DNA of 64,000 nt from Epiperipatus broadwayi (GCA_028023455.1 JAQFVV010000005.1:7998001-8062000); one strand, 5' to 3'; positions 1-64,000 are shown, counted from the first letter of the stretch. Notes: generated from the sequence alone by a model not told the origin. Translations and numbers: made by a program.

Positions 1-73
1 TTATAGCTATATGTATATGTTTCACGTATGATTGAAGTGGCATCGATCATATCGTGATTATATATATATATAT

Positions 74-1800
74 TGTAACGGAAACCCAGTGGATCGAAAG
101 GCTTAAACTTCCCTTTTATATAGATATAATGGGGAATTCTTATAATTCAAGATCGCCCACTTTCCTCTACCACAAGCAGAGAGAAAATACGGTCATAAAC
201 GAGTCTATACCCGTACTTGACCGAACTTGTATGCTATACAGGTATAGCTCAAGTTATATTTCTCGGTCAACCTTCTCCCGACTGCTGTAAGATTTAACAG
301 AGTTACAGCACTTGGATAATTATAAATTTAATGGGATCAAATACTGCACCACTAGCTTCACGTGTTAATTAAGTGCTCAAATGCATAATAATTATTTCCC
401 AACCCTAAGATTCTATTATTTTGGAAGTGGCGAAGAAAGAGACGAAATAGATTTTACATAAATAAAAGATATTTAATACAATAAATTATAATCAAAGAAA
501 CACTCAAAATTATAAACACTCAATATAAAAAACAGATTATGCTATAACACTACAAAAAATAAATAAAATACAATAGAAGATTCTATAAATGATTGCAATC
601 TGTGGAAATAACTTATCCCTTTATAGTCATTTCAAATATTCAAAGAGTCTAATTAATGTCTATCTTATTGTATGTGGGATTGGCAATTGCATTAAATTTA
701 AAGGTATGTGCACATAATTATATAAAATGTCTTATTCATAATTACCTAGGTGATAAAGTCTTCGAATAAACTTGGCATCTTGCTGACCGTCCCGTGGAAT
801 TTTTCCCACTTCTTTAGTAGGGAACGGTCGCTCTTCGGTTATATTTGATTGTTGGAACTCCTCCATATTGTGGGCATCAAGGCAAGGCAAAAACGAACTC
901 CTCGGCAGGCGCTATGTCGGCAGTTGTTACATCGAGACACGAACCATTATAGCATGGAAGTCTGGATCGACCGGCTATCATGACTGGCCCTTAGCCACAC
1001 ATCCTCAAATCTTCCCTTATGTTATAGTTTGTTTTCATGTTCCCAAAATTTAACTTTTCATGCCTGCTTTCTATTATATTTCTCTCCTTCTTATCAGAGC
1101 AGTGTCCTCACTGAAGTCTCGACCAATACTGTTTTTCAATTAATTAATTAATGATCTTTATTTTTCAAATTCTTTCCTTATCTTGATCTCTTGCAGGGTT
1201 TTTTTTATTTCACACCTTTTTACTTTAAAAATGCTTTCAACAACTTATACAAAATTTTTTATAATTTGATATAATTTTATAATATAATATTTTAAATTTA
1301 TTTCTCAATCATTTTCTTTAAATAAATTATTTCATTTTGACATGAAATAATTTGTACTCTCTTTATTCATACATTCACACATGCATTTCATTTTTGTCAA
1401 AATGTGTAATTTTAAGAACAGATCTTTATCTTTTCGTTGCATTCTAAATTTTACTTATATTTTATTTAAACTTCCCCAACTATCGCTTTTGTTTTTATAT
1501 CATTAAGTTTTTTATTTTATTTATATTTCATTTTTCATTTTTTTTAATCTTACACTAAACACATGATATCAATATTTTTTAACCTTAACATTTCTATTCT
1601 TTCTAAAATCTGAACTTTGAAGGGTAAAAGATAAGAATCATTTCGATTCTAATTTTCCCTCTTTTTTTGATTAAACATTTCTTTGTTTTGTAAATTTTTT
1701 TTAAACTCACTTTTTTTATAACCCAAGCACAATATTTAACATTCATTAAATGTCAAATATCTGTATGTGTGACCGCAGTATGTGCGATCATCACCTTACA
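74..1800 (-). repeat. 3' LTR of E1
   Basis: Matches 5521-7234. On the minus strand it starts TGTAAGG directly after the purine tract and ends CCGTTACA. Confidence 0.92.
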
Positions 1801-1813
1801 CCGTTCCCCTCCT
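1801..1813 (-). other. Polypurine tract of E1
   Basis: AGGAGGGGAACGG on the minus strand, immediately 5' of the 3' LTR. Confidence 0.75.
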
Positions 1814-2723
1814 TTAAAATTTTTTCTTAAAAAATTTTAACTTACTGCACTTCAAGCTAGATGCTCCTAACTACTGTTAGAACCATTTTATATCTATTTA
1901 CTCCTACTATGACTTAGTGATGAGATTATTCCTAGAGAGGCAACCAGGCAAATTACAACCTACTCTGATGACCCAACCAGCATTGTTAAACCAATTTAAT
2001 CTTGCTAAAATATTACATAAATTTATTTCTGCCTCCTACTTGTATATACAGGTTCGAGTCCACAGGATATCTCTGTAACTCGATTAAACCTGTTCATACC
2101 TCACACTTTACAAATGATAACTCTCTAAGTGCCAACTTTGGTCACTATTACCGAGGGGGGTTAGGAGGCTGGCATCTTTTTGTCCAGCTCATCCATGAGC
2201 TCAGAATATTTTACTGATAACTCATATTTTTTTTATAAAGAGGTTCTTTCTCCATAGATTGGTTTTTAAACCATTGACTCACAATATTTATCAAATATCT
2301 TAATCCAGTGAGTCATTCTGAGAAGGGGATCTCTGTCCCTGTCTTCTCTATATAATAAGATTTGGTAACCGCAGAACACACATGAATGCATAACAGAGAA
2401 GGCACACCATATACTGCTAAGATCCATCTACAAATATCTAGACCTACACACCTTCAGCCTCTATCTATGATCTCACACTAGTATCTATCATATGTTTTTC
2501 TCAGTTTATACTAAAGTCTTTTATCCTTTTTTTATTTACTGGCATCTCATTTCTTTATATTATCATGATTAATGTTAAAGTCCATTCTCCATTACTCTTG
2601 ATCCAATTCCATTTCCAATCTGGTATCAGTGAATCCTTTCTTTATTGATGCTGGTGTTTATATTTTATCTGGTGGTTGTCTTTCTCTATTGATCTCACCT
2701 CTGCCTCCTCTGGGATGTGGATT

Positions 2724-4122
2724 TTAATCCCTAAGTTCTCGGTCTTCAGTCCTGTCAAATGGATGCTTACATTCCATCTCCAATCTTTGTCGTCCATTTT
2801 CCTGCCTCCTTGGGTTCCACTTTGTAAAATATCTCCGGTTTTCTTGCCATAGTCCTTCACTAGGATCCCATCCATTTTTTATTATAAGAGGTTCTTTTGG
2901 AGGCAGTCTAGGTTTATATCCATCCTCCTTCTGGTCGTCCCTGGTGGTATCCAATGCACTCAGCAACTTGGCCACATAGTGCACCATCCTCCTCTCTGTA
3001 CTGATTAGAATCTGTTCTATATCTTTTGGGAACCCATGCCTAGTTATCCGGAGTATTTGCATCTCATAATGGGTTTGCGGTCATCATCCGCAACTTGGCT
3101 ACTTGATGGTGGAAGAAGGTTATAAATGATTCCTCCGGTCTCCATTTCTTCTGTGCTATCTGATGCAGCATGTCTTCTTGGAGTTCCTCACTCCAATAAC
3201 TGGTCCTCAATGCTTTATGGTATCCTGCAAATGTTGTGGGCTTCTGGAACAGGGAGTTCCACCAGACTTGAGATTCGCCCTGCAAATGACTGCAGGAAAC
3301 TGCTATCTTGGCCTCTTCGTGCATCCTACTAAACTTGAAATACCACTCCAGGCTTTCCAAGTGCTCCATAGGGCTTTCTCCAGGGTCTCCAGTGAAAACT
3401 TGTATTTTGAGAAATTGGGGGAAGCTGATAGGATAATCCATGTGACTTCCATAGTCCTTATCTCTACATTCTCCAGTGATTCTTGGTCCTATGCCCTTTA
3501 CTTCAGTATCGGCACTGTTATTGGCTGACCTCCTTATCCTCTCTTCGAATTTTGTGTTCAACCTTTCTACTGCCTTCGCTATCTGAATTATATTTTCCTG
3601 CATGCTTGTCAGTGTCCTACTATCCTCTACTTTTATTACTTCCCCTTCTTCATCTAACTTTCTTATTTCCCTTTCTGGGCACCCTATGTCTTCTCTCAGA
3701 TCAAACTCAGCTGACTCTCTACCTATACTCTCAGCCCTTTCTACTTCATCTTATACACATGGCTCCATACTCTTTTGTTTATCCCACTCTATTTCTCTGT
3801 AAAATCCATTTCTTGTGTTCTTAGCCTCTGATTGCTGGATGACATCATTAATTTCTTCCCTGGCTTCAGCAATTCTTTTCTGGTTGTCTATTTCTATCTT
3901 TACCAGCCATTCTTCCATCCTTCTTTCTTGTCTGTCCATGTAGTCCTTCATGAATTGCTCTTGCTCAACCCTCATTTGCATTAGCATATCCATGATATCA
4001 CTATGGTTTATTTTATACTTTACTTTCATCTCCTTATCTTCATCCCCTTCTCTTACTTCCTTTTCTTGTTTGTCCATTTTAGTTTGGGACCTTGTACGCA
4101 TAGATATAATTTTATTTAACAC
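2724..4122 (-). pseudogene. gag: Ty3/gypsy gag (coiled-coil N-terminus plus capsid), disrupted
   Basis: ORFs 3751-4122 and 3064-3603 share a frame split by a single TAA; 2724-3062 continues after a frameshift. Capsid-like motif FTGDPGESPMEHLESLEWYF...SHLQGESQVWWNSL...TFAGYHKAL. Confidence 0.8.
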
Positions 4123-5497
4123 TTCTTGATATCTGTATTTATTATTGTTTTACTAAACTCTTCCGAATATATTTATGTAAAAACAAAATTTCTTTCTACT
4201 GACTCTATGCTTTCCGCTTTGATTAACTTTTAATATATTTGTTATTTGTTCTCTATGAGTTAGCACTTAGATCGCTAGCCAACCCAAACATCCGCACTCT
4301 GGTTCATTCTCTTGTTCGCCTGCCTTAGACTTGTTTGACTGCCTGCCTGACCTTGATGATTGTCTGATATTTTTTTTCCCAACTTATCCAACTCTGCCTC
4401 ACTATACTTCAATTAATGTTGCACTTATATATTTTTAATATTCCATTTATAAATTCGATCGAAGGTCACGGTTGTTTTAAAACCAAATCATACACATATA
4501 TATTTTTTTAACGGACTAACCTCCTTCGTTACACACACTATGTTTGTAATTTATATTATCTCTTTACTATTTTAAAATCATACACATATTTTTCCTTCCA
4601 TTAATTAATATACTTCGTTATACTTACTATCTTTTGTAATTTATCGATTACTTCCCCTTCTCGAATCTTTAAAATCATACGTATATATTTTTCTTCAACC
4701 TAACAAATACACTCGAACATTTTTATCATTTATCATTATAAATATTTTATTTTCAGCTTGACCGAGATACACTATTATTATAAATTCACACATATATCTT
4801 CTCAACTTCGCTTATACATGCGATTATTCTAAAGTTCAACATATATATTTCTTCTTCAACTTAACTGAGATACGTGAATATTTTAGAATCTATCATTTAT
4901 GATTAAAACCCTCCTAAAACTGCTTTATTCCTTTTAACTTAAACTACTCTATTTTCGTTACAACAAACATCTAGATAATCTATATTTGATCGCTATAATT
5001 ATAGCTGAATACACTTTATTATTACGATGATGAATTCATACACACATTTATTTATTTTTAACTTAACTGGAATATGCGACTATTTTTTACTATTTAGCAT
5101 TAAAACTTTCATGAAACTATGTTTTATTCTTTTTTTTCTCTTTCCTGAAATGATTTATATTTCATTACTAGCAATTATTTGAGATAATCAATCCTTTGTT
5201 CATGACGATTATATTGAAATACTTCTAGTCTTTTATTAAATACGTCACAATGCATTTCGAAACTTTCTTAATATTAAAATCTTCCCTTCTTTCTATTCTT
5301 CATACACACTTGACAATGAAACACCTATATGAAGTAGTATAAAGCAAAAATTTATCCCCTTCATCTTCGCTTCTAACCACTCTGATTTACAACACAAATT
5401 TTATATATATTTAAAAACACATATATTATTTCAGAAAATATTTTCGTTATCTTACAAAATTATTCAACAAGTGATCACTAATTGCACAGCAATAGAA

Positions 5498-5517
5498 ATC
5501 CTGGACTGTGGCCCCCA
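5498..5517 (-). other. Degenerate tRNA-Pro-type primer binding site of E1
   Basis: TGGGGGCCACAGTCCAGGAT, 3 nt after the 5' LTR; resembles the tRNA-Pro PBS TGGGGGCTCGTCCGGGAT. Confidence 0.6.
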
Positions 5518-5520
5518 AAA

Positions 5521-7234
5521 TGTAACGGAAACCCGGCGGATCGAAAGGCTTAAACTTCCCTTTTATATAGATATAATGGGGAATTCTTATAATTCAAGAT
5601 CGCCCACTTTCCGTTACCGCAAGCAGAGAGAAAATACGGACATAAACGAGTCTATACCCGTACTTGACTGAACTTGTATGCTATACAGGTATAGCCCAAG
5701 TTATATTTCCTGGTCAACCTTCTCCCGATTGCTGTAAGATTTAACAGAGTTACAGCACTTGGATAATTATAAATTTAATGGGATCAAATACTGCACCACT
5801 AGCTTCATGTATTAATTAAGTACTCAAATGCATAATAATTATTTCCCAACCCAAAGATTCTATTATTTTGGAAGTGGCGAAGAAAGAGACGAAACAGATT
5901 TTACATAAATAAAAGATATTTAATACAATAAATTATAATCAAAGAAACACTCAAAATTATAAGCACTCAACATAAAAAACAGATTATGCTATAACACTAC
6001 AAAAAATAAATAAAATACAATAGAAGATTCTATAAATGATTGCAATCTGTGGAAATAACTTATCCCTTTATAGTCATTTCAAATATTCAAAGAGTCTAAT
6101 TAATGTCTATCTCATTATATGTGGGATTGGCAATTGCATTAAATTTAAAGGTTGTGCACATAATTATATAAAATGTCTTATTCATAATTACCTAGGTGAT
6201 AAAGTCTTCAAATAAACTTGGCATCTTGCTGACCGTCCCATAGAATTTTTCCCACTTCTTTAATAGGGAACAGTCGCTCTTCGGTTATATTTGATTGTTG
6301 GAACTCCTCCGTATTGTGGGCATCAAGGCAAGGCAAAAATGAACTCCTCAGCAGGCGCTATGTCGGCAGTTGTTACATCGAGATGCGAACCATTATAGCA
6401 TGGAAGTCTGGATCGACTGGCGATCGCGACTGGCCCTTAGCCACACATCCTAGAAGCTTCCCTTATGTTATAGTTTGTTTTCATGTTCCCAAAATTTAAC
6501 TTTTCATGTCTGCTTTCTATTATATTTCTCTCCTTCTTATCAGAGCAGTGTCCTCACTGAAGTCTCGACCAATACTGTTTTTCAATTAATTAATTAATGA
6601 CCTTTATTTTTCAAATTCCTTCCTTAACTTGATCTCTTGCGGGGGGGGGGGGTTATTTCACACCTTTTTACTTTAAAAATGCTTTCAACAACTTATACAA
6701 AATTTTTTATAATTTTATAATATAATATTTTACATTTATTTCTCAATCATTTTCTTTAAATAAATTATTTCATTTTGACATGAAATAATTTGTACTCTCT
6801 TTATTCATACATTCACACATGCATTTCATTTTCGTCAAAATGTGTAATTTTAAAAACAGATCTTTATCTTTTCGTTGCATTCTAAATTTTACTTATATTT
6901 TATTTAAACTTCCCCAACTATTGCTTTTGTTTTTATATCATTAAGTTTTTTATTTTATTTATATTTCATTTCTCATTTTTTTTAATCTTACACTAAACAC
7001 ATGATATCGATATTTTTTAACCTTAACATTTCTATTCTTTCTAAAATCTGAACTTTGAAGGGTAAAAGATAAGAATCGTTTCATTTCCAATTCCCCCCTC
7101 TTTTTTTAATTAAACATTTCTTTGTTTTGTAAATTTTTTTTAAACTCACTTTTTTTATAACCCAAGCACAATATTTAACATTTGTTAAATGTCAAATATC
7201 TATATGTATGACCACAGTATGTGCGATCATCACA
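5521..7234 (-). repeat. 5' LTR of E1
   Basis: Direct repeat of 74-1800 with a 5-nt deletion near its start. Many differences are CpG-type transitions. Confidence 0.92.
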
Positions 7235-7304
7235 ATATATATATTAGAAATAGTAATTCAATAAAAATTATTTAATCAGACAACTTTTATAATAATATAT
7301 TTCT

Positions 7305-7991
7305 ATATATATTAATTTGATTATAGTTGCTGACCACATTAATGATTTATTTTCTAGATTCTAAATAGAGTTCCTATTGTTAAATTATTATGTGAAAGCT
7401 TATTTAATTATCATGGGCTTATTTAAAATCCCACTATAAAAATTGTACACATATATATGTACCCATTATACAATAACATTATATCATTATGATATTCTCA
7501 TAATAAATATTACCAAAATCACACTTTTCTTTAAGTTTGGATGATATTATCATAATATTCTCATAATGATAACTAAAATAACCATAATTAATAATTAAGC
7601 ACATTGCTTGAAATCTTACCTGAAATCATACTCATTACCATTTAGATCCATTGTATTAGAAATTATGCATCCCTTTGCTTCATCATTAATTAACTCACAT
7701 ATCTTTTAGCCTTATTTGATTCTTAGTCTATGACATTCCTTTTTTGTCATGCTAGTTAATTATCACTATTAAGATATCATGCTTCCCTGCTGAGTCTCTT
7801 GCACTGGAATGAATTTAATTTATCTGTATCAGAGGAGATGTTGTCATAGTGTTATAGATTTAGGGAATGGGCAAATAGGTTAGAATTCATGATTACTCCT
7901 AACCTGTGTATCTCAGCCATGACAGAATTTTATGTACATTTGCTCAGATTCTAGGTCTTGTTGAAGGAACATACAAATCTGACTGGTACAG
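7305..7991. repeat. Diverged repeat or duplicated segment, copy 1 (copy 2 at about 20737-21533; bases 1-73 also match 15843-15913)
   Basis: Collinear similarity of roughly 80% by eye, e.g. the shared block CCTGAAATCATACTCATTACCATTTAGATCCATTGTATTAGAA. Confidence 0.8.
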
Positions 7992-8526
7992 GGTTTTTTC
8001 CCCAGGCTTGGCACCACAATGTGGGCCTTCAATATATATAACCCACATACCTCAATAATGATAGAGGTTTTTTTCTTCTTCCTGTGCTTTGGACACCACA
8101 GTGAAACTTTGATATATATATATCCTACATAAGCCTGAATACCATTATCCATTCTAACTGTGACATTTTAGATGTTAAATTTTATTTTTTTTAATGTGTA
8201 ATTTTTTTTCTCTCACTTCAATCATTTATTCATTACATGTATATGAGCATGGATGGCCCAGAGATTATTTTGTAAATTATTAGTCATAATGTATTGGATG
8301 GCACCCTTAATATAAATTTGCTAACAGGTACTTGACCAAACAACATGATTCATATAAGCTTAAGGTTTAAGCTTGGATAATTGGATAATATAGTGTATGA
8401 GTCAAAGGAAGGAAAGCAAGAGTAAAATTTATATATATATATATTAATTCTAATGTTTTCACGGATAAAAGATGTCATATTATTATTACTATTTGCGGGA
8501 TATTCCGTGTAGTGAAAAAGCTAAAT

Positions 8527-8566
8527 GCTGACGTTTCAGTACAATATCAAGTACCTTCCTCAGAGC
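8527..8566 (-). ncRNA. Minimal type I hammerhead ribozyme (PLE-associated)
   Basis: GCT-CTGAGGA-AGGTAC ttgatatt GTACT-GAAA-C-GTC-AGC: core boxes, stem II, palindromic ACGT helix III, GUC cleavage triplet and a 3-bp stem I. Confidence 0.75.
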
Positions 8567-9117
8567 GTCCTCTTTCTCAAATCATAAGAATGCATGTGAG
8601 ATTTAAAATCGTTTTCTTTCTCCTCATATTTAAATTCTATTGGTTGAGAAGTTTTAAAATTTATTTTCTCTTCCAATAGTTTCTTCCAAATGTTGTTAAT
8701 CTTCTTTAACTCACACCTTTCATTTATGCTCTTGGGCCTTTTAAAAATCTCTATAGCTTCTCTTAGCAATCTCTGGTCATATTGTTCAATTTTTGCTAAA
8801 ATATTTGTTTTTTCAAAATTGATATCATGATTTGTTAATTTAATATGAGAATAAATAGCTGATGAATTGGATTTTTCTCTCACTGCCAGAATGTGTTCTT
8901 CCTTTCTAATATTTATTCTACGATTAGTCTGTCCTATATATGTATGTGGACAGACCCTACATGGAATTTCATACACACTATGACACTCCAAAGCAATTTT
9001 ATCTTTAGGAAGAGGAAATATTTCACTAATTTTTTTATAAGTAGTGTAAATTGTGTGAATATTATTATTCTTTAAAATGTTACCAATTCTATCAGTTACT
9101 CCTTTAATATATGGCAA
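8560..9117 (-). CDS. PLE C-terminal region with GIY-YIG endonuclease (185 aa fragment, no RT)
   Basis: LPYIKG-type start, then VYEIPCRVCPHTYIGQTNRRINIRKEEH...SAIYSH...LLREAIEI, the typical Penelope GIY-YIG signature. Confidence 0.85.
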   Translation of the reverse strand: MPYIKGVTDRIGNILKNNNIHTIYTTYKKISEIFPLPKDKIALECHSVYEIPCRVCPHTYIGQTNRRINIRKEEHILAVREKSNSSAIYSHIKLTNHDINFEKTNILAKIEQYDQRLLREAIEIFKRPKSINERCELKKINNIWKKLLEEKINFKTSQPIEFKYEEKENDFKSHMHSYDLRKRTL

Positions 9118-9250
9118 AATTGTCTTAATTTTTGATGTATCAAAATCTTTTTTCTTTTGATTTTCTTTTTTTTTTTAATTACAAAATTATTAATAGGGCT
9201 TATACATATTAAAAAAAAAAGATTTTGATACATCAAAAATTAAGACAATT

Positions 9251-9818
9251 TTGCCATATATTAAAGGAGTAACTGATAGAATTGGTAACATTTTAAAGAA
9301 TAATAATATTCACACAATTTACACTACTTATAAAAAAATTAGTGAAATATTTCCTCTTCCTAAAGATAAAATTGCTTTGGAGTGTCATGGTGTGTATGAA
9401 ATTCCATGTAGGGTCTGTCCACATACATATATATATATATATAGGACAGACTAATCGTAGAATAAATATTAGAAAGGAAGAACACATTCTGGCAGTGAGA
9501 GAAAAATCCAATTCATCAGCTATTTATTCTCATATTAAATTAACAAATCATGATATCAATTTTGAAAAAACAAATATTTTAGCAAAAATTGAACAATATG
9601 ACCAGAGATTGCTAAGAGAAGCTATAGAGATTTTTAAAAGGCCCAAGAGCATAAATGAAAGGTGTGAGTTAAAGAAGATTAACAACATTTGGAAGAAACT
9701 ATTGGAAGAGAAAATAAATTTTAAAACTTCTCAACCAATAGAATTTAAATATGAGGAGAAAGAAAACGATTTTAAATCTCACATGCATTCTTATGATTTG
9801 AGAAAGAGGACGCTCTGA
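9251..9818 (+). pseudogene. Second copy of the PLE GIY-YIG region, frameshifted
   Basis: Matches 8560-9117 apart from one visible substitution (S to G) and a 10-nt (AT)5 expansion in the HTYIG codons. Confidence 0.85.
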
Positions 9819-9851
9819 GGAAGGTACTTGATATTGTACTGAAACGTCAGC
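9812..9851 (+). ncRNA. Minimal type I hammerhead ribozyme (PLE-associated), second arm
   Basis: Same sequence as 8527-8566, on the opposite strand. Confidence 0.75.
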
Positions 9852-10301
9852 ATTTAGCTTTTTCACTACACGGAATATCCCGCAAATAGTAATAATAATA
9901 TGACACACACACATATATATATATGTAGTACTAAAAAAATTTTTTTTGATTGATTATTATTGTAACTAAGGGGTATAAGTTATAGTATTATATATTGTTA
10001 TAAGTAATAACTAAGATAAGGTAGCACTATAAGGAAGGATTATAAGGAAGGAGCATTGCAGATATTAAAAAGATTTGGGGATGACAGAGTGGCAGACAGA
10101 AAATTATGGAGGGAAAGTGGAAAGGTGGATATCCCATTGTGAATTTGAAATTGGACCAAGAAACAGAAAGTAAGGACAGTGAAAAAATCTAAGTAAGAGA
10201 TATTATTTTATTGGAGAACAATAAGGAAAGCAACAGTATGGTGTGTGATCAAAGGGTGATGACAAATATGAACCCACTGGGTATAACCAAGTCCAGAGAT
10301 C

Positions 10302-12044
10302 ATGGTCAAGGACTCAGAAAAATTGTTATATGACATAGACCTGGGACAAAATGTGTCAGAGATTAATCAAAATATGATAACCATAATGCAGAGACTAGTA
10401 CAAGGGATGGTGGAAATGAAAAAAAAATCTGAGAAACAAATGAAAAAAATAACAAAGACACAAACTGAGGAAATAGAAAAAGGAAGGGCTGAAGCCAGAT
10501 TACAATTTGATGAAATAGAAAGAAATATCAATGAAAGATTTCTGAGAATCGAAGAATAAAGTCAAAAGACAGAAGATTGGGTAAAGCAGACTTTCAAAGA
10601 AACAGTGTCAATTATATGGGATGTTAAAGATGATTGCTACCAAGTTCAATATCAGGTTTAACATTGTGAGACTATTTTAGAGGAGATTCACAAAACATTA
10701 TGAACCAGGAGGACAAATTAAGAGAACTCCAAGAATCACAATATGACATGCATAGAAAGATATACACATTAGAAGAAAATGCCAAGCATGAACAGGAGAC
10801 ATCCCAGAAGCAGATGCAAGATATCAAGATTAGCTTACAAGAGTCACAAAGGAAAATACATCTGGATTTCAGAGAGACTGTAGAAGACCACCAGGAATTT
10901 GAACTAATAAAAATAAGGCTGGAGCCCACGTAGGAACAATCTAGAATACCAGGATTTGTGACAGAGTCATGTTATTTATCAAGAATGTTGAAAAAACTAA
11001 CCCTGCTGCTGATTGATGTTAAGTGAAATACAGATAGCAGAAAAAGACTGTTCTGGCTACTGAAACTAAATGGAGTAAGGTGGGGAATGTGGTCTTAAGT
11101 GTGATAAATGGCTGTGCTGATGATGTGATTGCAGATGCAGCATGTAAATCAATAGAAATAAAGCAAGAGTTTGATGAAGATAATTCTCTAAATACACCAA
11201 CTGATGTAATTACAAATGGAGGATGCAAATCAAATAAAATTAGAGATTGATCATGTTAATACTATGCTAAATATACAAGCTGATGGGTTCAAAGATGTGC
11301 TTGCTCCCAAGCAAAAACAGATCCATGATGCAATTGGAGATAAAAGAAATGTTGCAGAGAAGTATTAGTAGACATTGCGATGTGAGTTGTGGATGTTGTA
11401 AATGAATAAGTAGATGTTACAAAGAAAAAAACTTCAACTAGATTGTAGTCAAATTTCTAAACAAAAGGAGATCATTAATGCAAGTGAAAATAAGGCAGCT
11501 TTTGCAGAGAAATCCTTAGTATGTGGAGGTGGTGAATGAGTTAGTAGATACAACAAGACAAGAAGTTCAACAAGATTTGAATCAACTGGATAAACTGGGG
11601 ATTCGAACAATAAGAATAGAGAAAGATGGATTTCAAGGGCTCCCTGAATTACCCCATGAAAATCAAGCACAGTTAAAAGAATCAGATATTTTAATTGAAG
11701 TGAAGTCACCTTTGACATTAGATCAGATCTGTGTAAATTTTAAGGATTTTCCAGAAAGCAATAAAGTCATCATCATTATGGACCACAAGTGTTCAAAACT
11801 TTTTAATAAGAGCTTATTAACAGATGACAGACTTAAAAAATGGAGCTTGACTTTACAAAAGTTTAACTATAATGTGATGTATTGCCCAGGTCTTGAGAAT
11901 GTGGTAGCTGACCTACTAAGCCATCAATCAATACAGATACAGTTCCAAAATCTGGGAATCCAAGATCAAATCCTCCAGGTAATGGCTGTTGCAGGGAAGT
12001 GCTACTTCAAATCATATATACCCTCAGATTCTGGGGAAGGATAA
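10302..12044 (+). mobile_element. Decayed Ty3/gypsy remnant: gag-like coiled-coil fragments and RNase H C-terminus
   Basis: Coiled-coil ORFs 10302-10559 and 10700-10933. ORF 11523-12044 contains IIMDHK...RLKKWSLTLQKFNYNVMYCPGLENVVADLLSH, the Ty3/gypsy RNase H end motif. Confidence 0.75.
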
Positions 12045-13579
12045 GATGTCAACTCATAAGGCCAATGGACTGACTAGAAGATACCCAAGGATTTGAAATT
12101 GGAAAATGACCTTGGATGACCATGACTGTTATGGTAACAATTTCAATTTTTTTCTTCTCTTCAGTATTAACATTTATATAGTACTCAATAACTGTCTTCA
12201 TAACATATAGCAATGAAGTAGAAATATTTATGAAGTCTTTGAAGGTTAATGGAGATAGGTAGGCCTGAGTTTATGTACATTCAAAATAGAAATTGACAAC
12301 CCAAGTTGTTCTATTGCCACCTCATAACCCAAAATAGAATGTTTTTTTCTCTTATTCTAACTGGGGAATATGAAGTGATAAATCTGTGATCCAGATTTAT
12401 GCTTCACTGCTTAATGATATTACTAACCACCAAGTACGCTTCAAACCAATCCATTTACATGCTTGGGTAATATACAGATTCTGCCAGCACATCCACGTAA
12501 CTCTTCCCAACCTCTAATAATAATTTTAATGTATTTTAAATATAAACTTTATATAAGTAATTATAACTTAAATCCTTTCAATAATCAAGGGTCATGTAGG
12601 TGCATTTCATATATATAGTGGATACATATATACTACATAAATATTAATGTTATATTTTAATATTTTATTTCTTTACAATATTTATTTAATAAAAAATGTT
12701 TGTAGAAGCTGATGCAATATTTAAGAAGGTTCTAGAAGATAATTAGAGAATGTAAGCTTTAGTAAACAATAGAGCAATCCATTAGTATGATTTAACAAAA
12801 TCGCTCTATTCAATTAATTTTAGTTATAAATAGTTAATGGAGACTATATTTATTTGAATCTGTTTCTAAAACTAGAAATAGATTCAAACAGTACCTTTGA
12901 GGATTTATCAATAAATTGTATCTTCTGTTATATATAGACAAAGGCACATTTCCTGCTGATAGAGATCACATGAGGTAAGTTGTTATCTGCATTGCCACAA
13001 ATGATTTTCTAACAGCATTTCTAGTATTGTGTAAATGAGTATAAATGAGGCTAAATTTAATACAGATGATCAATAACATTATTTTTTAAATGCAGGAGCT
13101 CACTGAATCCACGCTACTCAAATTTCAATATTGTGATAGTTGAGTAGAGGGACAGAGTTCACCTTTTCCTGATCTTTTCAAAATCATCTCCATGCCATGA
13201 TGCCATACTCTAATCACAAACTGATGGACTGCCTGTAATGCAACTGAAAGTGATCTAGGAACAAAATGCTATCTCCAAAGTAGTGAAATAAAGATTACCC
13301 ATGCTTTGAGATGAAATGCCTTGCAAGAATATGGATCTCGAGCCATCATCAGAACGTAACCGTTGAATATCACTTGAGAGATTTACTAACTTTATTTAAT
13401 TTTGTATAAGCTCTATTTAACTTCATTAATGTAATTTTGTCTCTATAATACACTGCTGATATAATACCAGTCATATTTATTTATATTTAATTTCTCATTT
13501 ATGACTCTTTATAACTCTATAAAATCTACCTGTAACCTTTCATTTCCATTTCACCCTTTATTTTCATTCTATATTTTAG

Positions 13580-14702
13580 TAGGTAAATTTCCTTAATTGT
13601 TATTATTTTATGTTTATGTATTTTAATTTGAATTGTAATTAATATGCCAATCTAACCCAACCTCGATAGCTGAGAGCTGAAGGCTTTTAAGCTTTCATAA
13701 TTAATTCAATAAAATTTATTGTAATTCATTAGATCAAACATTTTAAACACAACTATTGCTTAGAAATTTAATTAACTACAAGTCCCATGGAATAGCATTT
13801 TTATACAGCTACCCCTTCACATTTTAACTATTTGAGATAACTAATCGTGAATTAAATGATATTATCTACATTTCATATTAATTAGAGTAGATTTCTATTT
13901 GCTTTTAAAAAAATTATGAAAAAAAGAAAAACTGGATTGAAAATATTTAGAAACACAATGATAAAAGATAGACTGGAAGACATTGTAGATAGAGTGAGGA
14001 AAATAAATCAAAGAAAATGAATAATTTTAAAGAAAAAATATCTTATGGCTGTTAAATGCGGGATATACTTTTATAGATTATACAATATTGCAGCAGGGTG
14101 ATATGAAAGGCCGATTTAAAGTTTGTGGATGGCAAATCAAAGAGTTACACAAATATGTATTTTGATGGATTTACCAGTAAAAAATTAAAAAATCTTAAAT
14201 AATTGAAAAACAAGACAGAAAACAATTATAAAAGAAATGTAATAACAACAAATTATTTAGTTAAATAAAAAATATCAAAATATTAATACTCCATATGGAA
14301 TAAATTTATAAAACAAATTAAAGACAATTTCTGTACGATGTCAGTGATCCTAAAATTACACTATTGCATATTTTAGAACCATAACAAAGCAAAAGAAGAT
14401 AATTGTTGATTATTTATCTCGGACAAAGAACTTAATATATATACACACACATCCACGCACACAGAAACACACAGAATAACTAAACGTTAACTATGAACAT
14501 ATTCTACATTTTTAGTTTTTCATTTTCCAATAATAAAAAAACATACTAACAAATTATCTTCCATTTCTAGAATTTTTTACATAAATACATTTAAAAAAAA
14601 GTAGTTACTTTTTTAATAGGTAAATTTCCTTAATTGTTATTATTTTATGTTTATGTATTTTAATCTGAATTGTAATTAATATGCCAATCTAACCCAACCT
14701 CG
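13580..14702 (+). repeat. 86-bp direct repeat (13580-13665 and 14617-14702)
   Basis: TAGGTAAATTTCC...CTAACCCAACCTCG occurs twice with one mismatch. Confidence 0.8.
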
Positions 14703-17363
14703 TTAGCATGTTTACAAGTATTAGAAATCCCATTAAACCAGAAATGTTTAATTAATTTAAGTCATTTATTATAAGTGCACTCGCTCACTTGGTTGCATAA
14801 TGATTAAATAATGCTACATGTTTAAGGGCAGATTGTTATAATACGGCTATATTTATTAGTAATATTGATTCACTGTTAGTATAAATGCTATTAATAAATT
14901 TCTACTTGTAATATTTAAAATAATATTGATGACCATCACTTCTATTATTAGAATAAAACAACCATTGATTTACAGTGCCTTTGAGTATGATATTATTGAA
15001 TATTGTTTTATTTATTTCAAATTCATATGGGATCTGCTTAATGAAGGAATAATATATTTCATTTTATTATTATGACATTCACTTAGTTATTTAAATAATA
15101 GTTATTTTATAGTTGGTTTAATATATAAATCATGTCATTATGCTTGATCTTAATTTATATTTAGGCTTTAGTATTTAAACATAATTAGAAATGTACATAT
15201 TTTATTCTCAGCATTGCTAGCATAGGTGAGTCATCATAATTATATTTTGCTTTATCATTTTGGATTGTTGGAAACTCCGAGTTCCAAAAGGGTGTTGGTC
15301 TCACTGTAGAACTTTTGGATTGAGTAGTGAATGCTCTGGGTGGGATGACCCCAGGACAGCCAGCCCATCATATCTTCTTACTTTCCACCTCTCCAGGTAT
15401 CACTCTGCCACACGAGTGGACATACTTTCTACTTTTATTAAATAATGAAGCATCTCATTGGCTAAAAATGAGCCAAACTTTTATTACTGCCACCATACAT
15501 GCTAGCACCACCATTTATTAATATTTTATATTCATGCCTAAGCAATGTCTATAAGTCATACTGCTGTGATAAGACTAAACCTTTTTGTTACTCGTTAATT
15601 TATTGTATTTATAAATGTCAAGAGAAAGCTTGCATTTAAACTATTTACCCTTTAAGTTTACAATTCCCAGATGCATTAATAATTTGTTTTCTTATTTATG
15701 ATTTTAAATCCAACAATTTGATGCACAAAGTCTTGTTATATTAAATACACAACAACTGCATATTCATTTCATTTTATTGTAAACAATATTGCTGTCTTTT
15801 GTTCCCTAGAATTAACAAATTTCAGAAAGGGTATCGATTGTATTATAGCTATATGTATATGTTTCACAAATGATTGAAGTGGAATTGATCATATCATGAT
15901 TATATATACATATTGTAGCCCTTGGATTTGTCCAAGACTCCATTTTTTTAAAGTTAACTATGAAAGAGAAGATTCAATCAAAATTTTCCTCATAATGTAT
16001 GTATTTTTTCCCCCTTTAATAAGAAAATTTTTAGCCAAGACCAAGTTCGAACCCATATTTATAAGGATTGCATGTGTTTGACTTGGTAAACAATCTGAAA
16101 ATTTATTATTAATATGTTTATAACCAAAAAATTATTTTAGTTTGATTTATGGGTCAAGTTAATATTAAGAACATATTTAGAAAAGCAAAATTTATACATT
16201 TGTTGAGAAGTTGACTGAGAAAAGAGAGGAGATGTGTGACTCTTAAAACTGTGTTAGAGAGTGATGATGAATGGTCATTATTTTATACTAAGTTAGAAAT
16301 AAATAGTTCATGAAAGTAAATGAAAAAATAATAATAATATAGGTATAATAATTGGGGATTATAATTAAGGATTAAAGTATTAAAGGTTAATTCAAAAATT
16401 ATATACCTGCGATGTGTGTGTATATAATCTAATTGTGGATCTTAATTGTAAAATTCACAATTAATAATCATTCCTTGTCATGTTGTAAAGCAATCTTTAA
16501 ATAAAAAATTAAATCATTTTAATAAGTTTAATATTAGCAGCCAAATTTAATTTAAAGGTCTGGGTTTGAAATTGGACTGCAAATATATATTTTGTTTTAT
16601 TATTTAATGGAAAAAAGTAAAAGGGGGGATAAGATAACTGTCTGTTGTTTACTTTTAGTGTAGGTTTCAAGCACATTATATCAAAAAGTAATTATCAGAG
16701 TCTTTAAATGATATCAGTCTCACCAAGGAATTTAAGTGTGTAATTAACTATGATAGTCTGTGAAATGTCAAAAATTAATTGGCAATTATAGCTGTTGAAT
16801 TGTAAAATTAATTGTGGTCATCTGTTAAAATACAGATGTGAAGTGGGCCTGGTTTTCTAAAAGAGCAAAAAGGTTAAAAATTAACTAGAGAAAAGGGGAA
16901 CAAGTCAATTAATTAAGAAAGAGAAGGGCCAGATGGCCGGACATTTCTCTATAAAATCTCTGTGTTAGCAGAGGGAGGGGCCTTTATATTTGAAACTTTC
17001 TTTTTGCAAGTTTTTCTTTTTGACTTAGAGAGAAACAGTGTTATAAAATTTTAAAATCATTTTTTGTTACTTTTTGTCTCTTAAGAATAACTTGGCTAAA
17101 TCTAACATTGTCTTAGGAAAAGACAATGTGTAGTGAATAAATTTTAAGTGGGCACACATTTTTAACCTCCAGAGGTTAACTGATAGTCATCACTGGATCA
17201 ACAAATGGTAATAAAAATTTAAACCACCGAAATTAAACTTTGAGTTTGATATTGTTTATATATGCAACCAATTTAAATATAAAATGAATCTAAAGACAGA
17301 AAAAGATGACCAGAAAAGGACTTATATTGTGAAAAAGTTAAACAAATGCTATTTAACTTTAAT

Positions 17364-17460
17364 CTGCATAAAATTAAAAAGTTTAATGGTATTCTGCATA
17401 AAATTAAAAAGTTTAACTGTATTCTGCAAAAAATTAAAAAGTTTAACTGTATTCTGCATA
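17364..17460 (+). repeat. 30-bp minisatellite, about 3.2 copies
   Basis: CTGCATAAAATTAAAAAGTTTAA(TG/CT)GTATT units start at 17364, 17394, 17424 and 17454. Confidence 0.9.
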
Positions 17461-20400
17461 GAATTGGAAATGAGGAACGCAGTTCAGCAAAATAAAATTT
17501 GCATATCTGATGGGAGAGGAATCAAACCCCATCCAAAGAACTTTTTGATACAAAGACTTATGTGCTCTTATAAACCGATCAAGGAGGAATGGAAAAGGGA
17601 AAAATGGAAACTAGGAACTTGGAGGACACTTCCAAAGAACTTTATATAAGTATAATTTTTTTTATTATTCGCTTTTTATGTGTGTAGAACATTTACTTTA
17701 AAAAAAAAAGAATTTCTTTCTTTGTAGTGTATCATGTATATCATCTATTTAAAAATTAATTCATGTTATAATTACAATTGTATTATTTTGGGGGTAGAGA
17801 TATGGATATTAGATAATTTTGAATGTGTTTATTTTTAAATGCTTTTGCTATTATTGTCATTTTGGGGGTAGGTGAAATTGATATCATGTCGTTCTGATAT
17901 GCCTTATTTAAAATGCTTTACAAACAATTTTTTTAAAAAAAAAAAAACACTTAGAGATATTATTATTGGTATCAGAAGTTATTGTCAAATGCTTAGACTT
18001 ATAAATAAAATTGTGTGTCTATTGAGCTATAACATCATCATTTTCTTATAAAAGTGCATGGAAATAGTTTTGAGAATTTTATACGCATTTCTTATTATTT
18101 ATTATTATTGTTATCATAGATTTAAGGCCAGAAACAAGCTGATTTATGCTTGGAAAAATTATGGGCTCATGTTCCAGTGCACTAGTTTGCAAGAATATTA
18201 AAGAGATGAAAGTTTTACTTGTATAATTTGATGTTTCAACCTGTATGTGTGTGGATAGACAAAGATCTCCACAAAGCCAGTGAAGTCTAGCTCACTAAGA
18301 TATGTATGCTATATTCATAAAGTATTTGAACCTAGTGGAAGAGTTTTCCCACTTGAGTATTCTCTACACCGTAAGAAGGTTTCTTATTTTGATGGCCAGA
18401 GGTAATTGGTATACCTATGTTTTTGTATGACTAGCGATAAAAATCCTAGCATATCTCAACCTTAGTGAAAAGGTTCTCTCTTATTCGGGTCACTGCCTGC
18501 CTCATATTAATGTTTGATATTCCTTAAGAGTGTATGAGAAATAGCCATGATAAGCATTATTATAAGTGTCGATACAAGGTCGCAAACTCAATTTAATGTC
18601 AGAATGAATGCAGATAATGTATGTGCGATTGGTGTATTTGAATATTGTTTTGTAGATTTAATTTATCATTCAAGCCAAAAATAATAAAGTTGATAAATGT
18701 GAAATTAAGGGTTAAATAAAACTTACGAATGTTTAAGCGTAGGCTTAAGCAATGCGTATATAAATATTATTTAATAAATATTTACATAGCCAGCTGAGAA
18801 CTTCGCTGGAAAGGTAATATTGTTAAAATATTATTATGTCATAAGAACATGAGCATAGAGTGTGTGCACTATGATGATGATTGATATAGATGCCGATTTA
18901 TTTGCAATGACTTAGTCTCACTATTCTTAAGATATCTCTGTTGTAAAGATTAGGGCAAAAGAATGTTCAACCAGAATGATAGGATAAGATTAAGAAATTT
19001 GCGAAGGAATATTAATTTTAAATTCGTTAAATAAAATTATTAAATTTAATTAGGGGAGAAATTAGCTCTAAAACAAATCAGTAATAAAAGAGAAAGCATT
19101 GAACACAGGAAGAAATTGGTATTCACTATATTTAAGATAAAATGAAAGCGTAAATATAATGTATATGTTTTTGTATTGAATTGTAGTTTGTCAAATAAAA
19201 TTTGTTATTTGTTTTAAATAAAATTTGCGTATGTCTCAATGTTTTTGTGGGTTATTATTATCTAGATATTTCCAATCCAATCATACATCAATATATTATT
19301 ATTAATATTTGAATTATCATGTACGTAACTAATATTCAGTAAAATTATTAATTTCAGATACTTAAAAGTACCAAATAATTTAATATTATTGAAGTATAGA
19401 CTGTGAATAGAGATAGTTATTGAGTGATAGCGAGTGCAGTGGGGTGGGCATAAAATCCTTTCTCCATCCGTTGTATTCAAACCCTCTCTAGACGCACTTC
19501 TTTATAATTTTGTTATAATAGTGAATAGGTTTATGATGTGTTTCTATAAAAAAATTTAATAAGCTTAAATTATTCCGAGCTTTAACGTCAATAGATATTA
19601 ACTGCATTAAAGACAACCAAGATCACCTTGGAGGCGATCATGAGATGAGTGTTTATCACCAATAATCTATCGCAGCTTATTCGATTTCCACACCTAATTA
19701 TTCTAAAAACCCTGAGAAGAGATTATAAGGGCAAATGAGCTAGCAAAATGTAAATTTTAATAGTCTAATAAATAATAGTGTAATAGACATATGGATGTGA
19801 AGTTGATGAGTAGTGGATCAGGAGGGTGGAGATGGATATGGAACTTTATAATTAGAATAAAATTTAATTGTAGCTTTAACCATAGTGAATGGGGAGTGCG
19901 CTGAGAATAACCAAGAATTTCCAAAGATATTAATATTATAGATTTTAATGCATTTTCGGTGTTCTCTAAATCGATTATGTATTAACCCACTCATGAAATA
20001 TTATTACTAAGAGTATTGAATTGAGATTTAACCGTTATATTTTATGAAAGTTGCAATTTGACGCCCTGGCAATTAAAATTATAGAGGCATCCATCATCAT
20101 CATCATCCCAGTAGGTTTGAGCAATAGTGTTAGCTGGGAATGATGAAGCGTCCATCGATCCATCATTAAAATGTTATAATTGGCATGCAATTTAACTGCA
20201 AGTGTTTAAATGCCATATAGATTTAAATATAGTATAATCAATCCATAACGTGGATGTGCGGCCATTTGAATAAAAAATTCTCATTGGTTAGAATAAAGTT
20301 AGAACGAGCTTAAGCTATCCAATAATATATGTGATAGTTGTAAACTCTCCCAATCATTTTAATTCTATTTGAAACACAATGTGGATGACCGATCGAGAGA

Positions 20401-20736
20401 TTGCAAAATGCATTTCATGTTTATTTAATAAGTTTTTATAAAGTTAATAAAATAAAGAATAACTTGTCATTTGTTAGAATTGATTTGTATTTAGTTACAA
20501 TTGGCTTGTAACGCGGTCGCACGAAGGAGATTATGCATTGTACTCGAGAAATTATTATATTTAATTTATATGTATGAAATATATTAATCTATACATCGCA
20601 TATTTAATTGATACTTAGAAAATATTTAATTTATACAATGATAAGTCCGATAGTTAGAAAATTCGTTAGTTAGATTTGGCTACAACTTGGACGCTTATAA
20701 ACAGCAAGCCCCTTGGCGAAAATCTTGTTAGAATAT

Positions 20737-21533
20737 ATATATATTAATTTGATTATAGTTGCAGACCACAAAGTGACTGATTATTAAATACATTTCATGA
20801 AGTTCGTTAATAATTTATTTTTTCGATTCTAAATAGTGTTCCTATGCTTAAATTATTATGTGAAAGATTATTTAATTATCATTGGCGTATTTAAAATCAC
20901 ACTATATAAATTGTACACTTATATATGTGTACTCATTGTGCAATAACATTATATCTTTTATGATATTTCTATAATGATGACTAATAGAACCATAAGTAAT
21001 AATTTAGCACACATTGCTTGAAATCTGCAAATATACCACATCTGCATGACAATTATGTTAATGTATATTTATTAAATATTTATATCAAATTATTCCCTAG
21101 TTTGAATCTTTACTAATTTAATTCTTAGTTTTGTTTATAATATTTCATATTTGAGAATTTATTGTGCTGGGTTACCTGAAATCATACTCATTACCATTTA
21201 GATCCATTGTATTAGAACTTTGCATCCTTTCACTTCATCATTAAATAATTCACTTATCTTTTAGCCTTATTTGATTGTTAGCCTATGACATTTTTTCTTT
21301 GTCAAGTTAGTTAATTATTATCACTCTTAAGATATTATGCTTCTCTACTGTGTCTCTGGAACTGGAATAAATTGAATTTGTCTGTATCACTGGATATGTT
21401 ATTTATAGTGTTATAGATTTGGAGAATGGGCAAATAGGTTAGAATTCATGTGTGTCTCAGGCATGTCTGGTTGAGGTACTTTTGCTCAGATTCTAGGTCT
21501 TGTTGAATGAACATACACATCTAACCAGTACAG
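20737..21533. repeat. Diverged repeat or duplicated segment, copy 2 (matches 7305-7991, with an extra internal insertion)
   Basis: Collinear similarity to 7305-7991. Confidence 0.8.
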
Positions 21534-23127
21534 AAACATGTTTTTATCTATTAACAAATAGACCTTTCTCAAGTGAAAATCAAACTAAAGAAACAACATA
21601 TATATTTACAAAAAAACAAACCTTCCCATAATTCATTTCAAAAACCAACTTCCCTCTATGCCATTGCTAATTCAAATACATTTCAGAATAATATCACACA
21701 TACAAAAAAAGCTACTTTCTCTCAATTTTCTTTAAATTGTAATAAAAAGAGTCACTAAATTACTCTTCATGTCTATTTGCTTGATCTGGGATATCTATTA
21801 TTCTATATTTATTCTAACAGTCAAAATTAAATTCATATTAAGTCATATACTATAATATAGTTTTTCTATGTATATAAAAATATATATCTCTTATTTATGA
21901 AATTATTTTCTAAAACATTTTGCTTACATAATCATTTCTAATAGAAATAATATGAGTAAAAGTAGACATCTAAAGTAGACATCTAAACTCAATGGTTACA
22001 AAAATTATTTATTACATAAAGAAAATAAAATATTATCATTTATGTAATTAGATGTTAATATATATGAGCATGATAATAACATATTAGAATTAACAAATAA
22101 TAATTTAAAATTATTACTAATGTATGTTAAAAACAAGTTATACCATTTTTAATTACAATTATATATTATTCTTTTATTTTTTTTAATTTATTTTTTAGTC
22201 ATTATTAGAAAATGTTTAGTGCTTTTAGTTAAATAATCAATAAATGTCCCTTTTAAAATAATTATCTTATAGGTTATCTTAACAGAAACTATTAATATGA
22301 TTTTATATTTGAAAAGATAATAGTTTTATAAATATTATTCTTTCAGGGTAAAAATATTTGTAGTAGAATCCAATATTTGAGAATTTTATAAAATTTTTGT
22401 TCATGTGCATTAAGAGATAATGCCATGAATGGTTTAGGGAAATGAGAATTTCTGAATCTATTGTCTTTGGAACTTTAGGAAACAACTATTTCTTCCCAAA
22501 GCATTCACAAATGCTTGAAAAAATCTTTAGCTTTTATTGTTAAAATAAAAAGAAATAACAAATGAATAGCAAAAACAAACCTAAGATCTTTTTATAAAAC
22601 ATACCTTTTATAGTCCATTTTTTTCTTTACAATTAAACAAAATTAAAATACTTTGTTCTAAAATGTTTATTTATTATTTGATATTTCTGAGAGGAAGTAT
22701 ATTATACTTTCTGCTGATAACATAAAGCCAAAGTTATGACAAAATGTTTCTGAATAAATTTTTGAAACTAATAGCATATGAAAATAAAATTAAAATTATT
22801 ACAGTTCCAATACTTTATAAGAGGAATAATTATTTTTAGTGATAATTTTAACTCCATTTTACGAGATTAAAATTATACTTTTACACAATTAAGGAATACT
22901 CTTATAATATGTGATGTATTTTAAATATTATGATCTACCCATAATATGTCATTATAAATTAGCAATGAAAAAATTAATCTGTAAAAAATTAAAATATTTT
23001 TTAAAATGTTGCTAAATTATAAAAGGTAGAATATACACATTTGAGTGACAGTAATATAGATGTTAAATGTAATGTATTATTCTGTAAAAAAATTAAGTAA
23101 ATAAATATGTTCTTATTACAAATTTCG

Positions 23128-23461
23128 GTAGTTTTTGTTTAACTGTATTTGGCCACCAGGTGATGCTGCAGAACCTTCAAGAAGCCTGCAAGTGATAAAT
23201 TTCTATTCAGAAATGGCTCAAATCGTTGATGGACAAAAAAAAAAACCCGCTAAAATCATCGATAGAAAAAAATAAAAATTAAAAATTACTCAAATCGTTG
23301 ATGGACAAACAAAAAATAAAAATGCTAAAATCATTGACGGGGAAAAAATAAAAATTAAAAAACTATTTCAGTCATTTTTGAATAGAAATTTATCACTTGC
23401 AGGCTTTTTGGAGGTTCTGCAGCATCACCCGGTGGACAGGGTACAGCTAACCGAAAACTAC
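23128..23461. mobile_element. MITE/foldback element with ~90-bp imperfect terminal inverted repeats and an internal ~70-bp tandem duplication
   Basis: GGTGATGCTGCAGAACC...GCCTGCAAGTGATAAATTTCTATTCA on the left is the reverse complement of the right end. Confidence 0.8.
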
Positions 23462-24899
23462 TCTTTTCTTATAGATATACTAAGATTAGAAGTCATAGAG
23501 GCACAGTAGTTATTTACCTGAGTAAGTCCATACCTAAATAGAGCCGAATGTGAATTCTTCCTGAGATCAAATACTGAGTCCCAATGGAGTCAGAAAGTGG
23601 GATGAGATGAGGATTAACTAGCCCAAATTATAACTAGATTTAAAATGTAAACATGAGCTAGCCCATTGGAAATAGATGTGATCTGAGGTTAAGTATCTCA
23701 TCACATCTTTTCCAGCATCCTACCTGAAGATCCTAGGTATGACCATAGTTGATTCCTTTTCACCTTTTTCATGAGAATGACCAGTCTGTCACAATATATT
23801 AAAGCAAATATGGGTGTGTACATATATTTGCATCTTTTGTAAGTGATAAATTTGGTTAGAAGCTTATCTATTGTGTGTATTTGGACATAAGTGGAGCCAC
23901 ACATTTAAACATATAATAAATTCACTTCATTTTAATTTTGGTTATTTTATTTTAGTTCTACATTAAGTAAACATTGAACTATGTTTAATTTAAAATTTAT
24001 GTATTAAATGTGTTTAATAGATAATAATTAAAATTGGATATGTTTAAATATATTTTTTAAAAAAGGAAAGAAACCATTTTAAAATAATTGTAAATTGATT
24101 TTTATGTTTTATTAAAAGAAAACCTCTTTTTTATAATTTTAAACTAAAAGTTTTTAATTTTGTTAGCAGATTATTTACTTTTGTGTTAATTTTGCTATCC
24201 TTACTATGTTTTAATTTTGTAAAAATATGTACAAAACTAATCCAGCATAGTTATTGAAGCAATAAGTGAACAACAGGTGTCTAAAAGAATTAATTCATTA
24301 AGGGGGAGATATATTTTAGTAAAGATAAGTAATTACAATAGACAGTAGATAAACTAATTACATGTCATTATCAGCAAAATTTTAATTGGATTTCCTCAAA
24401 ATTTTGATTATTTTTTTTAAAAAAACTTTTAATTGAAGAATCTTCTGTTAGCTTTGTTTAAATCTAATATAAAAACCCAATGCTGCTAGAAGCTATTCTT
24501 GGTAGGCCAGAAAAAACAATGCATAGAATAGTGAAATAAAACCATTGATCTTTCGTATCAGTTGTTTACCAAGCGTGTTCTGGTACTTTCAGCATGAAGT
24601 CTTTCCAATTATTATTATTAAGAAACCAGTCATTTACCTATCATTTAAAAAACTTTTTGCTTTTGTAATGTAAAATAAATATTATCTACTCATTATAATC
24701 TTAACAAAAGAATCTAGAAAGAATATGATGATCCAGAAATATTTTTGCCACAACGTAAGTTTTCCTTATTGTTAACTAAATTAATAGACATCAAATAATT
24801 AATAAACTCTGAAATTCCACCTGTAAAATAAAGTACTTTAAAAATATGTTGAGAAGTGAATTAAAAATGCACTGCAAATAAAATCGTTTTGTAATTGAA

Positions 24900-25048
24900 G
24901 GATGTCCTAAAGAAATCCTAAAATAGAGAATAAACTTTAGAAGCTGCATGACCCAATCATAAAAGAAGGTCCTGTTTTTAAAATGGATGTCCTAAAGAAA
25001 TCCTAAAATAGAGAATAAACTTTAGAAGCTGCATGACCCAATCATAAA
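24900..25048 (+). repeat. 64-bp direct duplication with a 21-bp spacer
   Basis: GGATGTCCTAAAG...CCCAATCATAAA at 24900-24963 and 24985-25048. Confidence 0.9.
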
Positions 25049-25310
25049 CACAACTATGTTTAAACCTGATTTCCGAATGTGATTGATCATTTTGAATTAT
25101 CACCATGATAAAATGTCATTAAATAATATATATATATATATATAGAGAGAGAGACTATAAATAGTCAAAATAAGAGTCATAGATCACATGACCCTATCTC
25201 TTAAGTTTGTAAGTTATAAGCAATGAGGATTGCCAATTCCTCTACAAGCTTTGTGATAAATGCTTAGCCAGAGCCAGCACTTAAAATATCTCTTAGGAAC
25301 CCCTCCCCAA

Positions 25311-25353
25311 ACCCCTGATCATGGTTTCGTGCTTTGGCACTTCTCAGAGAGGT
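25311..25353 (-). ncRNA. Type I hammerhead ribozyme, family A copy 1 (core variant CUGAGAA)
   Basis: ACCTCT-CTGAGAA-GTGC caaa GCAC-GAAA-CCATG-ATC-AGGGGT. Confidence 0.7.
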
Positions 25354-25729
25354 GTCAGGATAGGTTCAGACACTGATCTAAAAATACCAACCCAAAGCCA
25401 AGCACTTATATAAAAGTTATCTATTGAGTGGAAAATCTGAAATTTTCAGACATCTACATGTCTTCAAACCCAGCTATCCAACTCAAATAGCTATATGGTG
25501 TTGATAGATCTTCAGCCATACCATATATTAGTAGTTTTAGCAATATAAATTTGCATAAGGCTTATGGCAGAGACTATAAATAGTCGAAATAAGACTCATA
25601 GATCACATGATCCTATCTCTTAAGCTTGTAAGTTATTAACAATGAGGATTGCCAATTCCTCTACAAGCTTTGTGATAAATGCTTAGCCAGATCCAGCACT
25701 TAAAATATCTGTCAGGAACCCCTCCCCAA

Positions 25730-25772
25730 ACCCCTGACCATGGTTTCATGCTTTGCCACTCCTCAGAGAGGT
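25730..25772 (-). ncRNA. Type I hammerhead ribozyme, family A copy 2 (canonical core)
   Basis: ACCTCT-CTGAGGA-GTG gcaaag CAT-GAAA-CCATG-GTC-AGGGGT: 6-bp stem I, palindromic ACCATGGT helix III and GUC triplet. Confidence 0.8.
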
Positions 25773-28700
25773 GTCAAGGTAGGTTCAAACACTAGATCTA
25801 AAAATACCAACCCAAAACCTAAAAGTTATCTCTGGCTAAGCATGTATCACAAAGCTTGTAGAGGAATTGGCAATCCTCATTGTTTATATATATATTGTAA
25901 TGGGCTGGTTGTTTCCAGAAAAGATAGGGGGAGCGCATCTTACTATGGTCAGACTTTGGGTCTTTGGATAGGATGCAAGTGATTACACAATGAAATACAT
26001 AACCTATGAATGTACCTACTTCCAATAGACTAGCTTTACCTATTTTTATTAAGCTAGATACAATTTGGGTCAGTTCATTCAATTATCACCTCTTTCTAGC
26101 CACATTATATCACAGTATTCAAACTCAGGAAGTAATTGCCTGAGCTCTCTTATCAGGGAAGGAGATCACACTAATAGTAGTTATTGCACTTCCATATAAG
26201 TGATAATTAATTACCAAAAATCAATTAAGCATAAGATATATAAAAAATATGTATGTGCAGTATAAGTATATATGTATTAAAAATTATAATAAATGACTTA
26301 AATATGTATATGTATTTCCTCTATCATAGTAATAATATTAATAGGTGTAAAACTAAATAAGATAATAATGTTTATAATGGGTATGTGATTAATGAAGAAC
26401 TATAAAGCTGATGGTGGATATTGAAATAATGATGAGTTAGAGACCAAATTATATAAACATTTATTGACTAACAAAAAAAAATATGAATAACAATTAAATC
26501 TGATACATGTAATTGATTTTGTCTAGGATGAATCTCTACCACATCAATGTCTGTAATGATATTAATAAAAATAAAACCCTTGCCCTAAACCCAATGGTCG
26601 AAGTTCATGTACTTGACTAATTATTTACAACAACGAATATGTAAAATTATAATATGTATATGTGATTTCGATTTTAGCTGGCTAATTTAAAATATGTATA
26701 CAAACATAACAACAAAAAAAAATCTTTGTTGTCTAGATAAATCAATGATTATAAATCATTGATTTATAAAAGCAATACAAAAGTAAGCTTAATAAATAAA
26801 AAAAAAAAATCTATCATTGTGTTTTTCTTAATATAAGATGATATTAAAATTTCTTACCTCCTAATTTTCTATATGTTGTCAAAAGTCAGTCAGATGGGGT
26901 GGTCAAAACTATTAACTTTTTTATTCTTATACAATTATAGATGATAAATATATATATATAAATCTAATTCCCCCCCCCCCTATTACTCTTATACAGAGTA
27001 ACTCCAAAATTATACACATTAGCTTCCATTTGTAGAAACGAAAATACATAAAATTTACAATAGACAAAATAATAAAACAAAAATCACAATTTTTATCCCA
27101 TTATGTTAATTAAAGTTCGATAAGTCTGCTGGAAATTGTTCATTTGCTAAATAAATTCCTAGGAAATAAAGATGAAGTTTTGCTCCCACGAAGAATAGAA
27201 GTTTCTTGTCTGAGTCAAAAAATAATAATGTTCTCCAATTATCCTGTCTTGGATTTGTTTAGGCATTTTATTTAAAGCAAAGATGGTTTTTAAGTTTCTC
27301 CTAAATGGACAGGTAAAATCTTTAAACTTTCATGGCTTTATTGATGACGTATTATTACCCCATGGTACAAACTTTTCAGCAAGCAATCATGATATAAAAA
27401 TAATATATATTTATTGATTCATTTGCTTCTCAAGATTTCAATGATGATATTATTATATATCAAAACAATTAATTATTGAATATTACTGCAACACATAAGT
27501 TTAATTAAAATTTGTCTAATCAGCAAATAATTTAAATCTTCTTACTTTCAAATTATTTCTTTCTCTTCAAACGGTTGCTTTAAAATTTCAGCTTTTGATC
27601 ATTTTGATTAATATTTTAAAAAATATTTATATATTTAAATTTGAACATTCACATCCATTTTGTATTTGAATTTATTTTTTTAAGCAGAAAAAAATAATAA
27701 TGTTTTATCTTCAACAGCAGAAGACAATTATAACAATTGATACTGAGTTGTATGTCATGTGAAGTTATTTTAAGCATTTTAACCTTGACATTTCCTATTG
27801 TTTAACAGACATAATATAAATAAATGGGATTATGAATAAAAAATAATTTATAAATATTTTAAATTTCATTTCCACAAATTTCATCTCCAGAAATGGTTGC
27901 TATGTGTTTAGATTTTAATTCAGTCATTGTTTTTATTTTTTTTAAGTTTATGTGTAAGTTTTCTTTTTTTTTTATAGTCATCCCCAATTATTAACATATA
28001 ATACGTTTTATTCCATTGTTAATATAACTATCTGTTTCTCCCTAGTAATTTAATGGCTTTTAATACTTCTTTAGAAATAAAAAAGATGTTTATACCTATG
28101 TATATGTTGGAAAGAAAAAAATGTTAATTTGCCAATTTGCTTGGCAATTTATTGGTTAAGCAAATATGTTAGGAGGCTCCAATTGATAGAGTGTCTTAAA
28201 TAACTGGATGGTGTGGCAGGTTGTAGCTCATCACTACAATATATATATATCGTTTGGTTGCATTAATTTAATGCATATGTTTTATATAAATATATATCAT
28301 ACTTTAAATTTATTTTCTATTATGCTTTCAATTTTCTTTTGTTTTCATGAGTGTTAGACTATGGCTTTCATTAGTCAACTATACGAAGTAAATGCTCAGT
28401 GAGATGGCATTTAGGTGACTATACTTTTTAAATAATAGTAACACTGAATTTTTGCAATTTATACTGAAAAATTATAAATTGCATAAATGTCATATTTTAC
28501 TTACCATGCTACTCATATTTTTTTTTAGTAATTGGACTTTTTGTTATGTGATTCCTTTGTTAAATAAAACAATTAGGAATAAATTTGACATTCCGTTAAT
28601 AAAATATATAAAATAAACACCATAAATGAGAAAACTTAATATAGTATATATGATAGTAATTTATTAAAATAAAAAGTTTATGTAATAACAAAAGGCAATG

Positions 28701-29625
28701 ATAGTGTTTTAAGTTTTAAGATGTACATTTAATTGCTATTTGGGTGAATTTAATATCTACATATAGTAAATTGCAAATCTATAACAATAAAAAATGCTTG
28801 AATTCATGTTAATAAACTTTGGTAGGATCCAGGATTTATGTAGACATGTGTTTTATTTTAATTTGTGTGAATTCTAAATTATAATTGAGAAAGAGATTCC
28901 CCAGAATGTGTGATAGGTTTACACTTATACATATAGGTAATCATGATATGGCACATGGCAACAACATTTCCATGTCAAATCATCATAAATATTTATTTTT
29001 TAGGAAAATTGATGAAAATTTAATAATGAATTTTAAATAGTGTTACTTACTGAGCTGACATTATTTTGCAGTATTAATAGTTCACACATATGAATATTTC
29101 TTGCTATACTTTTAGCTACATACCTAATGTGTAGTTTTCACTTTAGTATGGCTATGCTAAGGCTGGCATGCTATATATATTATAACTTTTATTAATTGGG
29201 TATTCTTTCTTAGAGGCAAGTGCAGGAATACGAAATTTATTTATGTAACATGGTATCAAACTTTTTGAAGCATAATCTTTTATGGTCTCTTAATAATTTT
29301 GGCAAACACTCTCTCAAGAAGACTCGACAATTTTCAATATTATAGTTATATATGAAAATAACCACAGAGACATATAATAATCTTTATTATACCTTTTTTG
29401 TTTTCCCTTCCCTCTCTTATCTAACCCGGTTTACACTTTTTCCTAACATTATAACTATTGTTTTTCTGAAGGTTTGTAATGATGGTGTTTTTGTTGTATT
29501 TTTATATTGGACTATTTCCATCATGTAATATGAGTATTGAATGTCTTTAGAAAAATTTAACTTTATTTAAATATTCCAAATACATTTAATTGTTAGTAAT
29601 AGCACATCAAACAGGTCAGTAAATG

Positions 29626-29671
29626 CACAATGTTTCAAGAGGTATTATTCTCCTCTCTTCTTCAGATGTTG
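29626..29671 (-). ncRNA. Hammerhead-like motif in the PLE terminal repeat (partly decayed)
   Basis: CAT-CTGAAGA-AGAGAGG agaataata CCTCTT-GAAA-CATT-GTG. CATT probably derives from CGTT; the right-hand copy (~31945-31978) is more decayed. Confidence 0.55.
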
Positions 29672-29699
29672 CTGGCCTGACCAGTGACAGTACTAGAAT

Positions 29700-29776
29700 G
29701 GGATTCAAATTTGGACTCTTGGATTCTTGAGTAATGAATTTTAAGGTAATGCTCTAAGCAACTGAGTCATCCTGCC
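29700..29776 (-). repeat. tRNA-derived (SINE-like) segment inside the PLE terminal repeat; second copy at 31830-31907 (+)
   Basis: The two copies give an A-box-like TGGCTCAGTTG/TGGCTCAATT and a B-box-like GGTTCATATCC/TTTGAATCC at tRNA-like spacing. Confidence 0.55.
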
Positions 29777-30713
29777 AAAGCCAACTATTAGTAGAAAATT
29801 CATATAATTATCTATGAAGTTCCTCCTGATTTATCCACTTTTTCCTTAAGATCAAAGTTGATCAAAGATTACCATACATTATGTATAGTCACACCACATT
29901 GGTCTATGGAACTTTTTGCCATTGTCATTTGAGCAACTTTTTAAAATTTTCTTCTTTGTATCTTTTCTTCCCTATTCAATATTTTTGTATTTTTCCAATT
30001 GAACATATTTTCATTGGCACATGCATGATCACTATTTTTTAAATTTTTTTCTTTGTACCTTTTCTTCCCTATTCAATATTTTTGTATTTTTCCAATTGAA
30101 CATATGTTCATTGGCACATGCATGATCTGCTATTTTAGACACATGTTTTTTCTCCTCTAATAATCAGTTTGTGTTCTTGCAAATGCTTTTCAATGGGATG
30201 TGTCCACCAATATATGTTCTTCCACATTCACATGGTATTAAATAGATTCAGTTTTTTCTTTTCAGCATTTTAAGCTTAGGCTTTGTAAAGGTTAGAATTC
30301 CTTGTAATGTAATATGGCTCTGGAAAGCTGTTTTGTTGTTATACTGATTGCAGATTTTCCTTAATTTGTCTGCTATTTTTGGAAGGTGTGGATACACTAC
30401 AGCACCATTTTCTTTTGTTGTTTCTTTTTTTGTTTATTTAATGTTTTCTTGAATAAAAGCTGATGGATAACTGTTTTTCATAAGTTTGTTCTATATGGTC
30501 TTCCAAGTTGCTGGTTTCTGAACAAACTTCTTTTGCTCTGTTTCATAGTGATAGTATAACTCCATATTTTGTGTTTCTGATGTGATTGGATGTATAGGCT
30601 AGGTATTTTCCTATAAGTGGTTTTGGTAAATTGTAGTTTTGATTTTGTAATGAGGGAGTCTTGTCACACCTAAGAATGCCAATTTTTGTTCTTGTTCTGA
30701 TTTTATTGTGAAT

Positions 30714-31560
30714 TTAATTGAAGAGGATATGTTGTTGATGACCATGTGGCCATACAACAAATGTATCATCCACATAGCAGAGTAAAATTTTAGGATATGA
30801 AGCTATTTTTATGGTTAAGGTTTTGTAAATATTGCTAATGAGGGGAGACAATGATGAGCCTATAGTCACTCCTTGATTTTGTTGGAAGAATTCTGTGTTA
30901 TATGGAAAATAGGTTATTTTTATGCAGAATGATAATAGTTCCATTATACTATCAATAGGAAGAGCTGTTCTGGTTTGTAAACTATTATTACCATTTAATA
31001 TTTTCCTTACAATAGACAATGCTTCTTCACATGGTAAATTTGTGAAAACACTTTCCACATCATAGCTTACCAGTAAATCAGTTCTTTCAATTTTCATGTT
31101 CTTCATTAATTCTACAAAGGGTCTTGATTCCTGATACAGAATTGAGTCTTATGTGCCAAAAGACGTTGAGCATTGAAAAAAATCTTGTCAAATTTTGGCA
31201 AGGTGAATCTCTACACCTAATATTGGGTCTTATTGGAATGTGATCCTTATGGATTTTAGGTAGACCATAAAGATGAGCAATTTTTCTAAAATATTATATT
31301 ATTTTACTTTATTCAGAATCAGTGCAGTACCTGTGATGATTTCTGAGTAATGCTTGTAACTTTGTTTCCACATTCGGTATTGGATTTTTTGCCACTTTTC
31401 TATAATGGCCTGCTGTGAGAAGTTCTTGTATTTTGTTATCATAATCAGTTGTATCCATTACAACTGTTGCATTGCCTTTGTAAGCAGAAATAATTATAGA
31501 TTTATTTATTTTGAGAAATTTCATTGCTTTCCTCTCACCATAGGATATGCTTGACTTCAA
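30714..31560 (-). pseudogene. PLE reverse transcriptase fragments
   Basis: AYKGNATVVMDTTDYDNK, LVSYDVESVFTNLP, GVTIGSSLSPLISNIY and CYVDDTFVVWPHG match PLE RT motifs. Confidence 0.85.
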
Positions 31561-34500
31561 TTTTTGTTACTTTTTATGTGTTCTTTTTATTCTCCAGCAT
31601 AATACTGTTGTTTCTCCATTTTGACTGACTTCCTCAGTGGCTGCCATTATATCTAATAAAAGGATATTACACAGTGTTATGGCAAAGTTTAATCCTCTTT
31701 CAAGAACAAAAATTTAGTGTGACTATACATAATGTATGGAAACCATTAATCAACTTTGCTCTTAGGAAAAAATGGAGAAAGCAGAAGAAACCTCATAGAC
31801 AAATATATGACATTTCTACTGTAGCCTTTGGCAGGATGGCTCAATTAATTAAAGTGTTACCTTAGAAATTTATTATTCAAGAATCTAAGGGTCCGGGTTC
31901 ATATCCCATGCAAGTACTGTCACTGGTCAGGCCAGCAACGCCTAAAGAAATGGAAAGAATCAAACTTTGTGCATTTACTAACCTGTATGATGTACTATTA
32001 CTAAAAGGTGAATGTATTTAAGTTAAATTTTTCTAAATACATTCAATACTCATATTAGATGATGGAAATAGTCCAATATAAAAATACAATTATAACAATT
32101 ATCTTTCCCAAGGAAATATGTGCTTCACTAACCTATGACACAACTAAGATCCAACTTTCCAGTTGGCATCCCATATAAATAGAAGTGAAAGACTATGCAT
32201 ATTATACTTAATGAGCTAACTGTATCTAGCTTAACTCAAAACCTCTACATTGCTAAGGTTAAATAAATTAATCTTAATCACTAACTGATAGCATAAATAC
32301 ATTTGTGTCTTATGGCCATATTTTAACTTGACCTTACTCTATTTTTCGTAAAAAACGATTATTTTTCATTTGCAAAACCAAAATTTCCATACATAACACA
32401 TATTATAAAGAGAAATATATATAAATAAATATAAAAAGTCTACCTCTCCCTTCAAATTATGTCAAAAATAATTATTCTATTCTCAACATCAGCTTTACTA
32501 AATAGATTATTCAAAGTAACTCCATGCTTTATTGTTGAAACATTTACAATCTAAAGTAGCTTATACTTTCAAAACACAATGGATTGAGTCTATATTTGAA
32601 TTTAACTATATTACAGTAATAAAGTTCACTTTATAAATAGTTTATAATTACACATTCATTAATCTGTTGTTAAAATAGATTAAATTGGCATTGACCATCC
32701 TCTTCAAAATTACATTGAGGGTATCAGACCATCAAATTTAATCGATAGTGCCAAGTTGATGGGGTTTGACATTCCTTTGTAGTTTCTTGCATGATTCTCA
32801 ATTGGTCTCTTTCATATTCAAACACCAATAGCTAGCTGACTGGAATCCTAATTTTCAGTAGCAATTCCTTGGATAAAATCAGGCATGGCTAAGGTGAAAA
32901 AGTGTCTGCAGGAGAGAAGTCTTTGATTTTCCTAGCCAGAGAACATTTTTCAGCAATCTTAAAATAGACAACTGCAGATTCTTACAATAATTGCAATAAT
33001 CATCTCTTAATAAAAGAAATGTCTTTAATTTATATTTTTTAATTATTTATCCACCTCTCCACTGCACTTTTAATTAATTTTTCTTTCCAAATAGGATTCT
33101 CACCTTTTGGAATCTTTTTAGAAAAAGTTCCAACTAAATTGTTTTGTTCTTTTGCTTCCTACTTTTAGTTTCAAAATTTTTAATTTTAAAATGTCCTGAA
33201 TATTTAAGTGAACACACAATACAGACTCATTCACAATACATTAATTTACCAAATTAATATCTACCCAGATATTCAACAACAGAATTTAATTACAACATTT
33301 TTTATAATTACCCCAACCCACTTATTTATAGTATTAAAGAATTAAATTTATATAAAAAAAACTTTTAAAAAACATATAATTAGAGAAAAGTCTTTTAGAT
33401 AGAATAATTATTATTCATATGAAAAAAAAATCAAATTTTGCAGTCAGATCCATTGGCCAGATAAAGAACTTTTTAAATTGATTTAATGTAAGATAACACA
33501 TTTATTGCATTTTTAAATAAAATTTTAAACTACAATATAACAAAACACCTAAAAATAACTGACAAATTAAATTTTAACATATTTACACATGAGATGGCAG
33601 AAAATATCATCTCAATATATATATTAGCCATTAAACTAAAATGAAATGTGACTACTAAAGAATGTCATCAATCTACAATTATGTTTGTTTAAAAAAACAA
33701 ATAATGTCATAGTTTGCATTATATTTCCATAAACTATTGGTTCATTATATGAGATTTCTTTGTTTTTCATTTTTCCCCAGTCTGATGGCCTTTTCTGTAG
33801 GCACTTTTTATATAAGAATTATGCTTCAGAAGAAATTATTTATTTAATTAAATAGCATCTATTTTGATTAGAGTCTTTTGATGTTTTCATCATTGTTTTT
33901 GTAGTTGAAGACTTAGTATATCAATCATGCAGTAAAAAATGTTTGAGTTTTAAGTTACTTTTTTCCAATTCATTAAATATCTGATTGATGAAAATTAACT
34001 TAAGTTATTTGTCTTTGTTTCCTCTAGAAATTCATTCTATTCCAAATTATCCAAATAAAAATATTTTATTCTGTATAGATTGTAAATGAATAAATTTGAT
34101 GTTGGTTTAACCCCCCCCTCATGTCTTATACTGTTATATTTCAGGATATATGATGTTCTATTCAAGAAAATTATTTATTGTAAATAAAAGATAAGTATAT
34201 TTCTTAATATATTTTTAAAGAAAAGTATAGTTGATGGGAATAATTATTGTTAAATTTTTTTCAAATTATTAAGATATATCATTAGTAATAATACCATTTT
34301 ATATATTCAAAGAAATGAATACATTAACTGTAATGTGCAAGTGTTTATATTCATTCAACATCCACATATGTTTATTCTCACCCTTACATAACTAATCCCA
34401 TTAATCATGATATTTTGTTTTATATTATTATTTTTTATAATTATTTTCTATCTGACTGTTAAGGTGGAATTAAAGGTTTCAATTTTTATTTTTTCAAAAA

Positions 34501-34780
34501 AAAAAATACAGAAAAAATGTCCGTCTAAAATTATTTACTGAATATTAATGTCTTTTTGTTTCTTTTATTCTTCTTTGTTTTTTATTTTTTCCTAATTTAA
34601 ATGTAAGAATCTTTTTTATAATAATGACATTATTTTGCTACTAAAATACAAACATTATTGTCAACTAAATTTTATCAACATAATTTTTTTTTAAAACTAA
34701 TAACATACCTAGTAAATAAAACAAAGTCATATATCATATGACTCAATTTTATAAGCTTGTAAATAAAAAATACTGACCAT

Positions 34781-34975
34781 TTTGGGTTGGTATTTTTAGA
34801 TCTAGGGTCTGAAATATCCTAGTACCTCACTGAGAATTGCCAAAACATGAAACAGAATGAGGATTGGGATAATTTCTAGATAAATATTTTTAAATGTTTT
34901 GTTTTGTGGCATTTATCAATAAAGATTACTTATCAATAAAGCTTGTAAAAGCTGTTAGCACCACTCATTAATTAG
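34781..34975 (+). repeat. Diverged dispersed copy of hammerhead repeat family A
   Basis: GGGTTGGTATTTTTAGATCT matches the reverse complement of the 25.4/25.8 kb units. Decayed hammerhead ACCTCA-CTGAGAA-TTGCCAAAACAT-GAAA...TGAGG at 34824-34862. Confidence 0.65.
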
Positions 34976-36634
34976 TAATGTAGCTATTTAAATAAAAATA
35001 CTATATAATCTCTTTAATTTCTTTTATTATCTATTATAATGTTTCCTATACAATATTTACACAAACATGCTTAATAATTTTGTCAACAATTAAAAATATT
35101 TTGCCAAAATACAAATGCTATTGTTTATGTTTTGAACCTAACATTATCTATTCCTTTATAGAATGATATATTATTTTAATCCTAAAACCAAATAAATTTT
35201 TCTGTGGGCAAGCACAGAATATTCTATAACAAAATAAATACATTTTTGTATTCTGGGAAAACCTACCAACCACAGCCTATTTTTTTGGTTTAGCTCTATG
35301 AGATATTTTTCTTTTTATTTTATGAGCACCTATTTTCTATTTCTCTTGACTATTATTACTGTTTGGATACATTAATATTGTTTTATTTTTATCAATATAT
35401 TAATAATTCTCTAATTGATTTTTTTAATGATTTATATATTTATGTTTTCTATTCATTATTTTAAAATATTTTTTCACATGCATGTACTTTTGCCTATATT
35501 CTACTCTTTTCATTTTTACTTGTAAAATAATTTTCATGTTGTGTTACTGCATCTTAATTATCATCTGGAAAATATTTTTTTCATCTTTAAAAATCTTGAA
35601 CTCTCATATATTTCTTTTAAATCTATTTGAGATCTTTGAAGTTTATGCTTTTTAATTAACTTTTTTATTTTTTCATATTTATTTACTTTGTTTTCTATTG
35701 CCGATGTTTTCTACTATGTTTGTTTTAACTTCAGATTCATCATCTATTAGTTCATCACTACCATCAATTGTATTTTTAATCTTTTCTATTATTTCAATAT
35801 TCTTTATAGTTCTATCAAGTATTGCATTTATTTCTATTTTAAAAATTGGAAAGGAATAAAAATTTTTATGCTGCTCTTCCTCAAAATAATAATCAGAAAA
35901 TAGTAATAATTTTTCACAACAGCTATAATAATAATTTTATACATAAGCTTTTTTTCAGCACCTGCTTTGGTGCCCTTTTCAAATGTTATTAATCTATTTA
36001 ACGTTAAGGTGAAAACAAGGTCTGTTAACTGACCATCGACCCATTGGCTCTCAGAAAACCCCTTATTAATTGGAAGATTTACTGAGAACCACTAACATAT
36101 GAAGGTTTGGGTAAGGAAATTTATACGCATTTATGATACTTGAAAATATTTTGTAAAATGTATTTATTAGCTAATTTATAAAATGATGAAATGTTACTTT
36201 TTGGATTGATTGCTTATAAAATAATGCAATATGAAAATATATTTATTCTAAATGACTAATTTCTAAATGGAGTGTACTGGAGGAATAAGATCATATAGGC
36301 ATTATTAAAAGATGAACTGAAGATGCAAAAATGATTTTGTTGATTTGAAAATAATTCTATAATGAAATCCATACTAATATGTGTCTACATACATGAAATT
36401 ATTGAATATAAAATGACATTTATTATTTTATAAAATGCTTTGATAGAGTGAATTAAATCTGAATCCATACACACATAAATTAAAGAAATGTTCAAGTTTG
36501 TATACGTGAATTAAAAAGTTATAGAGTAAATTTAATATATTATATACATGAATAATAATGAATATGTACCCACATACCTGAATATGTAATAGATGTGAAT
36601 TAAGAAGCTATAAAGTAAATATAATGATTAATAA

Positions 36635-37135
36635 TACTTCTAAGTAAGTGGTTCAAACACACACCTGTATAATATGTGAAATAAAATGGAAATGCTCCAA
36701 ATAAATGACTTAAAACTGCATCTACATAATATGCAAAATGAAGTACTTCTAAATAAGTGGTTCAAACCCACACCTGTATATGTGAAATAAAATAAAATAT
36801 ATATAAGTGACTCAAAACTGCATCTGTATAATGTGTAAAATGAAATTCTTCTAAATAAGTGGTTCAAACCCACATCTGGATAATATTGAAATAAAATGAA
36901 AATCTTCCATCTAAGTGACTCAAAACCACATCTATCAAATATATAAGATGAAATACTTCTAAATAAGTGGTTCAAACCTGTGCCTGTATAATGTGTGAAA
37001 TAAAATGGAATTGCTCCAAAATAAATGACTCAAAACAGCATCTATATGCATAAAATGAAATACTTCTAAATAAGTGGTTCAAACCTACACCTGTATAACA
37101 TGTGAAATAAAATAAAAATGCTCCAAAAAATGCCT
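36635..37135 (+). repeat. ~107-bp minisatellite, about 4.7 copies, each made of two related ~54-bp subunits
   Basis: The anchor (T)ACTTCTAA(A/G)TAAGTGGTTCAAAC recurs at 36635, 36744, 36846, 36954 and 37061. Confidence 0.9.
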
Positions 37136-37231
37136 CAAATAATCTGTGAAGTAAAATTAAAGATGCTTCTGCAAAATATATGTTCACATGCCTGCAGTAA
37201 ATGTGTGCTTATATTTATGTGAACTGAAAAG

Positions 37232-37450
37232 GCTTCTATACACCTGGATTGAAATTAAATGCTTCTATAAACTTGGATTAAAATAAAATGCTTCTATATA
37301 TTTGGATGAAATCAAATGCTTCTATGACCATGGATTAAAATTAAATGCTTCCATACACCTGGATTAAAATTAAATGCTTTTATAAACTTGGCTTAAAATC
37401 TAATGCTTCTATATACTTAGATGAAACATGCTTCTATACACATGGATATA
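37232..37450 (+). repeat. 29-bp minisatellite, 8 copies
   Basis: GCTTCTATA...GGATTAAAATTAAAT units at 37232, 37261, 37290, 37318, 37347, 37376, 37405 and 37430. Confidence 0.9.
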
Positions 37451-38599
37451 TATCTATGCACATGATGGAACTTCAATCAAGAAGGATCATTGAGGATTAA
37501 GGAGGAGAACCATGATGTACACATGGATACAACAGCAGCCAGAGTAGAGATTGTCAGTAAACTTTTTCTTCTTTTCTTAAAGAACTTAGTATCCAAATAT
37601 TGTTGTTAAATAAATTATTATTACAAAAAACTAATACTTCTTGTCAGTTTCAATCCACATCACTCATCAATTAATGTACTAGTTCACAGGAATATTATGT
37701 CACCTGAGCTATGTCCAGAATAACTCAACATGAGTAAATAAGGTTGTAGAGAGATAGAATTTTAATGGCACTGTTTAGCCCAAACACATAAATTTCTAGA
37801 TGGGCCAACCAACCCCTTTTTCCATTACTTTTAATTTATCTATTAGTCTATCTTTGCATTACTATGACTCCTTTATATAGTATTGTTCAATTCTGCTATA
37901 TTTTATATACCTTTTTTTTTTATTATTTGATATACGTACTTCATCTGCTTATTGTCTTATTTTATTTATTTTTCCTCTAAATTTACTCATATCTTTTTAA
38001 AGTATTTATTAAAGGTTTGCACATTTCTTGAAATTTTTTTCCAATTATATCCTTATGCATTCTATTCTATTAAAATTTTGCTTCATCTGATTTTGTCATT
38101 GCTATATTTGTATTAACTCCCTGATTAATTGGATCATTATATGGTTTTATCATTGGATTTTTCACTTTCCTTTTTCATTCTTTAGACTTCCCATCAGCCA
38201 CCACTTCCCTTATGAACTGGGCATGTTTTAGACAAATTTTCTTTTCTCATTTTACCTACTCTTTTTTAAAAAGAACACTATAATTTATCATTTGGTAATT
38301 AAATTGTTATATTATACTAGATACTCCCCACAACATTTTGACAGATATTATTTTTCTCTCTTCCTCAAGTATAAATGAAAGTTGGACTTTTAAAATTATG
38401 AATATTGAATTCAGAGTACATCTCTAACCAGCTAAGCTATTTTATCAAAGGCAACAATCAGTTAAAATTTCAATTATTTACTTTTTTTGGGTTCTTCTGA
38501 GTTCTCTACTTTCTTCTAAGGGCAATATTAGTTAATATCTTTTAGACATTATGTATTATTACACTAGGTTGACTGACAGAGTTATTCAGCATTGTCATG

Positions 38600-40400
38600 T
38601 GAGCAGTGTCTCTGAATTTCTTTTTTGTACCTCTTCTTCTCTATGAATATTTTTGTATTTTTCGTAATTGAACATATTCCCATTAATATACACATAGTTT
38701 GCTGTCTTAGATACATCTGATTTTAATCATTAGTTTGTGTTTTTTGAATCACTTTTCAATGGACCATTCATCTCACCAATGTATATCCTTCCACATTTAT
38801 AGGCATTTCATAGATGTACATTTGTTTTTAACAATTCACATTTAGATTTTGTAGAGTTATGAAATGTGATATAAGTTTGAAAAGCTGTTCTGTTGTTATA
38901 TTGATCGCATATTTTTGTTAGTTTGTCTGCTATTTATCGTATATATGGATATACTACAATACCAACAAATATTTTCTTTGACATTTTAATATGCTTCCTT
39001 TTTAAGGTTTTCTTAATGACATGTGGATAACCAATATTCATGAGAGTTTGTTAAATATGGATCTTTCCTTTTTGAAATAACTTGTTTTAAAACAAACTTC
39101 TTTTATTCTGTTCTGTGGTAATAAAATAATTTCACATTTTGGTTTTTTGGTGTAATTGGATATCCATTCTAATTTTTTTTCTGAGTGAGTAGATTTTCTG
39201 GTAACAATAGTTTTGATTTTGCCAAAATAGAATTTTGTTACAAGAACATACTAAGAATATCAATCATTATTATTGTTCTGATTCTACTGTGAATTTCATT
39301 TATGATATGCTGTAGATGTATGTCTAGAATATATAAAATTATGCTTCACCCTGTGGCCATATAACCCATGTATCATTAACATAGCATAAACAAATATTCA
39401 ATAGAAATGGAGTAGTATTTATAAAATCTGTTTTAAATTCTTGCATGTAAATGTTGCTAATCAGGGGTGACAGTGGTCAATCCCCAATCATCCCTTGATT
39501 TGGTTTCAAGAATTCCATGTTGTAGTGAAAGTAAATTATTATTTATCCATAATGTTAATAATTTCATTATATTTTCAATAGAAACAGTTGTTCTTGTTTA
39601 TATACTATTATCATTATTTAAACTTTCTTATAATAGACAAGGCGTTATCACATGTTACATTTGTGAATAAATATCGTACATCAAGCTTGCCTAATATGTC
39701 AATTATATCTTTTGTTCTTGATAATAAATATTTAAAAATTCTCACAATGAACTGTCTTTTTTTTTAAGTGTCATAGCATCAGCTGGGATGCGAACCCGCA
39801 ACCCAGGCATCTGCCTGCAAGTGCAAGGCAGTCGCGCTGACCTCTTGACCACCAATGCAAGACTATGAACTGTCTTATATATCAAAGGACTAAAAAATTC
39901 AGAATGATCCTTGAATTTATTTTTGAAAGGTGAATTTCTAGTGCTAACAATTAATTTTAAAGGAAATGGTCTTTAATTTTTTAGTGAATTATAAAGATGA
40001 AAAATTTTGTTGAAATATAATGTTAATTTACTTTTTTGAATCCAATGAAATATCTGTGGAGTATTCTGTATAATGTTTGTAACTTTTTTCTGTATTTGAT
40101 ATCAGATTTTTAGCCACTTTTTTATATTTGACTTTCTGTGAGGATTTTTTGTATTTTGTTATATAATGGGTTGCAATCACTGCAATTGTAGCATTGACAG
40201 CAGAGAGAATGATTATGGATTTACATAGTTTAAAAGATGTAATAGTTTTCCTTTCATCATAGAAAATATTTGATATCAGTTTTTATTGCTTATCAAGTAC
40301 TATTTTTATTCTTCAGCATAATTCTGCTGCTACTTCTAAAGGCAATTTTTGAGAGATTTTCTCAACAGCAGCTACTACCTCTAATAAAAAGATATTAGAT
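38600..40400 (-). mobile_element. Heavily decayed second PLE RT/endonuclease copy, related to the 29.5-32 kb element
   Basis: Nucleotide similarity to 29960-31600 (e.g. AATATTTTTGTATTTTT...AATTGAACATAT) and broken RT-like frames. Boundaries are approximate. Confidence 0.6.
39759..39864 (-). mobile_element. Short tRNA(Gly)-like SINE with poly(A) tail and 12-bp target-site duplication
   Basis: GCATTGGTGGTCAAGAGG...GGGTTCGCATCCCAGCTGATGC, then TATGACACTT and an A-run. TSD ATGAACTGTCTT at 39747-39758 and 39865-39876. Confidence 0.8.
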
Positions 40401-40619
40401 GATATGATGGTCATTTTATAACAAAACAAATTTTAGCATTTGTTATACTTTTAGAGCTGAGATTTTTAGCAGTTGAAGTTGATAGATTATTTTATGGAAT
40501 GTGATTTTGATAGGCCCATATAGTGTTACAAGTTTTTTCTTTTGATATTCTTTTATTGTTTCATGTAATTTGGAGTATTTTTTTAATACTTGAAAAATTT
40601 GTGAAGCATTCATCAATAA

Positions 40620-42260
40620 ATGCATTTTTAAAAACCATTCTACATAATTAATAGAATGTTAGGTTTGATCTTCAGAAAAGTCTTGAGCATTTACTTTTTC
40701 TTTTAATAGGACCTCACTTGCTCTTTGCATAAGTTTCTCAGCTCCCTGAGAATGAATAGAATATTTTAGTTGCAAACCCTCAAGAACAATCATTTCATAT
40801 TTACAAATGAAAGTTAATTAACTTTCTATACTGGTTGGTTTTAAATATAATTTTTAATAATGATTAAAGTTTGATATAATGTTAGAACCATGTTGAATGT
40901 ATAGTGTAAAGATTTACCATGGTGTCAATTTATTAATAATTTTATATTAAACTATTTTCATAATCTAATAATAAATACTGAATATTTTTAGAAAAATTCA
41001 AACTTTATTTAAACTTTTCAATTACATTCAACTATAATTACTATTCATAATGTTATAGTATATACTAATGTATAAAGTCACTAATTTAACATAATATTAC
41101 TACTAAAATGCCATTACAACCCTTTAGACAAATATAGATCTTGTGTCTAGTAAAAACCACTATTAGTGTAATTTTTTATTTTAAAATGCACATTAAATAT
41201 TATCAGTTTTAATTACCAATTTTTAGAAAACATTGTGCATAACTAAGAGGATATTAGGTTTCCTCTGAAAAGCCACAAGCATTTATTTTTTCTTTTAACA
41301 GGGTATCAATTGCTCTTTGTGTAAATTTCTCAGCTCCCTACAACTTTAAATTCATTTGAAATATTTCTAATTATAAGATCTAAATATTAACTCACTGTGA
41401 ATCAAAAATTTCATGAATGCTGATTTCTAAATGAGTTAGTGGACTTAATCAGTGAAGAATTTACTAGTTTCATGCTCTCAAATCAAAATTCTTTACATTT
41501 GCCTATGTAATTAGAAAGTAGGTTGAAGATAAGATGGCCGCTCTTATCTTTATAAAGTTATAATCTTGAGTTAAGATTTGTAGAGGTCCCTCTCATGGTA
41601 AAATTAAACACTCAAGGTGCATAGTATTATGGTTAAAGCCTTATATGTATTTAAAAAAAAAGTTAACTAACTTTCTATTCTGGTTGGTTTTAGATATAAT
41701 TTTTCATAATGTACTGTAGTTTGATGTAATTTTAAATCTATGATAAATATATAATGCTTGGATTAAGATTTGTGATGACAGTGCATTATCAGAGTGACTT
41801 CCGATTTAATAATTTTAATAATATTATATTAAACTATTTACATAATCTAATATTAAATATTGAATGTCTTTAGACAAATTTAAACTTTATTTAAACTTTT
41901 CAAATACATTCAACTGTAAGCATTAGTACTCAAAATGTTGTGGTATAAACTAACATATGATGTAACTAGTTTAACATAAAGTTATTACTAAAAGCCATTA
42001 TAACCTTTTAGACGAATATACTTTTTGTGACTAGCAAAAACCACTTTATAGAAAAAATTGAAACTGCACTTTTAAAAATGCTTATAGTGGACAATAAGAA
42101 AATTCCCCCAATTTTTTTACTAATGAATTTCCTTTTTGGTAACATTAATATGATTTTTGATGATTGTTTTAATCAAGTTTTTTGTGACTATTTGTCTACT
42201 TTTTAATTTTAAAATTCACATTAAATATTTATAGTTTTCATTGATCAAAGATTGTTTGGT
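40620..42260 (+). repeat. Degenerate tandem duplication (blocks 40620-40746 ~ 41185-41340 and 40810-41160 ~ 41660-42050)
   Basis: Shared strings such as TTGCTCTTTG...TTTCTCAGCTCCCT and AAACTTTATTTAAACTTTTCAA. Confidence 0.65.
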
Positions 42261-43346
42261 CTCTTAAAGAGTTTAGATAAAATATTCTTGAGGATATAAT
42301 TTATATTAAATGTCTAAAACACAATTTAGCAATATTGTATTTTTCCACCATAGAAATAATGTAAATTACCAATATAATTAATGAAATATAGACATTGTTA
42401 TATATATATTCCTAGTAAGTATTGTTTTTCCTCTTCAGCAATATTTTTGACTTTTTGATTTTGAAAATTGAATGCTAAAATTTTAAAATTCTTTATTTTT
42501 GCTTCCACTTTTGTATTATTTAGTAAATATTTATTTAATTGTCAAGATTCAGATGTTTTTATTTCATCAAGACTTCCTAATTTGTCAAAATTATTAATGT
42601 TACTTAAATAAATGCATTCAGTTACAGAAAAATATTATCTATCTTTTTAGAGCAATAATATATTTTTATGATTGCTTCACTCATTCTCATTAAACCTATC
42701 TAAAACATTGATTAGATTTTGAAGATTATCTTATATCATTTTTATATTAAGTTTATTTGTAAATGCAAATTTTTAGTTTTTCAGTTACAAATTTGATTCT
42801 TTGGTTTAAGTTATAAATAATTAATTTATTCTTTCCTACTATAACTTTTGAGAAAATGGTGGGTTAGAAAAAAATATTTTGGTTACTCATTTAAACATGT
42901 TGAAATAATTTAATGACTATAAGTAAAATATCTTTTCTTTGAATATTATATTGTTTAAACTTTTATATAATAAAATAATTTACAAAAGCACTTTTTTAAA
43001 AATTAATTTAATGTTTCAATATAAAGTTAGAATACAACTTTTGCAGAAAGTGTTACACTAGAATAATCACAAATAGAATTAACAAACATTGAGAGAATAG
43101 CTTTTGACAAGTTTTACAAATTTACATTTTGATTTTGAGCAATAATTTATTAACTTCTTATTTTCATCTTAATACATAAACATATATGCATATTTTAAAC
43201 ACTCACATGGCTTTAAAATACATTTTACACTAGGATTTAACATTTTTCATTGTTATCAAAGAAATTTTGGCAAAGATTCACAAGTTGAAGCTGTAAGAAA
43301 ATTATTGAACAGTTTTCTGATCATTTCTTTGTACCCCTAAGTTTTA

Positions 43347-46300
43347 TCATATCAATTTACACATTCTTTCAGTTTTTTCATCACTATATTTTAGACTGAT
43401 GTTATGGTTTTGACTATCTTCCTTATTTACTATTTTTGGTTGATCATAGAAAGACAATTTTTCAAAAAGAGGGCAAATGGATGTTTTCAATATTGGGTGA
43501 CTATAATGTAAAAAAAGTTCTACATTAGAACTATTTTTAAAATGGGCACGACAATGACGATAATCTAAATTTATTGAATCTATATTAAAATATTTTTCAA
43601 ATGCATTAACCCATATTAAACTTTCATCTAAATTCATTTTAGAAACATTTTGCAACAAATTGTGTGTTATCACAAAATAATGTTGTAACAGCCCATTGGC
43701 AAAAGAATCTTTTAACTTTTTGATGATGTATTTTTCATATCTATTCCCTATATATTGACAATCAAGTGGTGTTGTTTCAAAAATCCAAAAACAGCATGTT
43801 TTTACATAATATGACTGCACTTTTTTATTTTTATATTTGTATTTTGTATAATTATAAATTTGTCTCTGAGGGTAAGTCATGGCTCCATATAGTAATTGTT
43901 CAGCAACTGAAAAAGAAAGATAACCATTATAGGTATTATTAGATCGACAAGACTTGAGGACTACCTTGTATCCATTTGTCAGAATTTTTTGAACAGTTTC
44001 AGGTCTGGGCCAATATCTTTCTCTTAAAGCCCATTCTCTGGCCTCATCTGGCCAGCCATCAAAGCTTAAAGAAGGAACTATTTCAAGATTGTGAATCCAT
44101 GATTTCTCTTTATTAACAATATGATCTTTATAGGCCATTAATATATTTTTAAAATCTCTGCATAAGATAATATATTTATCTACTGCTGTGATATCATCAT
44201 TGATACAAGAGTCATAATGTGTATCATTCTTTCCAGAAATTTTAAAACATTTTACCTTCTGTGTATCTGTTTGGAAAGTGTCATCTTGGATGCTCCTATA
44301 TATTTTACAATTACAAACAATAGCTTCCAATTGTTTAATATTTACATTCATTTTACAGCTTAAAACATTACAAAAACGTTCTACATTATCATGGCAACTT
44401 TTTAACAGTGTAGCAAGATTTTTGTCCTTAAAAACTGTATTAAGTTGTGTCACCATTTCATATAATAGAACAAGTTTAACAATATTTTTATAACACCTTT
44501 CTGTGTCATCTCCATTATAAAAACAAGCTTTTGCTTTAAGCAAAATTTTCTTTATTCTCTTTACACTATATTTGAGATTCCGTGCTATATTCTTTACATT
44601 TTTTGACACTTTTTCATTATGATTACTAGTTTCACTTTTATTACCTGGTTTATCAAGATTAGTAGTTAACTGTAACTTTTTATTGTTACTGATATTGATT
44701 TTTCTTCTTTTTACAGTATGTTTATTATTACAAATAGATTTTTTATTTTTATGATCTGCATAGAATATAAATGCTATTAATTTCATAAAGTCATTTCTTG
44801 TTAAAAGGTTTATTAATGTCTGGAATTGATGTTTTTCATTTATTTGCTCACACAAAAATGAATTTTTATTTATATTATTTAATGTACTTTTAAATTCTTT
44901 GCTTATGAAATTTAATATTGGTTTAAAATTCAAAGCAGTGGAGTTACTCTCCAGATGTTCTGAGATTGTTTCTTCTTCTGCATTGTTTATACACATTTCC
45001 ATATAATTTGCTATAAAGCAATTCTGAAAGTAAAATTTATCATTTTGAAAATCGGTTAGAAATTTTAAATTATCAATGATTTTTGCAACTTCATTTTTAA
45101 AATTAATTATAACAGTAACATTATTATCTGTCAACTTTTTATTGCTAACACATTTTTGAATTTTTAGCATTTTATGAGTTGTAATCACAAATAAACTCAA
45201 AATTGGTTTATTATTGTTGGCAAGAATTTCTCCATCAAAAAATTTATTACTTAAAAAAGAAATATTTAAAATGCATATGTTTATTATATTAAACAAATTC
45301 TTATAAATTTCTTCTTCTTTACAATCCAGTTCTATTAAACTTAGTGTTTTAGTTTCTTGAATATTTTTTTCTTTATGCATTGTAGTTTCCTTATTTATAT
45401 TAATCTTAAATCCAATGGGAAATAAACCAAATATTATCTTATCCACTGATCTTGAAAGATTGACATTTATATTTATTTTTTGTTTTAAAAATATTTCTAT
45501 TTTTTTGCAAACAATATTTGTTATTTTTTCTGCATCATTTTTTATACATGTTATGATAATATTAATGTAATTACTAATATATTTTAAACACACTTTTGTT
45601 TTGCTAAAAATCATAAAATAATATTTATTCAACAGAGTTTGAATGCTTTTACAATTTTCTAAACAGTAATTATGTATTATATCTTTGATATATGATTTGA
45701 TGTCTTGTGGTAATGTAAGATGTTCGTCTTTTTGGTTTACATTTGTAGCATCTTGAAGCATAATTGCAACATAACATTGCTGGAAAATGTCTATTATTGT
45801 TTTAGTGATGGTATTAATAAATATTTTTTCAACATGAAATTTGATCTCATCACTATTGAATTTTGCATTCACATCTTTAATAAATAATTTAAGACTATCT
45901 TCAATATTATCATCATCATTTTCCTCTACATTCATCATTTCTTCATCATTTCCCATTCTTTTATTACTTTCTACAATTATTTTTTTTACAATCACTTTTA
46001 TACAGGTCATCATGATATCTTTTTTTTGTTTTTTAATATAACCCATAATAAGCTGTATAATTTCAGCAGAAAGTTGTTTTTGAATACTTTCTCTGTTTGT
46101 TTTCTCTTTATTTTTTTCATTCAGGTCTATTTTTTTTACATACATATCTAGAATTGAAATAGATGATTGCTGAACTTCTTTTTTTAATGAGTCAATCAGT
46201 TTTTGTTTATAAAGTTCATAAAATTTTATTTTATTTTTATCCCATACTGCTTGAATAATAACTTTTAAATCACAATTCTTATAATTTTGTATTTTATGAA

Positions 46301-47093
46301 GTATTTTATCAGCCATAATATCAAATACTAATTTAATGGATTTTATTACATCCTTTCTGCTAATGAACTTTAACATTATATTAAAAATAACTATGATTTC
46401 ATTTTTAAGTTTTTCTCTAATTTTCTCATCATATATAGTATTTAGTAAAAATTTCAATGATTTATTACACAATTCATAAAGATTGTCTTCAGCTGGATTA
46501 TTGTCACATTCTTCTAATTCATTAAAAAAAGTATCCATATCAGGTAAGGTTACAATATAATGTTCAGGCATTTCTGTAAACAATTGTTCCATTTCAACTT
46601 TACTATTAATGCTTTTCTCCAATCTCTGAAAAATATCAATCATATATTTTAAATAAGAACTATAAACATTATGAACAGAGTTATAGAATTGAATTGTATA
46701 ACAAACTTGGTTATCCATTTGTGCTTGAATGAGTAAATGAGGTGAGAAAGGGTCCAATTGTTTTCTAACTTCAGCAGTCAATACTTGACGAAGTTTTTCT
46801 AGATCTAATTCTGCCTCTTTTCCATCCTGACATCTTATAAAGCTACAATTTTTACTAAGAGCAGTCATTCTCCCTTTAATCTTGACATGAGCTGGACTGT
46901 CAGGATTACTTTGTAAAGAATCTATTTCAAAAAATGGTTTTATTTTATCATTAAGAGAATATAGTATATCTACATCAGACTTGTTTTTGCTAGTTAAAAA
47001 AGAGCCATCGGCACAACTGCCTTGGAGACAAAATCCTTTAGCATTCAGGCTTTCATGATCTACTTCACACGGATAAAATTGTATCTTTTCCAT
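43347..47093 (-). CDS. Mab-21/cGAS-like receptor (cGLR) nucleotidyltransferase with a very large internal insertion, 1248 aa, single coding exon
   Basis: N-terminal NTase motif LQGS(25-26)CADG...SD(40)VD(42)ILY and PAHVKI. C-terminal LE(1004)IVPSLSFDGWP...WP...GYKVVLK...LSFSVAEQLL...SYYVKTCCFWIFE...LLQHYFVITHNLL. The uninterrupted 3.7-kb ORF lies in AT-rich DNA, with an in-frame stop 6 nt upstream of an ACCATGG start. Confidence 0.88.
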   Translation of the reverse strand: MEKIQFYPCEVDHESLNAKGFCLQGSCADGSFLTSKNKSDVDILYSLNDKIKPFFEIDSLQSNPDSPAHVKIKGRMTALSKNCSFIRCQDGKEAELDLEKLRQVLTAEVRKQLDPFSPHLLIQAQMDNQVCYTIQFYNSVHNVYSSYLKYMIDIFQRLEKSINSKVEMEQLFTEMPEHYIVTLPDMDTFFNELEECDNNPAEDNLYELCNKSLKFLLNTIYDEKIREKLKNEIIVIFNIMLKFISRKDVIKSIKLVFDIMADKILHKIQNYKNCDLKVIIQAVWDKNKIKFYELYKQKLIDSLKKEVQQSSISILDMYVKKIDLNEKNKEKTNRESIQKQLSAEIIQLIMGYIKKQKKDIMMTCIKVIVKKIIVESNKRMGNDEEMMNVEENDDDNIEDSLKLFIKDVNAKFNSDEIKFHVEKIFINTITKTIIDIFQQCYVAIMLQDATNVNQKDEHLTLPQDIKSYIKDIIHNYCLENCKSIQTLLNKYYFMIFSKTKVCLKYISNYINIIITCIKNDAEKITNIVCKKIEIFLKQKININVNLSRSVDKIIFGLFPIGFKININKETTMHKEKNIQETKTLSLIELDCKEEEIYKNLFNIINICILNISFLSNKFFDGEILANNNKPILSLFVITTHKMLKIQKCVSNKKLTDNNVTVIINFKNEVAKIIDNLKFLTDFQNDKFYFQNCFIANYMEMCINNAEEETISEHLESNSTALNFKPILNFISKEFKSTLNNINKNSFLCEQINEKHQFQTLINLLTRNDFMKLIAFIFYADHKNKKSICNNKHTVKRRKINISNNKKLQLTTNLDKPGNKSETSNHNEKVSKNVKNIARNLKYSVKRIKKILLKAKACFYNGDDTERCYKNIVKLVLLYEMVTQLNTVFKDKNLATLLKSCHDNVERFCNVLSCKMNVNIKQLEAIVCNCKIYRSIQDDTFQTDTQKVKCFKISGKNDTHYDSCINDDITAVDKYIILCRDFKNILMAYKDHIVNKEKSWIHNLEIVPSLSFDGWPDEAREWALRERYWPRPETVQKILTNGYKVVLKSCRSNNTYNGYLSFSVAEQLLYGAMTYPQRQIYNYTKYKYKNKKVQSYYVKTCCFWIFETTPLDCQYIGNRYEKYIIKKLKDSFANGLLQHYFVITHNLLQNVSKMNLDESLIWVNAFEKYFNIDSINLDYRHCRAHFKNSSNVELFLHYSHPILKTSICPLFEKLSFYDQPKIVNKEDSQNHNISLKYSDEKTERMCKLI

Positions 47094-47272
47094 GGTTCAA
47101 AAATTCATTTTAATTAATTGCACATAAATTTTTCTAATCCAAATAGTAATCTTAAAAAAAAAAAAATATCGTTACACGTTTCAGTTTAGTTTTGCCAATT
47201 ATTAATTTAAGTTATATGATAAATTATTAATTTATTGCAAAAGTTTCTAAGTTTATGAATTAGATAAATAAC

Positions 47273-47370
47273 CACGTGATCTAATATCGATAAACAATTG
47301 CACTTACATTATTTTAAAGTTCACGTGATCTAATATCGATAAACAATTGCACTTACATTATTTTAAAGTT
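47273..47370 (+). repeat. Perfect 49-bp tandem duplication upstream of the cGLR ORF
   Basis: CACGTGATCTAATATCGATAAACAATTGCACTTACATTATTTTAAAGTT occurs twice. Confidence 0.95.
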
Positions 47371-47499
47371 TCATGTTTTAGTATTTCAAAATTATCTATG
47401 ATATACATTCAAGAGAGTTATGCAATTGTTTAAATTATTACCTTGAAATCTAATTTAAAAACGTATGATTTATGACGTTAATGTAAACGACAATTTTAA

Positions 47500-47515
47500 G
47501 AAACCGAAAGTGAAA
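47500..47515. promoter_or_regulatory. Candidate IRF-binding element/ISRE-like triple GAAA array
   Basis: GAAACCGAAAGTGAAA fits the IRF-E pattern GAAANNGAAA twice in tandem, ~410 bp upstream of the cGLR ATG. Confidence 0.4.
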
Positions 47516-50093
47516 AAAGTCCTCTAAAACTATATTTCTTATTTTTTATATCTGAAAGATGAAATACAGGTCAAATTCATTGGTTTGCTATATTTTTAGT
47601 CACAAAATATTTTATTCAATGTGCATTTGAAATTTTTAAAATGTTGATTCAAATATTTTTTTAATAGATGCATTTTTTACTTTAAAAAATAAGATTTGTT
47701 TCTCTTTATAGCATTAACTATAACTATTCAAAATTTATTAAGTTTACCATTTGGCATCATGAACCCTTTGATCCTTATTTTGAATATTATATAATATGCT
47801 AATATCCATGGATATTATTCTTACATATTCTATTTGAGCCAACAGCCAGTAAAAGTTTTAATAAACAGGAGTGATGAATTTGAAATACCGCTAGCAAAAA
47901 ACTATATTTTTAACGGCGTATAGAACGCAGAGGCGTATAAGACATATATCCTTTTTTATGCACATTTTGAAGGAAAAAAATAATTTTCTACATTTTTTCA
48001 TGAATGTCCGTAATGATTTACTATACTAATGTTATAGTTATTTATGTCAACAAAAAGTGTAACTAGGGATCACTATAATTAAGTACGTTTTAATCTTCAT
48101 CCTCAAACTGCAGAAATTCATCCCCAAAGCTAAATATTTTGAAGATTGCATCTTTTTTTACTGTATAGTATTTATTTTGTGGATAAACATATTTTAAAGA
48201 CTTTATATATATTTTAAACATTTAATTTTAAAGTATTTTTTTATATAATTATGAGAGTATTAAGTTATCTTGAATGTTTTGTTCTGATACTGATAAGATT
48301 ATGAGTACATGTTGTGTAGCTATATAGCGTAGATGAATACTTATATATATATATACACACACACTCATGTATTTATATATAAATTTTTTTTTTATTTGTG
48401 AAAGGACAAAATGCATGCATGCTTTTATAAATGTTTATTGACTTAATAAATTATATAAATGTGTATGAGTATTTGTTTCTCACATAAAACAATAAAGTAC
48501 TTATATATCTATTGAAGCAATCATTCTGTAGTCAGAGTGAGCTTCATGTTTTCTTCCTACAAACTAACCATCTACAAGGGTTCAAAACCAGCAATTATAT
48601 TTAATGTACTAACCTTGCCATTACCTACTACATGGAAACATATGTATATTTAAAATATGCTAAAATTTTACTCTATAATAAATATTTTATAATTTTGATA
48701 CTTTTGAATATCTTAAACTTGTGTGTGTGTGTTTTTTTTTTTAATTTAAAAGAGAATTTGTATAATCACATAAAGTTTGTCATTTGTAAAAATTTATTGC
48801 TTTTAATTTCGATTTTGTAAAAATTTAAAAGAAAGAAGATACAACCAAGATGGCAGGTTCAAATCAACCCATTGTGAAGTTTTCTTCACTAATTAAATAT
48901 TTTAAAAGCTTGATTTTCCTTAATCAAAAGATTGTCTTATTGTAGTTTTTACTTGAATAATTTAGAGACTTTAATTAAAGGTTTGCTAATGAAAGTGATT
49001 TGAACCTTATCTTCTTATATCTTACTTTTAATTAAATGGGACTGTAATTTGCTCAGGAATTTATTGTCTCATCTGCTTCTGGGCAAATGAGCCAAAGCAT
49101 TGCTGTAATAGTTTGGATGGTATAAATAGAATAGATTGGAGATAAGGTACAGCGTTATGGTCTTACAGTCATACAGTCTTACATTATTGGCTTTTACTCT
49201 AACTTTGCTTTTAGTTTTTAGAATGTCTTGAGTAGGTAGCCGTCTTTCCCTGGGCCTCTCGGAGCTGCCTCTGGTATGCTGCCATGAAACTCCTGCCATG
49301 GAAGAAGACTACCACTGATGAAAAAGCAGTAGTGACCGAGATTTCTGACTACCAAGCTGATCCTTGTAACTGAAGTTCAGAGAATGAACCATTTAACCAT
49401 TCACCCCAAAGTATGCCGAGGTAACAATCCAATAGCTATTTAAAGTTGTCTATGCTTGCCTATAAATATTAATTGTTTTCTTTTATAATCTCTACCTGTA
49501 AAAACTTTTCTATAATCCTATCAAATATATTGTAAGGATCGCCACAGGTCTCATCCTTATCCTTACAATAACATGCATTGAACACAGAACATAAACATAA
49601 AAAAATTAAATATTTATGAAGGTAATAAAGCATGTCTGTAGATATACACATGTATGTGTTAATTTATAAAGTAATACATCCATCGAACAGTTCAAGTTTA
49701 TTAGATATAAAGGTTTGAATAAAATTGTATTCGTATTTTACAAACTGAAAATTCTTGAAACAAAAATAATAATGGTAAAAGGAATTAATAAAAATTTGTT
49801 ACTAATTTTCATTTTATTAATATTCTAAAATAACCCTACCTGACTAAACGATGTTGTTTAAACAATTGAGAAGGTTTTATATATATAAAAAAAGCAATTA
49901 TAGAATCTAGTGTTGTGAAACGAAGGGGGAAAGAAAACCTGGTAGAATGTGTTTGACAACAACCATGACAACAACAACAATTTTTTTTTTGATGGCTGGA
50001 AAAATTAAAAACAAGTACAGAAAAAAATATAAGAAAGTTTTTTTCTTCTTTATTCTTTAACGATGACAGATCAAATAATTTGAAAATTATATA

Positions 50094-51129
50094 CACCTGG
50101 GTCTCGATTTATGTGGTAGATAGGTTCCACAGAAAACCGCATTTAAAAAAATCGCATAAAAATAGACAACTTACCTTGAAAAAGGGGGGACAGGGGCTGT
50201 AGTTTTCAGAATTCGCATAAAAGCAAAGCAACAAGGGAAAATTACTTTAAAATTCGCATTAAAAAAATAAGAAAATAAAGTATGAAGAATAAAAAATATC
50301 AAATATTTGAAAAAAATTGGTACAAGACAAACTTTTTTTACTTTTTTTTATTAACTACAGTATTTAATTTGACATTTTTTCATACGTATTTTAATCATTA
50401 TCGCTATTTTCATATGTATGATTCGTTTGTAAACTGGTAAGAAATCAGATTCATCGTTGTGATGTGATGTAGCTTCTTCTTGAACAAAGTCAAGAATCTC
50501 TCAGCAATTATGCCCAGAGAAACTTGTTAGCCACTTTATTTTTTATTCCCCACTCTAATTTTTACCATATTCTGCTCCATCCCATTTACACAACTAGTGC
50601 CGATTTCAGTCTTGTGCTGTGTTAATGGTTTTCTGTTGACAACTGATTTTTACTACTGAAATAAAATTTAAATGTTCACATTTTGTTTCTATATTAAAAA
50701 AATGAGGATCGCAATCAAAACAAAAAGATTAAACATTGTCATTAAAAATATTATTTTCAGTTTATAAAATCAATAAAATCTTCGTTATTTATTTTTAAAA
50801 AAATCTACATTATTTATTTCTGTTATACCTAATAAAATACATTTTAAAAGTTTAAAAATTTTGAATATTTATTGCGATATTTTTATTTACTCATTAGTAT
50901 AAGTATGTTATTTATTCTAAATATAGCTTCAGGCCCTGTTCACATTAGCTGCTAATATAACGTTATATTTTTGAAAAAAAAAAATTTCAAGTCAAAATAA
51001 GTTATTAATAATTTAAAATTTCTTGATATCTAATAAATATAGTGAAATATGAAAAATATTAAGAAGAAACATAAATCGCATAACTTCAAAATCACATTAA
51101 AATAATCGGCATAAAACGAGACCCAGGTG
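50094..51129. mobile_element. Non-autonomous Tc1/mariner (pogo/Tigger-like) element
   Basis: TIRs CACCTGGGTCTCG...CGAGACCCAGGTG flanked by TA on both sides. A short minus-strand frame (ERFLDFVQEE...FLPVYKRIIH) resembles a pogo transposase C-terminus. Confidence 0.8.
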
Positions 51130-51230
51130 TACAATGTTTTGATAAAAACATTTTTCAGCATTTAAAAAAAAAAAAACTAACGCACAAGGAAATCTAGAAC
51201 TGTAAGTTATTTAATTATATATATATATAT

Positions 51231-53144
51231 TGTAACAGTAGAGGGGTTCAAACCCTGTCACAAGAAAGTGAAAAGCATGTACCCATTACCCTCAAATACT
51301 AGCATATATTCAAGCGGGTGATAAAGGGTTAAAATATATATAGTTATTCATATATATATACGTGCATGAAATAAATTTTAAACTCTTTTTCGTTAGTATT
51401 TTTTTTAAAAAAAAATAAATGGGGAAGGGATTAATTAGTAAACATTATTTATTTAGAATGTTTTACTTTTAAAATAGTACAAATTAACAAAATTACAGTT
51501 GTGTGCAAATATGTTATATATTGTTTATTGATTTAAGGTTAATTATATTTAAAATTAACGAGGGTAGCGAAGAAGGAATGTTGTTTGTGCCTTCAAGCAG
51601 TTTTATGTTGAAATCACAATCGCTAATTACTATGAAAATAAAATTCCAAGAAAAAGCCAGAGAATGTTTGACCAAAACAATGGAAATGAAAATTTAAAGA
51701 AAGAAAAGTAATTTGGAAAGGCAAAACTATTCAAAGAAAAAGACTTAGATTGAAGATCCGATAAGAAAAAGAAAATTTCCTTTGTATGAGAAATGAAAAT
51801 TAATTAGAAAAAGAAATTAATTATTGAGTGGAATTTGGGAAATAAAAAAGAGAGGGATTTCAGTTAGATCTTGACCGTTGAGAGAGATAGACTTAAAAGG
51901 CTATAGAAGATATATCTAACATGACAGGGTAAAAACCTTACATAAAGGATTTACTCACCCATAGCTGATGCGAACTGACCAGAAGCTGCCTGCCGCCAAA
52001 GAACCTCAGAACCTAGTGAATATTCCAGATAGTGGAACAGAAAAACAATAGAAATGAATCATACGTATAAAAATATAAATTCAGTTAATTTGAAAGTTAC
52101 ATTAAACAAGACTTCAACTACGACTCCAACATTACTCGTGGCAATTTAAACATCGGACTCGTCAGGAAAAAATTATAACTTTGCGCTTTCATAAAACTAC
52201 TCCAAATACTACCGGATAGCAGAAATCCATTTGATATGCCTCGTTACATTCGGATCCCAGACCCCGGAGTTTTAGTCAGGTAAAGTGAACTCTGTTTTTA
52301 TGTCTCTGAAAATTGTTTATGGCTACCCTCAAAAATAATAACTTTCTTAAATCATTTTATAACATAATATTATTGCGCACAACTGTATAGTAGACATTTT
52401 TTTTCTTATATATAAAAACTAATATGTATTTATTTTAAATTTACTGTTATATCGTTTCATTCATAATTTGGGGGAACTGACTATATGTTTTAGAGGGGAG
52501 GGGTAAGAGTTTATTTCCATAGATGGCAATGAGAAAGTAATAATAAATTTTAATACAAATTTATTTTGCGTGAGAATTATTTAATAATTATGGTTTACAT
52601 ATTTTTTTTATCACTTCATTCGCTAAATAAATTCCAATAATTCAAATATGCCCGAGGTAAGCGGATATATAATAGTATATTTTCAGTTAAGTATAAACCC
52701 ACCCTGGGAGTGAGTTAGCTTGGGTCGGGCACTTCATTGATCGGGAAATATAATTCTCATTGTAATAGTGGGTTTGGCGCTTGAGGTCATTGATAAAGTG
52801 ATGCTCATAAATATATTCTCCCGTAGACATTTTTTTTTGTTTGGTATTTAGATTTTATTCAAGGCACCATGGCTACCGTAAATTGTATTCATTAGTCTTA
52901 AATTCTAATTACGCAATATTTAAAATTTGCGTCAAGTAAACAATACTTGCCTAAGAATTCGCATCAGAATTCACGTTGGTGGGTAATATTTAACTATTAC
53001 CTACAGGTGTTATGGTGACTAAACAGCCATAGAAATTCCATCCAGTCATCAGTTAGGCTCTTTGGTCCACTTCTTGAAATCTATATCATTTAGTTAAGTT
53101 CACCAACGTCGAATAAGATATGGTAAAAGGTGGAGCCCGTTAAA
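51231..53144 (+). repeat. 5' LTR of E2
   Basis: TGTAACAGTAG...GGAGCCCGTTAAA; matches 54212-56169. Confidence 0.9.
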
Positions 53145-53145
53145 A

Positions 53146-53163
53146 TGGCACCCAACATGGAGC
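53146..53163 (+). other. tRNA-Lys(CUU)-type primer binding site of E2
   Basis: TGGCACCCAACATGGAGC versus the canonical TGGCGCCCAACGTGGGGC; two of the three differences are CG to CA. Confidence 0.8.
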
Positions 53164-53405
53164 CATGAAAGTAGGAGAATGGCAGGTTAATAAAGATAAA
53201 TTAATTGATTATTTGTTCCATTTTTTGCGTGAGTTTAATTATATTACCTCGCAAATATTGCTTTAAAAAAATAAAGAACTAGACAGGGGAGAAAATAGGA
53301 GTGAGAGGTAGAGGTTCAACAGTAAGGCAGGTAACGGTCAGCATAGTATTTTGTAAGCTGGGGTGAGGAGCCCGGCACGTTATATATATATAGAGAAAAA
53401 AATTT

Positions 53406-54146
53406 ATGTATCTCACAGATAAAGCAGGGGAAATCGATATGTTGAATATTATTATGAGAAAGTTACAGGAGATGGAAGAAAGAATGGAATTAAAATTTGA
53501 CGAAATGAGGGAAATGTATAAAAAGCACGAGATTAAAATATTAGCATTAGAAAAGAAATTAGACAAGCAGGTAGGGAAAGGCGAAAGGGAAGAAAGCCCA
53601 ACCCAAAGAGAAGTCGACCTAGAAGAAGGGAAAATGAAAGTCGAGATAGAAAAGAAAGAGGAAGTAAGAAAAAAGAAAGACCAAGTAGAAGAAAATAGTA
53701 TAGTAGAAGACCAGGATGATTCTGTTACATGCTCGGTATCACAGTCGCAGGTAAACCAGTTCCTGGCAATTAGAGTGTTCACAGGGCAAATGGGCGATGC
53801 GCCAATGAAAAATTTAAAAGGCTTAGAAAGATATGTTGATTTTGACGAATGGGGAAGTAAGCAGGGACAAAAGATGCATGAAAGATATTTTACCATTAAT
53901 GTATGTGGGAGTAAGCACGAACAAAGGATATATGTATGGAAAAAGAAAAAGAAGAGAAATTGCGAAGCACCAAGTGAAAACTTAGAAGGCATAGAAAGAT
54001 ATTTTAACTTTGATGTAGGGGGGAGTAAGTGTGGACAAAAGATGTACGAAAGGTATTTTACCAGTAACATAGATGGAAGTAAGCGTGGACAAAAGATATA
54101 CGTATGGAAAAAGAAAAAGAAGGGAAATCGTGGGAATTTTTTATAG
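53406..54146 (+). CDS. Gag-derived 246-aa ORF: coiled coil, start of capsid, then a 56-aa tandem duplication with lysine runs
   Basis: QFLAIRVFTGQMGDAPMKNLKGLERY aligns with QFLKIQVFTGDPGESPMEHLESLEWY of E1 gag. A 168-nt repeat starts at 53799 and again at 53967. Confidence 0.7.
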   Translation: MYLTDKAGEIDMLNIIMRKLQEMEERMELKFDEMREMYKKHEIKILALEKKLDKQVGKGEREESPTQREVDLEEGKMKVEIEKKEEVRKKKDQVEENSIVEDQDDSVTCSVSQSQVNQFLAIRVFTGQMGDAPMKNLKGLERYVDFDEWGSKQGQKMHERYFTINVCGSKHEQRIYVWKKKKKRNCEAPSENLEGIERYFNFDVGGSKCGQKMYERYFTSNIDGSKRGQKIYVWKKKKKGNRGNFL

Positions 54147-54211
54147 ATATCATTATTTTAGACCTCAAAATAAGTATACCCCATTTTGAAGTCTTTCCGA
54201 CAGGGGGGCAT

Positions 54212-56169
54212 TGTAACAGTAGCGGAATTCAAACCCTGTTACAAGAAGGTGAAAAGCGCGTATGCATTACCCTCAAATACCAGCATATATTCAAGTGGGC
54301 AATAAAGGGTTAAAATATATATAGTTATTCATATATATATACGTGCATGAAATAAATTTTAAACTCTTTTTTGTTAGTATTTTTTTTTAAAAAAATAAAT
54401 GGGGAAGGGATTAATTAGTAAACATTATTTATTTAGAATGTTTACTTTTAAAATAATACAAATTAACAAAATTACAGTTGTGTGCAAATATGTTATATAT
54501 TGTTTATTGATTTAAGTTTAATTATATTTAAAATTAACGAGGGTAGTGAAGAAAGAATGTTGTTTGTGCCTTCAAGCAGTTTTATGTTGAAATCACAATC
54601 GCTAATTACTATGAAAATAAAATTCCAATAAAAAGCCAGAGAATGTTTGACCAAAACAATGGAAATGAAAATTTAAAGAAAGAAAAGTAATTTGGAAAGG
54701 CAAAACTATTCAAAGAAAAAGACTTAGATTGAAGATCTGATAAGAAAAAGAAAATTTCCTTTGTATGAGAAATGAAAATTAATTAGAAAAAGAAATTAAT
54801 TATTGAGGGGAATTTGGGAAATAAAAAAGAGAGGGATTTCAGTTAGATCTTGACTATTGAGAGAGATAGACTTAAAAAGCTATAGAAGATATATCTAACA
54901 TGACGGGGTAAAAACCTTATGTAAAGGGTTTACTCACCCATAGCCTATGCGAACTGACCAGAAGCTGCCTGCTGCCAAAGAACCTCAGAACCTAGTGAAT
55001 ATTCCAGATAGTGGAACAGAAAAGAAATAGAAATGAATCGTACGTATAAAAATATAAATTCAGTTAATTTGAAAGTTACATTAAACAAGACTTCAACTAC
55101 GACTCCAACATTACTCATGGCAATTTAAACATCAGACTCGTCAGGAAAAAATTATATCTTCGCGCTTTCATAAACTACTCCAAATACTACCGGATAGCAG
55201 AAATCCATTTGATATGCCTCGTTACATTTGGATCCCAGACCCCGGGGTTTTCGTCAGGTAAAGTGAACTCTGTTTTTATGTCTCTGAAAATTGTTTATGG
55301 CTACCCTCGAAAATAATAACTTTCTTAAATCATTTTATAACATAATATTGTACACAATTGTATAGTAGACATTTTTTTTTCTTATATATAAAAATTAATA
55401 TGTATTTATTTTAAATTTACTGTTATATCGTTTCATTCATAAATTTGGGGAAACTGACTATATGTTTTAGAGGGGAGGGGTAAGAGTTTATTTCCATAGA
55501 TGGCAATGAGAAAGTAATAATAAATTTTAATACAAATTTATCTTTGTCTGAGAATTATTTAATAATTATGGTTTACATATTTTTTTATCACTTCATTCGC
55601 TAAATAAATTTCAATAATTCAAATATGTCCGAGGTAAGCAGATATATAATAGTATATTTTCAGTTAAGTATAAACCTATATATATATTTTTTATTGTTAA
55701 CTCCATTCATCCGATAGGTTTTCCTCCCCACCCTGGGAGTGAGTTATCTTGGGTCGGGCACTTCATTAATCGGGAAATATAATTCTCATTGTAATAGTGG
55801 GTTTGGCACTTGAGGTCATTGATAAAGTGATGCTCATAAATATATTCTCCCGTAGACATTTTTTTTGTTTGGTATTTAGATTTTATTCAAGGCACCAGGG
55901 CTTCCGTAAATTGTATTCATTAGTCTTAAATTCTAATTATGCAATATTTAAAATTTGCATCAAGTAAACAATACGTGCCTAAGAATTCGCATCAGAATTC
56001 GCGTTGGTGGGTAATATTTAACTATTACCTACAGGTGTTATGGCAACTAAACAGCCATAGAAATTCCATCCAGTCGTCGGTTAGGCTTTTTGGTCCACTT
56101 CTTTAAATCTATATCATTTAGTTAAGTTCACCAACGTCGAATAAGACGTAAAAGTTGGAGCCCGTTAAA
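54212..56169 (+). repeat. 3' LTR of E2 (carries a ~45-bp insertion near 55680-55725)
   Basis: Matches 51231-53144. Confidence 0.9.
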
Positions 56170-56293
56170 ATATAAAAAAACTAAAACAAGATTATCTTTA
56201 TGCTTTCATTGGAATCGAACTTTTATACTAACTATGTACATTAAAAAACAAAAATCAGTCATTTGATTGAAATCTAATAAGCATCAAAACTTT

Positions 56294-56427
56294 TTTTTGT
56301 ATAATTCTATTGAACTATTCATTATAGGATATGTGAAGAGATCTTTTCAAATAATTGATCATTTTTGTATAATTCAATTGAACTATTCATTATAGGATAT
56401 GTGAAAAGATCTTTTCAAGTAATTGAT
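56294..56427 (+). repeat. 68-bp tandem duplication
   Basis: TTTTTGTATAATTC...GATCTTTTCAA.TAATTGAT occurs twice. Confidence 0.85.
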
Positions 56428-57488
56428 TGTTTGGTAATTATAAAAAATATTGAGACTTTTGATTTAATAACGGTTAATATCAAAGATCAATTTTAATAGT
56501 ATTTTTATTATATAGCTATAATGTGCCAATCATTGAAGAAAGAAAATAATTTTAAATATATGTACTAGTGTAAAGTATTATGCAGGTGTACTAAACAATT
56601 GTTGTGAAGGATCAAGGCATCTCAGATGTGTTTGAAGAAGACAATGTATACTACAGTTGTATGAGTTCTCACCATCACGTATATATATGATGGCTACCAG
56701 ATGTTATGCTGAAGGTTTCCAGATCAACTGTGAAAGTTGCCAAACCAGATGCTTTCCAAACTACCTGCTCAGTTTGTGAGAGATGGATAAATTGTTAAAG
56801 GCACTATTCTGTAAAATGAGGCAAGAATAAATAATTATATCAGAGATGCTGAAAATTCTCAATCTACAATGAATTTTACCATCTGAAAGATGATACTCTT
56901 GCTACCCAAGATGTCTACAGAATTATCCATAAATTTATGTTGACATGTTATTGCTTGTTTGTTGTTGTTAAACACATTAATCTTGTAAATTTTGTAAGGT
57001 TTTCTCTCCTCTATTCATTTACTTCCATATTTGAATTTTGAGCTGGAAGTGCAGAAATTTAACATTATGCATTTTATGATGTAAATAAATTAGATTACAG
57101 TTAATGTATTGTTGAAATAAAAGGTATAAATGGTTCTTTTGAAAAAAAAGGGGGAATGAATTATGATAAAACTGAGCATACAGGGAGGTAAGACTTATTT
57201 TTTTGACAGATTATAGATACAACATTCTTATAAACAGAGTTAATTGTTAATAAAACATTATTAACCATTTGTTAATAAGTTGCTTACTAACCATTACCTA
57301 TAATTGCATGTGGTTAATTTTAATAAAATTAATGGCATAGTAGAGTTACAAACGGACCTATTATTTTAAATATATTACAAGATAACACTTTACATTGTAT
57401 AATGGTTAGGTCATATTTATTTCATATTTAAAGACCACAAATTCATTTGTTAGATGGCATTACTAATTGTAAATCACTATTTTGTCAA

Positions 57489-57576
57489 GCATTGGTAGTC
57501 AAAACATCAGCGACAGCTGCTTTACAAGCAGTTATTTCAGGTTAGCAGGTTCACTTCCCAGCTGATGCTATGACAC
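57489..57576 (+). mobile_element. Second, more diverged copy of the tRNA(Gly)-like SINE
   Basis: Starts GCATTGGTAGTCAA and ends CCCAGCTGATGCTATGACAC, like the 39.8 kb copy. Confidence 0.7.
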
Positions 57577-58594
57577 ATGTGCAAAAAATCATTAGAAGAT
57601 GGCATGAAATGCAGATGCTGATAAATACCTATAGTGATGTGATGGATGATATTTTGATTTTGTTATTTTGATGAGATTATGTGGAAGTGTTATAATTCAT
57701 AGTTATTATGTTTTTAAGTTTATATTTTGTCCATTATAATATTTTATATTGAGTTATAATAAATTTGTTAATTTAATTTTATCTTACATCAGGGGTTATA
57801 TATGATTTATTGATAACACATCACTAACTTTACATATCTCTATTTTATATGGGAACATACATGCAGCCCGAACCTAATAACTGTACCATATGAACCAGAA
57901 TGTCGAGTCAGTGCATACGTTGGCTAGATATCTTCTTATCATAACTCATACCTGAAGAGAGTAGCTGCTCAGATTATGATTGGGTTTGAATTCTGAAAAT
58001 TTAACTGTAAAGTGGAGAATGGGTGGATCCTGTGAATGTTACCAAATGAAAGGGATTGAATGGTAGTTAAGATCTACTTTGCCTTGCTGGATTTTTCCAA
58101 TCCTCCATGGCCGGCCAGTTTCATGTCACGGTATATGTAGTGGTGTGGGGATAAGTAAATGGCAGTGGGCTGGTCATCTGCCCATTACATTTATGGTGTG
58201 CAACATGTTGGGGCAAGAACAACTATGTCCATAAATATTAGTTTTAAAGGAAATCTAGTCATTAGACAAATGTGAGCAATCAGAAAATTAACATCAATGT
58301 TATAGGTTGTGAAATAGTGATGTAAAAAAAATATATATGTAAAATGATTAAATGTTAGTATCTTAATCATGATAGTTGAACTGATTTGTAGTTAGAAGTA
58401 GATTGGAACTTAGTAAGTGTACAAGTAAGTGATGGTAGTAAAAAAAATTTTTTTTTGTTTCTGATTCATCATCTTCATAGAACCAGAAGGGGCAGCTGAG
58501 ACCTCATGACAAATATCCATATTGTAGAGAATGTAGTTATTTTATACAAGCAATAAATAAGGGAATATTCTCTCCTAATGATTATATTAATGTA

Positions 58595-60500
58595 TTGACC
58601 TTTATGCTATTAAGAAGTGGCCATGTCATTTTAAAGATGGATGAAAGAGTTGATGAGACATGGGTAAATCAAAACAGTGGAATTTTAGATACAGACACAA
58701 GTATAGAAAAAAGGTCGGTATGCCAACAGGCATTTAAGAAGCTTACAAAAGATATGTGGCAACATATTCAATCATTAAAAGAGGATCGAACAATGACTCA
58801 ACTCCCAGAGACGCTTTCCCAAGAAGCGATTCCTATGCTAGGGGATCAATTGATGCCATCTAATGAAAGTGAATCCATCACACTATAGATGCTGTGGGAG
58901 ATGATGCTGAAGATGAGTGCTCTGGGAACAAATATGGCCAACATGGAATCGAGATTAAAGTCTAAGTTAGAGTCAAATGTGGCCAACATGGAATCGAGAT
59001 CCGAGTCTAAGTTAGAGTCAAATATGGCCAATATGGGAAATGAGATGTATATATGAATTAACAATCTCAAAGGTAGATTTAAATAGTAGGTTGGATAACA
59101 TGGCAACAAAAGCTGTTGTCAACCAAGTTGAGGTAGGTTTGAAAGGGGATATATCTCAAGTCCAAAAAGACATGAGGAAGGGGTTAGTAGGGATTGAAGA
59201 GAAATTGGAGGTGAGAATTCAGGAAGTTGACACCCAACTATCCGAAAGAGTAAGACAGTTGTTGCAGAATGTGGGAAAGGTATGAACTAATAATTATGAA
59301 GTAAGGCACAGGGTTGAAAAAGAAAGTACCAGGTGTCAAGAGTGTGTCAACAAATTTGCTGAACACATTACTACTCATATTGATCAAGAGATCAAACAAG
59401 TTTACCAGACACAAGAAGTCATAAATAAAGAGGTATGGAGTAAGCAGAACACTTTTAGAAAGAATTATGAGCTGAGCTTGAGTTGGTCCAAATGAAGCTG
59501 AACAACCTTTCCATGACCCATAATGTCAAAAATGAAGGCCTTGAAGATACACTTCGATCTTTCACACATTGTTTGTGACTCATTTGGTTAACAAGGTAGC
59601 CTCTATGAAGACTTATACAATGATTGGGAAGACTATCATTCAGAAGTTAATTGAGTCTACTAATGAAACACATGAGAGATTAAATTTCCTAAATAAGGTC
59701 CTACAATATAAATCACAGTCTGGAGACACCCAGATGTATCAGCTGAACATGAAGTTAACTAAGCAAGTGTTGAAGGGAAATGAAGGAATCGACGGGGTTG
59801 GAAGAAACCAAATAATAGTTCTCATGGGACAGATCTCAAGGGATGATCTTGGAACTCAAGATCAGTATGGGGAGAGCACATCTGCTTCCAAGACATTTAC
59901 GGAGGTAGAGGACATGAATTTGCTTTATCTGTACTTGACTGAGAAACACACCAATGATCAGAAAATGGCTGATGAACCGTATCAGATGTAAAACCATATG
60001 GATTTTCAAGAAGTGAATAAAACCCAAGGGGCCATCTCTCAGATAAATGCGATAAGCCAGTTCATGAAACTTAAAGTGCTTAAGGGCTTCTCGAATGAAG
60101 CACCAACAGAACATCTTAGAAGTTTAGAATTATATTTTTATGTTAATAGAGGTTTATCAGAAGCTGAAAGAGTAATTATTGCTTATAGTCACCTCCAGGG
60201 TGATGCATTAATGTGGTGGGAGTCACTGTATCAAACCCCATCCATATTTGAGGAATATTGGACTTTATTAGTATGTAATTTCTGGAATTGGGATAAACAA
60301 GAAGCCATCCTTTACCATATACTCCAGGAAAAGTACAAGTCAATGCCTGGGGAAACATTTGTGAAGTTTTTTTGATGATAGGTTACCAGATTATGCACAC
60401 TGGATACACACCACTTCATTGAGTTGATCATTCGGATAGTCAAGAGAAACTTGCCTTTGTGAATAGAACTATCCCTCCTATGTACTGTAGCAGTCAATCT
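58595..60500 (+). pseudogene. gag: Decayed Ty3/gypsy gag related to E1 (includes a 45-bp coding repeat at 58930-59036)
   Basis: Coiled-coil fragments, then QFMKLKVLKGFSNEAPTEHLRSLELYF...SHLQGDALMWWESL in ORF 59998-60375. Confidence 0.78.
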
Positions 60501-61453
60501 TAGCCAAGATCAAGCTTCACTGTTCTACCACTTAACCCATGATTCATCCTGTTTTTTCGTCACATGTATATAAACTATACGTATATTTCTGAGAAGCATC
60601 TATAAAATTTTTTAAATATAATCCTCACATAAAATTTTTTTTTAATTTTAAATATTAACTTTTATGGATGCAACTCAGATATATAATATATTAATGGAGT
60701 TTTTATATAGATAAAAGCACAAACAAATCTTGTAAATAATTTTGTATTTTTTTCTTAACTATATGCTATTTATTTTACAAATATTTTTCTTCATATAATT
60801 ACACAAATATTCAAGATGGAAGATGCAGTTGTTAACTGCCCAAGAGCAATTAAAGAGGTGGGATTCATGATTTTAAAAAATTTTTTTAATTAAAGTTAAT
60901 GAAAGTAAAATTTAAAACAAAGCTAATTGATTTTAGTTAGCTGTTAACATTTTTATCAAATCTATTTCCAATCTGGGAATTGATTTGAATTTATTTTTGG
61001 ACAGTTATCTAGTGATTGCATCTCCACTAACAATAGCTAAAATATTTCTGTAAATTAAATATTAATTAAGAGTTAAGAAGTTTAATTAAAAAGATTCTTT
61101 GAATAGCTCAAAGTTTGTATAAATAGGGCCAAAAATCTATTGTGTCAGAGTTTGGTCAATAGTCATTAACTGACTTCACATCTGTTGATTTTTAAAAAAG
61201 ATGGGTTTGGGCCACCTTTCCCTCCATCTTCAGCTCCACTCTTTATTATGCAGAGATGTAACTCCTACCCCACAAGTGCCTGTGCCATCAAAGAATGCCG
61301 CCTGCCACAGAAGATTCGTCAGAACTTCATAGAATCCTGAGGTAACCAGCCCAAAGACGTTATAATCATATTACCTAAACTCTAACTTGTACATCTTTAA
61401 AATTAATGTTTTCTGTATATTTTGAATCTCTTAACTCGCTAATTGGCGAGTAT

Positions 61454-61657
61454 GTTAAATTAATAGTTATTTTTTTTACTATGAAATATTTCATCCAACT
61501 CATGCTTCTTACTTTTTTTATAATTTAGTGCGGTTATAATTTATTTTAAATGGTACGTTAAATTAATAGTTATTTTCTTTACTATGAAATATTTTATCCA
61601 ACTCATGCTTCTTACTTTTTTTTTATAATTTAGTGTGGTTATAATTTATTTTAAATG
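61454..61657 (+). repeat. ~103-bp tandem duplication
   Basis: GTTAAATTAATAGTTATTT...GGTTATAATTTATTTTAAATG occurs twice. Confidence 0.85.
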
Positions 61658-63129
61658 ATATTTTTATATTTTTCATTTAATTTTATTTGTAAATGCTAAT
61701 CAAACCCACTCTTATAAACTTCTATCTGTGGAATAGAAGGGGGGGATTAATAAGTTCTGACTTATTTATTTCTAAATAGTTTGTGAATTTTCTTGTAAAA
61801 TGAATACATGCTTTTTTAAAAAAACATATAATTCACAAAATTATACAAAATGTATAAATACTTTGCAATCTGGGGTGGATATTCTTTATTCATCATCTTC
61901 AACAAAAAGGCTGGTGAACAAATTTTATTTTGTTCGCACTTTTAAGTGCATGAATTTTAATTGTTTGATATATTTAAGCAAAATAGTATTGATTCAAGAA
62001 GGGGGAGAAATGCACGCTTCAGTAATTATAGTTTAACTTCTGATAAATGACTATCTTACATAGGTTATTATTTTAACATATCATTACATACTTCTGATAA
62101 ATGACTTTATCTTACATAGGTCATTATTTTAACATATCATTTAAGGCTTTATTTAGTATTTAAATCCAATGTTTTTATAGTCTTATAATCGCACTGTTGG
62201 CATATGTCAAATTATTAATAAGCCACATAGGGCTTTGATCTGATTCACCTGTACCTCACTCCAGGGAGTAACGATCGTCTTTGTTTGTCATTCTTCTCAT
62301 CCAAATATATATTTATATATTGCTTTGATTTGCCTGTACCTCATTCCAGGGATTTGAAGCCTTCTGTCTTTTTTTATTGTTCTCATTCATAACAGAGGTC
62401 TAAGTCTACCTGAAACAAGCCGGTTAGTGTAGTTGAAACTCTGCATGGACTTACTGTAAACTGGATCCATAGCAACTTCCCACTGACCTTTCAATTTTTG
62501 GTACCGCTCTAGCATGCAGCTGGCATACCACCTTCAAATAGAATGACATTTTCAAAGCCCTAAGTTGCCATCCTCCCTCATTGACATAATACTAGCAGTG
62601 CAATTTCCTATGTTTTGTTTTCTAGCCTGTTTTAACAAAATAAATTGTAATGATATGTGATAATAAAATGTTTTTTTCTCTTTTTTTAGTTGGAGTTTAA
62701 ATTCAACCTCTCATGAAGCTGCCCTCCCCTTTATTGAAATAAGCCATTCCGTATTAATAGAGTTTCGCAATATATGACCATTAAATGTGAAATAAATTAT
62801 GTTTTTGGTCTACTTACTGATCAAAATGTATCCTTATTTTATTGTTACAAATAAAGTTTATAAATGAAAATAAACTCTGTATGAAATGCCAAGGGCATTC
62901 TTCTAAAATTGTATAATACAGTGAGACTCTATCGTATCTTAATAGGTATTATTCTTAATGTAAACCTTAAAACATCACATGATCACTATCTTCCATACTT
63001 GCTCATAACTGTTGTTAAAATAGGCAAAACTCTCCATACAGTAGTGCCACTCTAAGCAAGACAGAGTAATCAATGGATGCCAGAAGGGTTGTGCATAAAA
63101 TCCCTATCTAGTGTCTGCTCATCCAATAT

Positions 63130-63169
63130 CCCCAAACTAGTTTCTGGCTTATGGCCTTCATCAGTGAGG
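63130..63169 (-). ncRNA. Type I hammerhead ribozyme, family B copy 1
   Basis: CCTCA-CTGATGA-A-GGC cataa GCC-A-GAAA-CTA-GTT-TGGGG: palindromic ACTAGT helix III, GUU triplet and 5-bp stem I. Confidence 0.75.
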
Positions 63170-63548
63170 AGCCTTGGATATGAGAGCACTGATCTAATGC
63201 AATCCTCCAGCAGCCACCATTTTACTCTATGTAACTACTAAACTATGAGAATAAAATTGTAAACACGGATATTTTCAATCTAAGCTCAGTAGCTCAAATA
63301 GTCATATGGGTCTGAACTCAGTTCAGCACCCATACCTTTTGGTGTCTTTGGCTCTTTTACAACCATAGCCACCACCTTTGTATAAGGCAGGTTTGGTATT
63401 AAACCTTAAAATATCACATGATCACTATCTTCCATGCTTGCTCATAACTTGTTAAAATAGGCAAAACTCTTTCCATACAGTAGTGCCACTCTAAGCAAGA
63501 CAGAGTAATCAATGGATGCCAGAAGGCTTGTGCCTACTCATCCAATAT

Positions 63549-63588
63549 CCACAAACTAGTTTCTGGCTTATGGCCTTCATCAGTGAGG
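63549..63588 (-). ncRNA. Type I hammerhead ribozyme, family B copy 2
   Basis: Same core as copy 1; the stem I 3' strand TGTGG has one mismatch. Confidence 0.72.
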
Positions 63589-63945
63589 AGCCTTGGATCT
63601 GAGAGCACTGCACCTAGATCTTAGGATGTAATGCAACCCTCCAGCAGTCACCTTTTTACTCTACATAACTACTAAACTATGAGAATAAAATTGAAAACAC
63701 TCAGATCAGTAGCTCAAATAGTCATATGGGTCTGAACTCAGTTCAGCACCCATACATTTTGGTGTCTTTGACTCTTTTACAACCATAGCCACCACCTTCC
63801 TATAAGGCAGGATTGGTATTAAACCTTAAAACATCACTTGATCACTATCTTCCATGCTTGCTCATAACTGTTGTTAAAATAGGCAAAACTCTCCATCCAG
63901 TAGTGCCATTCTAAGCAAGACAGAGTAATAAGTGGATGCAAGGCT

Positions 63946-63985
63946 CCTCACTGATGAAGGCCATAAGCCAGAAACTAGTTTGGGG
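63946..63985 (+). ncRNA. Type I hammerhead ribozyme, family B copy 3 (inverted)
   Basis: CCTCACTGATGAAGGCCATAAGCCAGAAACTAGTTTGGGG on the plus strand. Confidence 0.75.
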
Positions 63986-64000
63986 ATATTGGATGAGTAG

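Follow-up and report, generated by a model that had tools for sequence, protein, structure and literature searches.

The window, that is, the whole stretch of DNA analysed here (64 kb from Epiperipatus broadwayi), contains on its minus strand an intact, intronless and very divergent member of the Mab-21/cGAS-like receptor (cGLR) family, in which the two halves of the nucleotidyltransferase (NTase) core are separated by a giant insert. The features of this gene are as follows, with amino acids (aa) numbered along its product.

43347..47093, minus strand: split Mab-21/cGLR-like gene, an uninterrupted single open reading frame (ORF) of 1248 codons plus stop
46842..47036, minus strand: N-half of the NTase core, aa 20-84, made of the GS strand (strand 1), the DxD strand (strand 2) and then a hairpin with PAHVKIK
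47016..47021, minus strand: GS motif, G25-S26, in family columns that are 100% G and 96% S
46968..46976, minus strand: first two catalytic acids, D40-V-D42, in columns with D in 83% (most of the rest E) and 99% of relatives
46872..46892, minus strand: PAHVKIK strand, aa 68-74, aligning to the consensus 'P-g-f-V-r-I-k', with P67 conserved
44109..46751, minus strand: insert, about aa 115-995 (N-terminal edge uncertain, aa 85-140), rich in Lys, Ile and Asn, poor in Pro and Gly, with predicted amphipathic helices
44061..44090, minus strand: third-acid strand, aa 1002-1011, with the E1004 codon at 44082-44084, aligned with MB21D2 at DIVP and with the D column of the family
43890..44093, minus strand: C-half of the Mab-21 NTase domain, aa 1001-1068, covering PF03281 profile positions 122-194 of 197
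43623..43844, minus strand: Mab-21 C-terminal helical lobe (Mab-21_C, PF20266), aa 1084-1157, pLDDT 86-98
43350..43583, minus strand: C-terminal tail, aa 1171-1248, carrying no recognised domain

The start codon of the ORF is an ATG within ACCATGG, and two codons before it stands a stop in the same frame. The other five frames over 43347..47093 hold 66-198 stops each, and the longest open run among them is 91 codons. With a per-codon stop probability of 0.097 from the local composition, the probability that 1248 codons remain open is about 7e-56, so the unbroken 3.7-kb frame amid repeats, to which the first-pass annotation had drawn attention, is open far beyond chance. The GC content is 22.8% in the insert compared with 29-34% in the core parts, and about 24% for the gene. 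No second copy or fragment of the ORF was found by tblastn within the 64-kb window, which also holds no STING or other cognate receptor gene, and an exact-protein lookup of the 1248-aa product returned no record.

Both halves of the core can be recognised by profile. A family N-lobe profile, built from 82 relatives with the ORF left out, matches aa 20-84 at 32.7 bits (E 4e-12), while shuffled sequences reach at most 9.7 bits. The motifs G25-S26, D40 and D42, already named in the first-pass annotation, all fall in the conserved family columns given above (79 relatives for the G and S figures). The long N-terminal spine helix that usually precedes the GS strand is absent, and only 19 residues stand before strand 1. 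The PAHVKI strand of the first-pass annotation is indeed present, and is modelled as a strand (E69-76) by AlphaFold; its assigned place has to be revised, as it is the strand directly after DxD and not the partner of the third-acid strand. For this reason, and as the sequence behind PAHVKIK cannot be aligned, the insert can be said to begin only somewhere within aa ~85-140, and the N-half perhaps reaches aa ~113. An extended N-half family profile aligns aa 20-83 only, and neither this profile nor alignment A1 gives a placement for an equivalent of the SPAVTL strand of the relatives. The ORF segment YTIQFYNS resembles YGFTFYNS of the relative P0116, which is only a suggestion of such a strand.

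The C-half was detected by PF03281 (26.7-34.2 bits) and the C-terminal lobe by PF20266 (28.3-33.1 bits), both above the gathering cut-off of 24.1. Together with the alignment of the third-acid column, these matches agree with the early reading that LE1004IVP and the Mab-21 C-lobe come only after residue ~995. The third-acid strand has a pLDDT of at least 89 in the AlphaFold model, and W1014-P1015 and YLSFS (RLSFS in the family) are found in the C-half, whose PDB matches are MB21D2 (7lt1) and Sp-cGLR1 (8gjy). For the tail, no family match was found in Pfam, and its pLDDT is low up to aa 1200.

The arrangement of the two halves is taken from a single AlphaFold model built with an 83-sequence alignment (pTM 0.52), in which aa 20-80 reach a pLDDT of 80-93 and most of aa 1000-1170 one of 87-98; a single-sequence AlphaFold run gave a meaningless result (pLDDT 32) and was of no use. 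In VIA-align, the model superposes on cGAS with a Z of 20.5 over 255-285 residues (model range 18..1170), which exceeds the ~170 residues of the C-half alone, so both halves contribute to the superposition. An Atlas shape search matched a compact Mab-21 cluster of 287 residues, 249 of which align with the model between residues 25 and 1174. Foldseek aligned the C-half only, since it is a local method and cannot bridge the insert. MID49 and MAB21L1 are also among the structural matches of the model. Thus aa ~20-84 and ~1000-1170 are predicted to pack as one bilobed cGAS-like fold, as the first-pass annotation had proposed to check, and the helices of the insert are predicted to be unnecessary for the core fold.

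The distance between DxD and the third acid is 962 aa in the ORF, compared with 86-165 aa in 36 canonical relatives, so the catalytic elements are spread as abnormally far as first described and a contiguous core is absent. The insert spans about 860-900 residues. The early description of an open, apparently helical middle rich in Lys, Ile and Asn is matched by its composition (K 13.6%, I 12.8%, N 11.0%, with Pro and Gly each occurring about once in 100 residues) and by a hydrophobic moment at 100 degrees of 0.88, against 0.72 +/- 0.044 for shuffles. Its pLDDT in the AlphaFold model is 22-78, and a stretch rich in Lys, Asn and Ser at about aa 785-825, including KRRK at 795, is probably disordered. 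No transmembrane segments were found. Homologues of the insert were found neither in Pfam (E up to 1) nor in the PDB or the sequence databases, and BLAST detected no similarity to the inserts of relatives (against the ORF, the profile made from the anthozoan insert domain reaches -6 bits). No recognisable fold or homologue thus speaks for the ligand sensor or autoinhibitory arm that the first-pass annotation had suggested.

The middle could also be a degenerate remnant of a tandem Mab-21 duplication, with no foreign or de novo insertion. Mab-21 C-lobes are all-helical, as the insert is, and a protein-language-model search with the insert alone lists Mab-21 clusters, though only at a score of 0.85 (106 shared features), which is within the chance range; we judge these weak matches to reflect chance or context from the rest of the protein. 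Against such an origin, Pfam is empty throughout the 860-aa middle at the threshold given above, the N-lobe profile reaches only 0.4 bits there (aa 925-965), self-BLAST and Tandem Repeats Finder show no internal protein or DNA repeat of note, and among the database matches of the ORF none has its best stretch in the middle region. A duplication remnant is accordingly very improbable in our view.

Whether the middle belongs to the mature protein was examined with the run X1, which is presumed to be of RNA type, its RNA nature being a guess. Contigs of X1 map within the insert and over the stop codon, and none in most of the flanks, so the gene is apparently transcribed. Of the words sampled from the N-half region, 36% occur in X1. 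Among these contigs, which are fragmentary, no joint skipping the insert was found, and so the splicing-out that the first-pass annotation wished to see checked was not observed in this presumed RNA. Two indels in divergent X1 contigs measure 3 and 15 nt and are both in frame. If the middle were a long open intron or otherwise spliced out, the product would be a Mab-21 protein of normal length. The GC content of the insert, near that of the non-coding background, and the weak amino-acid constraint on it would fit such a case, as would the fact that no single X1 contig links N-half, insert and C-half and that 46537-47127 shows no read depth. However, a stop-free stretch of 860 codons has a probability of about 1e-38 at the local composition in a place where the other frames are full of stops, the helical periodicity of the insert exceeds that of shuffles, contigs occur within the insert and none skips it, the indels in related contigs are multiples of three, and the enlarged loops of relatives likewise lie in single unbroken ORFs. 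We regard removal of the middle by splicing as having very little chance of being right, and read the insert as part of the protein.

Between the insert and one contig of 94% identity, 22 nonsynonymous and 10 synonymous codon changes were counted, for which neutrality is not rejected (P 0.13). In simulation 34 random changes produce 1.5 stops on expectation, and none is seen between the ORF and this contig. The near-neutral ratio, together with the long branch of the core and two departures at the active site (both described below), would be expected if the gene were one copy out of an expanded family of immune genes, now in decay or lately turned into a pseudogene, open by the luck of its youth and with no function of its own. 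Such a history appears improbable to us, because 3.7 kb at 24% GC, where substitutions often create stops, carries neither stop nor frameshift, the ATG has a favourable context, transcription apparently takes place and most conserved core residues are kept. From the above, an intact gene whose insert sequence would evolve quickly yet must remain translatable is the reading that we retain.

The first of the two departures is the third acid itself, Glu1004, in a column where 99% of relatives have Asp. The second is Tyr1058 in place of the RLSFS arginine, which is Arg in 94% of relatives. Of the complete acidic triad plus GS in the active-site definition of the 2023 cGLR survey (10.1101/2023.02.22.529553), GS, D40 and D42 are present and the third position is Glu1004. 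Activity is uncertain on account of these two replacements, and judged from the sequence the choice between an active NTase, perhaps of altered specificity, and a non-catalytic Mab-21 scaffold is about evenly balanced. Nucleotide-synthesising activity has been lost in MAB21L1/2 and MID49/51. A scaffold of this kind would work only by contacts with protein or nucleic acid, with the helical insert as its main functional surface, and it is suggested by E1004 and Y1058, by the missing spine helix, by the very long branch of the core and by MID49 and MAB21L1 among the structural matches. But GS and DxD are fully retained and a Glu is still able to bind metal; the relative P0091 likewise has Glu as its third acid; and 32 of the 37 family columns conserved at 80% or more are kept, including SFS, E1065 and K1098. 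In addition, when a Mab-21 protein is catalytically dead, it is usually the acidic triad that has gone. A non-catalytic scaffold is a quite possible outcome, although we lean slightly away from it.

Word-indexed homology searches with the whole protein and with its C-terminal 258 aa gave no matches, in the former case probably since words rich in K, I and N swamp the candidate list, and an exhaustive HMMER search recovered 415 relatives. Among them the spacing between DxD and the third acid forms a continuum: 36 relatives have 86-165 aa, 46 have 177-465 aa and a single one has 718 aa. Hence the uniqueness of the split is weakened: a widened gap, of 177-718 aa, occurs at this position in 47 clustered relatives, of which every named one is anthozoan. 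A clade with support 98/88 contains every long-spacing protein except the ORF; this expanded-loop clade, whose named members are corals and sea anemones, consists of 41 clustered proteins, all uncharacterised database entries, with inserts unrelated to that of the ORF. The free tree gives the ORF no resolved position and a branch length of 2.3 changes per site (median 0.41), a length compatible with relaxed constraint. Constraining it into the expanded-loop clade is not rejected (p-AU 0.59, lnL 1.95 better). A limited literature search, which included a term search of the 2023 cGLR survey (10.1101/2023.02.22.529553), returned no mention of core insertions. As the long-spacing relatives are 'uncharacterized protein' entries and this search gave no paper on the feature, the situation that the first-pass annotation had named as counting against it, many described cGLRs with the same insert, was not encountered. 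The ORF is apparently the most extreme case of an enlarged-loop trait that has itself apparently gone undescribed.

In summary, we consider it probable that the locus is an intact split-core Mab-21/cGLR gene with an enlarged core loop and a helical accessory arm. The NTase core, encoded in two pieces, would pack into one ordinary cGAS-like bilobed fold; the insert would leave the core just upstream of the third catalytic acid and run out in long amphipathic helices, so that it may form an accessory arm grafted beside the active-site cleft, most likely a regulatory or a scaffolding and oligomerising module for the Mab-21 core. The ORF may then be the extreme end of a lineage-wide enlargement of one core loop. 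A more specific and, to us, unlikely proposal would make the insert a new module for sensing or gating, peculiar to its lineage and built into the active-site region of a still-active cGLR, in which ligand binding or oligomerisation through the insert controls second-messenger synthesis. The loop of the clade would then be a previously unrecognised hot spot where cGLRs gain receptor domains within the catalytic core instead of at the termini.

The cGLRs are now regarded as a large family of animal pattern-recognition receptors, with known ligands for a minority of its members, and accounts of how they diversified usually invoke remodelling of surfaces or fusion of domains at the termini. The proteins discussed here are natural ones in which a single site of the catalytic core accommodates insertions of 100 to ~900 residues, comprising a conserved ~300-aa domain, a tandem-repeat array and a giant helical region. 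How far the Mab-21 NTase fold can be interrupted and still assemble becomes testable, as does a role of core insertions as regulatory or sensing modules; if the ORF product is catalytically dead, it would be a further example of the NTase fold reused as a scaffold.

The closest counterparts are in the expanded-loop clade, for example Porites lutea XP_073227771.1, Actinostola KAK3755580.1, Oculina patagonica XP_078342257.1 and Exaiptasia XP_020914075.1. Like the ORF, its members have an N-lobe of the 'GS..DvDi...PgfvrIk' type and a break of the NTase domain at the same general place, Pfam detects only their second NTase half, and their genes appear to be single ORFs. In the longer members the conserved SPAVTL strand is followed by an insert domain of ~300 aa that is itself conserved (alignment A2), and a profile search of the PDB with this domain gave nothing significant; the ORF lacks this domain, and its insert is two to three times longer than those of the clade (gap 177-465 aa). 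The second-longest spacing, 718 aa, belongs to P0116 (ENA assembly ERZ25072740, locus L001 9702-13085), also one unbroken ORF. Its N-half motifs are similar to those of the ORF (AFCLGS/GFCLQGS, NPAFVKIK/SPAHVKIK, YGFTFYNS/YTIQFYNS). The insert of P0116, at the same site, is mostly ~45 tandem 11-aa units rich in Ser, Val, Ala and Asp, probably disordered, and P0116 has Asp as third acid and a gene GC of 39%, against Glu and 24% in the ORF.

Ptychodera flava XP_070561325.1, Antedon XP_071954309.1 and Saccoglossus XP_077868706.1 are proteins of a total length similar to that of the ORF product (1091-1213 aa), and their Mab-21 C-part is likewise the last part of the chain. In the long Mab-21 proteins P0140 and P0147, the C-part is preceded at a distance of ~150-190 residues by weak N-lobe matches, which indicates a contiguous domain with an N-terminal extension and no split core, and in P0019 and P0087 the family N-lobe profile found no N-lobe match.

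Compared with the solved structures (Sp-cGLR1 8gjy, Cv-cGLR1 8gjw, human and mouse cGAS, and human MB21D2 7lt1), the ORF has the same NTase core and helical C-lobe, the same GS loop and DxD strand, and likewise a third acidic residue, placed on the strand that corresponds. The catalytic elements of the solved proteins are contiguous; in human cGAS, DxD and the third acid are 92 aa apart. The ORF has a spacing of 962 aa, Glu and not Asp as third acid and Tyr in place of the RLSFS Arg, and, unlike them, does without the long N-terminal spine helix before strand 1.

The gene lies in one open reading frame (ORF), in a region where GC content is 23-25%.

43347..47093, minus strand: split Mab-21/cGLR-like ORF of 1248 aa with an ATG start, with no other ORF in 42000-48500 reaching 100 aa

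At the local base composition the stop probability per codon is 0.097, and the chance of finding 1248 codons open is about 7e-56 (about 1e-38 for the 860-codon middle). Since such openness is so improbable, the frame is maintained, and the uninterrupted 3.7-kb frame reported in the first-pass annotation is confirmed; the five alternative frames of the same 3.7 kb contain 66-198 stops, with open runs of at most 91 codons. The start codon has the context ACCATGG, and because a stop is located two codons upstream of the ATG, 5' extension of the frame within the same exon is impossible. A perfect 49-bp tandem duplication (47273-47370; 2.0 copies, 100% match) lies about 180-280 bp upstream of the ATG, in the would-be promoter or 5' flank.

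Neither a second copy of the ORF nor an informative neighbouring ORF was found within the 64-kb window, and Rfam at gathering thresholds gave no match over 1-64000. A probable retroelement remnant is the 173-aa ORF at 11523-12044, which matches the RNase H-like domain of reverse transcriptases below threshold. At 53279-54146, where GC is locally richer (34%), two ORFs overlap, one of 263 aa on the minus strand and one of 246 aa on the plus strand; they have no convincing Pfam match, DUF678 being sub-threshold only.

The C-terminal part of the ORF is readily recognized. Above the curated cut-off, Pfam assigns aa 1001-1068 to Mab-21 (profile positions 122-194 of 197) and aa 1084-1157 to Mab-21_C; it gives no match for aa 1-135 or for the 860-aa middle. 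The top PDB sequence matches, human MB21D2 (7lt1, E 2.6e-7) and cGLR1 (8gjy, E 1.6e-5), cover only aa ~1003-1164, and in this comparison LEIVP of the ORF is aligned with DIVP of MB21D2, in agreement with the proposal that the third catalytic acid and the Mab-21 C-terminal lobe come late in the protein. An exhaustive phmmer search (query aa 1-1200 against 1.84 billion representatives, E up to 1e-3) returned 415 matches; among the best 150, the top stretch always falls inside aa 943-1198, with identity of 27-41%, and never in the insert. Named members of the clusters looked up include a few deuterostomes as well as anthozoans (Porites, Actinostola, Montipora, Pocillopora, Oculina, Exaiptasia), and the related database entries are annotated solely as "uncharacterized" or "hypothetical".

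For the N-terminal half, phmmer with aa 1-135 against the same best 150 of 415 matches gave weak collinear matches, aa ~20-85 to target residues ~40-125, and these fell exactly in proteins with an unusually late C-part. An N-lobe profile iterated within the match set converged at 89 proteins, canonical-length members included. Rebuilt without the ORF before scoring it, this profile reached 32.7 bits on residues 21-90 (E 4e-12, for one sequence), compared with at most 9.7 bits for about 1,900 composition-matched shuffles. The GS and DxD motifs noticed at first reading are real homologous elements, since the ORF-free profile aligns G25-S26 and D40-V-D42 with the family GS and DvD columns. PAHVKIK, aligned with "PgfvrIk", is also a homologous family strand, but it comes after the DxD and does not pair with the third-acid strand.

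The N-terminal edge of the insert is bounded only to between aa ~85 and ~140, because an extended N-half profile, which adds the next helix of the family and the conserved SPAVTL strand, aligns aa 20-83 only, and the family alignment (A1) is unreliable past aa 76 of the ORF. A local likeness between YTIQFYNS (aa 132-139) and YGFTFYNS of P0116, a database relative, hints at the SPAVTL-equivalent strand there.

In order to see whether the two halves fold together, AlphaFold models were compared with known structures. From the single sequence, pLDDT was 32; with the 83-row alignment A1, the mean pLDDT was 56 and pTM 0.52, with pLDDT of 80-93 at aa 20-80, 87-98 over most of aa 1000-1170, and 22-78 between. 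Foldseek, a local aligner, aligns ~175-210 columns of the model, i.e. the C-half only. VIA-align superposes 255-285 residues (model 18..1170) on human, mouse and pig cGAS and on Cv-cGLR1, with Z of 19-20.5 and rmsd of 3.1-4.3 A; because the C-half is only ~170 residues long, the N-half must be packed in its canonical position in the model. An ESM Atlas shape search matched model residues 25-1174 to a compact Mab-21 cluster, aligning 249 of its 287 residues. The composite NTase fold expected in the first-pass annotation is thus upheld in one predicted model, and assembly of the two halves as a single cGAS-like fold is well supported but not proven. Judged from homology of both halves together with this model-level test, we take the split Mab-21 architecture to be real.

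Among 82 relatives, 37 columns are at least 80% conserved, and 32 of these are retained in the ORF, among them G25, S26, D40, D42, P67, W1014-P1015, R1024, W1028, S1060-F-S1062, E1065, K1098, F1140 and N1145. At the third-acid position the ORF has E1004; D occupies this column in 99% of relatives, and P0091, another relative, shares the E. Y1058 stands in place of the RLSFS Arg, a residue found in 94% of relatives; in cGAS structures the equivalent Arg touches a substrate base, so this substitution could alter specificity or impair activity. Ahead of strand 1, the ORF has 19 residues, versus ~40-60 with a helix in relatives.

The insert (~aa 115-995) is Lys/Ile/Asn-rich (K 13.6%, I 12.8%, N 11.0%), with about 1 Pro and 1 Gly per 100 residues. 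Its GC is 22.8%, and GC at the second codon position is 19.5%, versus 30-33% in the core parts. The apparently helical character noted at first reading was supported: at 100 degrees the insert has a mean hydrophobic moment of 0.88, and shuffles give 0.72 +/- 0.044 (~3.6 sd). The A1-based model predicts many long helices at low confidence (e.g. aa 334-379, 415-449 and 463-539). KRRK at aa 795 lies within a K/N/S-rich stretch predicted as coil. In the insert, searches found no transmembrane segment, no Pfam or PDB match, no internal protein repeat and no DNA tandem repeat of note. When the insert alone was searched in the protein atlas, Mab-21 clusters were weakly matched (0.85, 106 shared features). 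A decayed tandem Mab-21 duplication as its source was unsupported by Pfam, the N-lobe profile and the internal-repeat search.

Splicing-out of the insert was checked in X1, a sequencing run of 97 Mb of contigs guessed to be RNA; a loose end carries what is presumably an Illumina small-RNA-type adapter, consistent with an RNA library. X1 contains 41% of the sampled words of the gene, with contigs at 43044-43817 (over the stop codon and ~300 nt into the 3' flank), 44331-44478, 44753-45067 and 45267-45954, and none over 42400-42990 or 47325-47915. No depth was seen over 46537-47127, yet X1 has 36% of the words of 46540-47150, near the whole-gene share. Contigs exist inside the insert and no joint skipping it was found, as expected in the first-pass annotation, in a set of fragmentary contigs of which no single one joins all three parts.

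Some X1 contigs are only 94% identical, at 45267-45861 (insert) and 43508-43817 (C-half). One of them, 592 nt long and in the insert, has a 3-nt in-frame indel, and another has a 15-nt in-frame indel, which suggests that an allele or close paralogue of the gene is expressed. The 34 differences of the 592-nt contig fall in 32 codons, 22 of them altered nonsynonymously and 10 synonymously, with 0 stops; many replacements are of I/V/L type. The synonymous fraction is 0.31 versus 0.23 +/- 0.07 for random placement of the same substitutions (P 0.13), for which 1.5 stops are expected (probability of none, 0.19). Openness of the insert, on which the proposed selection rested, is thus maintained, but as far as this single comparison goes its residue-level constraint is weak. 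Runs labelled as three other organisms contain 5-19% of the N-half words, which suggests that close orthologues exist.

By inference, the insert could serve an active enzyme as its sensor or its autoinhibitory arm. Together with E1004 and Y1058, the lack of a spine helix, the length of the branch and the weakness of constraint make non-catalytic or altered function about as likely as conventional cGLR activity.

A full-text literature search found no paper on such a split core. A 2023 survey of ~3,000 cGLRs describes expansions in cnidarians and bivalves, and a term search of its text found no mention of core insertions (10.1101/2023.02.22.529553). The spacing from DxD to third acid was mapped in 83 relatives carrying both columns, with P0132 (elements in reversed order) set aside.

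Spacing from DxD to third acid
86-165 aa (canonical): 36 relatives
177-280 aa: 21 relatives
306-465 aa: 24 relatives
718 aa: 1 relative (P0116)
962 aa: the ORF

In ten long-spacing proteins scanned with Pfam, the NTase profile matched at positions ~96-193 only. Two other long proteins, P0140 and P0147 (1091 and 1153 aa), have weak N-lobe matches directly upstream of the C-part, which suggests N-terminal extensions rather than a split core; P0019 and P0087 have no match to the family N-lobe profile. The inserts of long-spacing relatives start after the conserved SPAVTLNF strand and are homologous to one another (BLAST E 1e-9 to 1e-86). Their alignment (A2) defines a conserved ~300-aa domain within the Mab-21 NTase core of many proteins (P0070:175-465, P0033:154-435), with anthozoan named carriers; sequence searches of Pfam and PDB gave no match to it, and it seems undescribed. 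The insert of the ORF is unrelated to it by profile (-6 bits).

In a core-only ML tree, a clade of 41 (support 98/88) takes in all long-spacing proteins but the ORF, whose terminal branch is 2.3 (median 0.41) and whose placement this tree does not settle. Constraining the ORF to this clade is not rejected (p-AU 0.59, lnL 1.95 above the free tree), so the enlarged loop may have arisen once and been refilled or expanded afterwards. Because an anthozoan-named clade has an enlarged loop at the same site, the split is not unique in principle; what stands of its claimed unusualness is the longest spacing and an insert without relatives, which by these comparisons make the ORF an extreme case of the enlarged-loop trait. 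P0116 is itself a single 3.4-kb ORF (9702-13085 on a contig of ENA assembly ERZ25072740, locus L001), followed 3.6 kb downstream by a reverse-transcriptase ORF. It differs from the present ORF in that the same NTase-core site holds ~45 tandem 11-aa units (SSHTVDNSLAA-like).
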